Shown piece after piece: positions 1 to 64,000 of a stretch of DNA of 64,000 bases. Source of the DNA: Zygnema circumcarinatum SAG 698-1b (lineage: Eukaryota > Plantae > Zygnematophyceae); the NCBI GenBank assembly GCA_037447605.1, contig CM074804.1, forward strand, positions 7,045,909-7,109,908, read 5' to 3'. A program made the translations under genes and the position numbers. The notes under the pieces were generated by a model, which was not told the origin of the DNA, ran no database searches, and saw nothing but the letters and a program-made list of their open reading frames with translations. Numbering within the stretch: position 1 is the first letter of the stretch; the number at the start of each line of letters is the position of its first letter.

Positions 1-881
1 TCTCATCGACGATGCTGAATTTGTATGGTCGAGGGTTAGTTCCGACTCCAGTTAAGTATTGAAGTCGTACTCATAGGGAAGTTGAAGACCCATGTTTTAG
101 GTTTAGCATGCTTTAGTCAACTACTGCATGGACTCTCTCTCTCTCTTACAATGAATGTCCTTCACCATTGAACTGTACGCATTATTGCGGATAATGCCGG
201 TGAATCATGCCGGTGCCGGTTAACTTCTGGAAAGTATGCCGGAAGAGTTATGTTATAATTTCATCCTGCAGTTTTGTTGCCTTGGTTGTCCTAATCTGGC
301 TCTGTAGAATCGATATATAATCTTCGTGTTGACGTTCTCCTGGATTGTACCGCTTGATAGTCTTGAGCACTGCTGCTGGTGTAGTTTACAAACCAACAAG
401 AATGTTGAATGAGAACGAGAAGGCTTGCAGCTAGGGGGTGGTACAGCAAATGCAAAGAATCCAGTGACCTGTCAATTAATCTGTTACAAGATGGAAAGGG
501 CAACTGTGACATCCCTCCACTTGAGTTGCGGAACTTTACCTTGATTCGGGTATTTTGGATTGTCTGGCTTGTGCCCTCAAGAAAATATGGCATCCATTCC
601 ATCAAGCAACCTTGGCCAGCACAGTGACTAGCATTATGGCGAGCATCGGAGAGGACTGATGAGCCCAGAACTCAGAGCCCTCCAACACCTCTTAATTTCC
701 GGGGTCCAGTACAAAAAGTAATAGACCCACCAAAAAATTGTTGCAAGCGATTACGAGAAGCTCCACGAGCACACCCCCAGACGGAAACAGCCGTTGGACC
801 CAAACATGCGCTGTAAAAGTATCTCTTTTGAGAACGTTCGGCTTTCACTGTTCGTTAAAAATTGGTGCCCAGCCAGCGCGC

Positions 882-3800
882 CTAACTGACATCCATGAGG
901 TCTGCGCCCACTATGGAGTCGTGCTCCTGCCGGACCTGGTTGTACAGCTGCCCTACAGCGCCCGTCTTCACAACATTGTTCAGGAAGTTGGTGAAGCGCG
1001 ATGAGGACTCCACGTTGCTGCAGAGAGTGCAAAAGGGCAGTTGCAAGGTCGGCGTGCTTAGCGTGAAGGAAGGAAAACCGGCATCGGTGAATGAAGTGCA
1101 GAGGAGAGAATATCAGGTTAAATGACACAACCCACAAGTGGGAAACATACGGCTGCAAAGAGGGCTGTTGGCATGCAGATAGTATGCAAGGCAACATGCC
1201 CTCACCTGATGCGGGTCAACGAATTGATAGCACGTAGCGCACTTCGAATCATGTCGTCGTTCCGATCGAGTTCTTGCTTCACCGCGTCTTGCTTCACTTT
1301 GTTTGCCACAGTCTTCTCCAAAGGCTCCAACAAAGAATCGAGGACTGCATGCGACACCGCGAGCACAGGTCGTCAGGAGTCAGACGCTGTCACTGCTCCG
1401 GTTGACTTTTGCATACAGCGAAGCAATAATCAGAATTTTGACTCTGAACCTTCATGCTCACAGCTACGTTCAACTAACATCCTTGCATGTATCGTTCATG
1501 CCCAGGAGGGTACATGAGTAGGCACAAACCTGCAAGGACGGCTGGCCCGCACTTTTCAGACAGTTTTGACAAAATAAGGTGGCAGGGCATCTTCACATCG
1601 TAGTCATCTGAGAGATGATCCACCCAATGAAAGACGTCACAAAGACGTTGTGTTAAAAAACAAGGGCTACAATAGCAACATCTTCAACGAACAAGCAGCA
1701 GCAAGCACGTGTTTCTTGTAGAAATGGGGCGCTAACGAAGGGAAAAACAAGAAGCTCAAGAGCTAGCAGCAAATCTGTGACTTTGTTTACCTCCAAGTCC
1801 AGAAACAAGGTAGGGAGTGATAAAAGCAGACGGGTCGATTCGATCCAAGCAATTGCTGAGGAGAGTGTCCATGCAGTCGAAGGCTGCTTTCCGAAGCTCG
1901 AGACCATCGTCCACCGTGTGCGTGAAGGGACCCAAGTTCACCGTTCTAATAAGCTCAGGCTGCAAGACCGAAAATTCCCCCATGAGCTCCAAACCTTGTG
2001 GAATTGCAACGACAAGGACGTCGAAGGACATGCGAAGCTCTCTATACTTCATCACCACGCCAAACACTGCCCATCCCAGAACAAGTTTGCCATTCATTTC
2101 TGCGGCTTATCGAGACCCCACAAACCCACTTGCCTTGACTATCATCTGTTGGTAGAGAAGAGGAAGAAGCGCAGGTAGGTGATCGGCGACAAGGCTGGGC
2201 TTATTGTGTGCAGCAGTGCTGAGGGCCACCACTGAAGCGCGTCTGACATGCTGCATGGGAGCAGACAGTTGCAACCACTTGCTAATGTTCTGAGATGCAG
2301 AAGAAAGGGAGGAGTAGAGCAAAGAGCATGCCATTGCGAATTGGGCAGCGGGTCACATCAGTTTTCTATTATCTGATGTGTTGAGACACAAAATGCTAGA
2401 AAATAATGAAATTTTCTAACTCTTATCCGGTTACAAGATCAGGTCGATGATAACAAAGGTCGAATAAGGCGCTTTCAACATGTCAACTCACCCTGTCTTC
2501 ATCCTTGAGCAACAGAAACGAAAGAATTCCCGGCCTTATGTACGCGTCAATTGGCTGGGGCTCATCCACGATGGTAAATTTAAGGGAAAACACCATTGTA
2601 GCGCGCGTGTGAGCAGAAGGGCTAGTAGTTCTCTCCTGCACGTCAACACTCTCGACTTTATGTAAACACAACAGTTAACTGTACCGATGGAACAAGAAAA
2701 ACATGCAAGACAAGACGACTTTCGCCATTTTTCATGCTTGGCTGAATTTATATCAATGAAAACTTGTGGAAGTAGCCGCTTACAAACAAAGGAACGAGTT
2801 TTACATCATCCTGCCTTCATTCCTCTGCAAGCTCCAAAGCTGGAACCAGGTTACGAAACATCCGTACCTGGAGGGCAGGCACTAGCTTGGCTGATTCAAT
2901 AAGGGCCAGCTTGCCGAGACACTCGGCGACAACATTCCGTACACCCTCTTCATCACTTTCGCAGTGCACAAACAGCAGTTGCAGAATCTTCTCCACATCG
3001 GCAGGCTGGAGTTCCACCTTCCTACCATAATCTGCAGACTGCCGAGTAATGACCTGCAGGAAAAAACACACCAATCCTTATGCAACCGCAGGAGCATCAC
3101 TTCACATCACTTCAGGCATGCAGGGCCCATGAGAAGGCCGTACATCACTCTGGGATTTCTCACAAGATCGAATCCCATTACACCCCACCGACAAGATGAA
3201 TGGCAGCAAGAGGAAAAACGTCACAAGAGTGGGCATGACAGACTAACCTCTTTAAGAGAATGAAGGAGTAGGTATTTTAGCTTAGGCTGGCTACCAATCT
3301 GGCTGAGGATGAATGGCAGAAACTTCGAATGACTTCCCACAGCAATGTTCCCCAAAGCGAATGAAGCAGCTCCCTTGATTTCTTCGGATGGCGATTGGAA
3401 CGAGCCAACGACGACATTTTCCAAAGCTGGATGGATACTCAGATCTTTCCTTCGCCCGATTTCTCCCAAACATAGGAGGGACAGCAGTTGTGTCTGTCAC
3501 ACCCAAGAACGGTCGCAAGGAACTCCTGTCCTTTCAGGCCGTACATGATTGGCAGTTTTGGCACAAGTCTCAGAGTCTGTGCCATGCAGGGAAGTAACCC
3601 TCTAGGACAACGCCGGAAATAACAGGCACGACAGTCAGAGTAATATCTGTCTACTTACGGTACATGGGGCAGAAAGAGGCTTTGAATAAGCACGTATCAG
3701 GTAAATTTCCCTTTAAACATAGGATTCCTAGAACTAGGCATTTGCCACCATCGACAATCGTACGAGTAGATTTCCACAAAAACGACAGAGCTGCAAGGGA

Positions 3801-6800
3801 GTGCCAATGGCGAACTTCAACCCCACAAAGGCAACAATCAAAGACAAACAGAAATATGCCCTCTTACCGCATCTTCACTGGAATTCGATTGAAGGGCGGC
3901 TATTAAACGTGAAACGGTGGAAGAGCACTTGGCATCGCCGGCAGCCAAGCAAAGCACAGCTGCACATTGGGCTGTTGAAAAGAAGGCCTGCTTGCTGACA
4001 GTCCCTCCAGGAGTTGAGGACCCTTTGGCTGTGGAGAGAAGGGCCTCCAACAGAGCGTCAAAACTGGTATTGGAGGACTGAACCAGAACTTCGAAAAATC
4101 GCTGAAGGGTCTGCCAAGACAGGTTGAGCATCACATACCCCGTTCATTTTCTGCTCGGCTTTTCACAAGTCTAAATGACGCGTAACTAACTACAATCAAA
4201 ATCTCGGCAATCGTTCCCAATGCAGGGTCTGCATATGTTGTCTAGCTCGCGGAAACAAATGGGTTGCTTCTTGCTCACAGAATGTCCAAAAGCAAAGGAT
4301 CTGAATCAAAACGTAAGGCTTACCTGGAGGGCTTGCCCCTGCAACAATGGGCTCTTAACAAGGACCAACGCTTGCGGGAGCACGCGTGCACTGACAGCTG
4401 CTCCTGCGTTCGCATGCCTCTTCATGTCGAGCATCATCGTACAGCATAGCTCGAGAGCGAGGGCCGTCAGTGCCAGATCAGAGTCACTGCATTATTCATA
4501 CGAATCAAACACACGAGGGAATATCAAATCAGACAAATCCTTTTTTTCTGACACTGAGGAAACTTGAGAAAAGGCAGCTTTCAGATGTGCATAAGCCATC
4601 GCATCATAAGGAAATAAAAAGGAAATAGGACAACCTCGCCACGAGCAGTGCAGCGCGGTTTTCCGAACAAGATGCTGGTCAAACTGCTTTCACTTGACAA
4701 GCCAGGCCCTGCAGACGTAGGACCTTCATATAGCGATCTTGCAAGGATTCCCTAAGCATGTGTCAGAGTTTGGACTACCTTAAGCACGCTGATAAGGTGA
4801 TAAGGCACAGTCCGATATTCAATGAGAAAGGATATGCACCTTATTAGGGATGAAATCTCTGCTGTGATGCCGTCATAGCTGAACGAAGAGATTTTGTCAC
4901 TGTAAGCCTTCAAGAGAGAGTTGAGTGCCGCTAAGGAAGCTTGTCTGAGAGCCCTAATTGCCTGAAAGCCACACCTTCAGACTGCTGGTAAGAATGATGC
5001 ATACACCTGTTAGATGCCAATTTCAAGACACCGGACAGCCTGCTTATAGGAACGCTTCAAGTGAGGCCCTAAAATCATCGATCGATTAGACAAACCTACA
5101 CCAGCTTCAATCGGTTACACGATGAATAAAAGGGGGTACCTTTCTTAGGAAGGAGGTTAGCCCCTCTATCACTTGCTCCAGCACGATCGACAGATCAATT
5201 TTCAAAGGAGATTCTGCGATAGTTGCAAAAGCCTGCGCAAATTGCAGGCTATGTAAGTACACATCCCAACCAGCAGAAAAAAGTGATTCATTCAAATGAA
5301 AGAAGGTGAAAGGAATTTTTTTCAGTCATACCTTAACAGCGGTGAGTCGGGTGATCTCATTGCCAAGACGATCAAGAAGGAGAGGCAGGCACGAATTTAA
5401 CTCAGTGGTGAGCTGGTCGCCCAAAATTGAAATGATCAAGCCCATACAGAAGATTGCACATTCCTTCACTTCCTGCCATAATTTCCCAGCCAAACAGAGA
5501 AAAACCACCACAAAAACTTTAAAAAAGTTAAATGGCGAGCATACTAAAGGGAGCTAAAAAATAAACAAGCACTGGAAGATGCAATTGCTGATCAATAATA
5601 AAAACAATCCTGACATGGTAACTTCCAACCATACCTGATCTTGATCCTGGGCTGTAAGCCTCTTCATAATAGCCTCATATAACGGCTGAACATATGGTTT
5701 GAAATCAAACTTTGATGGCTGCAACAACCTTCGGTTGGACATTAGAAGTGGGGGAAGAAGAGGAAGTGGCTTCGGCAGACCATTGACAGGCACACGTAAC
5801 TAAAGTAGTGGCAGACCTGATTGCAAAAAATAGTTTCAGTGCATCTACGGTGGACCTCCAATACCGAGCACAACATCACTACAAGCAGTTCCGAGCAATT
5901 AACTTGTTTAACCTTTTCCCTTGCGAACGGGTTGAGTATGAAGATAGTTGAAACACTACATTCACAACAAGGTATCCCGACCCGGGTATAAGAATGCACC
6001 TCCATAATACTTGGACGAATGGCTTTGATCAGCTCTCCACATACTCGGAGGGCTTCCGCCGTCACTTTATAGTAGCGCTCACCGACCGCAGCCAAGACCG
6101 GCTGAGTCAGAGCCTGCACAGAGGAATGTCAGCCACTAGGGCCTGCTTAATACAACATCGAAGTACGGAAAAAAAGGTTTAAGAGTCCCCAGATGCAGTC
6201 CCATACATCCCGTGTTGTTGCAGCTGAGAAGTTGGAAAAAATGTTACACGAACATCCCACCTTAATGTGTGGCTGGAAAACTTCAGGTGGCTGAGAAGCC
6301 ATGAGCAGGCGGGTGTATACAAGGGCTTCAATCTTCAGGTTTGAATTTGATGCCTTGTCCTGGAGGCCATCCCAATGCTAGACGTTGAGGGAATGTACGA
6401 AATTTAACGATCCCTCGAGTTCATAGTGAAAATTTGCTAAACCCCATCATCAAAATGGTCAATGCCATCGAGTATTATTGGTTTGCAATCTGTCAAACTG
6501 GTCTTTCCAGAAAAGAATGCAGCATGGGGCTCACATTAAGGGCCTGTTCAATTCTCGGCACGAGGGAAGCAACATGGTTTTGAAGGCTGTCCGGCAACAC
6601 CAGCACAAGCTCCTTCAGCACAGAAAACGCTCCGACCTGTCCGAAGAACACAATCCTTTTAACATGAGCATCGAGAGAGGAAATTAACACGAGATTAGCA
6701 CGCATTTGCAGGGGTCAATAGGGATCGCTGGAATAGTTTTCGCAAAGAAACCAAAGATTAGTTATTTTGTGTATTCTTGATTTTGTACGTACTCGAGTCT

Positions 6801-9800
6801 TAACCGACTTTTCTCGAAGTTGCTTATTGAGAGACTTCACCACCTTAGGAACCTCCTCTTGCAGCATCAACTTGGGACTGGCGGAGCGCAAAGCCACAGA
6901 ACAAAGCACATGATCGAAGTCATGCAGGAGATCTTTGAGAATTAACAGAGTGATTCACTAACTGCAACAGAGAGCAGAAGTGTAAATGGAGGCGACCTCC
7001 AGAATTACATCATGGAGGTCCTCACATTAGATCTGTCATTTTCAGTCAAGCAGACATTCCATACAACACATTGAATACACACTGCAAATCATCCTGTGCT
7101 TTCAAAACAACACACCTTCCAGTAGACATCTCATGGCTTCCCTTGGTAACATGGCCCGTTTGCCTCAACAAATCAATGAAGACATTGAAAACGTCTATCT
7201 GCAAAATGAATGGAGGGCATTTAGCATATCGTAGACCTAGGAGTTCACTATCTAAGATATATTAAATAAATAAAATAATAATAAAAAATTAAAAAATATA
7301 TATTAATTAATATTAATATTTTGTGTAAGAGATCTCTTGAAAATGTTCGTACTTCGGCATTGAGCTGAACACAATCGCCATGAGATCTAAACACTCAGAT
7401 TGCCATGCAGGAAGAAAAGCCAAATGGCACGACCTACCCCTTTCTAAAATAAACACTTTGCGAGGAATGCGCATTAATCTCATTTTCACTAGGCTTATTT
7501 GACTCTCAGTCAGGACACAAAACGAAATCGGACGCATATTTCAGTAAAAAAATAGACAGTGTGATGCCGTTGTTGTGAATGCCATCGGAAATATTGAAAG
7601 CCCTGATATGCTAAAAAAAAAAAGAAAAAAAAATGAGAAATCATGAATGAGCACAAAAGGAGTAAGTAACAATAAGGTACAAAACGAGGACTAATTTGGT
7701 TCCCAAACTCCTGATTCTTTGGCGGGTTCAATCACCACATATTTCAAGTGACAGACATATAACAAAGTAGTGTTGTTTCAAGGGCATTTGCGTCAAAGCG
7801 ATTTGAGTAAACCCATTTGCATGCATTTCCCGAACAAAAAGGACCCTGTCTGATCACGTGAGAGAGCATACCTTCACATTCTCTTCTCTCTCCTTGAACC
7901 TCTCGATCAACTTTGGGGAAGCCTGCCGACCAGGAAGGGGAATATGATCAGCCACAAACGTAGCTTAAGAGTGGTAGGAAACAGAAAAGGAATGTGCTCA
8001 AATTGTAGATTAGAAGATATTATTCCAAGAAAAGTATCTCTAGTGACATAAGTGCAGAGAACACACCGACCTTTGCATAGAGACTTGCGAGCATTTCAGG
8101 TCTTGAGCAAATTACTGCCGATAAACACTTTGCAGCAGCTCGCCGCACTTTCCAGCTCACATCCTCATCGTCACTATACTCATCTGCACTCTCTCTGCCA
8201 AAAGCCACCACACGTATCCACTTCAAGGAATGCCCAAAGGTAAAGAGAGAAATCCGTTGCACTTTGTTCCGCATAGACATTCTGCTATGCGTAATACTTG
8301 GAAAAATCCGCTTTCGTAGGACTGACCAAACAAGACCTTAGCTCGACAACGTGCATCTACAAGTTGTTACTTCAATTGCAATTCGTCAAGGCAGATCTGT
8401 AAACAGCCGGGTGGTATACGATCAGTGCCAATGGCATGTCAGCATGGATAGAGAAACTCCCCATTAAGGGGAAAAGGGCCAGTGAAAACGATGATCAATT
8501 CTACAAGCTGCTTGTTACGCTCACAGGCAATAATGGAAACCAACCTATGCCCTGGATGACTACACTAAAACTCTCAAGACCTGCCAAAACTGCAACAAAA
8601 ATCAAACCCCTCCTTCCATCTGCAAAACAAAAGGTTTGCCGAAAGGACCATGCGACCCACACATCATGGCAATAGACTTACTCATCCTCGTCTTCATCAG
8701 CTTCCATTTCCTCGTCTTCGTCGTTGTCCATCTCATCGGTGAAGTTAGGGTCGTAACTGAGGTACTCCAGGGCTAAGTCGAGAATAGTGTTGCAATGGGG
8801 TGCAACGTTGCGCGGACAACGAGTGACAAAACTCTCCAAAGCCTGGCAAAGTAGTTCATGCCTGTTAGACAATCCACCAATTATTGCTCTGCCATTTAAG
8901 TGATTTTTCCCCCACGAACGCAATTCACTACATGCTTAGGAACGTGAACTGGATGACAAGCGTTTACGAACCGACCCTTGACACGTACCTGAAGACTATT
9001 CTCACGGATTTCATCATCGTTTTCCGATGCGCTCTTGCAATACTCGATAAGCAGAGGTAGGACATCATGCAGGTGCGGACCGAATCTATACCCAACAGCT
9101 CGGCTGTAAAAGGAAAAATACAACAAACAATAACGGGTAAGATCCTTGCATTGGACGAAAGACAACTTCTTCGGGTAACTTCGCTGAAAATATTATAATG
9201 TGTAGAACAACCAACACATACATATGAATTTCCCCATACATAGACGTACATATACATATACATACACATATGCATATGCACATAAGCTGCAATTGCGGTA
9301 GGAGTTAGCAAGCAAGCCACCTAAAGTTGGTGCGAGAAACACCCATACGCACCAAAGGGCACCGATCATCTGGATATTTGTGCGTGTGATGTCCGACTTT
9401 GCTGATTTGTTTTTCAGTAACTGAACAATGCTTGAAGTTGCTTGTGCTAGCAAGTCGTCAGACATATGGGGAGCGAGGCTAGCTGCGTATACATTCCAAG
9501 AAAACGGCTCAAACACTTGTGTGGCTCTCATCAACGAAAACAATTTGAAAATAATGCAAAGCAAGGCTTAAGCTGAAATGACTGCGGCGACTCTTCAGCC
9601 AGAAGCAGTCGCAGTTATTTACCTAAGCAGTGAATGGCTCGTTTCCTAAGTCCAGCTCTAGAAGAGTTGAATTGAGACAGGATGCTCATTAAAAGTCTGG
9701 CATGATCAGCCACCATGAGACTTCCGAACCGATGAAGAACATCGCACAAAATGTCGAGACATTCGCTCTTCACCTCGCTGGTAGCCTGCACTCTTTCTTG

Positions 9801-10844
9801 ACGTCAATACCGCGCACTATACGACTACACTGTGAGGACCAGAATGTGAATTCATGGATGGACAAAATGTGAATACGTTAACAAATGCGTCTAGAAAAAG
9901 ACGATGGCATATACTCCAGTTTATCCAGGCACCTAAACCGCTAAAACATTGTAGTTTCAGAGTATCAAGCGTAGAATTAATGCAAGAAGTTGCTTAGGCT
10001 TGCCAGCATGAAAGCATTGAAACAGAAGGTATTGGTTACCTGACCTGTGCATTATTGACTCCCATTATGAGTTTGGGTGGAAGAGAAGCGATAACGCAGT
10101 GAGCTACAGCCCCAGACGAAACCTCTGCAACAATCGTCTTCAAGGCTATGCTAGCGATATCTCGTTGCTGCTCTTTTCCTGTCAGCAACTTCTGAACAAG
10201 CGCGTCGCAGATGTCCACCACCTTCACTTCGTTGATTTTCTTGACCAAAGGGGCAAGGCTGATAAACGCACAGCAACCAGAAGATTGCCGCAAAAATTAA
10301 TTCCCTTGAGCGCTATCTTATTAGTCTTATTCTTTCAGTAACAAGCTCATTAACAGGGGGATTTTCACTTTAAATTTTCGTAACTCGGCGAGGTAAACGC
10401 TAACAAACAAAATTATGCCCTTCTTACAAAAATGTTGAATGATAGAAAGGATAAAAGAGAAAGCTGAAAAAAAATATTATCTTGATCATCAGATTTTTAT
10501 TTTACTTTAACGAATGGCGAACAAATAGAACATACCATTTCACGGCGAGACCGGAAATGTCACCAGATGCGTCATCTAACTGCTGCAGAACGACCTGGCA
10601 CAGCTTCCTCTCTGTGTCTGGATCTGGCTTGAATGTGTCTTTCTGGAGCTCACTTAAAAGGTCCGACGTTCCCATATACCGAAAATCCTTGTCCTTGGAA
10701 GCAATCTGTAAGTGTATAGAAAATACAAAGTCGCAGATTGGCCACACTTTCCTTTCCTTCACTTCCAATTCAAACTCGCAACCAGTAACAGATACTGAAT
10801 GCTCTCACCTTTTCAAACGCGAGGCTCACCGCTCCGCTCCCCAT
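882..10844 (-). CDS. CAND1: Cullin-associated NEDD8-dissociated protein 1 (multi-exon, HEAT-repeat SCF exchange factor)
   Basis: Exon 1 (10844-10809) [12 protein letters not shown] joins exon 2 [22 protein letters not shown]. Internal exons give [106 protein letters not shown] and [13 protein letters not shown]. The last exon ends ...DLMDVS* (TAG at 884-882). These match recalled plant CAND1 motifs in collinear order with GT-AG boundaries. Confidence 0.95.
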
Positions 10845-11531
10845 GGCTGCAGCCCGCCTCTACCCCCCGAATTCAGCGCCCTCTCTTCTGAACAAACGCT
10901 GCCTTTCTTTCGGAGGGCTCTTCTTCAGCCTGAGGCCTCCCTGTGAGCTGCCATGGCCATGGCCATGGTATGCATGCGGCAGCGGATGGGGTCATGCGCC
11001 CACCCGCAAGGTCATGGCTTGAGACCATGCATCAATATCGATATATCTCGGTACTTATCATATGACCCCTAACGATACGGTATCGCTTGCGATATTGAGG
11101 GTCTAGACGATACTTTGAATGTGTTTTAATCGTATCGATTCTGATATCGTATCGTGCCGACACTGTCCTGCCTTGCCACGGGGAGCGATGGCTCTGTGAG
11201 TCTGTGAGGGATGAGGGGAGAGGAGAGGGAGTGTGTGCAGGAGAGGATGCCTTGAAGCACGCGGATGACGCTGAGCTGATTTAGTTCTTGCAGAGAGTTG
11301 CACTGCAAGTTTTTTTTCTCTTCCGGCTGTGGTATTGGTGGAAAGTTCTGGAGTTCAAAGCATCTGGTAAAAGTGGAAGGGACGGAGGGAGGGAGGGGAG
11401 GCATCACGAACTGGCTTGCAAGAACATGGGAGCTCACCAGCAGGAGCTTCTCACTAGTTTAGAAGGCACATGATGCCAGGAGTAGGGTGAAGTTTGCAGA
11501 AACTAGTTTGACGACAACTTTTTGGCGTATA

Positions 11532-14500
11532 ATGGCCTCGTGTGCAATCTCTTGCAGTAGCTTCTGCTCCAAAACAAATGATGCATTTGGCCTTCTGACA
11601 AGTACCAGATGGCAGAATTCTGTCGCAATATGGCAAGCAAGAGGTTGGTCCAGTTACAAGGGGAAGAAACCTGCTGGAGCTCGCGTTGGCCTTTCCAGGA
11701 GCTCTCCTATGCGGAGGAGGAATTACTCGGTTAGGTGTGCTGATTCCGAAGGTCAGCATGATGCGGCTTTGTTCAATAAGCCAGAAGGGCGACATCCAAT
11801 TCGAAGATATTTCGACGATGCACGGTTTGCTCCCTTCCCTCCTCCCTTTTCCTTCCATATTTAGCCATCAGCGGCAGCTTGAAGGGACTTCTTCGATTAT
11901 GTCAAGTCAGTCACTGAAACGTCGTACACGATTATGCTTGTGCGCCATTTTCTGGCACAAGTCAGCTGGAGACATGAGGCAGCTCGCCTGAAGTCTAAGC
12001 CGATTTTCAGAACTTTCACTATAAACAAAAGTTTCACATAGCTATTAGAGAGTCCTAATGAGTTTTTCGGATTGTGTACAAGGATTTTTCCCTTTTGGGT
12101 AAAAAACAACACGATCTCGGAGCTCTCTCTTACAGGGCTGTTGCCATCTTGTTTGATTCATTTCTCCAGAGGCCCTCTGAATAGAATTCTGAGAGATGAA
12201 GTTGGCCGCGATGTTATCGCTTTGGCACTTCCGGCGGCATTGATGGCCATGTCCGATCCTGTGGTTCAATTGACGGAGACTGCCATTGTGTCAAGGATCG
12301 GTACTTTCCTTCCATTCACTAGTCAATGGTCAGATGGTTTGCGTGACGAAAGCAAGAAGAATGCTTCTTCTTGCAACGAATTCTTGGCCTGTAAGGTTAG
12401 CCAACTGGCTATGAACGTACAAAATTGCGAATAACTATTTATCGTAATGGAGGAGGTACAGGCGGTTCAGCTCTTGGCAACTGGAGTACTAGGGAACTCT
12501 TTGTATTGGTGATTAGTGTTGTGAGAAACGAGTTATATGTTGACTTGGTTGGGTCATTGAACTGGGGGTTCCAGCAATGTGTTTGACAGCGATGACTTGG
12601 GCATTCAAGTGGCTGCGATAGCCTGGCCAGCTTTTCTGGCCTTGGCAGCCGACCCGCTTGCGTCCCTCACGGACACATATTTTATCGCTCAAATAGGTAT
12701 TCTTGAAGTGGGAATCCTGAATGCAAGCACTTAACCGGGCCGTGCGTGTTGGTTAATGCTTCTGTTTCCCTGTGCATTCTACAATAGATGCACTATGCAG
12801 GGCAGTGTTCAGAAATTAGCAGATTGGCACCGTTAGCGTTCTGGCCTGTGCTGCTGTTCAGTGACTATGTCGAATGAGGCATATGCCATTGTAGAAACTT
12901 GAGATCAGTCGACTTGAACATCTCACCAAATTTCGGAAAGCAAGCGTGCAGTTTTACTCAAAGAAGGGATAGTTATTTGGCGCCCTTTCAGGTCCCGTTG
13001 AGTTGGCAGCCGTTGGTGTGTCGATCTCAATATTCAATTTGGTCTCGAAAGTGTTCAACTTCCCACTACTCAATGTCACGACTTCATTCGTAGCGGAGGA
13101 CGAGGAGGCAGCTGAAGCTCAACGGAAGCTTGCTCCTGGTATGTTCGCATTAGCTGTGATTTATTCCACTTTGCTGTCCATCCCAACCTATTTTTTGATA
13201 AATGTTCCCTTTCCCAGAAACCGTTTTGCTGGCAGGATCATGGAGGTTGATATCTCTTGGTGAATCGGCTCTGAAATGGATTTCCGCAGATTCATCAGAC
13301 TCAAAATGGTTGCTGCAATATAATGGAGAAGCATTGAACGAACCTTATCTTTTTTTAATCGTGCAAGTTGAATCTAGGTGCTCTTTAAATCCGCAGTTGA
13401 ATTATCTACTGTTCGCGTATAATCGTCATTGTTTGCAGTGGCTGATTTCCATTCCGTAGTGTCGAATCATATGGTACGGTTTGGTACCTTTCACTAAGAT
13501 TACTCTAGCATTTCAAATTGGAAAGCTACAACCTATATTATTGGCTAAAGTGATGAAACCTCATCGTCAGAATGCGAGTGTTGATCTTCCCCCTATTTGT
13601 TATCGGGGAGGTTTTGCTAGTCTCTAGGTTCTCTAGTTTGCGTGCTTCTATTCAAGAGTACTTTTGCAGAACTAACTATTGGGTCGTCGTCTTTTTTGGA
13701 ATGGTGCATGTTTTCTGTGTAACAGGCGATGAAAAACCCTCGAAGCCAGCATTACCTGCAGTATCATCTGCACTTTTGTTGGGGACAATCCTTGGCCTTG
13801 TGGAGGCTGCATTTCTAATTTTTGGAGCTGGCAGCGTACTCGACATTATGGGCGTGCCTCTGGTTTGTTCTTGGCTGATTACACCTCACATAACATGATT
13901 TAATTCGCTGTTCCCTTCTAGCTGGTTGTAGAAATTTTCTATCTTCATTGTAAAGTGTTCCGCTCTCTCGCCCTTACTGTTTCTTTCCCCTCTTCTCTCT
14001 CTCTCTCCCTCTCTCTCTTCTATTAATCCCTTAAAGAATGGAGAAAATGCAATTACTCGGAGTTGACTGAAGTCAGCAGGATAAAATCACTGCCCGAGGA
14101 AGATGTGCTTTATCAAACGAGTGAGCGCTATTGCATTGTTGCTGTTTTATGCAGAATTCAGCGATGAGAGGTCCAGCAACCGAGTACCTTGCATTGCGAG
14201 CTATTGGTGCACCGGCTGTGGTGGTGGCTCTTGCCACCCAGGGTGTGTTTCGAGGGTTCAAAGATACCAAGACACCCCTCTATGCTACAGGTGGTGTACT
14301 TGGCCCAAAGTGGTTCAGTTCAGTACACTCTACAGACACTAGTTGCCATACTGCACATTGTGTAATGGGGACTCCTTTCTGAATTTTGTTGTTTTTGTGC
14401 TCCTATTCATCAGAGAGTATTCATCTGGAAAAACTCCATGCAAAAGCTCACTAGGATTTATGGATCTTGGATCCGCAGTGGGGGCAAACTTGATGAACGT

Positions 14501-17116
14501 CGCTTTGGATCCTCTTTTCATGTTTGGTTTCGGATTTGGTGTAAGCGGCGCAGCGGTAGCTACTGTCATTTCACAGTAAGCTCACTGCAGACTTTTGCTG
14601 GATGGTTTCCTGTATTACATTTTGGAGTCGTGCTGGTTTGCAAGTTGTACTTCTTACATTGACACAGAAGCACCATTGGCCATAGTTCACAAGGATTCTG
14701 TTCTGTCCGAAGCAGCAATTGGGATATACCATAGACCAAACGCGATAGGTCGCTAGCGAAAATGCACAATTGTTTCTTATATCTCTGAATCAGATAGGTA
14801 CACTTTATTGGAAGCACGAAACATATACCAGGATATAGTCCTGCGCATCTTATGGGGTTGACCTATCATGCACATGACTGCAATTCAGATGGTCATTTGA
14901 CGATCGTGGCCCTCACATTCACCAGCCTGCTTGTCCGCTGCATTGAGCATTGACTAGGGCAAGCAAGTCGAAGGCCCTGGCCAAACGAAAAGAAATCAAC
15001 GTTAGAATGAATTGTTTGTGATTCTGTTTTGCGTCAATGTCAAGCGCATATGCCTGTATGGATGGACAGGTATCTGATGGCAGGGGTACTACTTTGGAAT
15101 CTCCGAAAGCGTGTAACTCTGATCCCGCCTCGCTTTGAGGATCTACGCATTGAGCGTTTTCTAAAATCCGGTAAGTTAGTATATGGAGAAGCGGGGTATC
15201 TGACGCGATGTCGGAGGCCAATGCTTGCTTTGTGTTAAAGAGGCTTGACTGCATAGCGGTCCCACATGCTGTTGCAATATCGAGCAACTCAGAGAAGTTG
15301 TGTATTGAAACCGATGAATTGTGGTCTCTTGCTATCCTCTATTTTAGAGGTATTTTGAAACTTGCCATGTATCTCCTTCCAGGTGGTCTTCTCCTTGGGC
15401 GAACACTCGCACTGTTGAGCACCATGACTCTCGCAACATCCATGGCAGCACGTCAAGGAAGCACGGCCATGGCTGCGCATCAAGTCTGCCTTCAGATATG
15501 GCTGGCCGCATCTTTGCTTAGTGACTCTATCGCTCTTGCTGGCCAAGTAAGTGAATATTCTGAAACACCGATTAAGTTATGAGTTATGATCTCACCAGCA
15601 TGGCTAGCTTCATGAACCTTGCAAATTTGTAGCCTTCATTTTTTTATGAAGGTAGCTAATTTGTTTATGTTCACTCAAGTGTAGGGTATAATTACTCAAA
15701 ATATGTTTGCAAACACTACTTTATGTGGGCACTTGTTGATCATGCTCTTACCTTCTGACATTATGGAGATTGTGTTCTGTGAACAGACTCTGCTAGCAAG
15801 TGCTTTTGCGAAGGGGGATTACGTGCGTGCGAAGGAGATTATGTATAGAATTTTGCAGGTTGGTCTACCTGACCTTTGTGATGCCATGAATGTGCTAGAA
15901 ACGGATTCGCAATGCCAATTTGAATGGCAAATTGCCGTGAGTGAGTCATGTATTTGTTTATACCCCGTGTCCATGGTGAGTACTTGTTTGCATATTAAAC
16001 AGCCTTTCGATCGTCAACCACGTTTCCTTGCAAATTGAGTAGCTGACGGCGCACTTTGCTGTGAATGCTGAACTAAAGATCTATTCCTACTGTTATGCAG
16101 CTTGGCCTTGCCATGGGATTGCTTATGGCAACTCTGCTGTCTCTGGGAGCGGGCATCATTCCACGAATCTTTTCAGACGACCCCGGAGTTCTTGATGCCA
16201 TGGTTGTCATCTTTCCGGTCAGACTTGCATCCTTACCGCTCCTCCTCTCTAAATCAAATTGATTTGGCTTTATGTATACAGGAGTGTGCATCTGCCCTCT
16301 TTGGCTGCATGAGTTCGAGCAGCAGACACTTTGCATCTCCATAGCTGTCCTTGGATTATTCTTAAGGTAGCATTTTTTACCCCGCTCGCTTCGCAGGCCG
16401 TACTGTTGCGTGTTTGGCTCAATCTATTTGCGGCTTTGGCCAGCCAACCGTTGCGATTACTTTATTCTCGGTGGATATGGATCTCTTGTCCATTCTGAGC
16501 TACCCTACTCTTTCTCTTACATGTATGGCGTTGTGGTGGTCCAGTTCGTAGCTGCCACACAGCCCATCACTTCTATGGCGTTTGTATTCGACGGTATCCT
16601 CTACGGGGCATCAGACTTTGGATATGCAGCAACCGCGATGGTAAAGCCTCTGTCAGAAACTCTTCCTACATCTTGTAAGGTGGGGAGTCACGGCTGTTCT
16701 CTTCTTGTTGGTTCTTTCCCGTGCAAATCGCTCAATATACCGCGGGAGGGTTGCAGATAGTGCTCGTTATACCTGTTGTTGGTGTGCTACTAGTCGCGCC
16801 CAAGTTCGTTGGCGTGGGAGGAGTTTGGATGGGCCTCACATTGATCATGAGTGCACGAATGTTTGCTGGTTTTGCCCGGTAAGCAGTTTGACTCCATCTT
16901 CAAACCGCTTTTTCATAACTGTGAGCACTGTAAGTTTGCCGCGGTTGCTTTCTCCTGAGGGGGATGGGATCCGTGGGGACAATTGATGTCACAGGGTGGG
17001 AACTGCGAGTGGACCATGGCATGTGCTGCGCATAAAGCCGACCCCGAGGATGGAAGACCGGGGAAGCTCATGAGAGTGAGAGTCAGTCGGGCTGCGCGCC
17101 TGCTCAAGAATTATAG
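11532..17116 (+). CDS. MATE efflux transporter, DinF-like/FRD3-DTX42-45 class, with predicted plastid transit peptide (multi-exon)
   Basis: Exon 1 (11532-11824) is Ser/Arg-rich with a VRC-A motif. Later exons give GPVELAAVGVSISIFNLVSKVFNFPLLNVTTSFVAED, YLALRAIGAPAVVVALATQGVFRGFKDTKTPLYAT, NVALDPLFMF, AAHQVCLQIWLAASLLSDSIALAGQ, FVAATQPITSMAFVFDGILYGASDF, GVWMGL and RVGTASGPW, with TAG at 17114-17116. Confidence 0.92.
12170..12300 (+). CDS. MATE TM1 exon, variant A (candidate mutually exclusive exon)
   Basis: Acceptor catttctccag|a, donor atcg|gtactt, 131 nt, phase 2 to phase 1. Encodes GPLNRILRDEVGRDVIALALPAALMAMSDPVVQLTETAIVSRIG. Confidence 0.7.
12590..12696 (+). CDS. MATE TM1 exon, variant B (canonical-looking; candidate mutually exclusive exon)
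   Basis: Acceptor gtttgacag|c, donor atag|gtattc, 107 nt, phase 2 to phase 1. Encodes DDLGIQVAAIAWPAFLALAADPLASLTDTYFIAQIG. Confidence 0.85.
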
Positions 17117-17695
17117 GACTTGTTTTTTTTTTGCGTTTGCGTCCATCTCCTGTTGGAGGTTCGTTAGTCTTTCCTTTGTCAGCTAGCCACGTGCTCAGTT
17201 TTAAGCATAGTTCCAGTTGCCAACTTCACATCGGTAAGAAAAAGAGTTTACGTGTGTCCTTCGCCTTTCGGTGGCACGCAGAATCGTTTTACTTTGTGCC
17301 TTCTGTCGAACAATAAAAGGATGTGGCTAGTGGCTACATGGGGCTCACTTGTAATCTGATCACAGAGTTACTTTTGCTCGGGCCAACTGCGAGAGCTGAG
17401 AAAGGCATCAGTAATAATTTGACTTTGAACTTGAATTTTGAATTGAAAACATCTTTTCGTACGTACTCGTGAAGGTATCCTCACTTAAGCCGACAGTGCA
17501 TGACTCTAAATGAGGCGGTTCCATGCAACTTGTCTGTTGTCTTTACGACCCTACTATTCTTTTTGAAAAAAAAAGTTTCACTTTCTCATGGGTTTCAATA
17601 AACTTCTAATGGCGATGGGTTTCCATTGCTTGCTGTACATAACTACTCATGTGCAGTATTCTCACCAGTCGAATCGAATCACATGCAGTGCCGAA

Positions 17696-20600
17696 TCAGG
17701 AGAGAACAACGTCACTCTTCGTTTGCCTCAACGTCGCTGACCCATCAAGAACGGACGACACGAACTGCTCAACGTTCTCCATGTTGAACGGCCCGTCATA
17801 AACTGCAAACCTCTTGCGTTTTGGTTTGTATGCCAAAATGACCACCTGTCCTTTGGCCGGTGGCTTGACACCCGCAAACGCTCCAAGGAATGATTTTTGT
17901 TTGGACAAATCCACCATGCTGTACGACACTGCTGACGTGCTTCCAGCAACTCTTCTCAGAAGCGATTTCTGAGATACCTGACCATAGACATTCAGGACGA
18001 AGCGAGCATCCGATCAGGATACAAGGGGTCAAAGCATCAAAGCATTTCACCTGTCCCTTCATTTGTGAGTACTAATCCTTCTCGGTTCAAATTGACATAT
18101 CAAACAGTCTGCCGATGGTCCAACTAAACAAAGAACAATAGGTGGCATATAAATCAGAAATCGTATTAACCGCAGAGAGGTTTGAGGCACTCACCTCGAG
18201 GAGTACCTTCGCGGCTTCATCAGATGTCTTGGCTGATGCGACAGCAAATATAACACATAGAGGAGTATCTGAACCACAGAGGTGACTCTGAGTAGCTTTT
18301 GAAAGCATAGAAACTCCCAATGGGCCCGCAGCTTTGCCCTTGCGTTCCAATACCTCCAACCATGCGTGTAGCGACTCTAAGCTCGTCTTGCCTGTGAACC
18401 GCATCTCCTCTCCGCTAGGCAGCACGCCCACCACGGAGGGTGCGGCTGTCACTCCAAACTTCTGTGCAAGTACGTGGTCTGCAGGCTGATCCGGCACCTG
18501 CACCAATCATGACCACACCCCTCCACCCTCAGAAGTAGCAACTGGCATAAAGTAAAGAGCACCATAACCTGAGAATTAAGATTGTAAGGACGCTTGTCAT
18601 TGCCAGAGATTCGTTCTAAATCTTAGAACCATGTACGTACTGCCTAGTTCTATAGGTTGAAAAGACTGCAGGGGGTAGGGGAGGGGGAGGGGGAGGGCAG
18701 TCACTCGGCCAATACATTAAAATGTTGAAAACCCACCTGTACTTCAAAAAGCTTCACGCGTTCCTTGAAGGCTTCGCTCAAGGAGCGCCAAACGGTAGGT
18801 GTAGCGGGCTTGTTCGTGAAAAGTATGGCTCTGGGCGACTCCGCCGCTTGCGCGAAGCGCTTTTCAAAGTTAGACGGATTTAACTTAACAGAATGATTTG
18901 GCAATTGGGACAGACACCAACTGATTATAGCTGTTTTGGAGATACGGCCCTTGTAGGAGAGAGGCTTCGCTTTGGCTGGAATTCCCCACGGGAACAGAGA
19001 TGCAGAAACCTTTCCAGAGGCATGTTTTGCACATAGACTTTGTTCCTCCTGGCAGTTCACGACTCCAATCTGTAAATGCGAAAAGCGCCAAAAAGAAGTT
19101 GTATTAATCAGGTCAGCTGAATCACAGACATGTTCACAGTTGCTAATTTCGTTTAACGGACTGAGAAAACCAGCCACTGATACAATATCCCACGGCACTA
19201 GTCAGAGTGTACTATTGAAGTTTACATAAGAAGAGCATTCCAGGCAAAACTATGATTCCAACCATTGCGATTTACCTTCAGAAGACCCTTCAGCTCCTTC
19301 AGCGCCTCCTCCACCTCAGCCCTAGCTGCAGCAGCCTCCGAATGCGTGAGATCAACGAAAAAGACCAGCCACGGCTCCACTACTTTCAGCACCTTCTCCT
19401 TGAAGCTCGAATGGCTTAACGTTTCCAACCCCTTCAAATTTCTCCAAACGCCAGCAGTGCCGTCCTGATGTGTAGAACCCGCTTGATGACCATCTCCAAA
19501 GCCTTCGAATATATTCTGGAAAAACCCGCGATCTCTTCCACCCTCGCTACTTTGACCAAAATTGAATTGAAACTGCTTACTACCACCAAAGAAGGACTCG
19601 AATGGGATCTCCTCTGGTCCTGCTCCCCCACTTGAATGCTGGTGAAAAGTGAAGTGTCTGCCATCACCTCCTTGTCTGTGAAAACCCCCCGAACCTCCAA
19701 AAGGGTCGGGCCCACCATTGCCAGCACCCTTCATACCTTCCTCTCCATACATATCATACTGTTTCCTCTTCTCCTCATCTGAAAGAATATCGTATGCTGC
19801 AAGTATATAGGCAGCAAAAAATCCAGCAATCAAGAGATCATTGCTCTCGAACTTTTTAAGCCAGAGCGCGCAATCCTACTCCTCATCTAGGACACGTTTT
19901 CAAGCCTCGTAAGCAGCTCAGACCACCATTGGAGATTATTAGGCAGTGCTGAAGCACACAGAGTGAGAAGGCGATAAAGAAACGTAGAGTGTTTTCACCA
20001 ACATGTTTTGTTTCAAGCAAAAAACACCTACCAAATGTAAACGCCACATAATGGAGCCATGCAGTAGCACACAATCTGAGAGGAAAATTCTTCTCTCAAC
20101 TTGATATCCTTCCAAGTAACATGAGTACGAGGTCATATACTTACCATTTGAGATTTCCTGGAATTTGGATTCAGCGCTCTTAGATGGGTTTTTATCAGGG
20201 TGATATTTCATGGATAATCTGCACATGATTGTGAGAAAATCCTTCAGCAAGCCATCACCTGGAAGGCGGTCCGTCGATGACTACCGTTTCAACATTTTCA
20301 TTTTCCATTTTATTTTAAAAATTACTGTTTTCCTCTCCGCAATGAACAGAGGAAGAGAGCCATGCGGTAAACTGAACACATACTTGTGGAAGGCTTTTTT
20401 TATTTCACGATCACTGGCGCTCTTATCCACGCCGAGAATCTGCATCCGCCCATATGATACACCGTAACAAGCCAAAAAAAACCAACAATAGCTTGATAAA
20501 GCACTCGAATAGCACAGAAAAGACACCAGTTAATGGGACGGCAATCCAGGAAGAAAAGGCTCACTGCTTCAGCAATACCCGCTCACATCCATTCCAGCAG

Positions 20601-20897
20601 TCACACCTAAGACTAAGAAAAATAAATTCGACCATTCATTTCTCCAAGTTCGGAATGTTGAAAAAAACGCTTTTGTAAAAGGATTCACCTGTGGCCTCCT
20701 CTGTCCCTTTTAAGCATCACAGCAGCCTATCAAACCAAGTGATAAGAAAAAAAATAGGAAGCATTGGGAAACAAGCCCTGAAAAGAACAAAGCCGAAGTA
20801 CCTTGTAGTAATCCTTTCCTCCGCAGACAAACGTTGCCAGCAAGACAAACACCACCAGCCGTGCAAGCGTAGCCAACGAGGCTCCCGCCCCGGCCAT
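17696..20897 (-). CDS. ERDJ3A: ER-lumen J-domain protein with thioredoxin-like folds (ERdj3A/TMS1-like)
   Basis: Signal peptide MAGAGASLATLARLVVFVLLATFVCGG, then KDYYK/ILGVDKSASDREIKKAFHK/LSMKYHPDKNP (HPD motif)/AYDILSDEEKRKQYDMYGEEG. These are followed by a G/F-rich region, Trx-like exons (IGVVNCQEEQSLC; KFGVTAAPSVV) and a C-terminal LAYKPKRKRFAVYDG...VEQFVSSVLDG like that of ERdj3A. Confidence 0.85.
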
Positions 20898-21050
20898 AGA
20901 TGTATACCTCCAGAGCACAAAGACTTGGTCGCAAAGCCTATGATCCCTCCCTCCCGCCTGCAGACCAGTCCAGACCACACCCCTTTCTCTCCCTCTCTCT
21001 CTCCCTCGCCGTATGGGACGGAAGAGGGGAGAAGTGCCACGCTGTTTTGC

Positions 21051-21072
21051 TGACGTGGCGACCGCTGGTTGG
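21051..21072 (-). promoter_or_regulatory. UPRE/ERSE-like ER-stress element upstream of ERdj3A
   Basis: The plus strand has TGACGTGG at 21051-21058. The minus strand reads CCAAC-N9-CCACG(TCA), one mismatch from the ERSE consensus CCAAT-N9-CCACG, about 155-175 bp upstream of the ER chaperone ATG. Confidence 0.55.
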
Positions 21073-21901
21073 CTTCACGGCGTCGACCGACTCCAGCGAC
21101 CAATGGCGTCACGGCAAATTCTGGGAGCTGCCGGGGACGCGCCACGTGTACAGTGACTTAGGCGACTTTCCATGTACAACATACAGTTTATGTAGTTTTA
21201 CGGTAATTCGGAACATGTGACGCGAAGCGTTCTGTCAGAAAAGCAGCTTCTGGAATTCAGGGCCAATTGCCAACGGTCGTAGAAACGGATGGGCATGTGA
21301 CCCATGAGAGGGAACATGGGAGAGGCCAACACAAGGCGAGGACCAGATGAGATGGTACCACGTGACCGTGTTGTTGTTGTTGGGCCTAGGAGCAAACTTG
21401 TGCTCAAAGCTCGTTTTTTATTCCCACACGATGGGGAGTTTCCTTTGTAACCAGCTGGCTCCTCGTAGTTCCCTTCCCCGTGTTGGCTTTGTGCATGCAT
21501 GCATACATCCGCCTCGTTTGTGGTCCTAGCGAAGAGGGCAGCAGAATTGTGATTTTTTCGGTTTCAAGATGTTATTTTATTGTGACCGCAACCGTGCGAT
21601 CGATTGTGCCGTGAGCGACGCTCCGCCGTTCGATGTTGGCGTGGTACGGACTCTTGGAAATAGGTACAAAATTCTACAACACGAAACCAGTACCTCCTGG
21701 TTCTCGCAAACTTTGGTTTTGCCATATATCAAAATGAATACTGTGTTCGAGCTTAAGGCCTGAGATAACCAAAACAACCCATATAATTTTATTTTTGAAT
21801 ATACACTGAGAAGTATTGTTTCAGAAATATTTCGATACTCACTTCAAGCTTGAAAAGTTATTCGCAGAATACTTCTTCTCCTCCGCTCATGAAAGACAAA
21901 A

Positions 21902-22056
21902 GTACCGTATGCATGTCGTCATAACCGTACATTAATGACGCATCCCGGACTCTTGAAACAGCCCTCATTCTTCCTCGTACGGTACGGACGGCTGTCTTTA
22001 GGCCCAAACCGTACATTAGACCATACGAACACTCGTACGGCTTCCTGAGGCCGTAC
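21902..22056. promoter_or_regulatory. Cluster of 7 GTAC cores (SBP-box/copper-response-element-like) upstream of PhzF
   Basis: GTAC at 21902, 21927, 21977, 21982, 22011, 22035 and 22053, mostly as CGTAC/CCGTAC/CGTACGG. AACCGTACATTA occurs twice. Confidence 0.5.
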
Positions 22057-22208
22057 GGCAAAGCCTTTCCCCGAGCACCTTCTTGGAAGGCGCAGACCAG
22101 AAGCCGAAGCCGAAGGCTGCAGGCAGCCATGGCTGTCTTCAGAGGGGACGGGGAGGGGGCTCCTCTGCATCTGTCGGGAGCTGCGAGCTGCACTCCGCCG
22201 CTTCTGCA

Positions 22209-25207
22209 ATGGCTTCTGGAGGGGCAGCATCCGACCTCGTCTACTTTGCGCAAGTAAGCGAAGAGCTCGCCCTGTCTTGCCTGCGCTTTGTCTCGGGCCC
22301 TGCAAGACGCGTCATCTTCTTAGGTTAATAGCAGCCTGAGTTGGTATTCAATGGATTTTGGCATATTTTTGCTTTATGAAATCAATAACGCGTTCATCGT
22401 ACCGTAGGAGTCATCGATTTTAACACTGCATTGTCGAACAAAGGTTTTTTATTTTCACTTGGCATTGGATGTATGGGTGCCCCGTTACTTTTCAAACGTC
22501 TGTTTTAGGTCTTGCAACCTTGTTTTATTGATATTTTATGCCTTTTCAGCCTGATGTTTGGTCCTTTCCGAAACATCGCAACGATGTGCAATCGCTGGTT
22601 TTGTTCGCTTTCTTTCCAATCTCTCTGGTTTGAAGTTGTTTTCGTTGCATTTTCCTCCAGGTCGATGCTTTCACCGATCGGCCGTTTGGTGGGAACTCCG
22701 CCGCTATTATAGTCCTTCCGGAGCCAAAAAGCGTCCAATGGATGCAGAGCGTGGCTCTGGAATTCAACCTCTCTGAAACAGCATACCTTGTGCGCCGTAA
22801 ATTGCCTGGAGTAGGTAATATTGTTTCATTTTATCGTTTCGACGGCATTCACTATGACAAAAGGGTCCGAAAAAGCATTAGATTAGCACAGCACTGGAAG
22901 CAAAATGGTGTGGGCCAGGCACTTGTTTTCATGTAACCTCCTCATACAATCCTATCCTTGTATACATATTTGAATTTCCAAAAGTGCCTATTAAGCTCTA
23001 CGAACAGTTTTTGGGACAACCTTTTCGTTAGTACCCACCCTCGGCCCCCTCCCCCCCTCCCCCCTTCTCCCCTTCCCCTTCCCTCCCTTCCTCCTCCCCC
23101 CTCCCCCTCCCCCTCCCCCTCGCCCCTCCCCCCTCTCCCCCCTCTCCCCCCACCCTTTTCCCCCCCCTCCCCTCCTCCCCTAACCCTTCCCCCTTCCCCT
23201 CCAACTTTTACTGCACTCCTCAGTCGCCATTTGTACTTGCTCTTGCAGAAGGCAGACTTTAGATTTCAGTGTGAATTTTTCTTACCTGTTCATTTTTGAC
23301 GTCTCTTTACATTATATTGAGGGCGTATCAACACATGCTAACTATTCTGCTTCCCTTGTGTCCCACAGAATTGCCATCAAACGACTCGTTGGCAGCACTT
23401 CTTCCCGGAGCTCCTGCCACAGCTGGCGGCGCTCCAGCAAATGAAAGCCAGATCGACGAGTTTGATCTCCGCTGGTTCACTCCCGCGGTTGAGGTTAGTT
23501 CTGGAAAAGAGTACCGCTGACATATGCATTCACAACGATACACCCTTGCAATTCTGTAAACAACTGAGAGATTAAATAGCTGCCGTCGCTTATAATCTCA
23601 ATATGGCAGTTTCATGGTTGAACTCCTGCCGACAACAACCCTCAGGCAAGTTGCACAAATATGAACTCCATGTAGTAAGCAAAGGATGTGGCATTGATCT
23701 CACGATGGCGATGATGCCATCAAATGTTCATGGACAAAATCAGCATGGGGAACCACGAGGAACTGGTCGCAATACCGATACAGTATCATTTGTCGCTTAG
23801 CGCACTCAAATTTTAAGACATTTCCTACAGTGTTGGGCTTCATCATGTATTGATGATGTGCTATTGGACTCACTAAACAAACGATCTCTTACAGCTAATG
23901 CTCAATGAATTACTTACAGTTTTTTCAATGTGGCGAAAGCAGTGGAATGTTCCCAAAAGACAAGAGATTTGCAAATTATAACGAAATGACTGATTTCACA
24001 CTTGAAGTTCAAATAAAGAATGTTCACGTTAGTCACTGGCCATTGCCTATGAGTTGACAGCAGGACTTGGTCGACCGTGGCTGCTAGCCGGTCAGTAAGA
24101 ATTATGACTGGCTTGGATGAATCTGCTTAACCAAGGGGCAATGTGCTGACGAGGAGTGTGGTGCATGATAGGTGCGGCTATGTGGTCATGCTACTTTGGC
24201 TTCTGCGCATGCCCTTTTTTCAGCTGGCCTTGTTCGTGGCGACATCATCAAGTTCCATACTCTTTCAGGAGAACTTGCTGCTAGACGATGTGTCGGAGAC
24301 AGTGGAGAGACGGTGGAGCTAGACTTCCCATTAGCCATGCCGAAGGAGCTTCCGCAAGCAGACACCGATTTGATAGCTGAAGCCCTTGGGGTTGCAAATG
24401 TCGTATGGGCTGGCAGTGCAGCCAATATGACTCTGGTAAGTACGAACGTATTCATGGCCATATAGCGTTTCAATTTCAACTTTCGCCCTTGTGAAATCAA
24501 GATCCTTGAGTGAAGCCTTTTTCACTGTCCAATTTGTACGCAAAACGGGAGGATGTCTCATGTAGGCACGTCGGTTTATCGGTGTGCTCCCAGGTGGAAC
24601 TCAGTTCAGCAGATGCAGTTTTGGCCCTTAAACCTGACATACTTAAATTAAAGGCACTACCTTCGGATGATATTGGAGTGATTGCGACCGCTGCAACTGA
24701 AGATAACAGTGAAGTGGACTTTATTTCGCGCTTTTTTGGTCCAAAAGCCGGTATAGACGAGGACCCTGTGACAGGGTCTGCACATTGTCTGTTGACGCCA
24801 TACTGGGCAGCGAAATTGGGGAAGAATTCCCTTAAGGCACATCAGGTGAGCAGGCCCTGCTCTAACCACCTGAGGGAAAGTTGGAGGGACATTTTACTGG
24901 ATAATCGGAGGAGCCCAAGCAATGTGTGGCTATCCTTTCGTGAAGCTTATTGACAACAAAGGTTTCAGCTGTTGAAACGCTTCCGAAGCTGGGAGCTCCT
25001 GACAGACAAGCATGCTTATGGCTGATAGATCGTGATTCCCTTGGGTGGGGTATTGGATTGCCTTGTGAATAGGCTTCAGCCCGAGGGGGACATTTGGGTG
25101 TCAGTGTTGACAACGCGAGCGGCCGCGTGTTTATTTCGGGCCAATCAGTAACTGTGATGGCAGGCGCTCTGCTCGGCTCTGCTGTGAACTCGTCGGAGCT
25201 ATGCTGA
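22209..25207 (+). CDS. Phenazine biosynthesis PhzF/PhzC-family (DapF-fold) epimerase-like protein, single domain (6 exons)
   Basis: MASGGAASDLVYFAQ|VDAFTDRPFGGNSAA...EFNLSETAYL|...FDLRWFTPAVE|VRLCGHATLASAHAL...|...FISRFFGPKAGIDEDPVTGSAHCLL...KAHQ|ASARGGHLG...GQSVTVMAG...ELC* (TGA at 25205-25207). The family motifs DAF, NLSET, LCGH and EDPVTGS are intact. Confidence 0.92.
23045..23202. repeat. Intronic C-rich (CCCCT/CCT)n polypyrimidine tract
   Basis: Nearly pure C/T run in PhzF intron 2. The Pro-rich ORF over it is a low-complexity artefact. Confidence 0.85.
23641..23764 (+). repeat. Short dispersed repeat, copy 1 (in PhzF intron 3)
   Basis: aaaggatgtggcattgatctcacgatggcgatgatgccatcaaatg...ggaaccacgaggaact is clearly similar to 39475-39555. 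Confidence 0.75.
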
Positions 25208-26427
25208 GCTGTGCCTAGTTTTGTACAGCTGCCAGATCTCCTGCGACAGGCTCAGCTTCTCCCGGTCACACTGCATACTGTAAACAAGCAGGTTCAAAGG
25301 ATATGGGTGGGATGAAGCACGCGCCAAACTCTGGCTTCACCTGGAATTGTCACAGTTGTTGCACCTTAACAAAGGTCGGCGATGGAACAAGGCCTTTGTA
25401 GCCTCATCTAGGCAAAGTTAATGCAGTATCGTTTTTGGCCATTGTTTCAAGTTCTGTATCTCGTAAACGCCATGTATTTGCATCCCATGAGAACCGAGTC
25501 GCAGCACGATGGGCAGCAAACATGGCAGAAGGTTCCCAAGTCCGAGTATCCGCCGCATTCCACGGTTCGAGCTGTCTTAGTCCCACGCTCCTCCATGCAA
25601 TTGCCCACTGGAAATTCTAAAATTGCCAATTGGTCAGAGATGTAAATCTTGTCTTGTAATTTTATCTCGAATCGTTGCATGCAGCATGCCTCTAACCTAA
25701 GAACCTCTCTAACTTCTTATTTTTTGTTTTCACCAAACCTATGAAATTAGAAGGGATAGACCATTACAGTAATCCGCTATAGCACCGTATGGCAGCGCCA
25801 AAAACAGTTAAAAAGGTTTGGCAGACCGTAAAGCAAAAACTTCCATCCTCTCCATAACAAATCAAGCACAACAAAAAAGCCATTCTCGAATGCCTTAGCA
25901 CGTTTGCGATGATCCAGGCATGGTTCTACTCGACCACACATAAGTGAAAGATGCGCTTTGGCATTAGAATAACAAAATTGGCACACATACGAGATGTGCG
26001 GAGTATAGAGCCCACTTCCATCTTAAATTTGGGAAGACTATACCCCCGGAGCTCCCCCTCCTCCTCCGTCCTTCAGTTACAGACTCGACGTTCCATCCCT
26101 TCAACAATAACGCACTGACCCATTATTAGAGAGTTTACCAATACGCGAGGCCGACGTCTTCCAGACGTAAGTTTTTCAAGTGAAACGTATAGGCTATTGT
26201 AGTAGGTTATTTGCAGCGCTGCAGTCTGCAAGCAGATGCAAACACCTTGCAGGATAGAATAGGATATTATTTCCCAAAATAGTAAGTCCTCTCCCACAGG
26301 CACGGACACCGCATGATTGCCCCCCCTCATTGCAGCAAACTTGCTTGCTCCAAAAACCGAATTCTGACGCCGCCAACCCTTCAACGAGGACTTTCTCAGG
26401 TACAAATAATGAAGGCAAGTTCCGGTC

Positions 26428-29400
26428 CTACGTTCGAGGAACCAAAACGGGGTAATGGTGTACTTGTCGAATTCTCGACTTCACTTCATTCTTCAGAAGA
26501 AGGTATGTAACGAGCCGATATCCCACAAGCATGCAGAGCAGTATAACTGCCTCCACTGCCCCTCCGCCACTTATTCCGTCCAAATGCCACCGCAGTTCTG
26601 GATTGTCCTCATACCGGCACTGCTGCGTGACATGCGTAGTGCCCTGTGGTCCTGCCATAAGGACCTGACAGGCATATGTACCATCCTTTGCAAAGTTTAC
26701 TCGCAGAAGGAGCTGCAAAACAAACAGAATACAGGGCCAGACTGGTGTTTGAGAACAGCTCTGGGCTCAATACCCAGAAACCCACTCAAAAAAACGTCAC
26801 CCACTTATTGAGCACCTTAAAATGAAACAAAAAACTTCATGCACGAAGCAAGAGGTCAGCACAAGGAACTAACGCACTTGGACTATCTGGGCCTAATATT
26901 CATCATTGGAAGACAGCCATTGATAGAATAAGGGAATCTTAAGAGGGCGAAAGGAAGACAGGCTGCATACCCTATGAATATACGTCGAAAAGGAGAGATA
27001 CTTGATCCAGCCGACCCATGAGGGTGCATTCAATACAAGAAAATCAACCACCATAAGGGAAAGCAATTGCAACAGCGTTGCGATAAAAATGGCTTGCTTG
27101 GCGGTTCTCGCGGCTGCACCGACTGCAAGTCCGACTGAGGAGGCCACCATGCAGTCCAAAACCAAAATAATTTCAAATAAGATAAATCGGCCAAAGTTGG
27201 AATTCAAGCCAGCCATCCAATACACAATGGCTCCGAACAGCAGGGGGAATAGAACCTCGTAAGGCAGGTAAAGAATGATTCTTGAGGTAAAATATGCACT
27301 TATATGGTATGTTCCTCCATCTTGCTCTTGGCGAAGGAGTGATCGGTCCTGCGTAAGATACACGAATCGTCAGACTTACATGGCAAGTCTTTATGCTGAA
27401 CATATAAAATCTGGAAATGCTTCGAACATGCGAAGAAACGTTACTTTCACAATTTTGAACTTTAACACAGCTCAGGGTATTTACAATTAAGAACAGAATC
27501 TCACACACTGACGAAAACTAGTCCGCAGCATGAACCCATATCCAAATCCCCGAGCTCAAGTTTATGTCCATTTATTGAATGTCATCCCCAAACGTTCACC
27601 TTCATAGGTGCTACTATTAGCAAGCAACATGATATGGATGTAAAATGAATCACATCAATTATCCCCTTTCAGCTTGTTCTGCGAAGTGAGGGAAGAATGG
27701 TGGCGAGTGCTTCCAAAGTGGGCTGACATGCCTTACTTTAGCAGCCCGGGAAAAAAAGGGAAAAGCAACGATTATCTCTATTGCAACAACAGTACAACAA
27801 CTGAAACTATGCGGATGAAGGCACCTGGAAAAATGTGAGAACGGTGGAAATCATGGGAAATAGGCCCCAAAATAGGCCAACGAAGAAAATCAGTCCAGAT
27901 TGATCTCGCACTCCATCTGCTGTTTCAGAACGCTGATACCACAAACAGCCTGTGCCCACACCCATTCCTCCACATCACAAGGTGTTCCCGCACACCGAAC
28001 CACCGCAATTTGCAGCAAACAACTCTGCATCATCACTCCCCAAATAATCGTTGTACGTTGTACCTGCAATAAGCGCACACAACACAACCGTTCCGAATAC
28101 AGACACGGCTCCCATGTCCCAAATTCTGTAGCCCTTCCCATTGCGGCGGAGAAGGACTCGGCATTGGTGCAACCATGTGGTCACCCAACGGCTATCTTTG
28201 GCACCATCCTTTGAGATGTCATCCACAACGACCTCCTCAAGCTGCCCCACATGGTCATCTTTCCAGGGGACACGCTCAGGTTGGCCCGGCACGGGCAGGC
28301 CTGTAAGGGTGGACCCCTCGCGGTTTCGCCATGCATATATCAAATTTGTGGTCGTTCCATAGTGAATTGAAGCATCAGAAGGCTCCGCCACTGCAAGATC
28401 CTGCAAGAAGAGTTCGCAAAAAGTCCAAATAGTTGCAAAGGATGTCGTCATTCACTGTGCTATTCACTCTTTGTAACATTTGCCAAAGAAAGCTTTGTGG
28501 TTTAATGGAAAAGAAAAAGGATGTTATCTTCGGATCCACAATCAAGCATTCACAATCATCCGAAGATGCAATACAAGCATTTGCAGAAACCGTGTTTGAG
28601 GAGGAGGGAAATGAGCCACCAGAAGGTACTCGGCCGGACTGATGTTGGGACTTGGTCGATGCCCAAGGCTTTCAAAGTACGCCATGGCCTCATCCGCAGG
28701 TCCATTGTAGATGGGGTTTCCTTCAGCCAACAGCAGAAGGGTTGAGAAAAGCTCAAACATTCGCGCACTTGGCATCTTGTAACTGGCAATAACTGTGCGC
28801 CCTGCTGCTGCATACGCCGCGAGCATGCGGGTCATTCGTAGAGACATGGCACCGTCCAATCTGCGAGACAATGGGATGTCAGACATCTCGCATCTTCTGC
28901 AGCATGGAATGCATGCAATTACCTCACTTCTGGTGGGAGTGAAGGGAGCATCGTGACAGAGGGTATACAGAGTCGCTCACCCTGACGTAGGCTCATCCAA
29001 CAAGAGCAGCGAAGGATTCGTTATCATCTCCAGACCAATTGCAAGCCTCCTCCTCTCATTGTTCAGCACTCCTCCTGCCTTGCCGACCATCGTATCCGCA
29101 CACCTGCAAGCAAGCACCCGCAGATGACTCAATTTGTCAGCAGGAAAATAATCTGCATGGCCAGAAACAACGTTGAACTAAAGGCGATACAATTTAATGT
29201 CAAAGTATATGTGAAATTTGCAAAAGCATTTGCGAAATAAACCTATTCAGAGCAAACCATTGAATCGATAAGAATCACTCCACTCCTCACGGCAGTGCAA
29301 AGGTATATACGATCCAAGCAAACCTGCAGTAATGGGCTCACAGAATTGGACGGCCAAACATAATCCACATAGGAAAAAAACAACAAATCACTATGGCTGC

Positions 29401-31744
29401 CCTTGACGGAAACACAGCGCATAACAACCATAACTTCAGCACATTTCATTGGGAGCACATAGTCAGATGGGCAAACATGGGCAACTCTTTGCCATTATAC
29501 CTTTCCAAAAACCAATATCACGCCTCTCCTTTCCATCCTCTTCTTTATAATTAAATCCTGGAGTGACGTGCTAGGCTAAGTTCACATTAGCCCATTAGCA
29601 CATGCAGGGAAAGGACGGTACTGGGTGAGCTCCAAGGAGTCGAGAACATGCTCCACTCGAACAACTCGGTCAATATCTTCAGTGTCCTGAGGAAGCCTCA
29701 GCTGCGCGGCAAACATTAAACTCTCCTTCACCTGCCAATACATCAACTCGAGCAAAACTCGTTAAAGACTGGAAGACAAGGCAGTCAAAAAAGGGTGGAT
29801 GAACTGCCAATCCTAAAATTGCCAAAATGGGCAATAACCGATGCTTATGAAGGTGCAACTCAGGACTAACTTTTTTGCTAAACGATCGCAACTTTCAAGA
29901 GAAGAGGTACACAGTACCCTATGGAAAAAAAGGCACCTAAGATTGATTTTGTGTGAGTCAAAATACAGGGACGTGGAATATGTACAAAAGCGATTAAGAA
30001 ACGAAAGAATAAATTAATAATAAAAAACATTCACGTGATAAAACATCGGTTTTCGGTCCTCGATTCTCGGTGAAAAAAGAGCTCACTGTGAGGTTCTCAA
30101 GAAGGTGCGCCACAGGTTCGACAAACCCAATATTTCGGCGCATCCAATTCGCAAAGAGATGTCCATTGTATTTGACTTCACCTTGCAGCCGTGACGAATC
30201 CCGAAGCCGGCCTGCTATTATACGAAGCAAGAGAGACTTCCCTGAACCCTCGGGCCTGCGATGCAGCTCATCAACAGCAGTTAATACCATCATACAAAGA
30301 TAGATGCAGAGAATGGGAGGACTGCACAGTCAACTGACCTTCACTTTCATATTAAGGGAAGTCTCAGTTGCTTGACTAAACCATCACCTCTACGAGAGTG
30401 TCCAATTATTTGGCAAAAAGTCCTTCACAGGTCTGGTTCAACATGTTAAGCGCACAGGAAAAAATGAAAGTCACTTTCTATGCAGCCGAATAATGCTTAA
30501 GAGTTCGTGATTGGGTCACGTAGTTGGGGAATGCTGGAGACGGAACCTCACCCGAGTACCGCCATCAGCTGGCCGGGCTCAACTTTACCATTCACATTGA
30601 ACAGTACCTTCTTGTCCTGCATTGCATCCTTTTTCTGCCACCACCTGTAAAAAACCTGCACCTCTCTCCGCTAACAGTTAATGAATGCGCAATTCAATTT
30701 AACCTCCTTAAAAAGGCCATTTTGAGGCCACGGAATAGGGTGGTAAATTTAGAATATATATATATCTCTCTATGCATATATGTTATGCAACTTTCGGGAT
30801 AGCAGCATGAACCGGTCGGATGACCAGCTCAGCCGCCAATCCGCACTCAAGGAGACATCCTCCCAATAGAGGGACGATTACTTCTCGCAATGTTCCTGCT
30901 TTTTTTAGCATAATGCCCAGCACTCATCGGCAATCGATGATCCAAGTTCTGTTGTCTTACTTCCCGGAGTTAACCAGCTTCCTTCGGCAAGCTTAAAAGC
31001 TCCTCGTATCAAACTAGACCTGAATAAAAGTGATTCACTTGCGTGCAGCAGACAACTAACACCAAAACCATTTGAAATTTGCGAAAAAAGATGATTAAAT
31101 GACACATATATTAAGTGCAGCAAATGACTGGCACGAACACCATATAAACTTTGAGCAAACGAGACGGTTAACTGACACTTGGCGTACGTGCAGAAGACGA
31201 CTGGCGCAAAACCCATACAAAATTTGAGCAAAAAAACGGTTGAATAACTACGTGCAGCAGACAACTAGCACAAAAAATATATGAACTTTGGGCCAAAAAA
31301 TGATTAAATGATACCTTATGTGAAGCAGACAACTTGCACAAAGTCCATATAAAATTTGAGCAAAAAGACGGCTAACTGACACCAGAAAACGGGCACAATG
31401 CCAATACACGATGGGCATTCACCCTCCCATGCCAATATTCGCACCCGTATAAAGGTTCAAGTATCTTTAAAAAATCTTCAAACTAACCTCCGGTTTCTGG
31501 ATGTTACCTTTGGATGAAGTTCCACAGAGTAGTCCAGCCCGCGCCATTCCACCTTAATCCCCTGGGGAAGAAGTTTGCTCTGCGAGTCAGTTTCCGCCAG
31601 TGCTGTAGCGGCCGCAATAACTCTCCTGTCCCGCCGCTCTCCCTGTGTGGGCAGAGTGCTTCTGCGGGGCCCATCCTCCTGCAAGCCGTCGGAAAGAGCC
31701 GCCATGTGGTCGGCAGGCGACGCCGCCTTCTGCTCGACCGCCAT
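26428..31744 (-). CDS. ABCG (WBC) half-transporter, ABCG14/22/26-like topology, with degenerate nucleotide-binding domain
   Basis: MAVEQK...[12 protein letters not shown]|...[19 protein letters not shown]|PEGSGKS (Walker A)...|[14 protein letters not shown]|CADTMVG...[10 protein letters not shown]|LD...[16 protein letters not shown]|...[17 protein letters not shown]|[20 protein letters not shown]...[10 protein letters not shown]|...YRLVTYLLL. The 3' end is uncertain because a possible donor lies after SRIRQ. Confidence 0.88.
31043..31385. repeat. Degenerate minisatellite, about 5 units of 64-73 bp, in ABCG intron 1
   Basis: Units start at about 31043, 31115, 31188, 31252 and 31320 with gtgcagcagacaact-like heads, a ccatataaaatttgagcaaaaa-like core and ends of atgattaaatgac or acggttaactgac. 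Confidence 0.75.
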
Positions 31745-32044
31745 GGATGCGCGCTCGCCAGCTTCCGCTTCCCTGCTCTCAGCAGCTCTCCAGAGTCGAA
31801 AGCGCTCCCACAGCCGCCCTCAGGACACGGCGAAGTACTGTTTCTGGATTCTGCATTGTATAATAACCTGAGGGTACAATAAACGGAATTAGTACTGTAC
31901 AAGCTTTCCAGAGAATATTTGCAAAAAAAAAAAAAGTCAAATCCGAACGGTATATGTTTGGATTCTCAGAGATCTCACGCTGGCGGGGCCGTCTAATGCA
32001 CATGGAAAACCAGGCGTGGGAGAACCACGAGAAGCTAACGCCTT

Positions 32045-32403
32045 GAGAGCCATGGTTCCCATGATTCATGAGCGCAAGTTTGCTTCTGGGCCCACCAACA
32101 ACAACAGCAACACGGCTCTAGAAGCCATGAGTCCCATGACTCATGAGCGCAAGTTTGCTTCTGGGCCCACCAACAACAACAACACGGCTATAGAGAGCCA
32201 TGAGTCCCATGACTCATGAGCGCAAGTTTGCTTCTGAGCCGACCGCCAATAACAACAACAACAACAACAACACGGCTCTAGAGAGCCATGAGTTCCATGA
32301 CTCATGAGCGCAAGTTTGCTTCTGGGGCCACCAACAACAACAGCAACACGGCTCTAGAGAGCCATGAGTCCCATGACTCATGAGCGCGAGATTGCTTCTG
32401 GGC

Positions 32404-32434
<31 letters not shown>

Positions 32435-32450
32435 CAACACGGCTCTAGAG
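32045..32450. repeat. Tandem repeat, 5 units of 72-91 bp with an embedded variable (AAC)n, in the ABCG/NAC intergenic region
   Basis: Unit gagagccatgagtcccatgactcatgagcgcaagtttgcttctgggcccacc(aac)nacggctcta starts at 32045, 32121, 32193, 32281 and 32357. Confidence 0.95.
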
Positions 32451-32923
32451 ACACCCACGCCAAGGGCGACAACAGCCGTGGGGCCAGGGCATGGAAGTGT
32501 TATGTGGAAGCGCTGCTCCGTTCAGCGTGACATAGTGAACTACGCATGGAGCTCGCGAACTAAGCGTAGTTGAGCGTCGGTGGCGGCATAACGCGCAACT
32601 GCGAACATAGAGAGGCGCGCAATAGAAACGTGAGGAAGAAGCAAATGTCGCCTGCTCAAGGCGGTCGGCCGCGGTCAACGTGCAGGAGATTGGGCAGCAG
32701 CAGCCCTGGGGAGGGGGAAGGGAAAGTGTAGCTGCAAAAAGAGATAATTGTGGAATTTTTTTAGAAGTATTCTATAAAAGTGGTAGTAGAGAGATTTGGA
32801 AAGCTTTTTCTCTTTTGTTTCACTTTTTTTCCGCGAAGCTTTAGGCTTTTTGGTTGCTAAAAACGCTTGGCGGTTCCCTGGAGGGTTGCAAGGACGGCAT
32901 TGGGCTGCTAAGTCGGTTTTATA

Positions 32924-33392
32924 ATGGCGAAGTTCAGGGAAGGCGTGTGCTTTCCTCCAGGGTTTCGGTTTCATCCGACTGATGCAGAGTTGGTTGGATA
33001 CTATTTGAAAAGAAAAATAGCAGGACAGCCAATCACAGGTGACATAATTCCAGAGATAGAGTTCTATAAGTTTGAGCCGTGGGACTTGCCAGGTGAGCTT
33101 GCATTGCTTGCAATTGCAATGTTTGTCGGTGTGCAGCACTGAGTCAGGTTTCTGGTCTCTTTCTGCGCATTAAGTTGAAATGTTGACCGAATTGCCAATG
33201 CCGAACTTGCACGGTGATTGGACAGTTAAGAAGATGCACATGCCTACGGCACGTTGCATGCTCCGCTACATGTAGCATGATGGAGCATATTACAATCTGA
33301 GTCTGTTTCTCCATCAGTCTGTTGAAGATCCTGTTTGGAAAGGTGCAAGCTTATCTTTCTTGCATTGCTTATGTCTTCAGTCTGTCCGCACT

Positions 33393-33431
<39 letters not shown>

Positions 33432-33441
33432 NNNNNNNNNN

Positions 33442-33487
<46 letters not shown>

Positions 33488-36400
33488 GTAGAAACCGGCA
33501 GAGTGGCATTGACTGGTGTGTGGATGAGCTTCTGAATATTCTAAGGGCATGGTCGTATTGCGATGTGGAAATGAACTCGCCTTTTTCCGTCTATTCATGC
33601 AGAGTCAGACATTTTCCCCGATAGCGACCGCTATTTTTTTAGTCCTCTGGAATTGAAAACGTCAAATGGTGCAAACAAGAATCGGGCGACTGAGAAGGGA
33701 TTCTGGAAAGCTTCAGGTATATCTTTCAGCAATTTCCTCTGAAGTGCTTGATGTTCTGCTGGAAATTCTAAGGAAATGCAGGAAGCGTTGAAACTGATGG
33801 AGGACCATTCTTTGTTTCAGGAAAGGATCAACCTGTTTCTGTACGTGGGAAGAAGTTAGGCATGAAGAAGATATTGGTGTTTTATTTAGAACGCGCCCCG
33901 AAAGGCGTCAGGACTGACTGGGTCATGCACGAATACCGGCTTGAATCGTCTGCACAGGTGCATTTGCCAACTTTTTTCGATCAGTGTATAGAAAATCATC
34001 AGACTAACTTGATGGTAGTAGTATTTCATTGCCTTTGAAAGAGAATGCGTACACAATCCACGTTTCTGCAGGTTTGTGCATATTAACCTTATGGACTATT
34101 TATTGAATGTCTAGAGTTGAAAGACAAGTAGTTGCTGTTTGTCTGCTTGCACAGTTATTGATGACTTGAATAATTCTTTGTTGCGACTTACAATCAATAG
34201 ATTCTTGTCATGCAGGCGACCTTTGTGCTTTGCCGAGTCTTCAACAAGAAAAACGATCCTAAGGACTGCGGCCCTGCCCTTACTAAGGAGGCCTCTAAGG
34301 GAGAGGTCTTGCAATCCGGCACTCATGGCTCACCCAGCCAACCTGATCAACCACCCCCGGACTTTTTGGACCATATGGGCGATCGCTACACTGATGCTGC
34401 AGGAGGAAACCTCGGGGACTCGTTACCTGTCCTTCCTTCCTTTATGGTGCCAAAGCAGGAAGGTTCGCCTGAATTAAGCGATTTGCAGCAGGCCAAAAGT
34501 GGTGATGGGTTAACGAGGCAACATCTCAATGCCGCTGATGTGGCTGGCTTCCCTAACCTAGAGGTAACTTCTGACTATTCGGGATTCGATCAATTTGCAA
34601 CGGAACCGATTGCCTCCTGTAAATGTGTGTTTGTGAAATGAATCCTGTGGTCGCATCGTGTACACACTTGTCTGCGATAATTCACCCAAGAACTTAGTGC
34701 TGCTCCCTTTCGTGCATCAAATGCCGGCATAAGTCCGGCAGAATGGCAATCATTCTCGGTATCAAGTGTTCTTGTTGCAGCTGCTGGTAAACTGCGCGGA
34801 AACAGATAAGACAGAGTGTTGAATATCGTCTTTATATGATGCAGTCTTCTTCTCTTTTCAATTAAGTGAATGCCTCTGAAGTGCTTGATGTTCTACTGGA
34901 AATCTCAAGCAAACACATGAATCGTTGAAACTGATGGAAGACCATTTTTGTGTGCACTTCGATGCTGCAGGTTGAGGGGCGACAGTTTGCCGACATGGAT
35001 GTTTCCAGGGAAATTGCACTCAAGACGGACGTGAACCCAGGAAACCCTAAAATCGATTACTCATTCCTGGAGGATGATGCACAGCTTTTTGGAGAAGCTG
35101 ACTCAGGACTGCATATCTCAGATGCACCTTCACAGTCTGAATCTTATGCTGACACTTTTCTTCTGGATGATTCAGCGAAAGACGAAGACATAGCTTGGTT
35201 GGAACAGTCTTTTACCCCAGATCCTCAACATACGCGGAGTCATGGCCTTGCCGATATTTTTGAAAATTTTGAATTTTGTCAAACCTCTGGATTTCAATCT
35301 CCTACTATGGGATCCGCTTATTCTTCAGGCCCGTCAGGCATCCAGATCAGTGGGCCCGACCAGATTTTGCCATCCTTGACGCCCGGAAGGAGGGTGATGC
35401 TAAGTGAACGAAGCATGTCTTCAAAGCAGACGGTGCTGGAAGAAATAAGGGATCCTCGATTGCTAATGCAGCTTCAGTTCCAGACAGCATCCACAGGAGC
35501 CTATCGTGGGAAGCATGTTGCAGGACAATCTTATCTATCAACGCCAACGGCAGCCCCACGGGTGGTGAGCCCCGGGAAAATGTCTGCATTTGGCATTTCG
35601 AATGTTGTGAAAACGAGGAATCTTTCCACTATGGCGAAAATAGAGCAGGAGCCGGTTGGTCCGGTGAATGCGAATCCAGCTGCAGAACTCACCAGCGCTA
35701 GAAGTTTTTTAGGAACTGCTCAAGCCTCAGGGATGAATTACGGCTATTCTGAGGCTTTAGGGCTTTCTGAATTTGAACATGGGCAAGACACAGTTAGTGT
35801 TGAGTACCCCAACCGATTTGCAAGGAGCCTGCGGAAGGAGGTCCCTGAGGGTCAATCTGAGCTGCGAGCTGACTTTGGATTGCTTGGAAAGTCTGCGAAC
35901 GGCTCTGAGTGGATTGACGAGGAGATCGACAGACGAGGGGTAACTCAGGCTGATTTGGAACAGGCGATGGCTGCTGCTGCGAACGGTGACCTTGACTTAA
36001 GAGATGCAAATCTTGAGCTGCATCAGGTCAGTCAAATTTGAGCACAGTGAAATATCTGGAATCATTGTAGTGGAGCATAGCTCTTGAACAATGAAATATG
36101 ATATGCAGACTCCTTGTTTGCCTTGGCATGATAACCGTGTCTATGCCGTTGAGTGAACTTAAGGGATTTTCAGTTCATTTCCTAAAAGTACGGGCTATTA
36201 TCATGGCTGGCTGGAGTTCTATGCAATAGTGGAACACATGGAGGAACACATTGTTTATAGTGTATGTGGAAACTTGCAAGGCTGAAAGATAATTTAGCTC
36301 TGTGGTAGGACGGAGGATGTCGAGGTAGTTGGGCCAGCTTGACAATCACATTGCAGGAGTGCTATTAGTGTTTTAGATTGTGGACATGATGAAGAGATGG

Positions 36401-38382
36401 CCGATATAATTGATGAAAATGTTTTTTTTGTATTTGAGCACTTTCTTTTTGGGGTTTTATTGTTTTTGCATTTGAATGCACAGGGACATGACAGTTCTCT
36501 CTGAATGGATGCGTATGATGTGTTGCGGTCAGTCGTCAAATGGCCTATTTTTGACCAGTTTGGATGCTTATGAAGATTGTGGCTTTCCCCGCCTTCCATT
36601 TGGATACCATGCAGGTATTTGAAGGAGTAGGTAATGAAGGCATGCCTTATGCCTCAACAGGGCGGCAAAATGCCTTATGTTCAGAAGGAACTTGTGACAA
36701 TACAGAGGGCTTGTGGAAGGACGTTCCCGTGGATTGGGATGCACTTGGTCCAAATGTCATGGAGACAAAGTTCGATGATCTGTCAGACTGCAAGGAAGGT
36801 GAGGATCGTCAGGAGGTAGTCCCTCAGGTTTTTCGACATGATCCGTTTGATGTTTTCATGGTTCTTGTGTGATCGCTTGCTTCGTCTTGATCGAATGAAT
36901 GTGAAGTATGCTCACAGAGTTCTTCATAGAGTCTGCAGATGCAGCGCATGTTGTGCTCATGCGGCCTCAGAAACTGGGAGCTGTGTGAAGATTTACGTAC
37001 TGTTGGCCTGGCACATGTCAGGCCCTCTGGTAATGTGAATCTTTATAAACACATTTATCGCCACCCAACCATTCCACAAATCTCAGTAATTCCCCTATGT
37101 GATAGGCTGCTTGCTTGCTGGACCTTCAAAGTCTCGTGCAAGCGATTTAAGCCGTTGTCATTGTTGACATGACCGCGACTTGTTTCTGAGTTGGTGATGG
37201 CCGTTACCCTGTCCAATAAAGGCTCCATAGTGACTGCTGCAGCTGTATGCACGTTACAGTAGCTGCAGTCACAAGACATATATGGCGGGTAGACAAGTAA
37301 CAAGTTTGGGACATTAATATGTTGCCTTGGCACGAACAGGCTAATGTTCTTGCCTCTGGAGTTCATGAAATCTGTATGAACTAATCTCAGTATGTGAGGT
37401 GGCGGCATTCTGCCGTGTACGAGTTTGTTGACGGTGATGGTCTTAGCTTGAAACGACACAGTGTCGATGTACTCCTTGGTTCTCCATGACCTAGTAGTCA
37501 CAATGGACTCCTGTAACCTGCAAGTAGATAATGTTTTTGCTGTGTGTTGTCTTTCCAGGCGGAGACTGTAGCGGGACACAGGACGAAGGTTTAGTTGCGA
37601 ACTTCTTGTTGGAGAACACGAAGGAATCGAACAGTTTTCTGTCATCTGCAGTAGCATCTGATGATGTAACTGAAACATGTGCTCGTGCTAGGCTACCCCC
37701 GTCCCTCTCAAGAGATCGAACCTCTTTAACTACTAACTCTGCAGCTAGGTCTCTCGCTCCATCACGACCGGCAATGCAGCAATTCCAACGGTCACAAAGC
37801 GGTGCTCAGTCCTTGCCAGGGCCACTCGCTGGCCTGATCCGTCTGTTGGGCCCTCCTCGCCCAGCACATGCTGCAGTCCTCAACAGATGTGGAAATAAGC
37901 CGGGCTGTGATGAAGCTAACCTGGCACATATGAGGGGCTTCTCGTCCTCACCTGCACTTCTCAGGGGTGAAGTTGAGTGGTCGTCTGGGAGGGGAATGGG
38001 GTCAGCAGTTAAATCCTTGAATAGCAGACAAGAGGAGAGCACTTCTACGAGTTGTATGGATGAAACTCAGTGCTTCGCAGGAAAGGTAGCCTCTAAGGAA
38101 GGCAGTCTGGGATGGGATCCAAGTTATCAAAGTGTAAGGAGACGAGTTTCAAATAGGGAAATGGCAAGAGGGAGCAACCTGAACGATATAGGGACTAGTG
38201 AAGGGCAACATTACATATGCAGGTGTCCACGTCCGGTCTTGCCGAAAGAAAGCTGGACAATGAAGACTATGTTGACATCTGTGGGACTGTGTATAGCTGT
38301 GATAATGCTATCACTGTCGATGGTGACATTGGGACGGTTTACGGCCACAGCTACTACAGACAGATGGTCTTTCTTTACTTGA
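32924..38382 (+). CDS. NAC-domain transcription factor with C-terminal transmembrane helix (NTL-type), about 943 aa, 7 exons
   Basis: Exons 32924-33092, 33603-33716, 33821-33957, 34216-34563, 34971-36026, 36615-36798 and 37559-38382 join in frame. NAC motifs: [60 protein letters not shown] and [10 protein letters not shown]. The C-terminus is hydrophobic ([22 protein letters not shown]). Confidence 0.9.
33394..33481. repeat. Poly(T) tract spanning a 10-N assembly gap (NAC intron 1)
   Basis: T runs flank the N at 33432-33441, so the true length is unknown. Confidence 0.9.
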
Positions 38383-39444
38383 ATACAGCATCAACATCCT
38401 GATTCTGCTGTCTCAAGAAGGGAACGGGCCAGAAGTTCCAAAGCAAGATCCCCGAATTCAGACTGCAGTTGGACTTTCCTAAAGAACACTTCAGTTGATT
38501 GCCGCTGCGTTTGGACGAGATGAGCACTATGTCAATATGATGGAATACCTCCTATTGTGGAAGTGGGCATGCTGTCCTTCCGATGAGAGGACATCATCTC
38601 CTGGAGAAGTTGTGCTCTCTCAATGGAGTGGAGCGGCCCCATCTATTTGTCTGTATTTCAGTTGCCGTAGCTGTTGAATGTGAAAGGCGACTTTCTTGTG
38701 TGTCCGCGGAGTAGGTGAATAACGTACAGTTAGGGATATGTCCGTAGGTTGTTATGAGAGCATGGGAGTAGTGCAAATTGTGCTTTCTTCCAGACATCGT
38801 CTCAGCTTGCCCTCCTTCAGGCGGGCCTGTGTATATGATATGCTTTGAGGCAGTATGAAGGGCACGGCAAGGGTAGCCTGACTCTTCTGATGTTTATAAA
38901 GAAACCGTATGTGAGTGCGTTAGAGAAATGTCAGGCAGCTGAGTAGGCAGCTGACCTCGGTTTCAAGAGACTGGAGGTAGTGAGCTCTGTTCTCCGGCCA
39001 TGCGTGTATGTGGATAAGGAAGTAGATCCTGCTCAATGTTATGCCTCGTATGCAAAGATTCTCTGCATTAGCTGTATGCATTGCTGTTTCCTGAACACGT
39101 TTAAAAAATGGATACATGAAGTCGGAGCATGAAGGGCCTCAAGGCAATCTGGAATGTCTGAATGGGCAGGTCCTACTTTTTCTGCTTATGTCTATTTCCG
39201 GCCCTTTATCATTCTGTGGTGTTTGACAAGTGATCCTGTCATTGTATTGCATGGCAGCCGTTCAGAATGTTGGCACTCCCGTGTCAATGTTCGGTTCATT
39301 GCCTCCTTTTGAGTCTGTGTGACGTCTGTAGGAAGGTTAGGGTTCTTCTGACACTTGGATCAGCCGGGATGGATTCGTACGCAAGATCTGCAACAGGTCC
39401 AATTGTTGATGTCATGGCTCGCTCGCAGAGGACTCCGAATGGTC

Positions 39445-39555
39445 TCAGGACTCTGCATGAATGCTCCATGGGAAAAAGGATGTGGCATTGATCTCAAGAT
39501 GGCGATGCCATCAAATGCACATGGACGAAGTCATAAAGGGAAACCACGAGGAACT
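39445..39555 (+). repeat. Short dispersed repeat, copy 2 (between NAC and ALKBH1)
   Basis: aaaggatgtggcattgatctcaagatggcgatgccatcaaatg...gaaaccacgaggaact is homologous to 23641-23764, differing by a 3-nt indel and substitutions. Confidence 0.75.
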
Positions 39556-40208
39556 TGTCCATGTGTTCCATGCCCTTTTTCCATTCCTCATGCACAGTAG
39601 TGATGCCATGGTTTGTAGAAATCAGAATGCATCCCAAGACCAGACACTTCACAGAGGATATCTGCTAATGCGTCGATGTCACAGTTTGGAGTGCAGGACT
39701 GCTCATGTTTTCTGGTAAAAGCTCTCTGTCTAGTTTCCTCACTGTCAAATATATCCAGTCATTGCACCCCGTAGGAATGACTGCTTTGACATGTCCATGA
39801 GTCCATCCAGTCCATGTCCATGCCCATCCGTCCGTCCATCCGTTTCAGAGCCTGCCCATACATCCGCTGCTATACTCCCAGACTGGTTGAACCCGGGCCA
39901 AAACAAGTTCCTCGTATTCATAACATCAAATTCTTCTAGTTGTAGGGATGTGTACCACTCGAGGTGAACAGGTCTGCACGATGAGAGGATAGATGTGCAT
40001 GGCCTCAGGCAACTTTGGCTCCCACGTCTTAATTCCCTAAAGAGGCACTACAGTGCGTTCACTAATTAAACACAAATGTGGTCCAGTGGCAATAATAAGG
40101 AAATTCTGATTGGAGACATGTGCGTGAACAAACACAGTCAAAGCAAGCTGACACCTGCAACCTCTACTGCTGGGAGCACTCATCCTCGACGGCCTAAAGT
40201 CTATTCTC

Positions 40209-43200
40209 TCAGTCCACTTCTCTCACATTGACATTGATGCGTGAGTTCCGCATGTAATGTGCGAATGGCTTGAATGCTGGTGTGGCCGTTTCTTCTTGGA
40301 GATGGCTCGGCACAGCTGCTCCATCCTCCGCAGTAAATATCCGCGGCACCGCTGTTCACCAGGAGATGTTCCAAAGGCAGATATAAGCTCATGGCGATAA
40401 AGGAGGGACTCTCTAATTAGTCTATGAGTTCGTTTGCAGTGCCAGGGTGACCTAAGCCCACCTGGTTGCACTCGTTACTATCTTTCCAGGCAAACAGTTC
40501 TCTCAGGAAAGCCTAACAATCTTGGGAGGAGTGGGAATACAGGACATAACAAACAACTCGGCCCGTCAAGCCCCATAAACCCTACAAACGAGACGCGCCT
40601 AGAAAGCGACCTGCTCCAACTTCTCATAACCGAGCATAACAATTCGTGACTAAAGCGTGACGAGGAGTAACAGGACCAATCTTGTACAAAAATCACAGTT
40701 TCAAACCAAGTCATTCTAGTTGCAGTGCGGATATGACATCAGCAGAGTACGGACATTGTATAAATAGTGCTGAGATCCTATCTAAAATGAAGAGGAAATA
40801 CGGCGGAGGGCGAATGGAGTACTGGTGAGGGATCCACGCACCATGATAGCACTCACGAGCCTGACCAGCCATAAGAATGACATCACCACTGCGGAGGTAC
40901 ATGGCAAGAGGCCATTCTTCACGGGTTGTTCCTCCGAGCAGAAAGACAGCCTCGCAGCCAAGACTGCATCCGGTGACACTAAAGTCAAATTTAGTCGTAT
41001 AGAGAAGAAAAAAAAAAGAAAGAAGCGTTTAATGAATGATGTGATCTGCCTCAAGATGGAAAATAAAAGCAACTCTTGCGATAAACTTGTAGGTTCCTGC
41101 AACGCAATGATCCTTCAAAAACTTGCATGTCAAACAGAGACACTGTTAACTGTACCATGATCGATAAAACGAAAGCACCACGGACGCGAACTAACATAAT
41201 TAATATGGGTTCGCCTTGCTTTCTTCCTCCAGCAAACCTGACTCCTTTAACTTATTGGTAGGATTCACATGCTCAATTAAATTCCTCGAGTGAACCCCAG
41301 ACCATTTCACTTTTGGAAAGTACATCCTTCCTCAGGTGAAACATCTGGATTTAAATCCTTAAGGGGAAGAGAATTGTCAAGACAGTGGCTCCGAGATAAG
41401 CAAAGGTCCAACCTCACCTGATGCTCACAATGGGCTTTGACCAGTCGATTTCCATATCGTCCACGTGGCCACCTAGCATGTCATCTGCAGCCTCCCAATT
41501 CAACACTTTATCGAGTCACTGGCCCTTCGGGATAGCCTCAGTGCTTCCTGTCTTTACCTCAGGCATTTACCTTTGCTCCATCAGCAGAAAGCTATAGCCA
41601 ATTCAAGCTTCATGGCCAACCTTCAGAAGCAGCGACTATCCAGGGTACAGGATTCCATGACACTCGTCCCGAGATGAAAACAATGGATTCGCTACCACGG
41701 GCACATACACAACCTTCAACCATTCTGCACATCCTGGACTTCAAGGAACTGCTCAGGCTTTGGCCGTACCCCAACATCACCACGAAACAGATCAGAACAG
41801 CATATAAACCGCGGGGCCTTTCCCACTGACAACCGAAGGGCTCATCAGTGTTGACCCAAACTAAATGACATTAGCCAACTTACCAGGGCCATAAAAGTTG
41901 ACGATTGCCGCCTGTGCATTGAAGCGCTTCAGTGGACCCAAAGCAGGCAGTGCCAGCTTGGCAGCCAGACCCGTTAAATCTCCCGGAAATGGGTTAAATG
42001 GGAGGTCAGGATCGTATGCTCTCTGCAGGACATCAGGCCCAATAAGACTTAACTTAGGCTCACCCACAGCGACATCTCCATCAATCCAGTCAATGGGCCT
42101 TCCACGACATTGCCTCTTCACATTAACGTAAACCATGCAGTCACAAATACCTTGAAGCAATTCTAGGGAGCAGTTTTCGCATCGATAGTGCCTCGTAGCA
42201 ATTACGGAACCTAAGGCATGGGGTAAGCACACATTTGTCAACTGCATTCACCTTTGACCAGTCAAACTGAATTCCCAAAGTCGCCCATCGGAGCTTCCGC
42301 AGAAGTGTCTGTGCAGAAACCATTCCTTCGTCTGAAGTATTTTCTTTATTGTGGCAATTGGTGGCATCCCCATTATTCAGAGGATTGGCCTTATTTGTTG
42401 GATACCGAGATGATGTTGTTGCCAGCCGCTGTCCACGAGCATCGTTGCCATCTTTTGCAGACTCCAGTAAAGAAGCTGTTCGAGATCCATCGACTTCTCG
42501 CAAGACAGGTGGTGAATCCTCCTCCAACTCGTCTTCCTCCCCAACCTGCGGGAGTAAGTTCAACAGCTTTAAGCAAAGCTTCACTTCGATTAAGTGCCAC
42601 TGCGAGTATAGGCACCATGGCAACATGGTGGACACTCTCTTATGCGAGGAGACGAAAGTGAGGCACTTTCCTCGCAGTGGCTGAGTAAAACGACTCACCG
42701 CCTTTACAGATCCCTCTGCAGCCCGAAGATGTTCCACAGAAGAGCGATCATCGCTGTGGTGAGTGTCATCCTGGTGTGGTTGGCATGTTCCACTTTTTTC
42801 CATGCGACTTGCCATCTTGGTCCCACTTTCTTGTTTATCACACGATCTTGCTCGGTCAGTTTGTGCAGCTTCCCAGAGACCATGAATTTGCCCCAAACTA
42901 GCAGTATGATTGGTTCGATTTGGAGGTGTCAAGTAGGCAGTGAGGCTTTCTTGAATAAGATGTTGTTGCTGCTGTGGCGTAAGGGCACTCGGCAGGAAAT
43001 AGAATCCTGTAGAACGTCAAGAAGAAAACAACGAATTGCCCATATTAGTCTACCAACAAGGACGCTTCTGAGCCATCGGCACGGACTGCGATAGTTACGA
43101 CCTTACAAAACAACTTCTGTTGCCATGTTCGCGTTCACGGCGAGCACAATACTTGTATATCCGAAATGTTTGGCCCGGCTACCCCTACATTCTCCACATC

Positions 43201-44367
43201 AAGAAAGAGCATGGGAGGTTCTGTGTTGTTTGCGTGCTCCGCTTGCAATTTTACAATCGAAATAATTCAGAGGAAGACCTAGCTTTTCCTATTCCCCGAC
43301 AATCAAGTTTGAACTGTTCCTATTCTCGTGTGCAAAGGACTCGGAATCTTCCCGTCTCACGAGCAATAAGGCATTAAACTAGCACTTGAGTCTGAGTGTC
43401 CAAAAGCACTTCCATACATGCAAAATTGCTTACTTTCCAGCTATGCTCAATCATTGTCACAGCGTCGTGCCTTACATTTCTGGTATCCAGTTGGTACAAT
43501 AGTCAAAGATGGCTTTGTTGAGAATGTGAAACAGCCCTCTATGAATTGTACGGCGTTCAAATATCAGTACTGTATACTAGAAAGCTAAACGATAAAGGTA
43601 GCTGATCATATTAGACATGCCTTGTCAATCCTACTTTGTATTTTGCATGCTAACAAAAACGAGATAGGTGTTCAGCAAAGATTAACAACCTGGTCGATCT
43701 GCAAGAATGAAGACGGGATTCTCGTAATCCCCTTGTAGACGACGAGCTCCATGTACAACCACGTCTGTGTCATTTCCAATTGACTTGGCAATCTCGTGAA
43801 AATCAAGTACGTCTGCTAAGTCTGTTACTGGAGCCACGCCCAGACTGCCCTGCGCCCAGAACTACGATAGCGATGAGGTCAATAAGGACGCAAGACACTC
43901 TAATGATCATACGAATAATCGCCAGGCTATTGCTCAGCAATTGACTCCGATAAGTCAAACATTGGTTTGCTCTACTTCTGTCGTCAATGATATCTTCTAA
44001 TGGTAAAACTCTACTAAAATAGCTTCTCTGCTCTACATGGAGCCAGCATATGTTAAGATGACCTTGAAAGGGACAAAACTTTGCCAAATCCGACTCTCCT
44101 GATTTCAAAGTTGACAGCAGCCCGTGAACCAAACCGATGCTAAAAAAATGGCTTCAGGAAAACTGCCCACCAAGATAAACAGTTTCAGCAAGTCTTTGCT
44201 AAAGGTGCAAGCATCGCAGCCTTTCTCCAACTTCCGCACCTGCCATGGCGATCTCTCCTCCTCCTCCTCGCGGACGTCCCCGCCTCCTTGTACCGCTTAT
44301 ACTTCTTCTCCGCCATCCGGAATGCGGTTCGAGCCTCACTCCCCTTCTGAGCCTCTTCGTACCCCAT
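40209..44367 (-). CDS. ALKBH1: AlkB-family 2-oxoglutarate/Fe(II) dioxygenase, ALKBH1-like (multi-exon)
   Basis: [14 protein letters not shown]|...TDLADVLDF...RPG|FYFLPSAL...PPNRTNH...[18 protein letters not shown]|RAYD...AAIVNFYG|[22 protein letters not shown]|[11 protein letters not shown]...[18 protein letters not shown]|AVPRIF...[11 protein letters not shown]. The HxD, distal H and RxxxxxR catalytic residues are present. Confidence 0.93.
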
Positions 44368-44796
44368 GCTCCTCACCCCACACTTGCAGCAAAGGATGCT
44401 TTTGCAGGATTTAGCTAATGCAGGCGGAGAAGCAGAAAAAATCCTTCCTCCTTGTCTGCAAGCAATCGTGCTTGCTTGCCGCAAATACATCTGCCATGAA
44501 TGAATAGCTGCTCAGCAGCTGCCGTCGTGATTTTCTGAATAAAGATTCAAAGGGGTAAGATTCAAGCGTCATACAGGTGTCCGCCCCGGGGCGCCGCCGT
44601 CCTTCCATAAAGTTTCTTGCGTCCCCAGCGTGAGATACCTCCTGTGCTTGAGGCGGCCTCCCCTGCAAGGCTCTTTTTGCTGCACCCATCACGGGACGGT
44701 TCTTAGAGCCTGGAGTTTGAAAACGTCATCTACGCTGCCAGATCATGATATCCACATCGCCTGCTCATCAAAAGAAAGCAAATTGAATCTGCTCTG

Positions 44797-46948
44797 ATGG
44801 CTTCCGCGGCCTCATTCTGCTTGTGCTTTATGCCCGCACCGTTGTTTACTGTGCACAATCAGTCTGGAAGTGTAAGCCTTGCCAGGATGATGGGGCACTT
44901 GCATCGAAATGCTCAAAAAGGCTTCCTGCCGACAGACGGAGTTGGATATGCTGCATATCAAGTGCGTGTGAGCCAGAGCACAGCAGAGAGCCGGACCGGA
45001 AGTGCAAGGAAGAGAAGGAACTTACTTGAGCTGGCAGAAGATCCAGCTAGTTCTCGAGTCTCACAATGTGAAATGCAAACAGAGGAGGTAAGAATCCACC
45101 CCTAACGCAATGATGAAATCATTTCGGACATAATCGATGGGCCCTTTTGTAAATTCTCTTAGTTCGTCTGGAGTCATCGGTAACTTTATTGAAGTACTTG
45201 TTAGGTTTTCCAGACACTCGCAGAAATGGGCAGATTTGGTGAAGCTTGACGAATGATTTTTTTTTTTGACACGTTTTATTGTCTCCCTGGTCCCATCTGT
45301 CAGTCGTCCACTTATTCATGTACCTTCTCATGAAATGATTTCTTCGCCGTCGATTTTTCAGCCCTCATTGAAACTCCTTTCTTATCCGTTTCTAACGCAG
45401 GGCAGTCAGAGTTCACTACCGACTCGTTTGACACTTTCGATAACTCCTGCCGCGGTCGACGTCTGATAGCCACATGTATGGCCGGCTCTATTTTCATTTT
45501 AGGAGGACTACTTCAAGAAGGAAGTTCGTGGTAAGAATACAGTCAACACACCAAATTGCTTTTCCAGTCTGTAGGAATGATTCCGTTTCAATTTTCCTTA
45601 TCCTTTTTGGCCATATCGTGGTGTTTCCTCCAAAACATTGTCATGGCTGGCTGTCCCAATTCTTGACGATGCTTTGAAAACATATATTTCAAAACTGTCT
45701 CAGGGCCGCAGCGGAAAACACGACGGTGAAATATTACACCAATCTTGATGATGCAAGGGAAGCAGGTGAGCGGCGGCGTGAAGAAAAGGAGCGGGAGCAA
45801 GGGCCAATTGTCACATTGCCATCTGGTGTCAAGTATGGTGCTAAACCCTCCGTGGGCCAAAGATAAGATCTGTCCTGTCTTCACATGATGTCAAGCCTCT
45901 CTCAGAAACACTTCACTTAGAAATGGTGATGACTTTTTTTGGATAGACGGGATATACCTTTGTTTTCTGAGTTTGTTGTGGGCTAGTATGCTCCAGGTAT
46001 GGCTTTGGTGATTGCAAGTATGCACAAGTCAGAAGGGGTCTTCATCCTGCGGGGTTGTGTTTCTTATCTCATTGGCAGATTCAGGGAGTTGTTAACAGGA
46101 CCGGGAAAAGGTGTGGAGCCAGGGGATGTGGTTTCTGTTGCTTACACTATTTATCGCTTTAATGGGTACGCGTTTGCTATTCGAGCCGGTCAAGTCTTTG
46201 TTGCTCGCGGAAGTGTTATTCTTTCAAGTCATTTTACTTTTGTGGGCTCAGTCATAGCCATGCGCACGTAGGGTCCTCAATCATCAGTTACAGCTATTAA
46301 GAATGAAAGAGTGGGAGTATAGAACTTGCGCTGCGGAGTACTCTGCGAGATGTGCAGAAATTGCTAGCACTAATCACTCATCGCTGGCACACAACTTGTC
46401 TAGCTTGTCTTTGTTTTGTCTTTGCAACACCTCCTAGACATGAGAAGGAATAGCTTGGTGCATGTGGGGAGCACTGAGGATGAAAGGCTGCGGTTTATCT
46501 GGTGATTTGCAGAGCCTATGTTGACTCGTTAGGTTATGGAAAGGAAGGGAAAGACGATGTAGGAGAGACCTTTGACTTCACGTATGGCTCCACAAAGGTA
46601 TTTTAGTCCACTAATTTGTGCCCCATGAGCATGCCTGCAATACCTTCCTTCCTTCGGGATTCCTTCCCCTCTTCAATCGAGAAAGTTATTGAGATATAGT
46701 ACCAGGCCATGCTCTGATGCTCTTGGATGCCTGACGTCCTGCAGGTGCCTCGGGCTTTAGAGTTAGGTCTGGAAGGAATGCGGGTGGGAGGGAGGAGGCG
46801 AATCCTGGTCCCTCCTAATCTTGGATGGCCGACTGCGGACATCAAGCCGTCTCCCACTACCAACGCCGCATTGCGCCGCTTCTCCAATGCAAGCGGGCAG
46901 CCATTGCTGTTTGAGTTGGAGGTAGTGAAGGCAAAAGCATTGAGATAG
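44797..46948 (+). CDS. FKBP-type peptidyl-prolyl isomerase, thylakoid lumen (bipartite transit peptide, 6 exons)
   Basis: A transit-like exon 1, then the Tat-like signal GRRLIATCMAGSIFILGGLLQEGSSWA-AAE. The FKBP core reads VTLPSGVK|FRELLTGPGKGVEPGDVVSVAYTIY|...|VPRALELGLEGMRVGGRRRILVPPNLGW...LLFELEVVK, with TAG ending at 46948. Confidence 0.88.
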
Positions 46949-47350
46949 AATGACCTGAAGTGTATATTTCCTCGGCAGTTTTTGTTCGTGTTAATGACCA
47001 TGAGAAGAACAGTAAGACAATCGACGCGTTTCGCGAAGAGTGCATTGCATTGCATCTGGAGAGCACGGCTAGTCATGTTTTCCCGGTGAGGAGTTTTCCA
47101 ATATCTGCTATGCAAGTTCATGTGATTCTCAACGTTTTGGTGAAGCATCACGGGCTTCACTTGGATCACCCACGTGCCTTTCAGATGAAGAACTTTATGG
47201 TGCGTGCTTCTGAAGGAAGCCCCAAGTGAACCCACCCATCATCACTCCACATAATGTCGCTCTGCGCTGCCCTGCTCTGCCTTTCCCCTTCCCTTTCCTT
47301 TTTCTTTCCCTTTTTGCCTTTGCCTTTCCCCCCCCCCCCCNNNNNNNNNN

Positions 47351-48642
47351 CCTGCGGGGTTGTGTTTCTTATCTCATTGGCAGATTCAGGGAGTTGTTAA
47401 CAGGACCGGGAAAAGGTGTGGAGCCAGGGGATGTGGTTTCTGTTGCTTACACTATTTATCGCTTTAATGGGTACGCGTTTGCTATTCGAGCCGGTCAAGT
47501 CTTTGTTGCTCGCGGAAGTGTTATTCTTTCAAGTCATTTTACTTTTGTGGGCTCAGTCATAGCCATGCGCACGTAGGGTCCTCAATCATCAGTTACAGCT
47601 ATTAAGAATGAAAGAGTGGGAGTATAGAACTTGCGCTGCGGAGTACTCTGCGAGATGTGCAGAAATTGCTAGCACTAATCACTCATCGCTGGCACACAAC
47701 TTGTCTAGCTTGTCTTTGTTTTGTCTTTGCAACACCTCCTAGACATGAGAAGGAATAGCTTGGTGCATGTGGGGAGCACTGAGGATGAAAGGCTGCGGTT
47801 TATCTGGTGATTTGCAGAGCCTATGTTGACTCGTTAGGTTATGGAAAGGAAGGGAAAGACGATGTAGGAGAGACCTTTGACTTCACGTATGGCTCCACAA
47901 AGGTATTTTAGTCCACTAATTTGTGCCCCATGAGCATGCCTGCAATACCTTCCTTCCTTCGGGATTCCTTCCCCTCTTCAATCGAGAAAGTTATTGAGAT
48001 ATAGTACCAGGCCATGCTCTGATGCTCTTGGATGCCTGACGTCCTGCAGGTGCCTCGGGCTTTAGAGTTAGGTCTGGAAGGAATGCGGGTGGGAGGGAGG
48101 AGGCGAATCCTGGTCCCTCCTAATCTTGGATGGCCGACTGCGGACATCAAGCCGTCTCCCACTACCAACGCCGCATTGCGCCGCTTCTCCAATGCAAGCG
48201 GGCAGCCATTGCTGTTTGAGTTGGAGGTAGTGAAGGCAAAAGCATTGAGATAGAATGACCTGAAGTGTATATTTCCTCGGCAGTTTTTGTTCGTGTTAAT
48301 GACCATGAGAAGAACAGTAAGACACGACGCGTTTCGCGAAGAGTGCATTGCATTGCATCTGGAGAGCACGGCTAGTCATGTTTTCCCGGTGAGGAGTTTT
48401 CCAATATCTGCTATGCAAGTTCATGTGATTCTCAACGTTTTGGTGAAGCATCACGGGCTTCACTTGGATCACCCACGTGCCTTTCAGATGAAGAACTTTA
48501 TGGTGCGTGCTTCTGAAGGAAGCCCCAAGTGAACCCACCCATCATCACTCCACATAATGTCGCTCTGCGCTGCCCTGCTCTGCCTTTCCCCTTCCCTTTC
48601 CTTTTTCTTTCCCTTTTTGCCTTTGCCTTTCCCCCCCCCCCC
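47351..48642 (+). repeat. Near-identical second copy of 46046-47340 (FKBP last three exons and 3' region); probable assembly false duplication
   Basis: Begins immediately after the N gap (47341-47350) with cctgcggggttg, as at 46046. Only a few small indels differ, and copy 1 ends in the poly(C) run that abuts the gap. Confidence 0.85.
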
Positions 48643-49648
48643 CTCCGGGCAGTTCGGCCCTCCCTCCACGTTCCCTCAGCGCCGCCCTCAAAGCGAACAG
48701 ACCGAACGACCGGCGGGCTTTTGCCGCTTGACGCGACGTGACACCAGAGTCTCACGCCAAATGGCGTCATTTTATGTTAGTCGTACACTTTCTGTCACTT
48801 TGTTCGACCGGTTGCAGACCCTCAACGTCACTTTCAGTTTCAGGCTTTTCGCCACTGTACGGCATGTTACCGCAACATAGAATCCCTTGTCGTTTTGCAG
48901 TCGTAACACGGTAGTCGAGGGAGGGGAGGGGGAAAGGGGAAGGGGAAGGGGAAGGGGAAGGGGAAGGGAAGGAAGCAGGGAGAGGTGGTGTCTGCAGGGG
49001 AGGCTGTCTGGAGAGGGAGGAGGCGCACTGGGGGCGGTAGGTGAACGCTCCTGCACTGCTGCTGACGCTTTTTTTCTGTGGTTCTTGCGCCTGCAGAGCT
49101 CCAGCTATGCGGAGCCTGTCTTGATTGCTGCCGGGGCTCGTTGCTGCTTCTGCTTCCTGTATTGCTTGCAAAGGGAGGACGTACTCTCACCATGGCTCCA
49201 TTGTGCATGTTTCCCCCCTTTTTTGTCCGTGCTCTGTGCAACATCTATAGCGGGACTTGTCCTGGAGGCAGTTCAAATTCTAAAGAGAAGTTGCAGGGTC
49301 ACTTTCAGCGATGCCGTTTCAGTGCAGTGCTGTATCACAGAAGAGATAGGAGAAGTGAAAGAGTGAAAGAGAGTGGGATCCTACTGCCATGGCACCTGAA
49401 ACTGCTCCGAAAACCTTGCACTACCTGCATACTCAAACCGGTTGCATACTCTTAAAACTCATGGCCGCTCTCCTTCCCCTAGCATCACTCAATTCCTTAT
49501 TTTTCAAAGGAACTCGTTCCTTTACCTGCAGATCAGTTTTTTCACTTCACAGCAGTCTCTGCCGTTCTTTCCTTTTCCCATTTTCCCCCTCCTGCCATCT
49601 CTCCCACTTGCCTTCTTCTACCCGCACACAGCAAACGCCAGTCCAGCC

Positions 49649-52600
49649 ATGGGAGAGCCAGAAGAGAAAAAGATGGAGCTTGAAACAACCGGGACAGAGA
49701 ACGTGGCTGAAGCAGAGGGCTTGCGCCCAGAGACTCAGCAGGAGCCTGATAAGCAGCTGACTGGAGAGTTTTCTGAGGGAGATGACATAGCCATGACAGA
49801 TCAGCTGGCTACTGACGAAGCTGAGAATGATGGCGCGGAGATAGACGATGAGGGAATAGAGAAGACTATTGACCTTGAAGAAAAGCCAGAGGATTGTATG
49901 CTCGAAGACAATGGAGCGGGAGATGATGAGAAGGATGTCGTTGCAGAACATGCAGCAGAGGAATTTCAAAAAGATTTTCAAGCCAATGGCAAACCGTCAG
50001 TTATTGAGCCAATTCACCGCCCGCCTCATGGATCAGAGATCTTCATTGGTGGGATAGCAAGAGAAACCACTGAAGACGATTTAAAAGAGCTCTGTTCACC
50101 CATTGCTGAGATTTTTGAGGTGAGCAGTTTTCTTGATAGTTTTGTTTTTTCTGTTCATCAATTCGATGTTCAACCTTCTTTCCGTCTGCATACACGCGCC
50201 CCCCCCCCCTCTCCCGGGGCGCGGTCTCCNNNNNNNNNNCCCCCCCCCCCCCCCCCTTTTCTATGTCTGGTTAACATCCTCAGTTCAGCGACGTGGGAAT
50301 TAGAATTGCATTGAAAATTCAAGGGTGTCTCGAAATTGGCGTGACTGCAGATTCGCATTCTTAAAGATAAGGAGACGGGAGCGAACAAGGGCTATGGATT
50401 TGTAACCTTTATGAACAAGGAAAATGCAGAAAAGGCGATTGCGTCTTTGACTGATTCAGAAGTCAAGGTGAAGTTTTTCCTGCTAAACCTGCTTCTGCCA
50501 ATGTTTGCTTTTGTTAAGAATTTTAAGTTGCTCGTCTGTGAAGGCGAAATGTACTGTCCTCATCGCTCGTTCTTGTCTGCATCAAACTAGTGTGATCCAA
50601 GATTAGTCATGCTTACGGATGCCCAACCAGTGAGTGAAAATTTTGCAGGGCAAAAAAGTACGTGTCTCACACTCACAGCCGAAGAATCGCTTGTTTGTTG
50701 GTAACCTTCCGAAGACGTGGGAGAAAGAGGAGCTTGAGAAAGTGCTTAGCCAGGAAGGACCAGGCATCACTAGCATTGAACTGCTTAAGGTGAGAGGATC
50801 ACCAATAAGAATGTGTTGAAACGGGTAATTCTCAATTCGGGACATTTTATGGCCCGATATCCTCTGCGATTTATACCCTTGGGAGTTTTATCTGTTCAGT
50901 GTCGATCGACAAAATCATGTCTTCCTCCCTTAGCTGTTCATGGAGCGACATGTTACACTTTGAAATAGTTTGTCAGAATGGACTTTAAAACCATTTTTCA
51001 AGCCCTTTGATCTGCCCCCTTTTGTGGTGTTGTATCTATTTGTGGAACTTGATTATAAAGCAACAGCTTGTTGTCTAGTTACAGTAAACTGATGTCACGA
51101 ATGTCCATGTATAGTTATGTGTAGGTCTGCGGCAGTCAAGTGACTGCATGTACTTTTTGCGTTTTTGCAGTTTACTCCTTTTGTCGTCTCTTGTATTTTT
51201 TTTGCTTTCAGTCAACATGGAACGGAAATAGAGTTGAAAACAGCTTCTAGTCGGGGTTAATTTATTAGTCTCATTTGCCATTAATCAAAACAGGAATTGC
51301 TGCACCTATCATTGGCAGCAATGGGTAGACCATACGTCTCGCACAGGGGCGCAAAGTTTGGTGTTCCCACAGTCGTTGGAACCATGACTTATGTGTATTT
51401 TTATTATTTGGCAGGACCCTAATGTTCCAGCTCGGAATCGAGGCTTTGCGTTTGTGGAGTATTACAACCATGCGTGTGCGGAGCAGGCTCGGCGAAACTT
51501 GAGCAAACCCCAATTCCGGTTGGGAAGTAACCAGGCGACCATCAGCTGGGCAGATCCTCGTCCTGAGCCTAATGCTGCCGCTATGTCCACGGTAGGGGTT
51601 TCCACCCACTTGTTGTCAGCTGGCAATGCAGTCAGCGTTTTATGATGGCAATAGCTGATGTTTGTGTTCCAATTTCAACCAGTGAATGTCTCACTACTGT
51701 CCAACAGGTGTGCTTGTGTGTAACTGGCTTGACTGTGCATTGCTGAAGTTAGCTGCACAGAACTCAGTCAGTTTTTGGATATTGAACCTTCCCATTGTGA
51801 GTTGCGACGATCTCTGCATGGCAGTCACACGTTAACTTGTGGATGAGCTCGTTGGATGTATGTAGTGCTGTAAGGGAGCCGATTGCTTGCCTGTTCTATT
51901 AGCTTATGATGTAAAGGGGTCTCGATGAGACTTTTTATCTTGTGCTTTGCCCTTCTGCTGAGCTCAAGCAGGGCTACTAGCATTTGGATATGAATGACTA
52001 GCTGCCGTATCTGCTTTCCTTCCTTTTCACTTTTGCAATAGGATGATGTGCTTCACCTGTCTTGTGGTATTCAATTGAATGCTAGTCATCAACTCTAGGA
52101 CTCTGGTTGACTGCCCTTGCTCATCTCACTGGGCTACGAAAAGCTTGTGGCAGGTGAAGGTGGTTTATATCAAGGGTCTCCCCGATGGAACGACTGAGGA
52201 ACACGTAAAGGAACTGTTCGCTAAGCATGGAGAAATCACCCGCATTATGCTGCCAGCCCCTAAACCAGGACAACCTAAACGGGACTTTGGGTTTGTGCAT
52301 TTTGCTGAGCGCAGTCAAGCGCTCAAGGCAATCGAGAACGAGAAGTATGAACTACACGGTGGGTGCTGCGTAAGCAAGCATTGGCGAAGGAGTATTGGTC
52401 TTAGAGCCTGTACAGTGGAAATGCAAGTCTCGCCTTACGTCTACTCTATTCGCTTGCATGTAGCGTTTTTGAGTAGAGGGTAGCGTGAGGAACTCACACG
52501 ACCCTCTACTCATTCATTCATGACTAATCATAAATGCACATCTCATTGTCTGTACAGTTTGAGAGGCTTTTTGAGTCCTAGTGTTTCTATGCTGGTGCAT

Positions 52601-53646
52601 GCAGGAACGGCTCTTAAAGTGTCGCTCGCTAAGCCGCCGGTGGAGAAGCGACCTTCGCAGGAGTCGTATACTCAATCCTATCGGAGCGGACCTTTGCTTT
52701 CCCCATATCCCCAAAGAGCAGGAGGGACGGGAGGAGGTTATGGCTATGTCGGAGGCAGTCCCAGCCAAGGAGGCTACGAAAGGGTAAGCGGCCTGATAGA
52801 CGACAAGCATGTCAATCAAAAGCATTAAGAAGGCGATCATGCACACGTGTCAACCTTAGCAGCGCATGCTGGGCTCTATGGATTAACCTTCACAACCTCT
52901 TGGGGGCGATTGGGAGCAGAGTACAACAGCGGCGGCTCCTGGTATCTATGGGAGGGGTCCAGCACCTACTGGCATGACAATGGCGCCAATAATGCAACCT
53001 TATGGTCGAGTGGCTTATAGTGATGTACGTATTCTCGCGGTTCTCCCCGTAGCATCGTTTTGGCGGTATTAGAAAAATCTGTATGGATTTGAATGAATAA
53101 GCATTCTTGTGTCAATGGTCTACGGCGTCTTTTTGTGCGTGGGACTGCATGAGCTTTAAAAGAGCTGGCCCTTAACTTACATGGTGTAAGCTCTGCAAAT
53201 GGGATGCCATTTCTTCAAGCCTACTAAATTTTTTGAAGGGACTCTCGCTGCCACCTTTCTCAACCTTCACCAGTCGTGTAGAATTCGCATGACTGTTTTG
53301 ATAGTTGGTTCACTGACATAGTATCTATGTACGCGGTTACTATCTTATGCATTTCGGTCCTTGCTGCCCCCTGCAGTCTTCTCAAACTTGGGCTCAAGAC
53401 AGGCAGGTGTGGAGCTGCTAGGGAACAGGAGCCTGGATTTTCTCGATCTGAATGTCAAGAATGTTGATCATAGAGAGTTGAGTTCTGATACGGACTCTCT
53501 AATTGGTGGCCTTGTGTGCACAGCCAACCAGCTCTGGGAGTGGAGCAGGAGCTCCTTTCTACAGAGATGGAGCTCAGGGAGGCCGGTCGGGTGGTTCTGA
53601 ACTGTACCAGAGCAGCCCTCCAGCACGCCGCTATCGACCATATTGA
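49649..53646 (+). CDS. hnRNP Q/R-like (LIF2-class) RNA-binding protein with 3 RRMs, acidic N-terminus and PY-NLS-like C-terminus
   Basis: PPHGSEIFIGGI|...NKGYGFVTF|KNRLFVGNLPK|RNRGFAFVEYYNHACAE...ISWADPR|VKVVYIKGLP...RDFGFVHF|LKVSLAKP|IYGRGPAPTGMTMAPIM|...ARRYRPY* (TGA at 53644-53646). The exact small C-terminal exons are uncertain. Confidence 0.9.
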
Positions 53647-54742
53647 GCGGAGACGGCTTCAGGGTTGTCTGCTGATCATCTTGAGTTCTGGATGGACCCT
53701 TGTATGCTACGGGTACCAAAGTTTTGGCAGGGCAGTGAGGAATGGCCACAAAGAGCAACAAATAAGTTCTTCGCTGATGCATGCTGCTGTCGGCAGTTGG
53801 CTGTTGTACTGCCCGGCATGCATCTTGAGGCAGTCTGGGGCATTGGGTATCCACCCGGGTTCACCAATTGAAGAATTGAGAATGGGTTCCTCCTTTTAGT
53901 AAGGAAGCCATGGCGGATGAGGTCAGACCTGTGGCCGACTGCCACGGATGATGAGGATGGGAAAGGGTGGGGGGGTTGGTCGGGTGGCTGGAAGGTGAAG
54001 GGATAAAGGCGAGGATCGAGGGAGAGAGTTGTCCGTGGCGGTAGAGGTTCGCATCTCGTTGTGCTATTCTGCTTCTAGAACACACGTGCTAGGTGGAAAG
54101 GTAATCCATTCTGGCAACCTCGCCAGCTTGTGGAAGTAAGTTTGGCAACATGTTTGTTCACTCGCCGTGAATAACAAAAAACTTGACTCAAATGTCGACC
54201 CACAATACTAGCAAGTGGGGCGCATGCAGTTGGAAATGATTTCTGGAAAACATTGATAGAATAACACATGTCACTTCACTTATTATTTTCCTACATTGGC
54301 ATATATGTCTCAGTTCGGCCATTCAATGGCCGCATAGCTCAGCCCAGCCCGGAGCATGCGCACGCTGATCTGCGATATGTCTCGTGAATGCAACTCCACC
54401 TATACAGGCTCGAAGTTATCCCTTCGTTATTTTGCATTTAGAGGCTTTCAGGAGGAGACTGGCTTCCACCATGTGAAGAGTCACAGGCCCTTTCCTCAGT
54501 CCGGACAATGGGGACAGCCCTTCGGCTGGGAACACAACAGGATATTTGAAAGAAACAATTTATTCACAACTTTTTTGAAAGAAAAAAAGGAAGTTACAGA
54601 AGAAGATTTGAGTCAGCCAAGATACATATTTACACCCTCATATACAAACGCTGAATGCACAAATGCTGAATGCTACGCTCCACTTGACCTACCCCTTCGG
54701 TTATACTAACACTGCCTATACACATGACGGTAAGTGGCTCGA

Positions 54743-55924
54743 TTAAACCTGCATGACAGCACAGCCCATAACCCAAGAGCCATCTCGCCAGTGCTTTGAG
54801 GCAGTTTTCTTCCACTCAGACTGACCAAAATTCACATGAAGGTTGAGGTCATACACTGCTACCTGCAAAGGGTTTGGTCCCTGGAAACCATGCCGCTTCC
54901 TTATAGCACGTGGATGCTCATTACCAACCAGAAAAATCTGCTCACCAATTACAACCAGCTCTCTGGGATGCGCAACAGGCCCAGGCTTCTCCGTGGTCCA
55001 ATCGCCCAGAGTGCACAAAATGCCGCGGTTCCTCAAACACACTTTGTATTTGTAAGAAGGCCAGAGATTCTGTAAAACACAAACCCTATTTCCAGGAGCT
55101 GCAACAACCTTTGTAGGACGGTCTGGAAGGGGAGGACCACTGATGGCTGTCCACTCACGTAGATCGCGGTCATAAGCTTCTGCTAAAGCGGAAGCATCCT
55201 CTGAAAGAATTGTGAACTTGTTGTCAAGGAGAAGGCCAAAGTCTGGGCCTCGAAGCCTGTGCAAGTGCGTGTCTGGTAGACGACACCATCGGTCTCTTGC
55301 TGGATCATATACTTCGGCATTGAGAGTTCTGTCACGCACATAACTGTTAGCATTGAAGTATATTCCTCCTGCAACATAAATTTTACCTTCCAAAATTCCC
55401 GATGCAAAGAGAAATCGCGGAGAATGCATGTTAGCTACTCGCTCCCAACTGTCCAGCAAGAGCTCGTAGCGGAAGACACTCTTCAGACACCTATCATGAC
55501 CATCTTGCCGGCGATCAAAACCGCCTAGTAGATAGAGCTGGCTGTCAATTGCTGCCAATCCAAAGCCATTCATCGCCTCGCTGCGGTCTGCACCCTCCAT
55601 CTGCGTCAGGCTCTGCGGTAGCTGTCTGAGAAGTTGCCATCTTTCTGCGGCTGGTTCATATGCCAACAAATGCAGCACTCCAATCTTTACGTCTTCCACA
55701 AGTATGAGAAGGCACGGCTGCAATAGCCCTAGTCTCCTCCGAGACTCGCGGAGCTCGCCGCTCCTTACAAGATCACGCCAAGCCCTAGAGACCTGCGCCA
55801 ATACCCTGTAATACGTTCCTGGTATAAGAGCTAAGCAGTGCATAGCCAGGTCCGCCTTTAATCCGGGAATCAGGTCGGGCTCACATGCAGCAAACTCAGG
55901 AACGTAATTTCGGCCCCTCTCCAT
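54743..55924 (-). CDS. F-box/kelch-repeat protein (intronless, 393 aa)
   Basis: N-terminal F-box-like LIPGLKADLAMHCLALIP...VSRAWRDLVRS and kelch repeats with GG...W signatures (LYLLGG...YELLLDSWERVANM; IYVAGG...EVYDPARDRW). Confidence 0.88.
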   Translation of the reverse strand: MERGRNYVPEFAACEPDLIPGLKADLAMHCLALIPGTYYRVLAQVSRAWRDLVRSGELRESRRRLGLLQPCLLILVEDVKIGVLHLLAYEPAAERWQLLRQLPQSLTQMEGADRSEAMNGFGLAAIDSQLYLLGGFDRRQDGHDRCLKSVFRYELLLDSWERVANMHSPRFLFASGILEGKIYVAGGIYFNANSYVRDRTLNAEVYDPARDRWCRLPDTHLHRLRGPDFGLLLDNKFTILSEDASALAEAYDRDLREWTAISGPPLPDRPTKVVAAPGNRVCVLQNLWPSYKYKVCLRNRGILCTLGDWTTEKPGPVAHPRELVVIGEQIFLVGNEHPRAIRKRHGFQGPNPLQVAVYDLNLHVNFGQSEWKKTASKHWRDGSWVMGCAVMQV

Positions 55925-56136
55925 GGCTGCCTTTCTCCTGATTCTCCACTCTCAAATTCCCTGCTGCTCCCGACCCCCCTCTCACCTCCTTCCCATCTTC
56001 CCCCCTTCCCTGGCCTACTTCGAAATTAATCCATGGTGGATGAGACCCGAAGAAATTGAGAGTAGAGGAAGTGGTAAAAAGGCATCCCGCGGGACTACCG
56101 CCCCCGCCAGAAATTCTTCAATGCCAGCGTCCCTCA

Positions 56137-56144
56137 ATTTATAG
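56137..56144 (-). promoter_or_regulatory. Candidate TATA box (CTATAAAT) of the F-box/kelch gene
   Basis: The minus strand reads CTATAAAT about 215 bp upstream of the ATG, followed by a purine-rich leader. Confidence 0.45.
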
Positions 56145-56912
56145 GACGCTGCGCTGCACTGATCTTGAGTCTGCCACCACACGTACAGCTTCTGTGCAGC
56201 TCAGTTCAATCAGAATCTTGAAAAAATGTGACTGCGACAAGAGGCCTCCTTCTGTACATGGAAACACGGAAAGCTCGTATTGTGTCCTTGTGTTCGACAG
56301 CGCTTCTTTTGTGCAGAGGAAGGGGGGTTTGGACGGAGAGAGAGGAGTGAAAACGAAAGAGTGAAATTGGCATTGATCTGACAATGGCGACGCTAATCAA
56401 ACGTACATGGAGAAAGGCTGTATGTGGAATCGGTTGAATCGATCCCAAGAGAAATTGGAAACCAAAAAAGGACTATCAGTGGATCGCTGCTTCTAGGCCC
56501 GACAACACAAATGGCTCTAAAGCAGTCGGTGCGTGTACTGCAGCCATAATACTCCTTTACTTGAAAAAAACATGTGAAGAGAATAGCAAAACAGAGATAT
56601 TTGGAGAAAGTTTGTAAGCGGCACTGCAGTTTGAAAGCATCAAAAGCTGCATTTTAACATGAATCATCAGTTTTCTGACTGCAATGCAAGTGATCCTGAA
56701 AAGCCTCAAAGGCTCCTGAAATGACACCCCCTCCCTCTCTAACTTGCTGCAGGATCCTTTACCCCAGCCCCACGGCTGCACCCTCTCCTACCAGTGACAA
56801 CAAACAGGGCACAAAATATTTCATGAATGGTCTGAAACGTAAAACAGAAATACATCGTGTTTTAAAAAATCACCAACATAATAAGGTAAGAAGCCCTACA
56901 GACGCTATTGGA

Positions 56913-56916
<4 letters not shown>

Positions 56917-56972
<56 letters not shown>

Positions 56973-56973
56973 C
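56917..56973. repeat. (TGCC)13 tetranucleotide microsatellite
   Basis: Perfect TGCC run read directly from the sequence. Confidence 0.95.
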
Positions 56974-57484
56974 TTGCACCAATCCAATCGAATAATTAAA
57001 ATATCCTTACAAAAAAATAAATAAAAATGAAGAAATTTCTTGTCGCCTTCAATCCCTTGCACATCAAATTGTATGCGCAAAAGACGCAAACAATCCGCCC
57101 TCAACCGGTCAACATATTGGTCCAGTTCAGTGAAAGGAAGATCTTCTGAAGAAAACGAAGATCTTCAGAGTTCAGTTGCCGTCCCACCGCTTCCTCTGAT
57201 GCAAAGCACATATAAGATGCATGCACCGCTTCCCCCTGCTTTTATTGTTGCACTTTTGAGCGATTCCAAGCCCCCACAGCGCTTGCTTGTAAGCCAACAA
57301 TGGGAGGGAGAGATTATTAAAGTTATTCATCCCACGCCTCCGCTCCTTTGCAACCAGAAAAGTAGTAGATACAAAACATCTGCCCAGCTTATGTTGAGTG
57401 GCTCCTGGCCCCTTCTCTGCCGGTAACCCTCCAACGCTCAACATACCCAGGCAGGGGGAGATTAGGGTTTGCCATCTTCCCTTT

Positions 57485-60400
57485 CTACCTCCCCTCTTGC
57501 AGGCGGTCCGAGAGGTCCACCCCCCCTCCATGCTCCAACTCTCCGCTGAACTCATGCATGGGAGGCGGCGCTTGCCCCCCCTTGGAGCCGAGCGTCCATG
57601 GCATGCGCTGCGGCAGGGAGGGCATTCTGGAAGGCGGCGGTTTGGGCATCCCAGGGGGCAACTCTCCGCTGTTCTTGAGAGGGCCAGAATAGAGATACTC
57701 TCCGCTGCTGTTGGTGCTGGAGGCGCCATACTCCACCGCTTCCGACCCTGAGCTTGTCTGCTGCTGCTGCTGCTGCTCCTGCGTCTGCCTCGCCTGCACC
57801 GCCGCACTGCCGTTCTTCGCCTCTCCCTGCACCTCATCACCGCCACCACCCCCCATTGTCGGCCCCTTTTCCTGCAGTGCTGCAGTGCTCCCTCCCCTCC
57901 CCTCCCCTCCCCTCCCCCCCCCTTCCCTCCCCTTCCCTTCCCTCCCACACTCTCTCCTTCCCTCCTCTCTCTCCTCGCACCTGGTCAGGCGGCGGCGGGG
58001 CAGTATACTGGCGGCGCATGTCGGCGGAGTACTGGTCGAGGTCGAAGTCCTGCGTGCCGCCGAACATGAGCGCGGACCCGCCCTCGAACTCCGCGCTTGA
58101 CCCGGGGGGGGCCGAACTGCCCGGGAGGCTCTCCATGCTGCCGCCGCCCTCCAGGAAACGGACCACCTGCAGCCCCCCCTCGCTCGCACTCAGAGAGAGA
58201 GCGGGATGTCGGTCTCCCTACTACTTCTTCTTCTTCTTCTTCAACGCCTTATCTCTCTCTCTTCCAGCCTACCAGACTCTTCTCCCTCTCCTCCCTCGCT
58301 TTCTTCTGGCAAGCACATACCGTAGACATTGCAGGCCTCCGAGCGGCAGAATAGCGAACACAGAGAGCAGCCATGGCCACCATCCGCTCCATCTCTGCTG
58401 CGTCGAACTTCCCCTCCAATCGGGGGTCCACCAGCTCCTCTGTGCGCTGTGCCGCTAGAATCCCACGCGCCTGCAATCCCCCAACAAACCCTAAACCTCT
58501 CGTCACCACAACAACCTTCCAATACCTCCATGCTTGCCCTTCCCTTCTCTCTGTTAGCCTCCAGCTCTTGTCTGGCAACCCTAGGACAGTCCCTAACCCC
58601 CTGCAAAACCCTGACATGCCCTGAACCCTATGAAGTCGCACCCATTCAACGAGGCTCTCCTGCCCGGGCGGCTGGTTTGTGTCCACTGGGCGGCGCCCTG
58701 AGATGAGCTCCAAAAGGACCACTCCGAAGCTGTACACGTCCGACTTGTCGGTCAGCTTTCCGCTCATAGCGTACTCCGGGGCGAGGTAGCTGCAGAGATT
58801 AGGGTTCGGGTTTTAGGGTTGGAATCAAATACAAGATTAGGGGTTGTAAGTTTTGTGCAAGCAATGGTTCTTTTGAGGAATGTGTGCATTTCCACAATGT
58901 GTGGTGGCAGACAGTGGCTTCGAGTCAGGTTTTGGAAGTCTTTATGGAGTGTGAGAATTAGACTGAGGGGGTTCTTTTCGCTGGATGCTACTGCCAGCTG
59001 CTGACTAAGGCGGCTGCATTACTTGAAAAGTAAAAGGTTGTCATGCAATGTCCACTGTCAAAGTTCAAAAGGAAACAAAAGAAGCGAAGAGAAGTGAAGG
59101 AGATTTACCCAAAAGTGCCCATCACTCGAGTGGTTACATGTGTGAAAGTATCGGAAGCGAGCTTTGCCAGTCCAAAATCCGCCAGCTGTAAAGTCCTCCA
59201 AACCGCCGTTTCAGCATACAAAAGATTAAAATATTGAAGAAACAACAATCTTGACATTGACGGAAAGGAAGAAAACAGGAGAGGAAAATAAACAAATGTA
59301 AGCCTCCTCGTCCCTCCTCCCTCTCCCTCCCATCCTCACCTGTGCTTCGTGGTTTGAGTTCAGGAGAATGTTGGAGGACTTTATGTCGCGATGAAAGATG
59401 CGCGGATGACCTTCAAAAACGAAAACGACCAAAAACAAGAAGAAACATTCGTTCAGCAAACGGCTCCATCCCATTCTGATCGTTTGTTCGGAGCCTTGAC
59501 ACCTCCCCTACATGCAGCCCTGCAAGAAACCACCCACTTCCCTATTCCCCATTTCCAAAAGGGAAGGAAAGCAGAGCGCGCTCACAGTCTTCATGGAGAT
59601 ACGCGAGCCCTTTGGCGGCTCCAATCGCCACTCTGAGGCGCAGTGGCCAATCCATCACAAGTGCGTCATCTGTCCAACCCTAAAATCCTATCAGGCCTCG
59701 CCTCTTTGTGCATAGCAAACCTCCAAAAAAACCTGAAGACAACAGATGCAAAGCCCCCACAAACGCCCCTTCCCTCCCCCTCCCCCCTCCCCACTCCCCC
59801 TTTCCCATTCCCGCCTCCCCCCTCCTCCCTCCCCCCCTCCCCCCCTCCCCCCATTCCCCTCCCCCATCCCCCCTCCCCCTTCCCCCCTCCCCCATCCTCC
59901 CTCCCTCCCTCCCCCCATTCCCCTCCGACCTTCTCCCATTTCCCTCCCCCCTCCCTCCTCCCCCCCCTCCCCCCCTCCCCATTCCCTCCCCCCTCCCCCC
60001 TCCCCCATCCTCCCTCCTCCCTCCTCCCTCCTCCCTCCTCCCTCCTCCCTCCTCCCTCCCCCCCTCCCCATTCCCTCCCCCCTCCCCCCTCCCCCTCCCC
60101 CTCTCACCATGCAGCGCCGCCTCGAGCGTGCCGTTGGGCACGAACTCGTAGACGAGCAGGCGCTGGTCGTTGGCGATGCAGTACCCGAAGAGCGTGACCA
60201 GGTGGCGGTGGTGCACGCGCGAGATGGTCTCCACCTCCGCGCGGAACTCGCGCTCGCCCTGCCCCCCCCCCACCGTCAGCGCCTTCACCGCCGCCTCGCG
60301 CCCGTCCTTCAGCCGCCCGCGGTAGACCTTCCCGAACCCGCCCTCGCCCAGCTTCTGCTCGGCCGCAAAGCCGCCGGTCGCGGCGTAGAGCTCGCTGTAA

Positions 60401-62282
60401 GAGAACCACGAGTCGGTGTTGGGGTTGGAGCTGAAGGGAGAGGAGGCGGCGGGGGTGGAGGCAGTGGAGGAGGCGCCGCGGGAGGGGAGGGGAGGGGGAG
60501 GGAGAGAGGGAGGAGGGGAAGGGTTGGAGGGTTTCATGGGAGGGATGAAACGACCCGATTCAAGGTCGCTGCCTCGGTGGCTGCCAGCTGCAGAGGAGAG
60601 AGATAGAGCGCGAGGGGGAGAGAGAGAGAGAGAGGAGGGGGGGGGATGAGTTTGCGTTTACGAGAGCAGTGAAGCTTATATGTGCCCCTAAATTGGAATT
60701 CATTCAATACCCGCTTTGAAGAAAAGCCCTTTTTGCCCTGAAGAAAGGGCAGCATCGCGCACATCAAAGCAAGCGGGTGTTGACTTAGGGTTTGATTCCA
60801 GGCAAGATGGGCTATTCACAAGATTCTCTGCTCCTACGTAACCGACTAACAATGAAAGCTTCATAATGTTTCCTAAAATATCTGGACCAAGTCTACCTAG
60901 ATTAAGTTTCCGGTTGCACATTTTCAATAGCTCCCACCAAACAGATGCGCCCTTATTTCAGAAGGCTTTCAGAATAAGAATGGAGGGCAGGTTTGCTTCC
61001 TCTCCCTTGGCATAAAAAACACATTGCATTCACCAATAAGGATGAAGGTGGGCCCAAAACTCCAAAGTGAGGCCTAGAGAGAGAGAGAGAACCCCCATTC
61101 CATTTACTGTCCTTCAAATCAACAAAACACCGCCCCTTCAAACCAACAAAAAAGCGAAACCAAAAATGAAAAAACGAAACGACATAGTTCGATTTGAAAT
61201 TTCTGAAGTACCGAGTAACCCATTTTTGTTCTTTTTCTTCGGCCTCTCTCCTCACCTTTGGCCGCCCCATCTCCCGAATTTGCGTCGTCGAAAGATGTTG
61301 CGGAGTAGCCATTTTTCTTCCGCGAAAAGAATCCGCAAAAGCAGAGAAGGAGGAACCCTAATGCCACTGCGAAGACGACGCCGCCTCCAGCAGCTGCTGC
61401 CACAATGACGCCTGTGGAGAGGCCTCCTCCAGAGAGGGGAGGGGGAGGGGGAGGGGGGAGATAAAGAGGGGGAGGGAAGGGGGGAGAGAGGAGAGGGGAT
61501 GGTGGGGGAGGGGGGAAGACGAATCCGGGTGGTAGCGGAGAGGAGGGGGGAGGGAAGGGAGGGGGGGAAGAAGGAGAGGGAGAGGGGGGGGGAAGGAACG
61601 GAGGGGAGGAAGGAGTGAGGGAGGGGGAGGGAGGTGGAGGGGAAACGGGAAGGGTGTCAGGGGAGGGAGAAGGTGAGGGGGCGGGGGTGCCAGACGGAGG
61701 AGGAGGAGCGGGAGGGGGAGGCTCGGAGGTGGGCACTGGAGCAGGAGAGGGAGAGACGGAGGGAGGAAGTGCAGGGGGAGGGATAGAGGGAGAGGGAGCA
61801 GGGGAGGTTACAGGGGGCGGGGGAGCAGGGGAGGTTACAGGGGGCGGGGAAGCAGGGGAAGAGGCAGAGGGAGAGGCAGCAGGAGGAGAGACAGATGGAG
61901 AGGGACCAGGAAATGGGGCAGAGATGGGGGGAGCAGGAGGAGGGAGAGAGGGAGAGGAAGCAGGGGAAGAAGCTGGAGAGGCCATAGGAGGACTTAGTGG
62001 GTTGAGAGTAGGGGTGGGGGCAGGAGCGCTTGGATTAGATGACGGAGCAGTGGTGGGTGGTAAGGACGTCGGGACGACGGGAGAGATGGTGGGAAGGGGG
62101 GGGGTGGCGGCAGGACTAGGGCCGGCAGGAGAGGTCGAGGGGGAGGGACTAAGCGCAGGAGGAAAGAGGGGAGGAGGCAGGGAGGCGGAGGGAAAGGAGG
62201 AGGGCAAGGGTGAGCCTGTGGGAGAGGGACCAGTGGGAGAGGAGGCAGGCGAAGCCGCTGGCGCTTGCGGAGAGTCCGCCAT
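57485..62282 (-). CDS. PERK: Proline-rich extensin-like receptor kinase (PERK-type RLK)
   Basis: [12 protein letters not shown]... Pro/Ser-rich ectodomain with no signal peptide and SPPPP motifs, then [31 protein letters not shown]. The kinase reads [13 protein letters not shown]...[12 protein letters not shown]...[23 protein letters not shown]|...[12 protein letters not shown]|[16 protein letters not shown]|LADFGLAKL...[11 protein letters not shown]|[23 protein letters not shown], followed by a PERK-like tail (YSADMRR, EYGASS). Confidence 0.92.
59770..60105. repeat. About 330-bp G-rich (sense strand) low-complexity intron tract in PERK
   Basis: Almost pure (CCCCT/CCT)n on the plus strand, between the ...ALHG and DDALVMDW kinase exons. 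Confidence 0.9.
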
Positions 62283-64000
62283 GGATCTTCGCAGAAGAGG
62301 GAGAGGGCGGCGGAGAACGACGCGGTAGAGAGAGGGAGGGAGGGAAGGGGGCGCCGCGTGTACGGCTGAAGGGGGACGGACAAAACGACAAAAACCTCGT
62401 ACAGGTCGGTGCCGTAAATTGCGGGCCGCCGCGTTCATGTAAAACGGCGAGGATGACCGATGCGACCGCGCGTTGACCATTGACTCGCAGTAGCAAGGTA
62501 CTGGTTCTGGGGGCGCTGGAGGGCGACAGGCTAGATGGACGGCTGCGATTGGACTATTATGACGATCGGACGGCGGATAATGACCGATGGGTTGCAGGCT
62601 TGCACCTGCGAGGGAGAGAGGGGATTGGTGGGAAAGGGGCGGAAAATGGTACCACGTATGCGTAATGGTCGACGTTTAGAGTGAGTACTATTTGGATGGG
62701 ATAGTGGTTGGATTGATGCGGTTGATAAGTACGGGTTCGTTTTTGAGGTCGGTGATTATTGGGCGAAGGGACCAACGTGGAGTGCTGACGTGGCATGGGT
62801 ACGGTACATAATCCGCTTTATCCATTTAAATGTTTTTTTTGATCGAAAGAAACATTTCATTCCTGCCCGAGAACACGAGGACGAATAGGAGGAGCGTACG
62901 GTCGTTTCCGGGCAGGTGAAACTGTTTTTTCCTGCCCGAAAATAAATATTTCAAATTTTTCTTCCTCAATTCGGCTAAATCGGATTGGCTGCTCAAACAG
63001 TCCAGCCAATCACATCGTAGTCCAGCACTCCGGGCAGTAAAAGAATATACAAATCCCAGAAAGGAAAACATTCTTCGCATACCCTGACACATTTTCTTTC
63101 TGACAAAAACATCCGCAGCTCGATTCCCGTCAATCCGTTGCCCTCCTCTTTGTCTCGTCCGTACCGTACGGATGTCATTACATTCGGAAAACGACACGTC
63201 AAATCCGATTTCAGAAGACGGAAATCCCGCCGGAAATCCGCCCGCCGCCCCCTCCCCTCCCCTCCCCGCCAGCAGCGACCTGAAAGGCCGCCCGCAGGGT
63301 TCGAACTCTGCCACTTGGAAACTCGGCAGAGGGGCGGAACAGGCCCGAGGCTGAACGGGAGCCGGCAACTGGCAGGAGAGGCTGTTCTATGCTTGGCAGT
63401 TCACAGTTCCGTTAGTCGTCATGGATATGTTCTATGCATCACTATACGGCATAGAAACAAGAGGTTGGGGATGAAGGCTTGATGGGTGCAGAGCAGGCTG
63501 GGTGTCAGACCTGGAGCTAAAGGAGGATGGTTTGTACAATTAAGATGAGCGCAGTGAGAAGGCACTCCAACAAAAGCGATGGGGAAGCACAACATGGAAA
63601 AAAGGAGGTTGCTAATTCTGAGCATTCAGATGCGCAAAAACTGCTCAAAATTTTGACTGCTCAAAATGTTGTCACCGATGTCAGCCAACTGCCCATGTGA
63701 CAAGGGGCAGGAAGTGTCAGAAGGGTGACCTTGAGAACTCGACACTGAAGTTGCTTAAGGTGCATGGAAGCCTTCCTATATATGTATCTGCCTGCGCGAC
63801 CTACGCGCAGTATCACATTTCTAAGCTTATAACTGATTTAAACCCAAACAAAACCTTTACAGTCTCTAAAGCATGCGAAGCTTCGACAAACGAAAATGAA
63901 AAATTGGCTTTTGGTAGATTGTGTGAGACTGTTCAAAGCAATCGAAATCATCCACCAAACGTACGCCTCTCGCTTCATAACAGCAGCGAGAAGAACATTT

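What the first reader, a model, noticed from the sequence alone, without database searches (positions are those of the whole stretch)
12170..12696. Duplicated, frame-locked TM1 exons in a MATE transporter: candidate mutually exclusive exons or alternative N-termini
Seen: two homologous exons lie between exon 1 (ends 11824, phase 2) and exon 3 (starts 12992, phase 1). They align without gaps over 36 aa with 15 identities (DEVGRDVIALALPAALMAMSDPVVQLTETAIVSRIG vs DDLGIQVAAIAWPAFLALAADPLASLTDTYFIAQIG). Both are open, have AG/GT sites and share the same phases. Including both creates a stop at 12619-12621, and skipping both creates a stop at 12999-13001, so only one-or-the-other transcripts are coding. 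Seen: a possible separate first exon, ATG 12447 to donor 12508 (MEEVQAVQLLATGVLGNSLY, phase 2, 81-nt intron), could feed exon B without the transit peptide. Established: mutually exclusive exons are rare in plants, and the TM1 Asp of DinF-type MATEs (Asp41 in PfMATE) binds the coupling cation. Inference: exon A carries Glu where B carries Asp in the LTD/ET motif, so one gene could make transporters differing in coupling, substrate or compartment (plastid vs non-plastid).
Basis: partly seen in the sequence, partly recalled or inferred. Interest (0 to 1): 0.85.

Follow-up and report, generated by a model that had tools for sequence, protein, structure and literature searches.

The report
Ancient alternative TM1 exons in MATE
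A transporter gene of this streptophyte alga carries two copies of the exon for its first membrane helix, the helix that binds the driving proton; only one copy can be used per protein, and the same pair is found in liverworts and a moss, so it is a very old and rare plant-lineage case of mutually exclusive exons.

Summary
Exon A (12170-12300, 131 nt) and exon B are homologous TM1 exons of a 13-exon DinF-type MATE gene (11532-17073). RNA joints move exon B's start from 12590 to 12575 (122 nt). Both lengths are 2 mod 3, so only one-or-the-other transcripts stay open.

RNA contigs from three studies show joints exon1>A, exon1>B, B>exon3 and exon1>exon3. The joint A>exon3 was not listed, and the A-B intron is often retained.

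The strongest evidence is comparative:
- The same A-B-exon3 arrangement occurs in a related alga's transcript, in Marchantia (131/122 nt), in Calypogeia, and in Sphagnum, where A is frameshifted.
- Marchantia's public annotation already holds two isoforms that differ only in this block.
- A TM1-only tree splits all A-type from all B-type helices (100/94).
- Trees of the rest of the protein follow taxonomy and reject A-type monophyly (AU p=7e-6).

This implies an ancestral two-exon gene that was repeatedly resolved into A-only (DTX45-like) and B-only (DTX42/43/44-like) genes.

Exon B has Asp at the PfMATE D41 / HvAACT1 D99 proton site, and exon A has Glu. The alternative-N-terminus idea (ATG 12447) has no support. 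I found no paper describing this. Verdict: genuine ancient mutually exclusive exons, with B the major form; productive A use in this species is not directly shown.

The parts
11532..11824 (+). Exon 1: start codon plus a 97-residue Ser/Arg-rich presequence with few acidic residues (transit-peptide-like); ends in phase 2
   Evidence: translation; its donor is used in four different joints; composition. Targeting was not tested.
12170..12300 (+). Exon A, alternative TM1 exon (131 nt); A-type helix ...LPAALMAMSDPVVQLTETAIVSRIG, with Glu at the proton-site position
   Evidence: Joint 11824>12170 in runs X1 and X2. Groups with A-type TM1s at 100/94. Coding-type conservation against a relative. Same 131 nt as Marchantia exon A.
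12301..12574 (+). Intron between A and B (274 nt); frequently retained in RNA contigs; in-frame stop at 12432-12434
   Evidence: Unbroken contigs 12271-12603 (X1), 12169-12603 (X2) and 12273-12602 (X3); stop position. The same intron is retained in a relative's otherwise spliced mRNA, L004.
12575..12696 (+). Exon B, alternative TM1 exon (122 nt, corrected start); B-type helix NVFDSDDLGIQVAAIAWPAFLALAADPLASLTDTYFIAQIG, with Asp at the proton site
   Evidence: Joints 11824>12575 (X1, X2) and 12696>12992 (X1). Matches HvAACT1 TM1 at E=4e-8. The 122 nt length is conserved in Marchantia, Calypogeia and L004.
12992..13138 (+). Exon 3 (end of TM1 through TM2, PVELAAVGVSISIFNLVSKVFNFPLLNVTTSFVAEDE), the shared acceptor for A or B
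   Evidence: Joints; 88-92% identical peptide in all related loci.
13726..17073 (+). Exons 4-13 of the MATE gene: 13726-13862, 14155-14290, 14479-14575, 15070-15170, 15383-15546, 15787-15858, 16101-16217, 16545-16640, 16757-16878 and 16995-17073 (includes the stop)
   Evidence: All introns are GT..AG and are seen as joints in RNA contigs. The assembled ORF is 560 aa (B) or 563 aa (A). It is 67% identical to MatE proteins P0155 and P0170.

Best explanation
This is a real, very old pair of mutually exclusive exons in a DinF-type MATE transporter of the FRD3/HvAACT1/DTX42-45 family. Exon 1 is spliced to either exon A or exon B, and that exon is then spliced to exon 3. Both exons are 2 mod 3 in length, so transcripts with both, with neither, or with the A-B intron retained hit early stop codons and make no transporter. 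Exclusivity at the protein level is therefore enforced by reading frame, presumably with nonsense-mediated decay removing the rest (inferred). The swapped segment is TM1, which in HvAACT1 carries both TM1 proton-site aspartates (D92, D99) and the two bending prolines. Exon B gives the citrate-exporter type helix (..ADP...SLTDT..). Exon A gives the DTX45 type helix (..SDP...QLTET..), with Glu instead of Asp at the PfMATE D41 position. One gene can thus make two transporters that most likely differ in proton coupling, pH dependence or substrate (inferred). B looks like the major form and A the minor one. The pair predates the split of zygnematophyte algae and land plants. In several lineages it was later resolved by gene duplication followed by loss of A in one copy and B in the other.
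For: Shown here:
- Exon homology and frame lock.
- RNA joints 1>A in 2 runs from 2 studies, 1>B in 2 runs, and B>3.
- Contig starts at 12271 and 12273 lie one k-1 overlap before the A donor, which implies a branch there in X1 and X3; 12273 fits A>exon3, because the intron and exon 3 both begin GT (my inference).
- The same A-B-exon3 arrangement in L004, Marchantia L005 (131/122 nt), Calypogeia L003 (146/122 nt) and Sphagnum L008.
- Marchantia isoforms P0167 and P0294 are identical over 197 N-terminal and 452 C-terminal residues and differ only in the B versus A block.
- Codon-position identity of exon A between two algae is 0.49/0.69/0.28, a coding signature. Between the two liverworts the A-B intron is at shuffle level while exon A is above it.
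- The TM1-only tree splits A from B in one branch, 100/94.
- The body tree follows taxonomy, and A-type monophyly is rejected at p=7e-6.
- Asp/Glu position mapped to DinF-BH D40 and PfMATE D41; role of D99, D92, P84 and P93 from PMC12358922.
Against: - The joint 12300>12992 was not among the 15 joints listed; 3 more were not shown.
- Rough depth bookkeeping in X1 suggests most exon-A transcripts go on to retain the A-B intron or include B, both non-productive.
- In X2 a contig runs unbroken across the A donor.
- Exon A evolves 3-10 times faster than exon B in every tandem gene (branch lengths). It has lost the Asp-Pro motif in liverworts and is frameshifted in Sphagnum.
- Two region-restricted protein searches found no further A-isoform proteins.
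- All RNA evidence comes from assembled contigs, which drop rare variants and cannot give ratios.
Confidence: 0.7

Rival explanations
1. In this species exon A is no longer a coding alternative but a poison or decaying exon. Choosing the A acceptor yields only non-productive RNAs (A plus retained intron, or A plus B), which lower output of the B transporter. The protein-like conservation would then be a leftover from an ancestral mutually exclusive pair.
For: A-B intron contigs have depths similar to exon A, and no A>exon3 joint was listed. An A-plus-retained-intron mRNA is also the assembled form in the relative L004. Exon A sits on long branches and is decaying in Sphagnum.
Against: Window exon A keeps an open frame, both prolines, the Asp-Pro motif and QLTETA. 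Third-codon positions are saturated against L004 while second positions are 69% identical, so selection acted on the peptide in both algal lines. Marchantia annotates a clean 1-A-3 isoform. Contig breaks at 12271 and 12273 indicate that the A donor is used.
Confidence: 0.2
2. Exon B is fed by a separate promoter and first exon inside the A-B intron (ATG 12447, donor 12508, acceptor 12590), giving a transporter without the presequence.
For: The model is open when spliced as proposed.
Against: No 12508>12590 joint was listed, and contigs run unbroken across 12447-12603 in three runs. The acceptor actually used is 12575. If unspliced, the ORF stops after 21 codons. No relative shows such an exon.
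Confidence: 0.03
3. On the evolutionary inference only: A-only and B-only genes are two ancient paralogue families whose bodies were homogenised within each lineage by gene conversion, or exon A entered B-type genes by exon transfer. On this view there was no ancestral two-exon gene repeatedly resolved by duplication and reciprocal loss.
For: Discordance between a TM1 tree and a body tree can in principle arise from conversion that spares one exon. Sphagnum exon A is close to the TM1 of the Sphagnum A-only gene.
Against: It needs independent conversion over about 440 columns in at least four lineages, between genes on different contigs (Closterium L001 versus L006/L007). It does not explain tandem genes with identical exon lengths (131/122) in an alga and in Marchantia. 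Within the TM1 tree both exon types contain matching zygnematophyte subclades (98/92 and 98/89), as expected for vertical descent of both exons.
Confidence: 0.12

Closest known systems
Marchantia polymorpha MARPO_0056s0043, 'MATE family, citrate exporter', isoforms PTQ37570.1 (P0167) and PTQ37568.1 (P0294)
   Same: Homologous gene in the same family clade, in the tree's liverwort branch. It has the same order of exon A, short intron, exon B and exon 3, and the same exon lengths (131 and 122 nt). The two annotated proteins differ only in the TM1 block.
   Different: Liverwort exon A has lost the Asp-Pro motif (AAETG), and its intron is 109 nt against 274 nt here. I found no paper discussing these isoforms.
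HvAACT1 / FRD3 / AtMATE citrate-exporting DinF-type plant MATEs (PDB 9l7l; PMC12358922)
   Same: A homologue 67% identical to the window protein (P0170) aligns end to end at E=1.7e-119. Exon B reproduces the TM1 motif with P84, D92-P93 and D99. The Lys of TM2 (FNLVSKV) and the Arg residues of TM7 and TM12 appear conserved in the alignment.
   Different: The angiosperm genes shown here have a single TM1 type (proteins only, no loci checked). The window protein has Asn where HvAACT1 has D289. Substrate was not tested, and the window protein carries a long presequence.
DTX44 (B-type TM1) and DTX45 (A-type TM1), 'chloroplastic' MATEs of seed plants
   Same: Their TM1 helices are the same two types as exon B and exon A. 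Their bodies are sister groups at 100/100, as expected if they descend from one two-exon gene.
   Different: They are separate genes with one TM1 each. No vestigial partner exon was looked for, because no seed-plant locus was fetched.
Classical mutually exclusive homologous exons from tandem exon duplication in animal channels and carriers (for example CACNA1C exons 8/8a; prediction criteria in PMC3228551 and PMC3923563)
   Same: Adjacent homologous exons of similar length and identical phase that encode one transmembrane segment. Inclusion of both or neither breaks the frame.
   Different: This is the plant lineage, where such cases are rarely reported (PMC3923563). No competing RNA structure was found. 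Splicing looks leaky, with skipping and intron retention.

Membership tests
MATE transporters (Pfam MatE PF01554), DinF-like plant clade DTX42-45 | MatE domains over the whole protein, in two lobes | tested here: met
   The spliced 560-aa product is 67% identical to P0155 and P0170, which hit MatE at 7e-32 and 1e-29. One window exon alone scores 23.5 bits against a cutoff of 24.9. P0170 aligns to HvAACT1 residues 8-456. The spliced window protein itself could not be submitted by reference.
MATE transporters (Pfam MatE PF01554), DinF-like plant clade DTX42-45 | Closest solved structures belong to the DinF subfamily rather than NorM or eukaryotic-type MATEs | tested here: met
   Ranking: HvAACT1, then DinF-BH (4lz6, 5c6o), then PfMATE (3vvn), ahead of NorM and human MATE1.
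MATE transporters (Pfam MatE PF01554), DinF-like plant clade DTX42-45 | TM1 acidic proton-site residue (PfMATE D41 / DinF-BH D40 / HvAACT1 D99) paired with a TM5 Asp | tested here: met
   The Asp of SLTDT (P0170; identical in window exon B) aligns to D40 and D41 (5c6n has the D40N change at that column). Exon A has Glu there. The TM5 motif ALDP is present in the window protein, aligned to HvAACT1 LDP (D296).
Mutually exclusive exon cluster | Neighbouring exons that are homologous, of similar length and of identical splice phase | tested here: met
   Lengths 131 and 122 nt, both 2 mod 3, with AG/GT sites. Alignment score is about 12 SD above shuffles.
Mutually exclusive exon cluster | Each exon is joined to the upstream constitutive exon in RNA | tested here: met
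   Joints 11824>12170 and 11824>12575, each in runs X1 and X2 from different studies.
Mutually exclusive exon cluster | Each exon is joined directly to the downstream constitutive exon, so mature mRNAs carry exactly one | tested here: inconclusive
   B>exon3 was seen (X1). A>exon3 was not among the listed joints; 3 joints were not shown. Contig starts at 12271 and 12273 imply a branch at the A donor. The orthologous Marchantia isoform P0294 does join A straight to exon 3. Skip-both joints and A-B intron retention also occur.
Mutually exclusive exon cluster | Both alternatives conserved across species | tested here: met
   The pair is present in L004, Marchantia, Calypogeia and Sphagnum (A frameshifted in Sphagnum). 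It was checked and is absent in Riccia, in one Physcomitrium paralogue and in both Closterium genes.

The most novel reading that the evidence does not exclude
The A/B TM1 exon pair is ancestral to the whole streptophyte DTX42-45 MATE family and has been kept as mutually exclusive exons since before land plants arose. The separate A-only and B-only genes of desmids, mosses, lycophytes, ferns and seed plants (including DTX44 versus DTX45) each arose by independent gene duplication followed by reciprocal loss of one exon. That would make it one of the oldest alternative-splicing events known in the plant lineage, and a repeated natural experiment in trading alternative splicing for gene duplication at the proton-coupling helix of a transporter.
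Probability: 0.55. Interest if true: 0.85.

Novelty: new member of a known kind. Interest (0 to 1): 0.72.

Why it matters
Conserved mutually exclusive exons are rarely documented in the plant lineage. This pair swaps the helix that holds the proton-binding residues and bending prolines of a citrate-exporter-type MATE, so it offers a natural Asp-versus-Glu experiment on coupling. Its distribution indicates that well-known land-plant paralogues such as DTX44 and DTX45 are resolved splice isoforms of one ancestral gene. That can be tested directly in Marchantia, where both isoforms are already annotated. It also shows that automatic annotations mishandle the locus: Calypogeia P0158 and Marchantia P0166 contain both helices in one protein.

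Tried and rejected
- A search for short protein fragments carrying window exon A and for further proteins carrying Marchantia exon A found nothing beyond the query. The second search missed P0294 only because that protein lies inside a 90% cluster.
- Look-ups of the loci for P0167, P0177 and P0197 failed, so no lycophyte locus could be checked.
- An inverted and direct repeat scan of 11800-13000 for docking/selector RNA pairing gave only 10-11 nt chance-level matches.
- Steric exclusion was rejected because the A-B intron is 274 nt. U2/U12 incompatibility was rejected because all sites are GT-AG.
- Chance similarity was rejected by the shuffle test. A dead duplicate was rejected by the codon-position pattern and by conservation across phyla.
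- Run X7 held none of the stretch.
- The spliced window protein could not be passed to structure prediction or whole-protein searches without typing it, so no fold of either isoform was made.

Full report
**Observation.** Every coordinate in the finding reproduces.
- Exon 1 is 11532-11824 and ends in phase 2.
- Exon A is 12170-12300, and exon 3 starts at 12992.
- Both one-exon transcripts are open.
- Including both exons stops at 12619-12621, and skipping both stops at 12999-13001.
- The two peptides align with a score of 71 against 20.8 +/- 4.2 for 2000 shuffles.
- Only 52 of 120 nucleotides agree, and of 16 identical residues just 4 use the same codon. The duplication is therefore old, and the shared residues have been held by selection on the protein.

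**Transcripts.** Three public runs of the same organism, from three studies, turned out to be spliced RNA kept as assembled contigs. They define a 13-exon gene ending at 17073, encoding 560 aa with exon B or 563 aa with exon A.

Joints seen at the alternative region:

| Joint | Meaning | Depth by run |
|---|---|---|
| 11824>12170 | exon 1 to A | X1 48, X2 12 |
| 11824>12575 | exon 1 to B | X1 21, X2 63 |
| 12696>12992 | B to exon 3 | X1 67 |
| 11824>12992 | both skipped | X1 27, X3 44 |

- The acceptor of exon B is therefore 12575, not 12590. This adds NVFDS and matches the HvAACT1 N-terminus of TM1 and a relative's mRNA.
- A joint from the exon A donor was not among the 15 listed; three more were not shown.
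- Contigs run unbroken from exon A through the 274-nt intron into exon B in all three runs.
- In X1 and X3 these contigs begin at 12271 and 12273, one k-1 overlap before 12300 and 12302. That is what a branch at the A donor would produce. The value 12273 fits A>exon3, because both the intron and exon 3 start with GT. This is my inference, not a listed joint.
- Rough depth bookkeeping in X1 suggests most exon-A transcripts are non-productive.

**Family.** A 54-residue exon found plant MATE proteins.
- The spliced protein is 67% identical to P0155 and P0170, which carry MatE domains.
- P0170 aligns end to end with the barley citrate exporter HvAACT1, and then with DinF-BH and PfMATE.
- In those alignments the Asp of exon B's SLTDT lies on DinF-BH D40 (entry 5c6n carries N there) and on PfMATE D41.
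- The HvAACT1 paper (PMC12358922) places D92, P93, D99 (= D41) and P84 in TM1 and shows that D92A, D99A and P93A lower citrate efflux.
- Exon B keeps all four residues. Exon A keeps both prolines and the Asp-Pro motif but has Glu at D99.

**Relatives.** Across streptophytes TM1 comes in two types.
- The B type is LALAADP(L/I)ASLVDTAF, found in DTX42/43/44, HvAACT1 and bryophyte 'citrate exporters'.
- The A type is ..P.AQL(M/T)ETA(Y/F), found in DTX45, Closterium and others.
- Exon A is A-type and exon B is B-type.

Genomic loci and transcripts carrying the tandem arrangement of A, a short intron, B and exon 3:

| Source | Exon A | Exon B | Note |
|---|---|---|---|
| Window gene | 131 nt | 122 nt | intron 274 nt |
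| L004 (RNA contig of the closest relative) | present | 122 nt | exon 1 + A + retained intron + B + rest |
| Marchantia L005 | 131 nt | 122 nt | intron 109 nt |
| Calypogeia L003 | 146 nt | 122 nt | |
| Sphagnum L008 | present | present | A has a 1-nt frameshift |

- All measured exon lengths are 2 mod 3 (L004's A by frame logic), and the donor context G|GTA is conserved.
- Riccia, one Physcomitrium paralogue and the Closterium B-type gene have only B. The Closterium A-type gene has only A.
- Marchantia's public annotation lists two isoforms of one gene, P0167 (688 aa) and P0294 (691 aa). They are identical over 197 N-terminal and 452 C-terminal residues and differ only in the B versus A block, with A joined straight to exon 3.
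- Two other automatic annotations (P0158, P0166) wrongly string both helices into one protein.

**Selection on exon A.**
- Between the window and L004, identity by codon position is 0.49/0.69/0.28 for exon A and 0.71/0.88/0.38 for exon B.
- Between the two liverworts the A-B intron is no more alike than shuffles, while exon A is.
- Exon A has therefore been kept as coding sequence, but under weaker constraint than B. Its branches are 3-10 times longer, it lost the Asp-Pro motif in liverworts, and it is broken in Sphagnum, which also has a separate A-only gene.

**History.**
- A tree of TM1 alone puts all A-type helices, including every tandem-gene exon A, on one side of a branch supported 100/94. 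Matching zygnematophyte subclades appear on both sides.
- A tree of the rest of the protein follows taxonomy instead. A zygnematophyte clade (100/100) holds the window gene, L004's gene, Spirogloea, and both the B-only and A-only Closterium genes as sisters (98/93).
- A moss clade (100/98) holds the Sphagnum tandem, A-only and B-only genes. Seed-plant DTX44 (B) and DTX45 (A) are sisters (100/100).
- Forcing A-type genes into one clade costs 225.6 log-likelihood units (AU p=7e-6).
- The simplest reading is an ancestral two-exon gene, older than the alga-land plant split, resolved several times by duplication and reciprocal exon loss. Lineage-wise gene conversion sparing TM1 is the rival.
- Caveat: several 'B-only' labels rest on proteins alone. 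Only Riccia, Physcomitrium (one paralogue) and Closterium were checked at the DNA level.
- The placement of the window gene also supports other agents' notes that this genome is a streptophyte alga.

**Mechanism.**
- Shown: two alternative acceptors are used from one donor, there is a frame lock, and leaky products exist.
- Inferred: decay of the out-of-frame products, B as the major form, and a functional difference in proton coupling or substrate from Asp versus Glu and the surrounding helix.
- Not supported: a promoter or first exon at 12447. Also not supported is a targeting switch, since both isoforms share exon 1.
- No docking or selector RNA pairing was found.

**Literature.** Searches for mutually exclusive exons with MATE, FRD3, DTX44/45, Marchantia or the Marchantia locus tag found no description. 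The Kassiopeia paper notes that such reports are rare for Arabidopsis.

**Verdict.** This is a genuine, deeply conserved mutually exclusive TM1 exon pair. It is a new member of a known kind, with an unusually informative evolutionary pattern. Productive use of exon A in this species still needs raw-read confirmation.

Noticed in passing
window 11824>15070 (joint in run X3): Exon 1 is also spliced directly to exon 7, skipping exons A/B and 3-6, at depth 60. The product is in frame (347 aa): the presequence plus only the C-lobe (TM7-12), a possible half-transporter or splicing noise.
   Followed up: partly
L008 about 3640-3763 (Sphagnum troendelagicum): The A-type exon of the Sphagnum tandem gene has a 1-nt frameshift: HDVLREITVL in one frame, then SIPAVIAQAIDPVAQLLETAYIGHIG in another. 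Sphagnum also has separate A-only genes (P0183, P0189). This looks like reciprocal exon loss caught in progress.
   Followed up: partly
L001 6624-6677 and 7074-7142 (Closterium A-type gene): Decayed partial copies of the TM1 exon (LRRVSPKGFAGEVIKLAL) and of exon 3 (VSLAAVGVSISVV-IQFNIFNFRL) lie in the introns next to the intact exons, so further local exon duplication has occurred at this spot.
   Followed up: no
P0158 (Calypogeia fissa) and P0166 (Marchantia polymorpha, GCA_001641455.1): Public gene models splice both TM1 exons into one protein by shifting a splice site, giving a MATE with two consecutive TM1 helices. This is a likely annotation error caused by the exon pair.
   Followed up: yes
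window 11848-11858 and 12305-12315: The 11-mer TTTCCTTCCAT occurs just downstream of the donors of exon 1 and of exon A. It could be a shared intronic splicing element or chance.
   Followed up: no
L008 1-1553 (minus strand) versus window 28776-30121: In Sphagnum the MATE gene's immediate neighbour is an ABCG-type half-transporter (ABC_tran plus ABC2_membrane). Another note on this window reports an ABCG half-transporter about 12 kb downstream of the MATE gene. Possible old linkage, not examined.
   Followed up: no
window about 17700-20300, minus strand: The next gene downstream appears to encode a DnaJ-type J domain (…DILSDEEKRKQYDMYGEEG…) followed by thioredoxin-like segments, judged from ORF translations only.
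   Followed up: no
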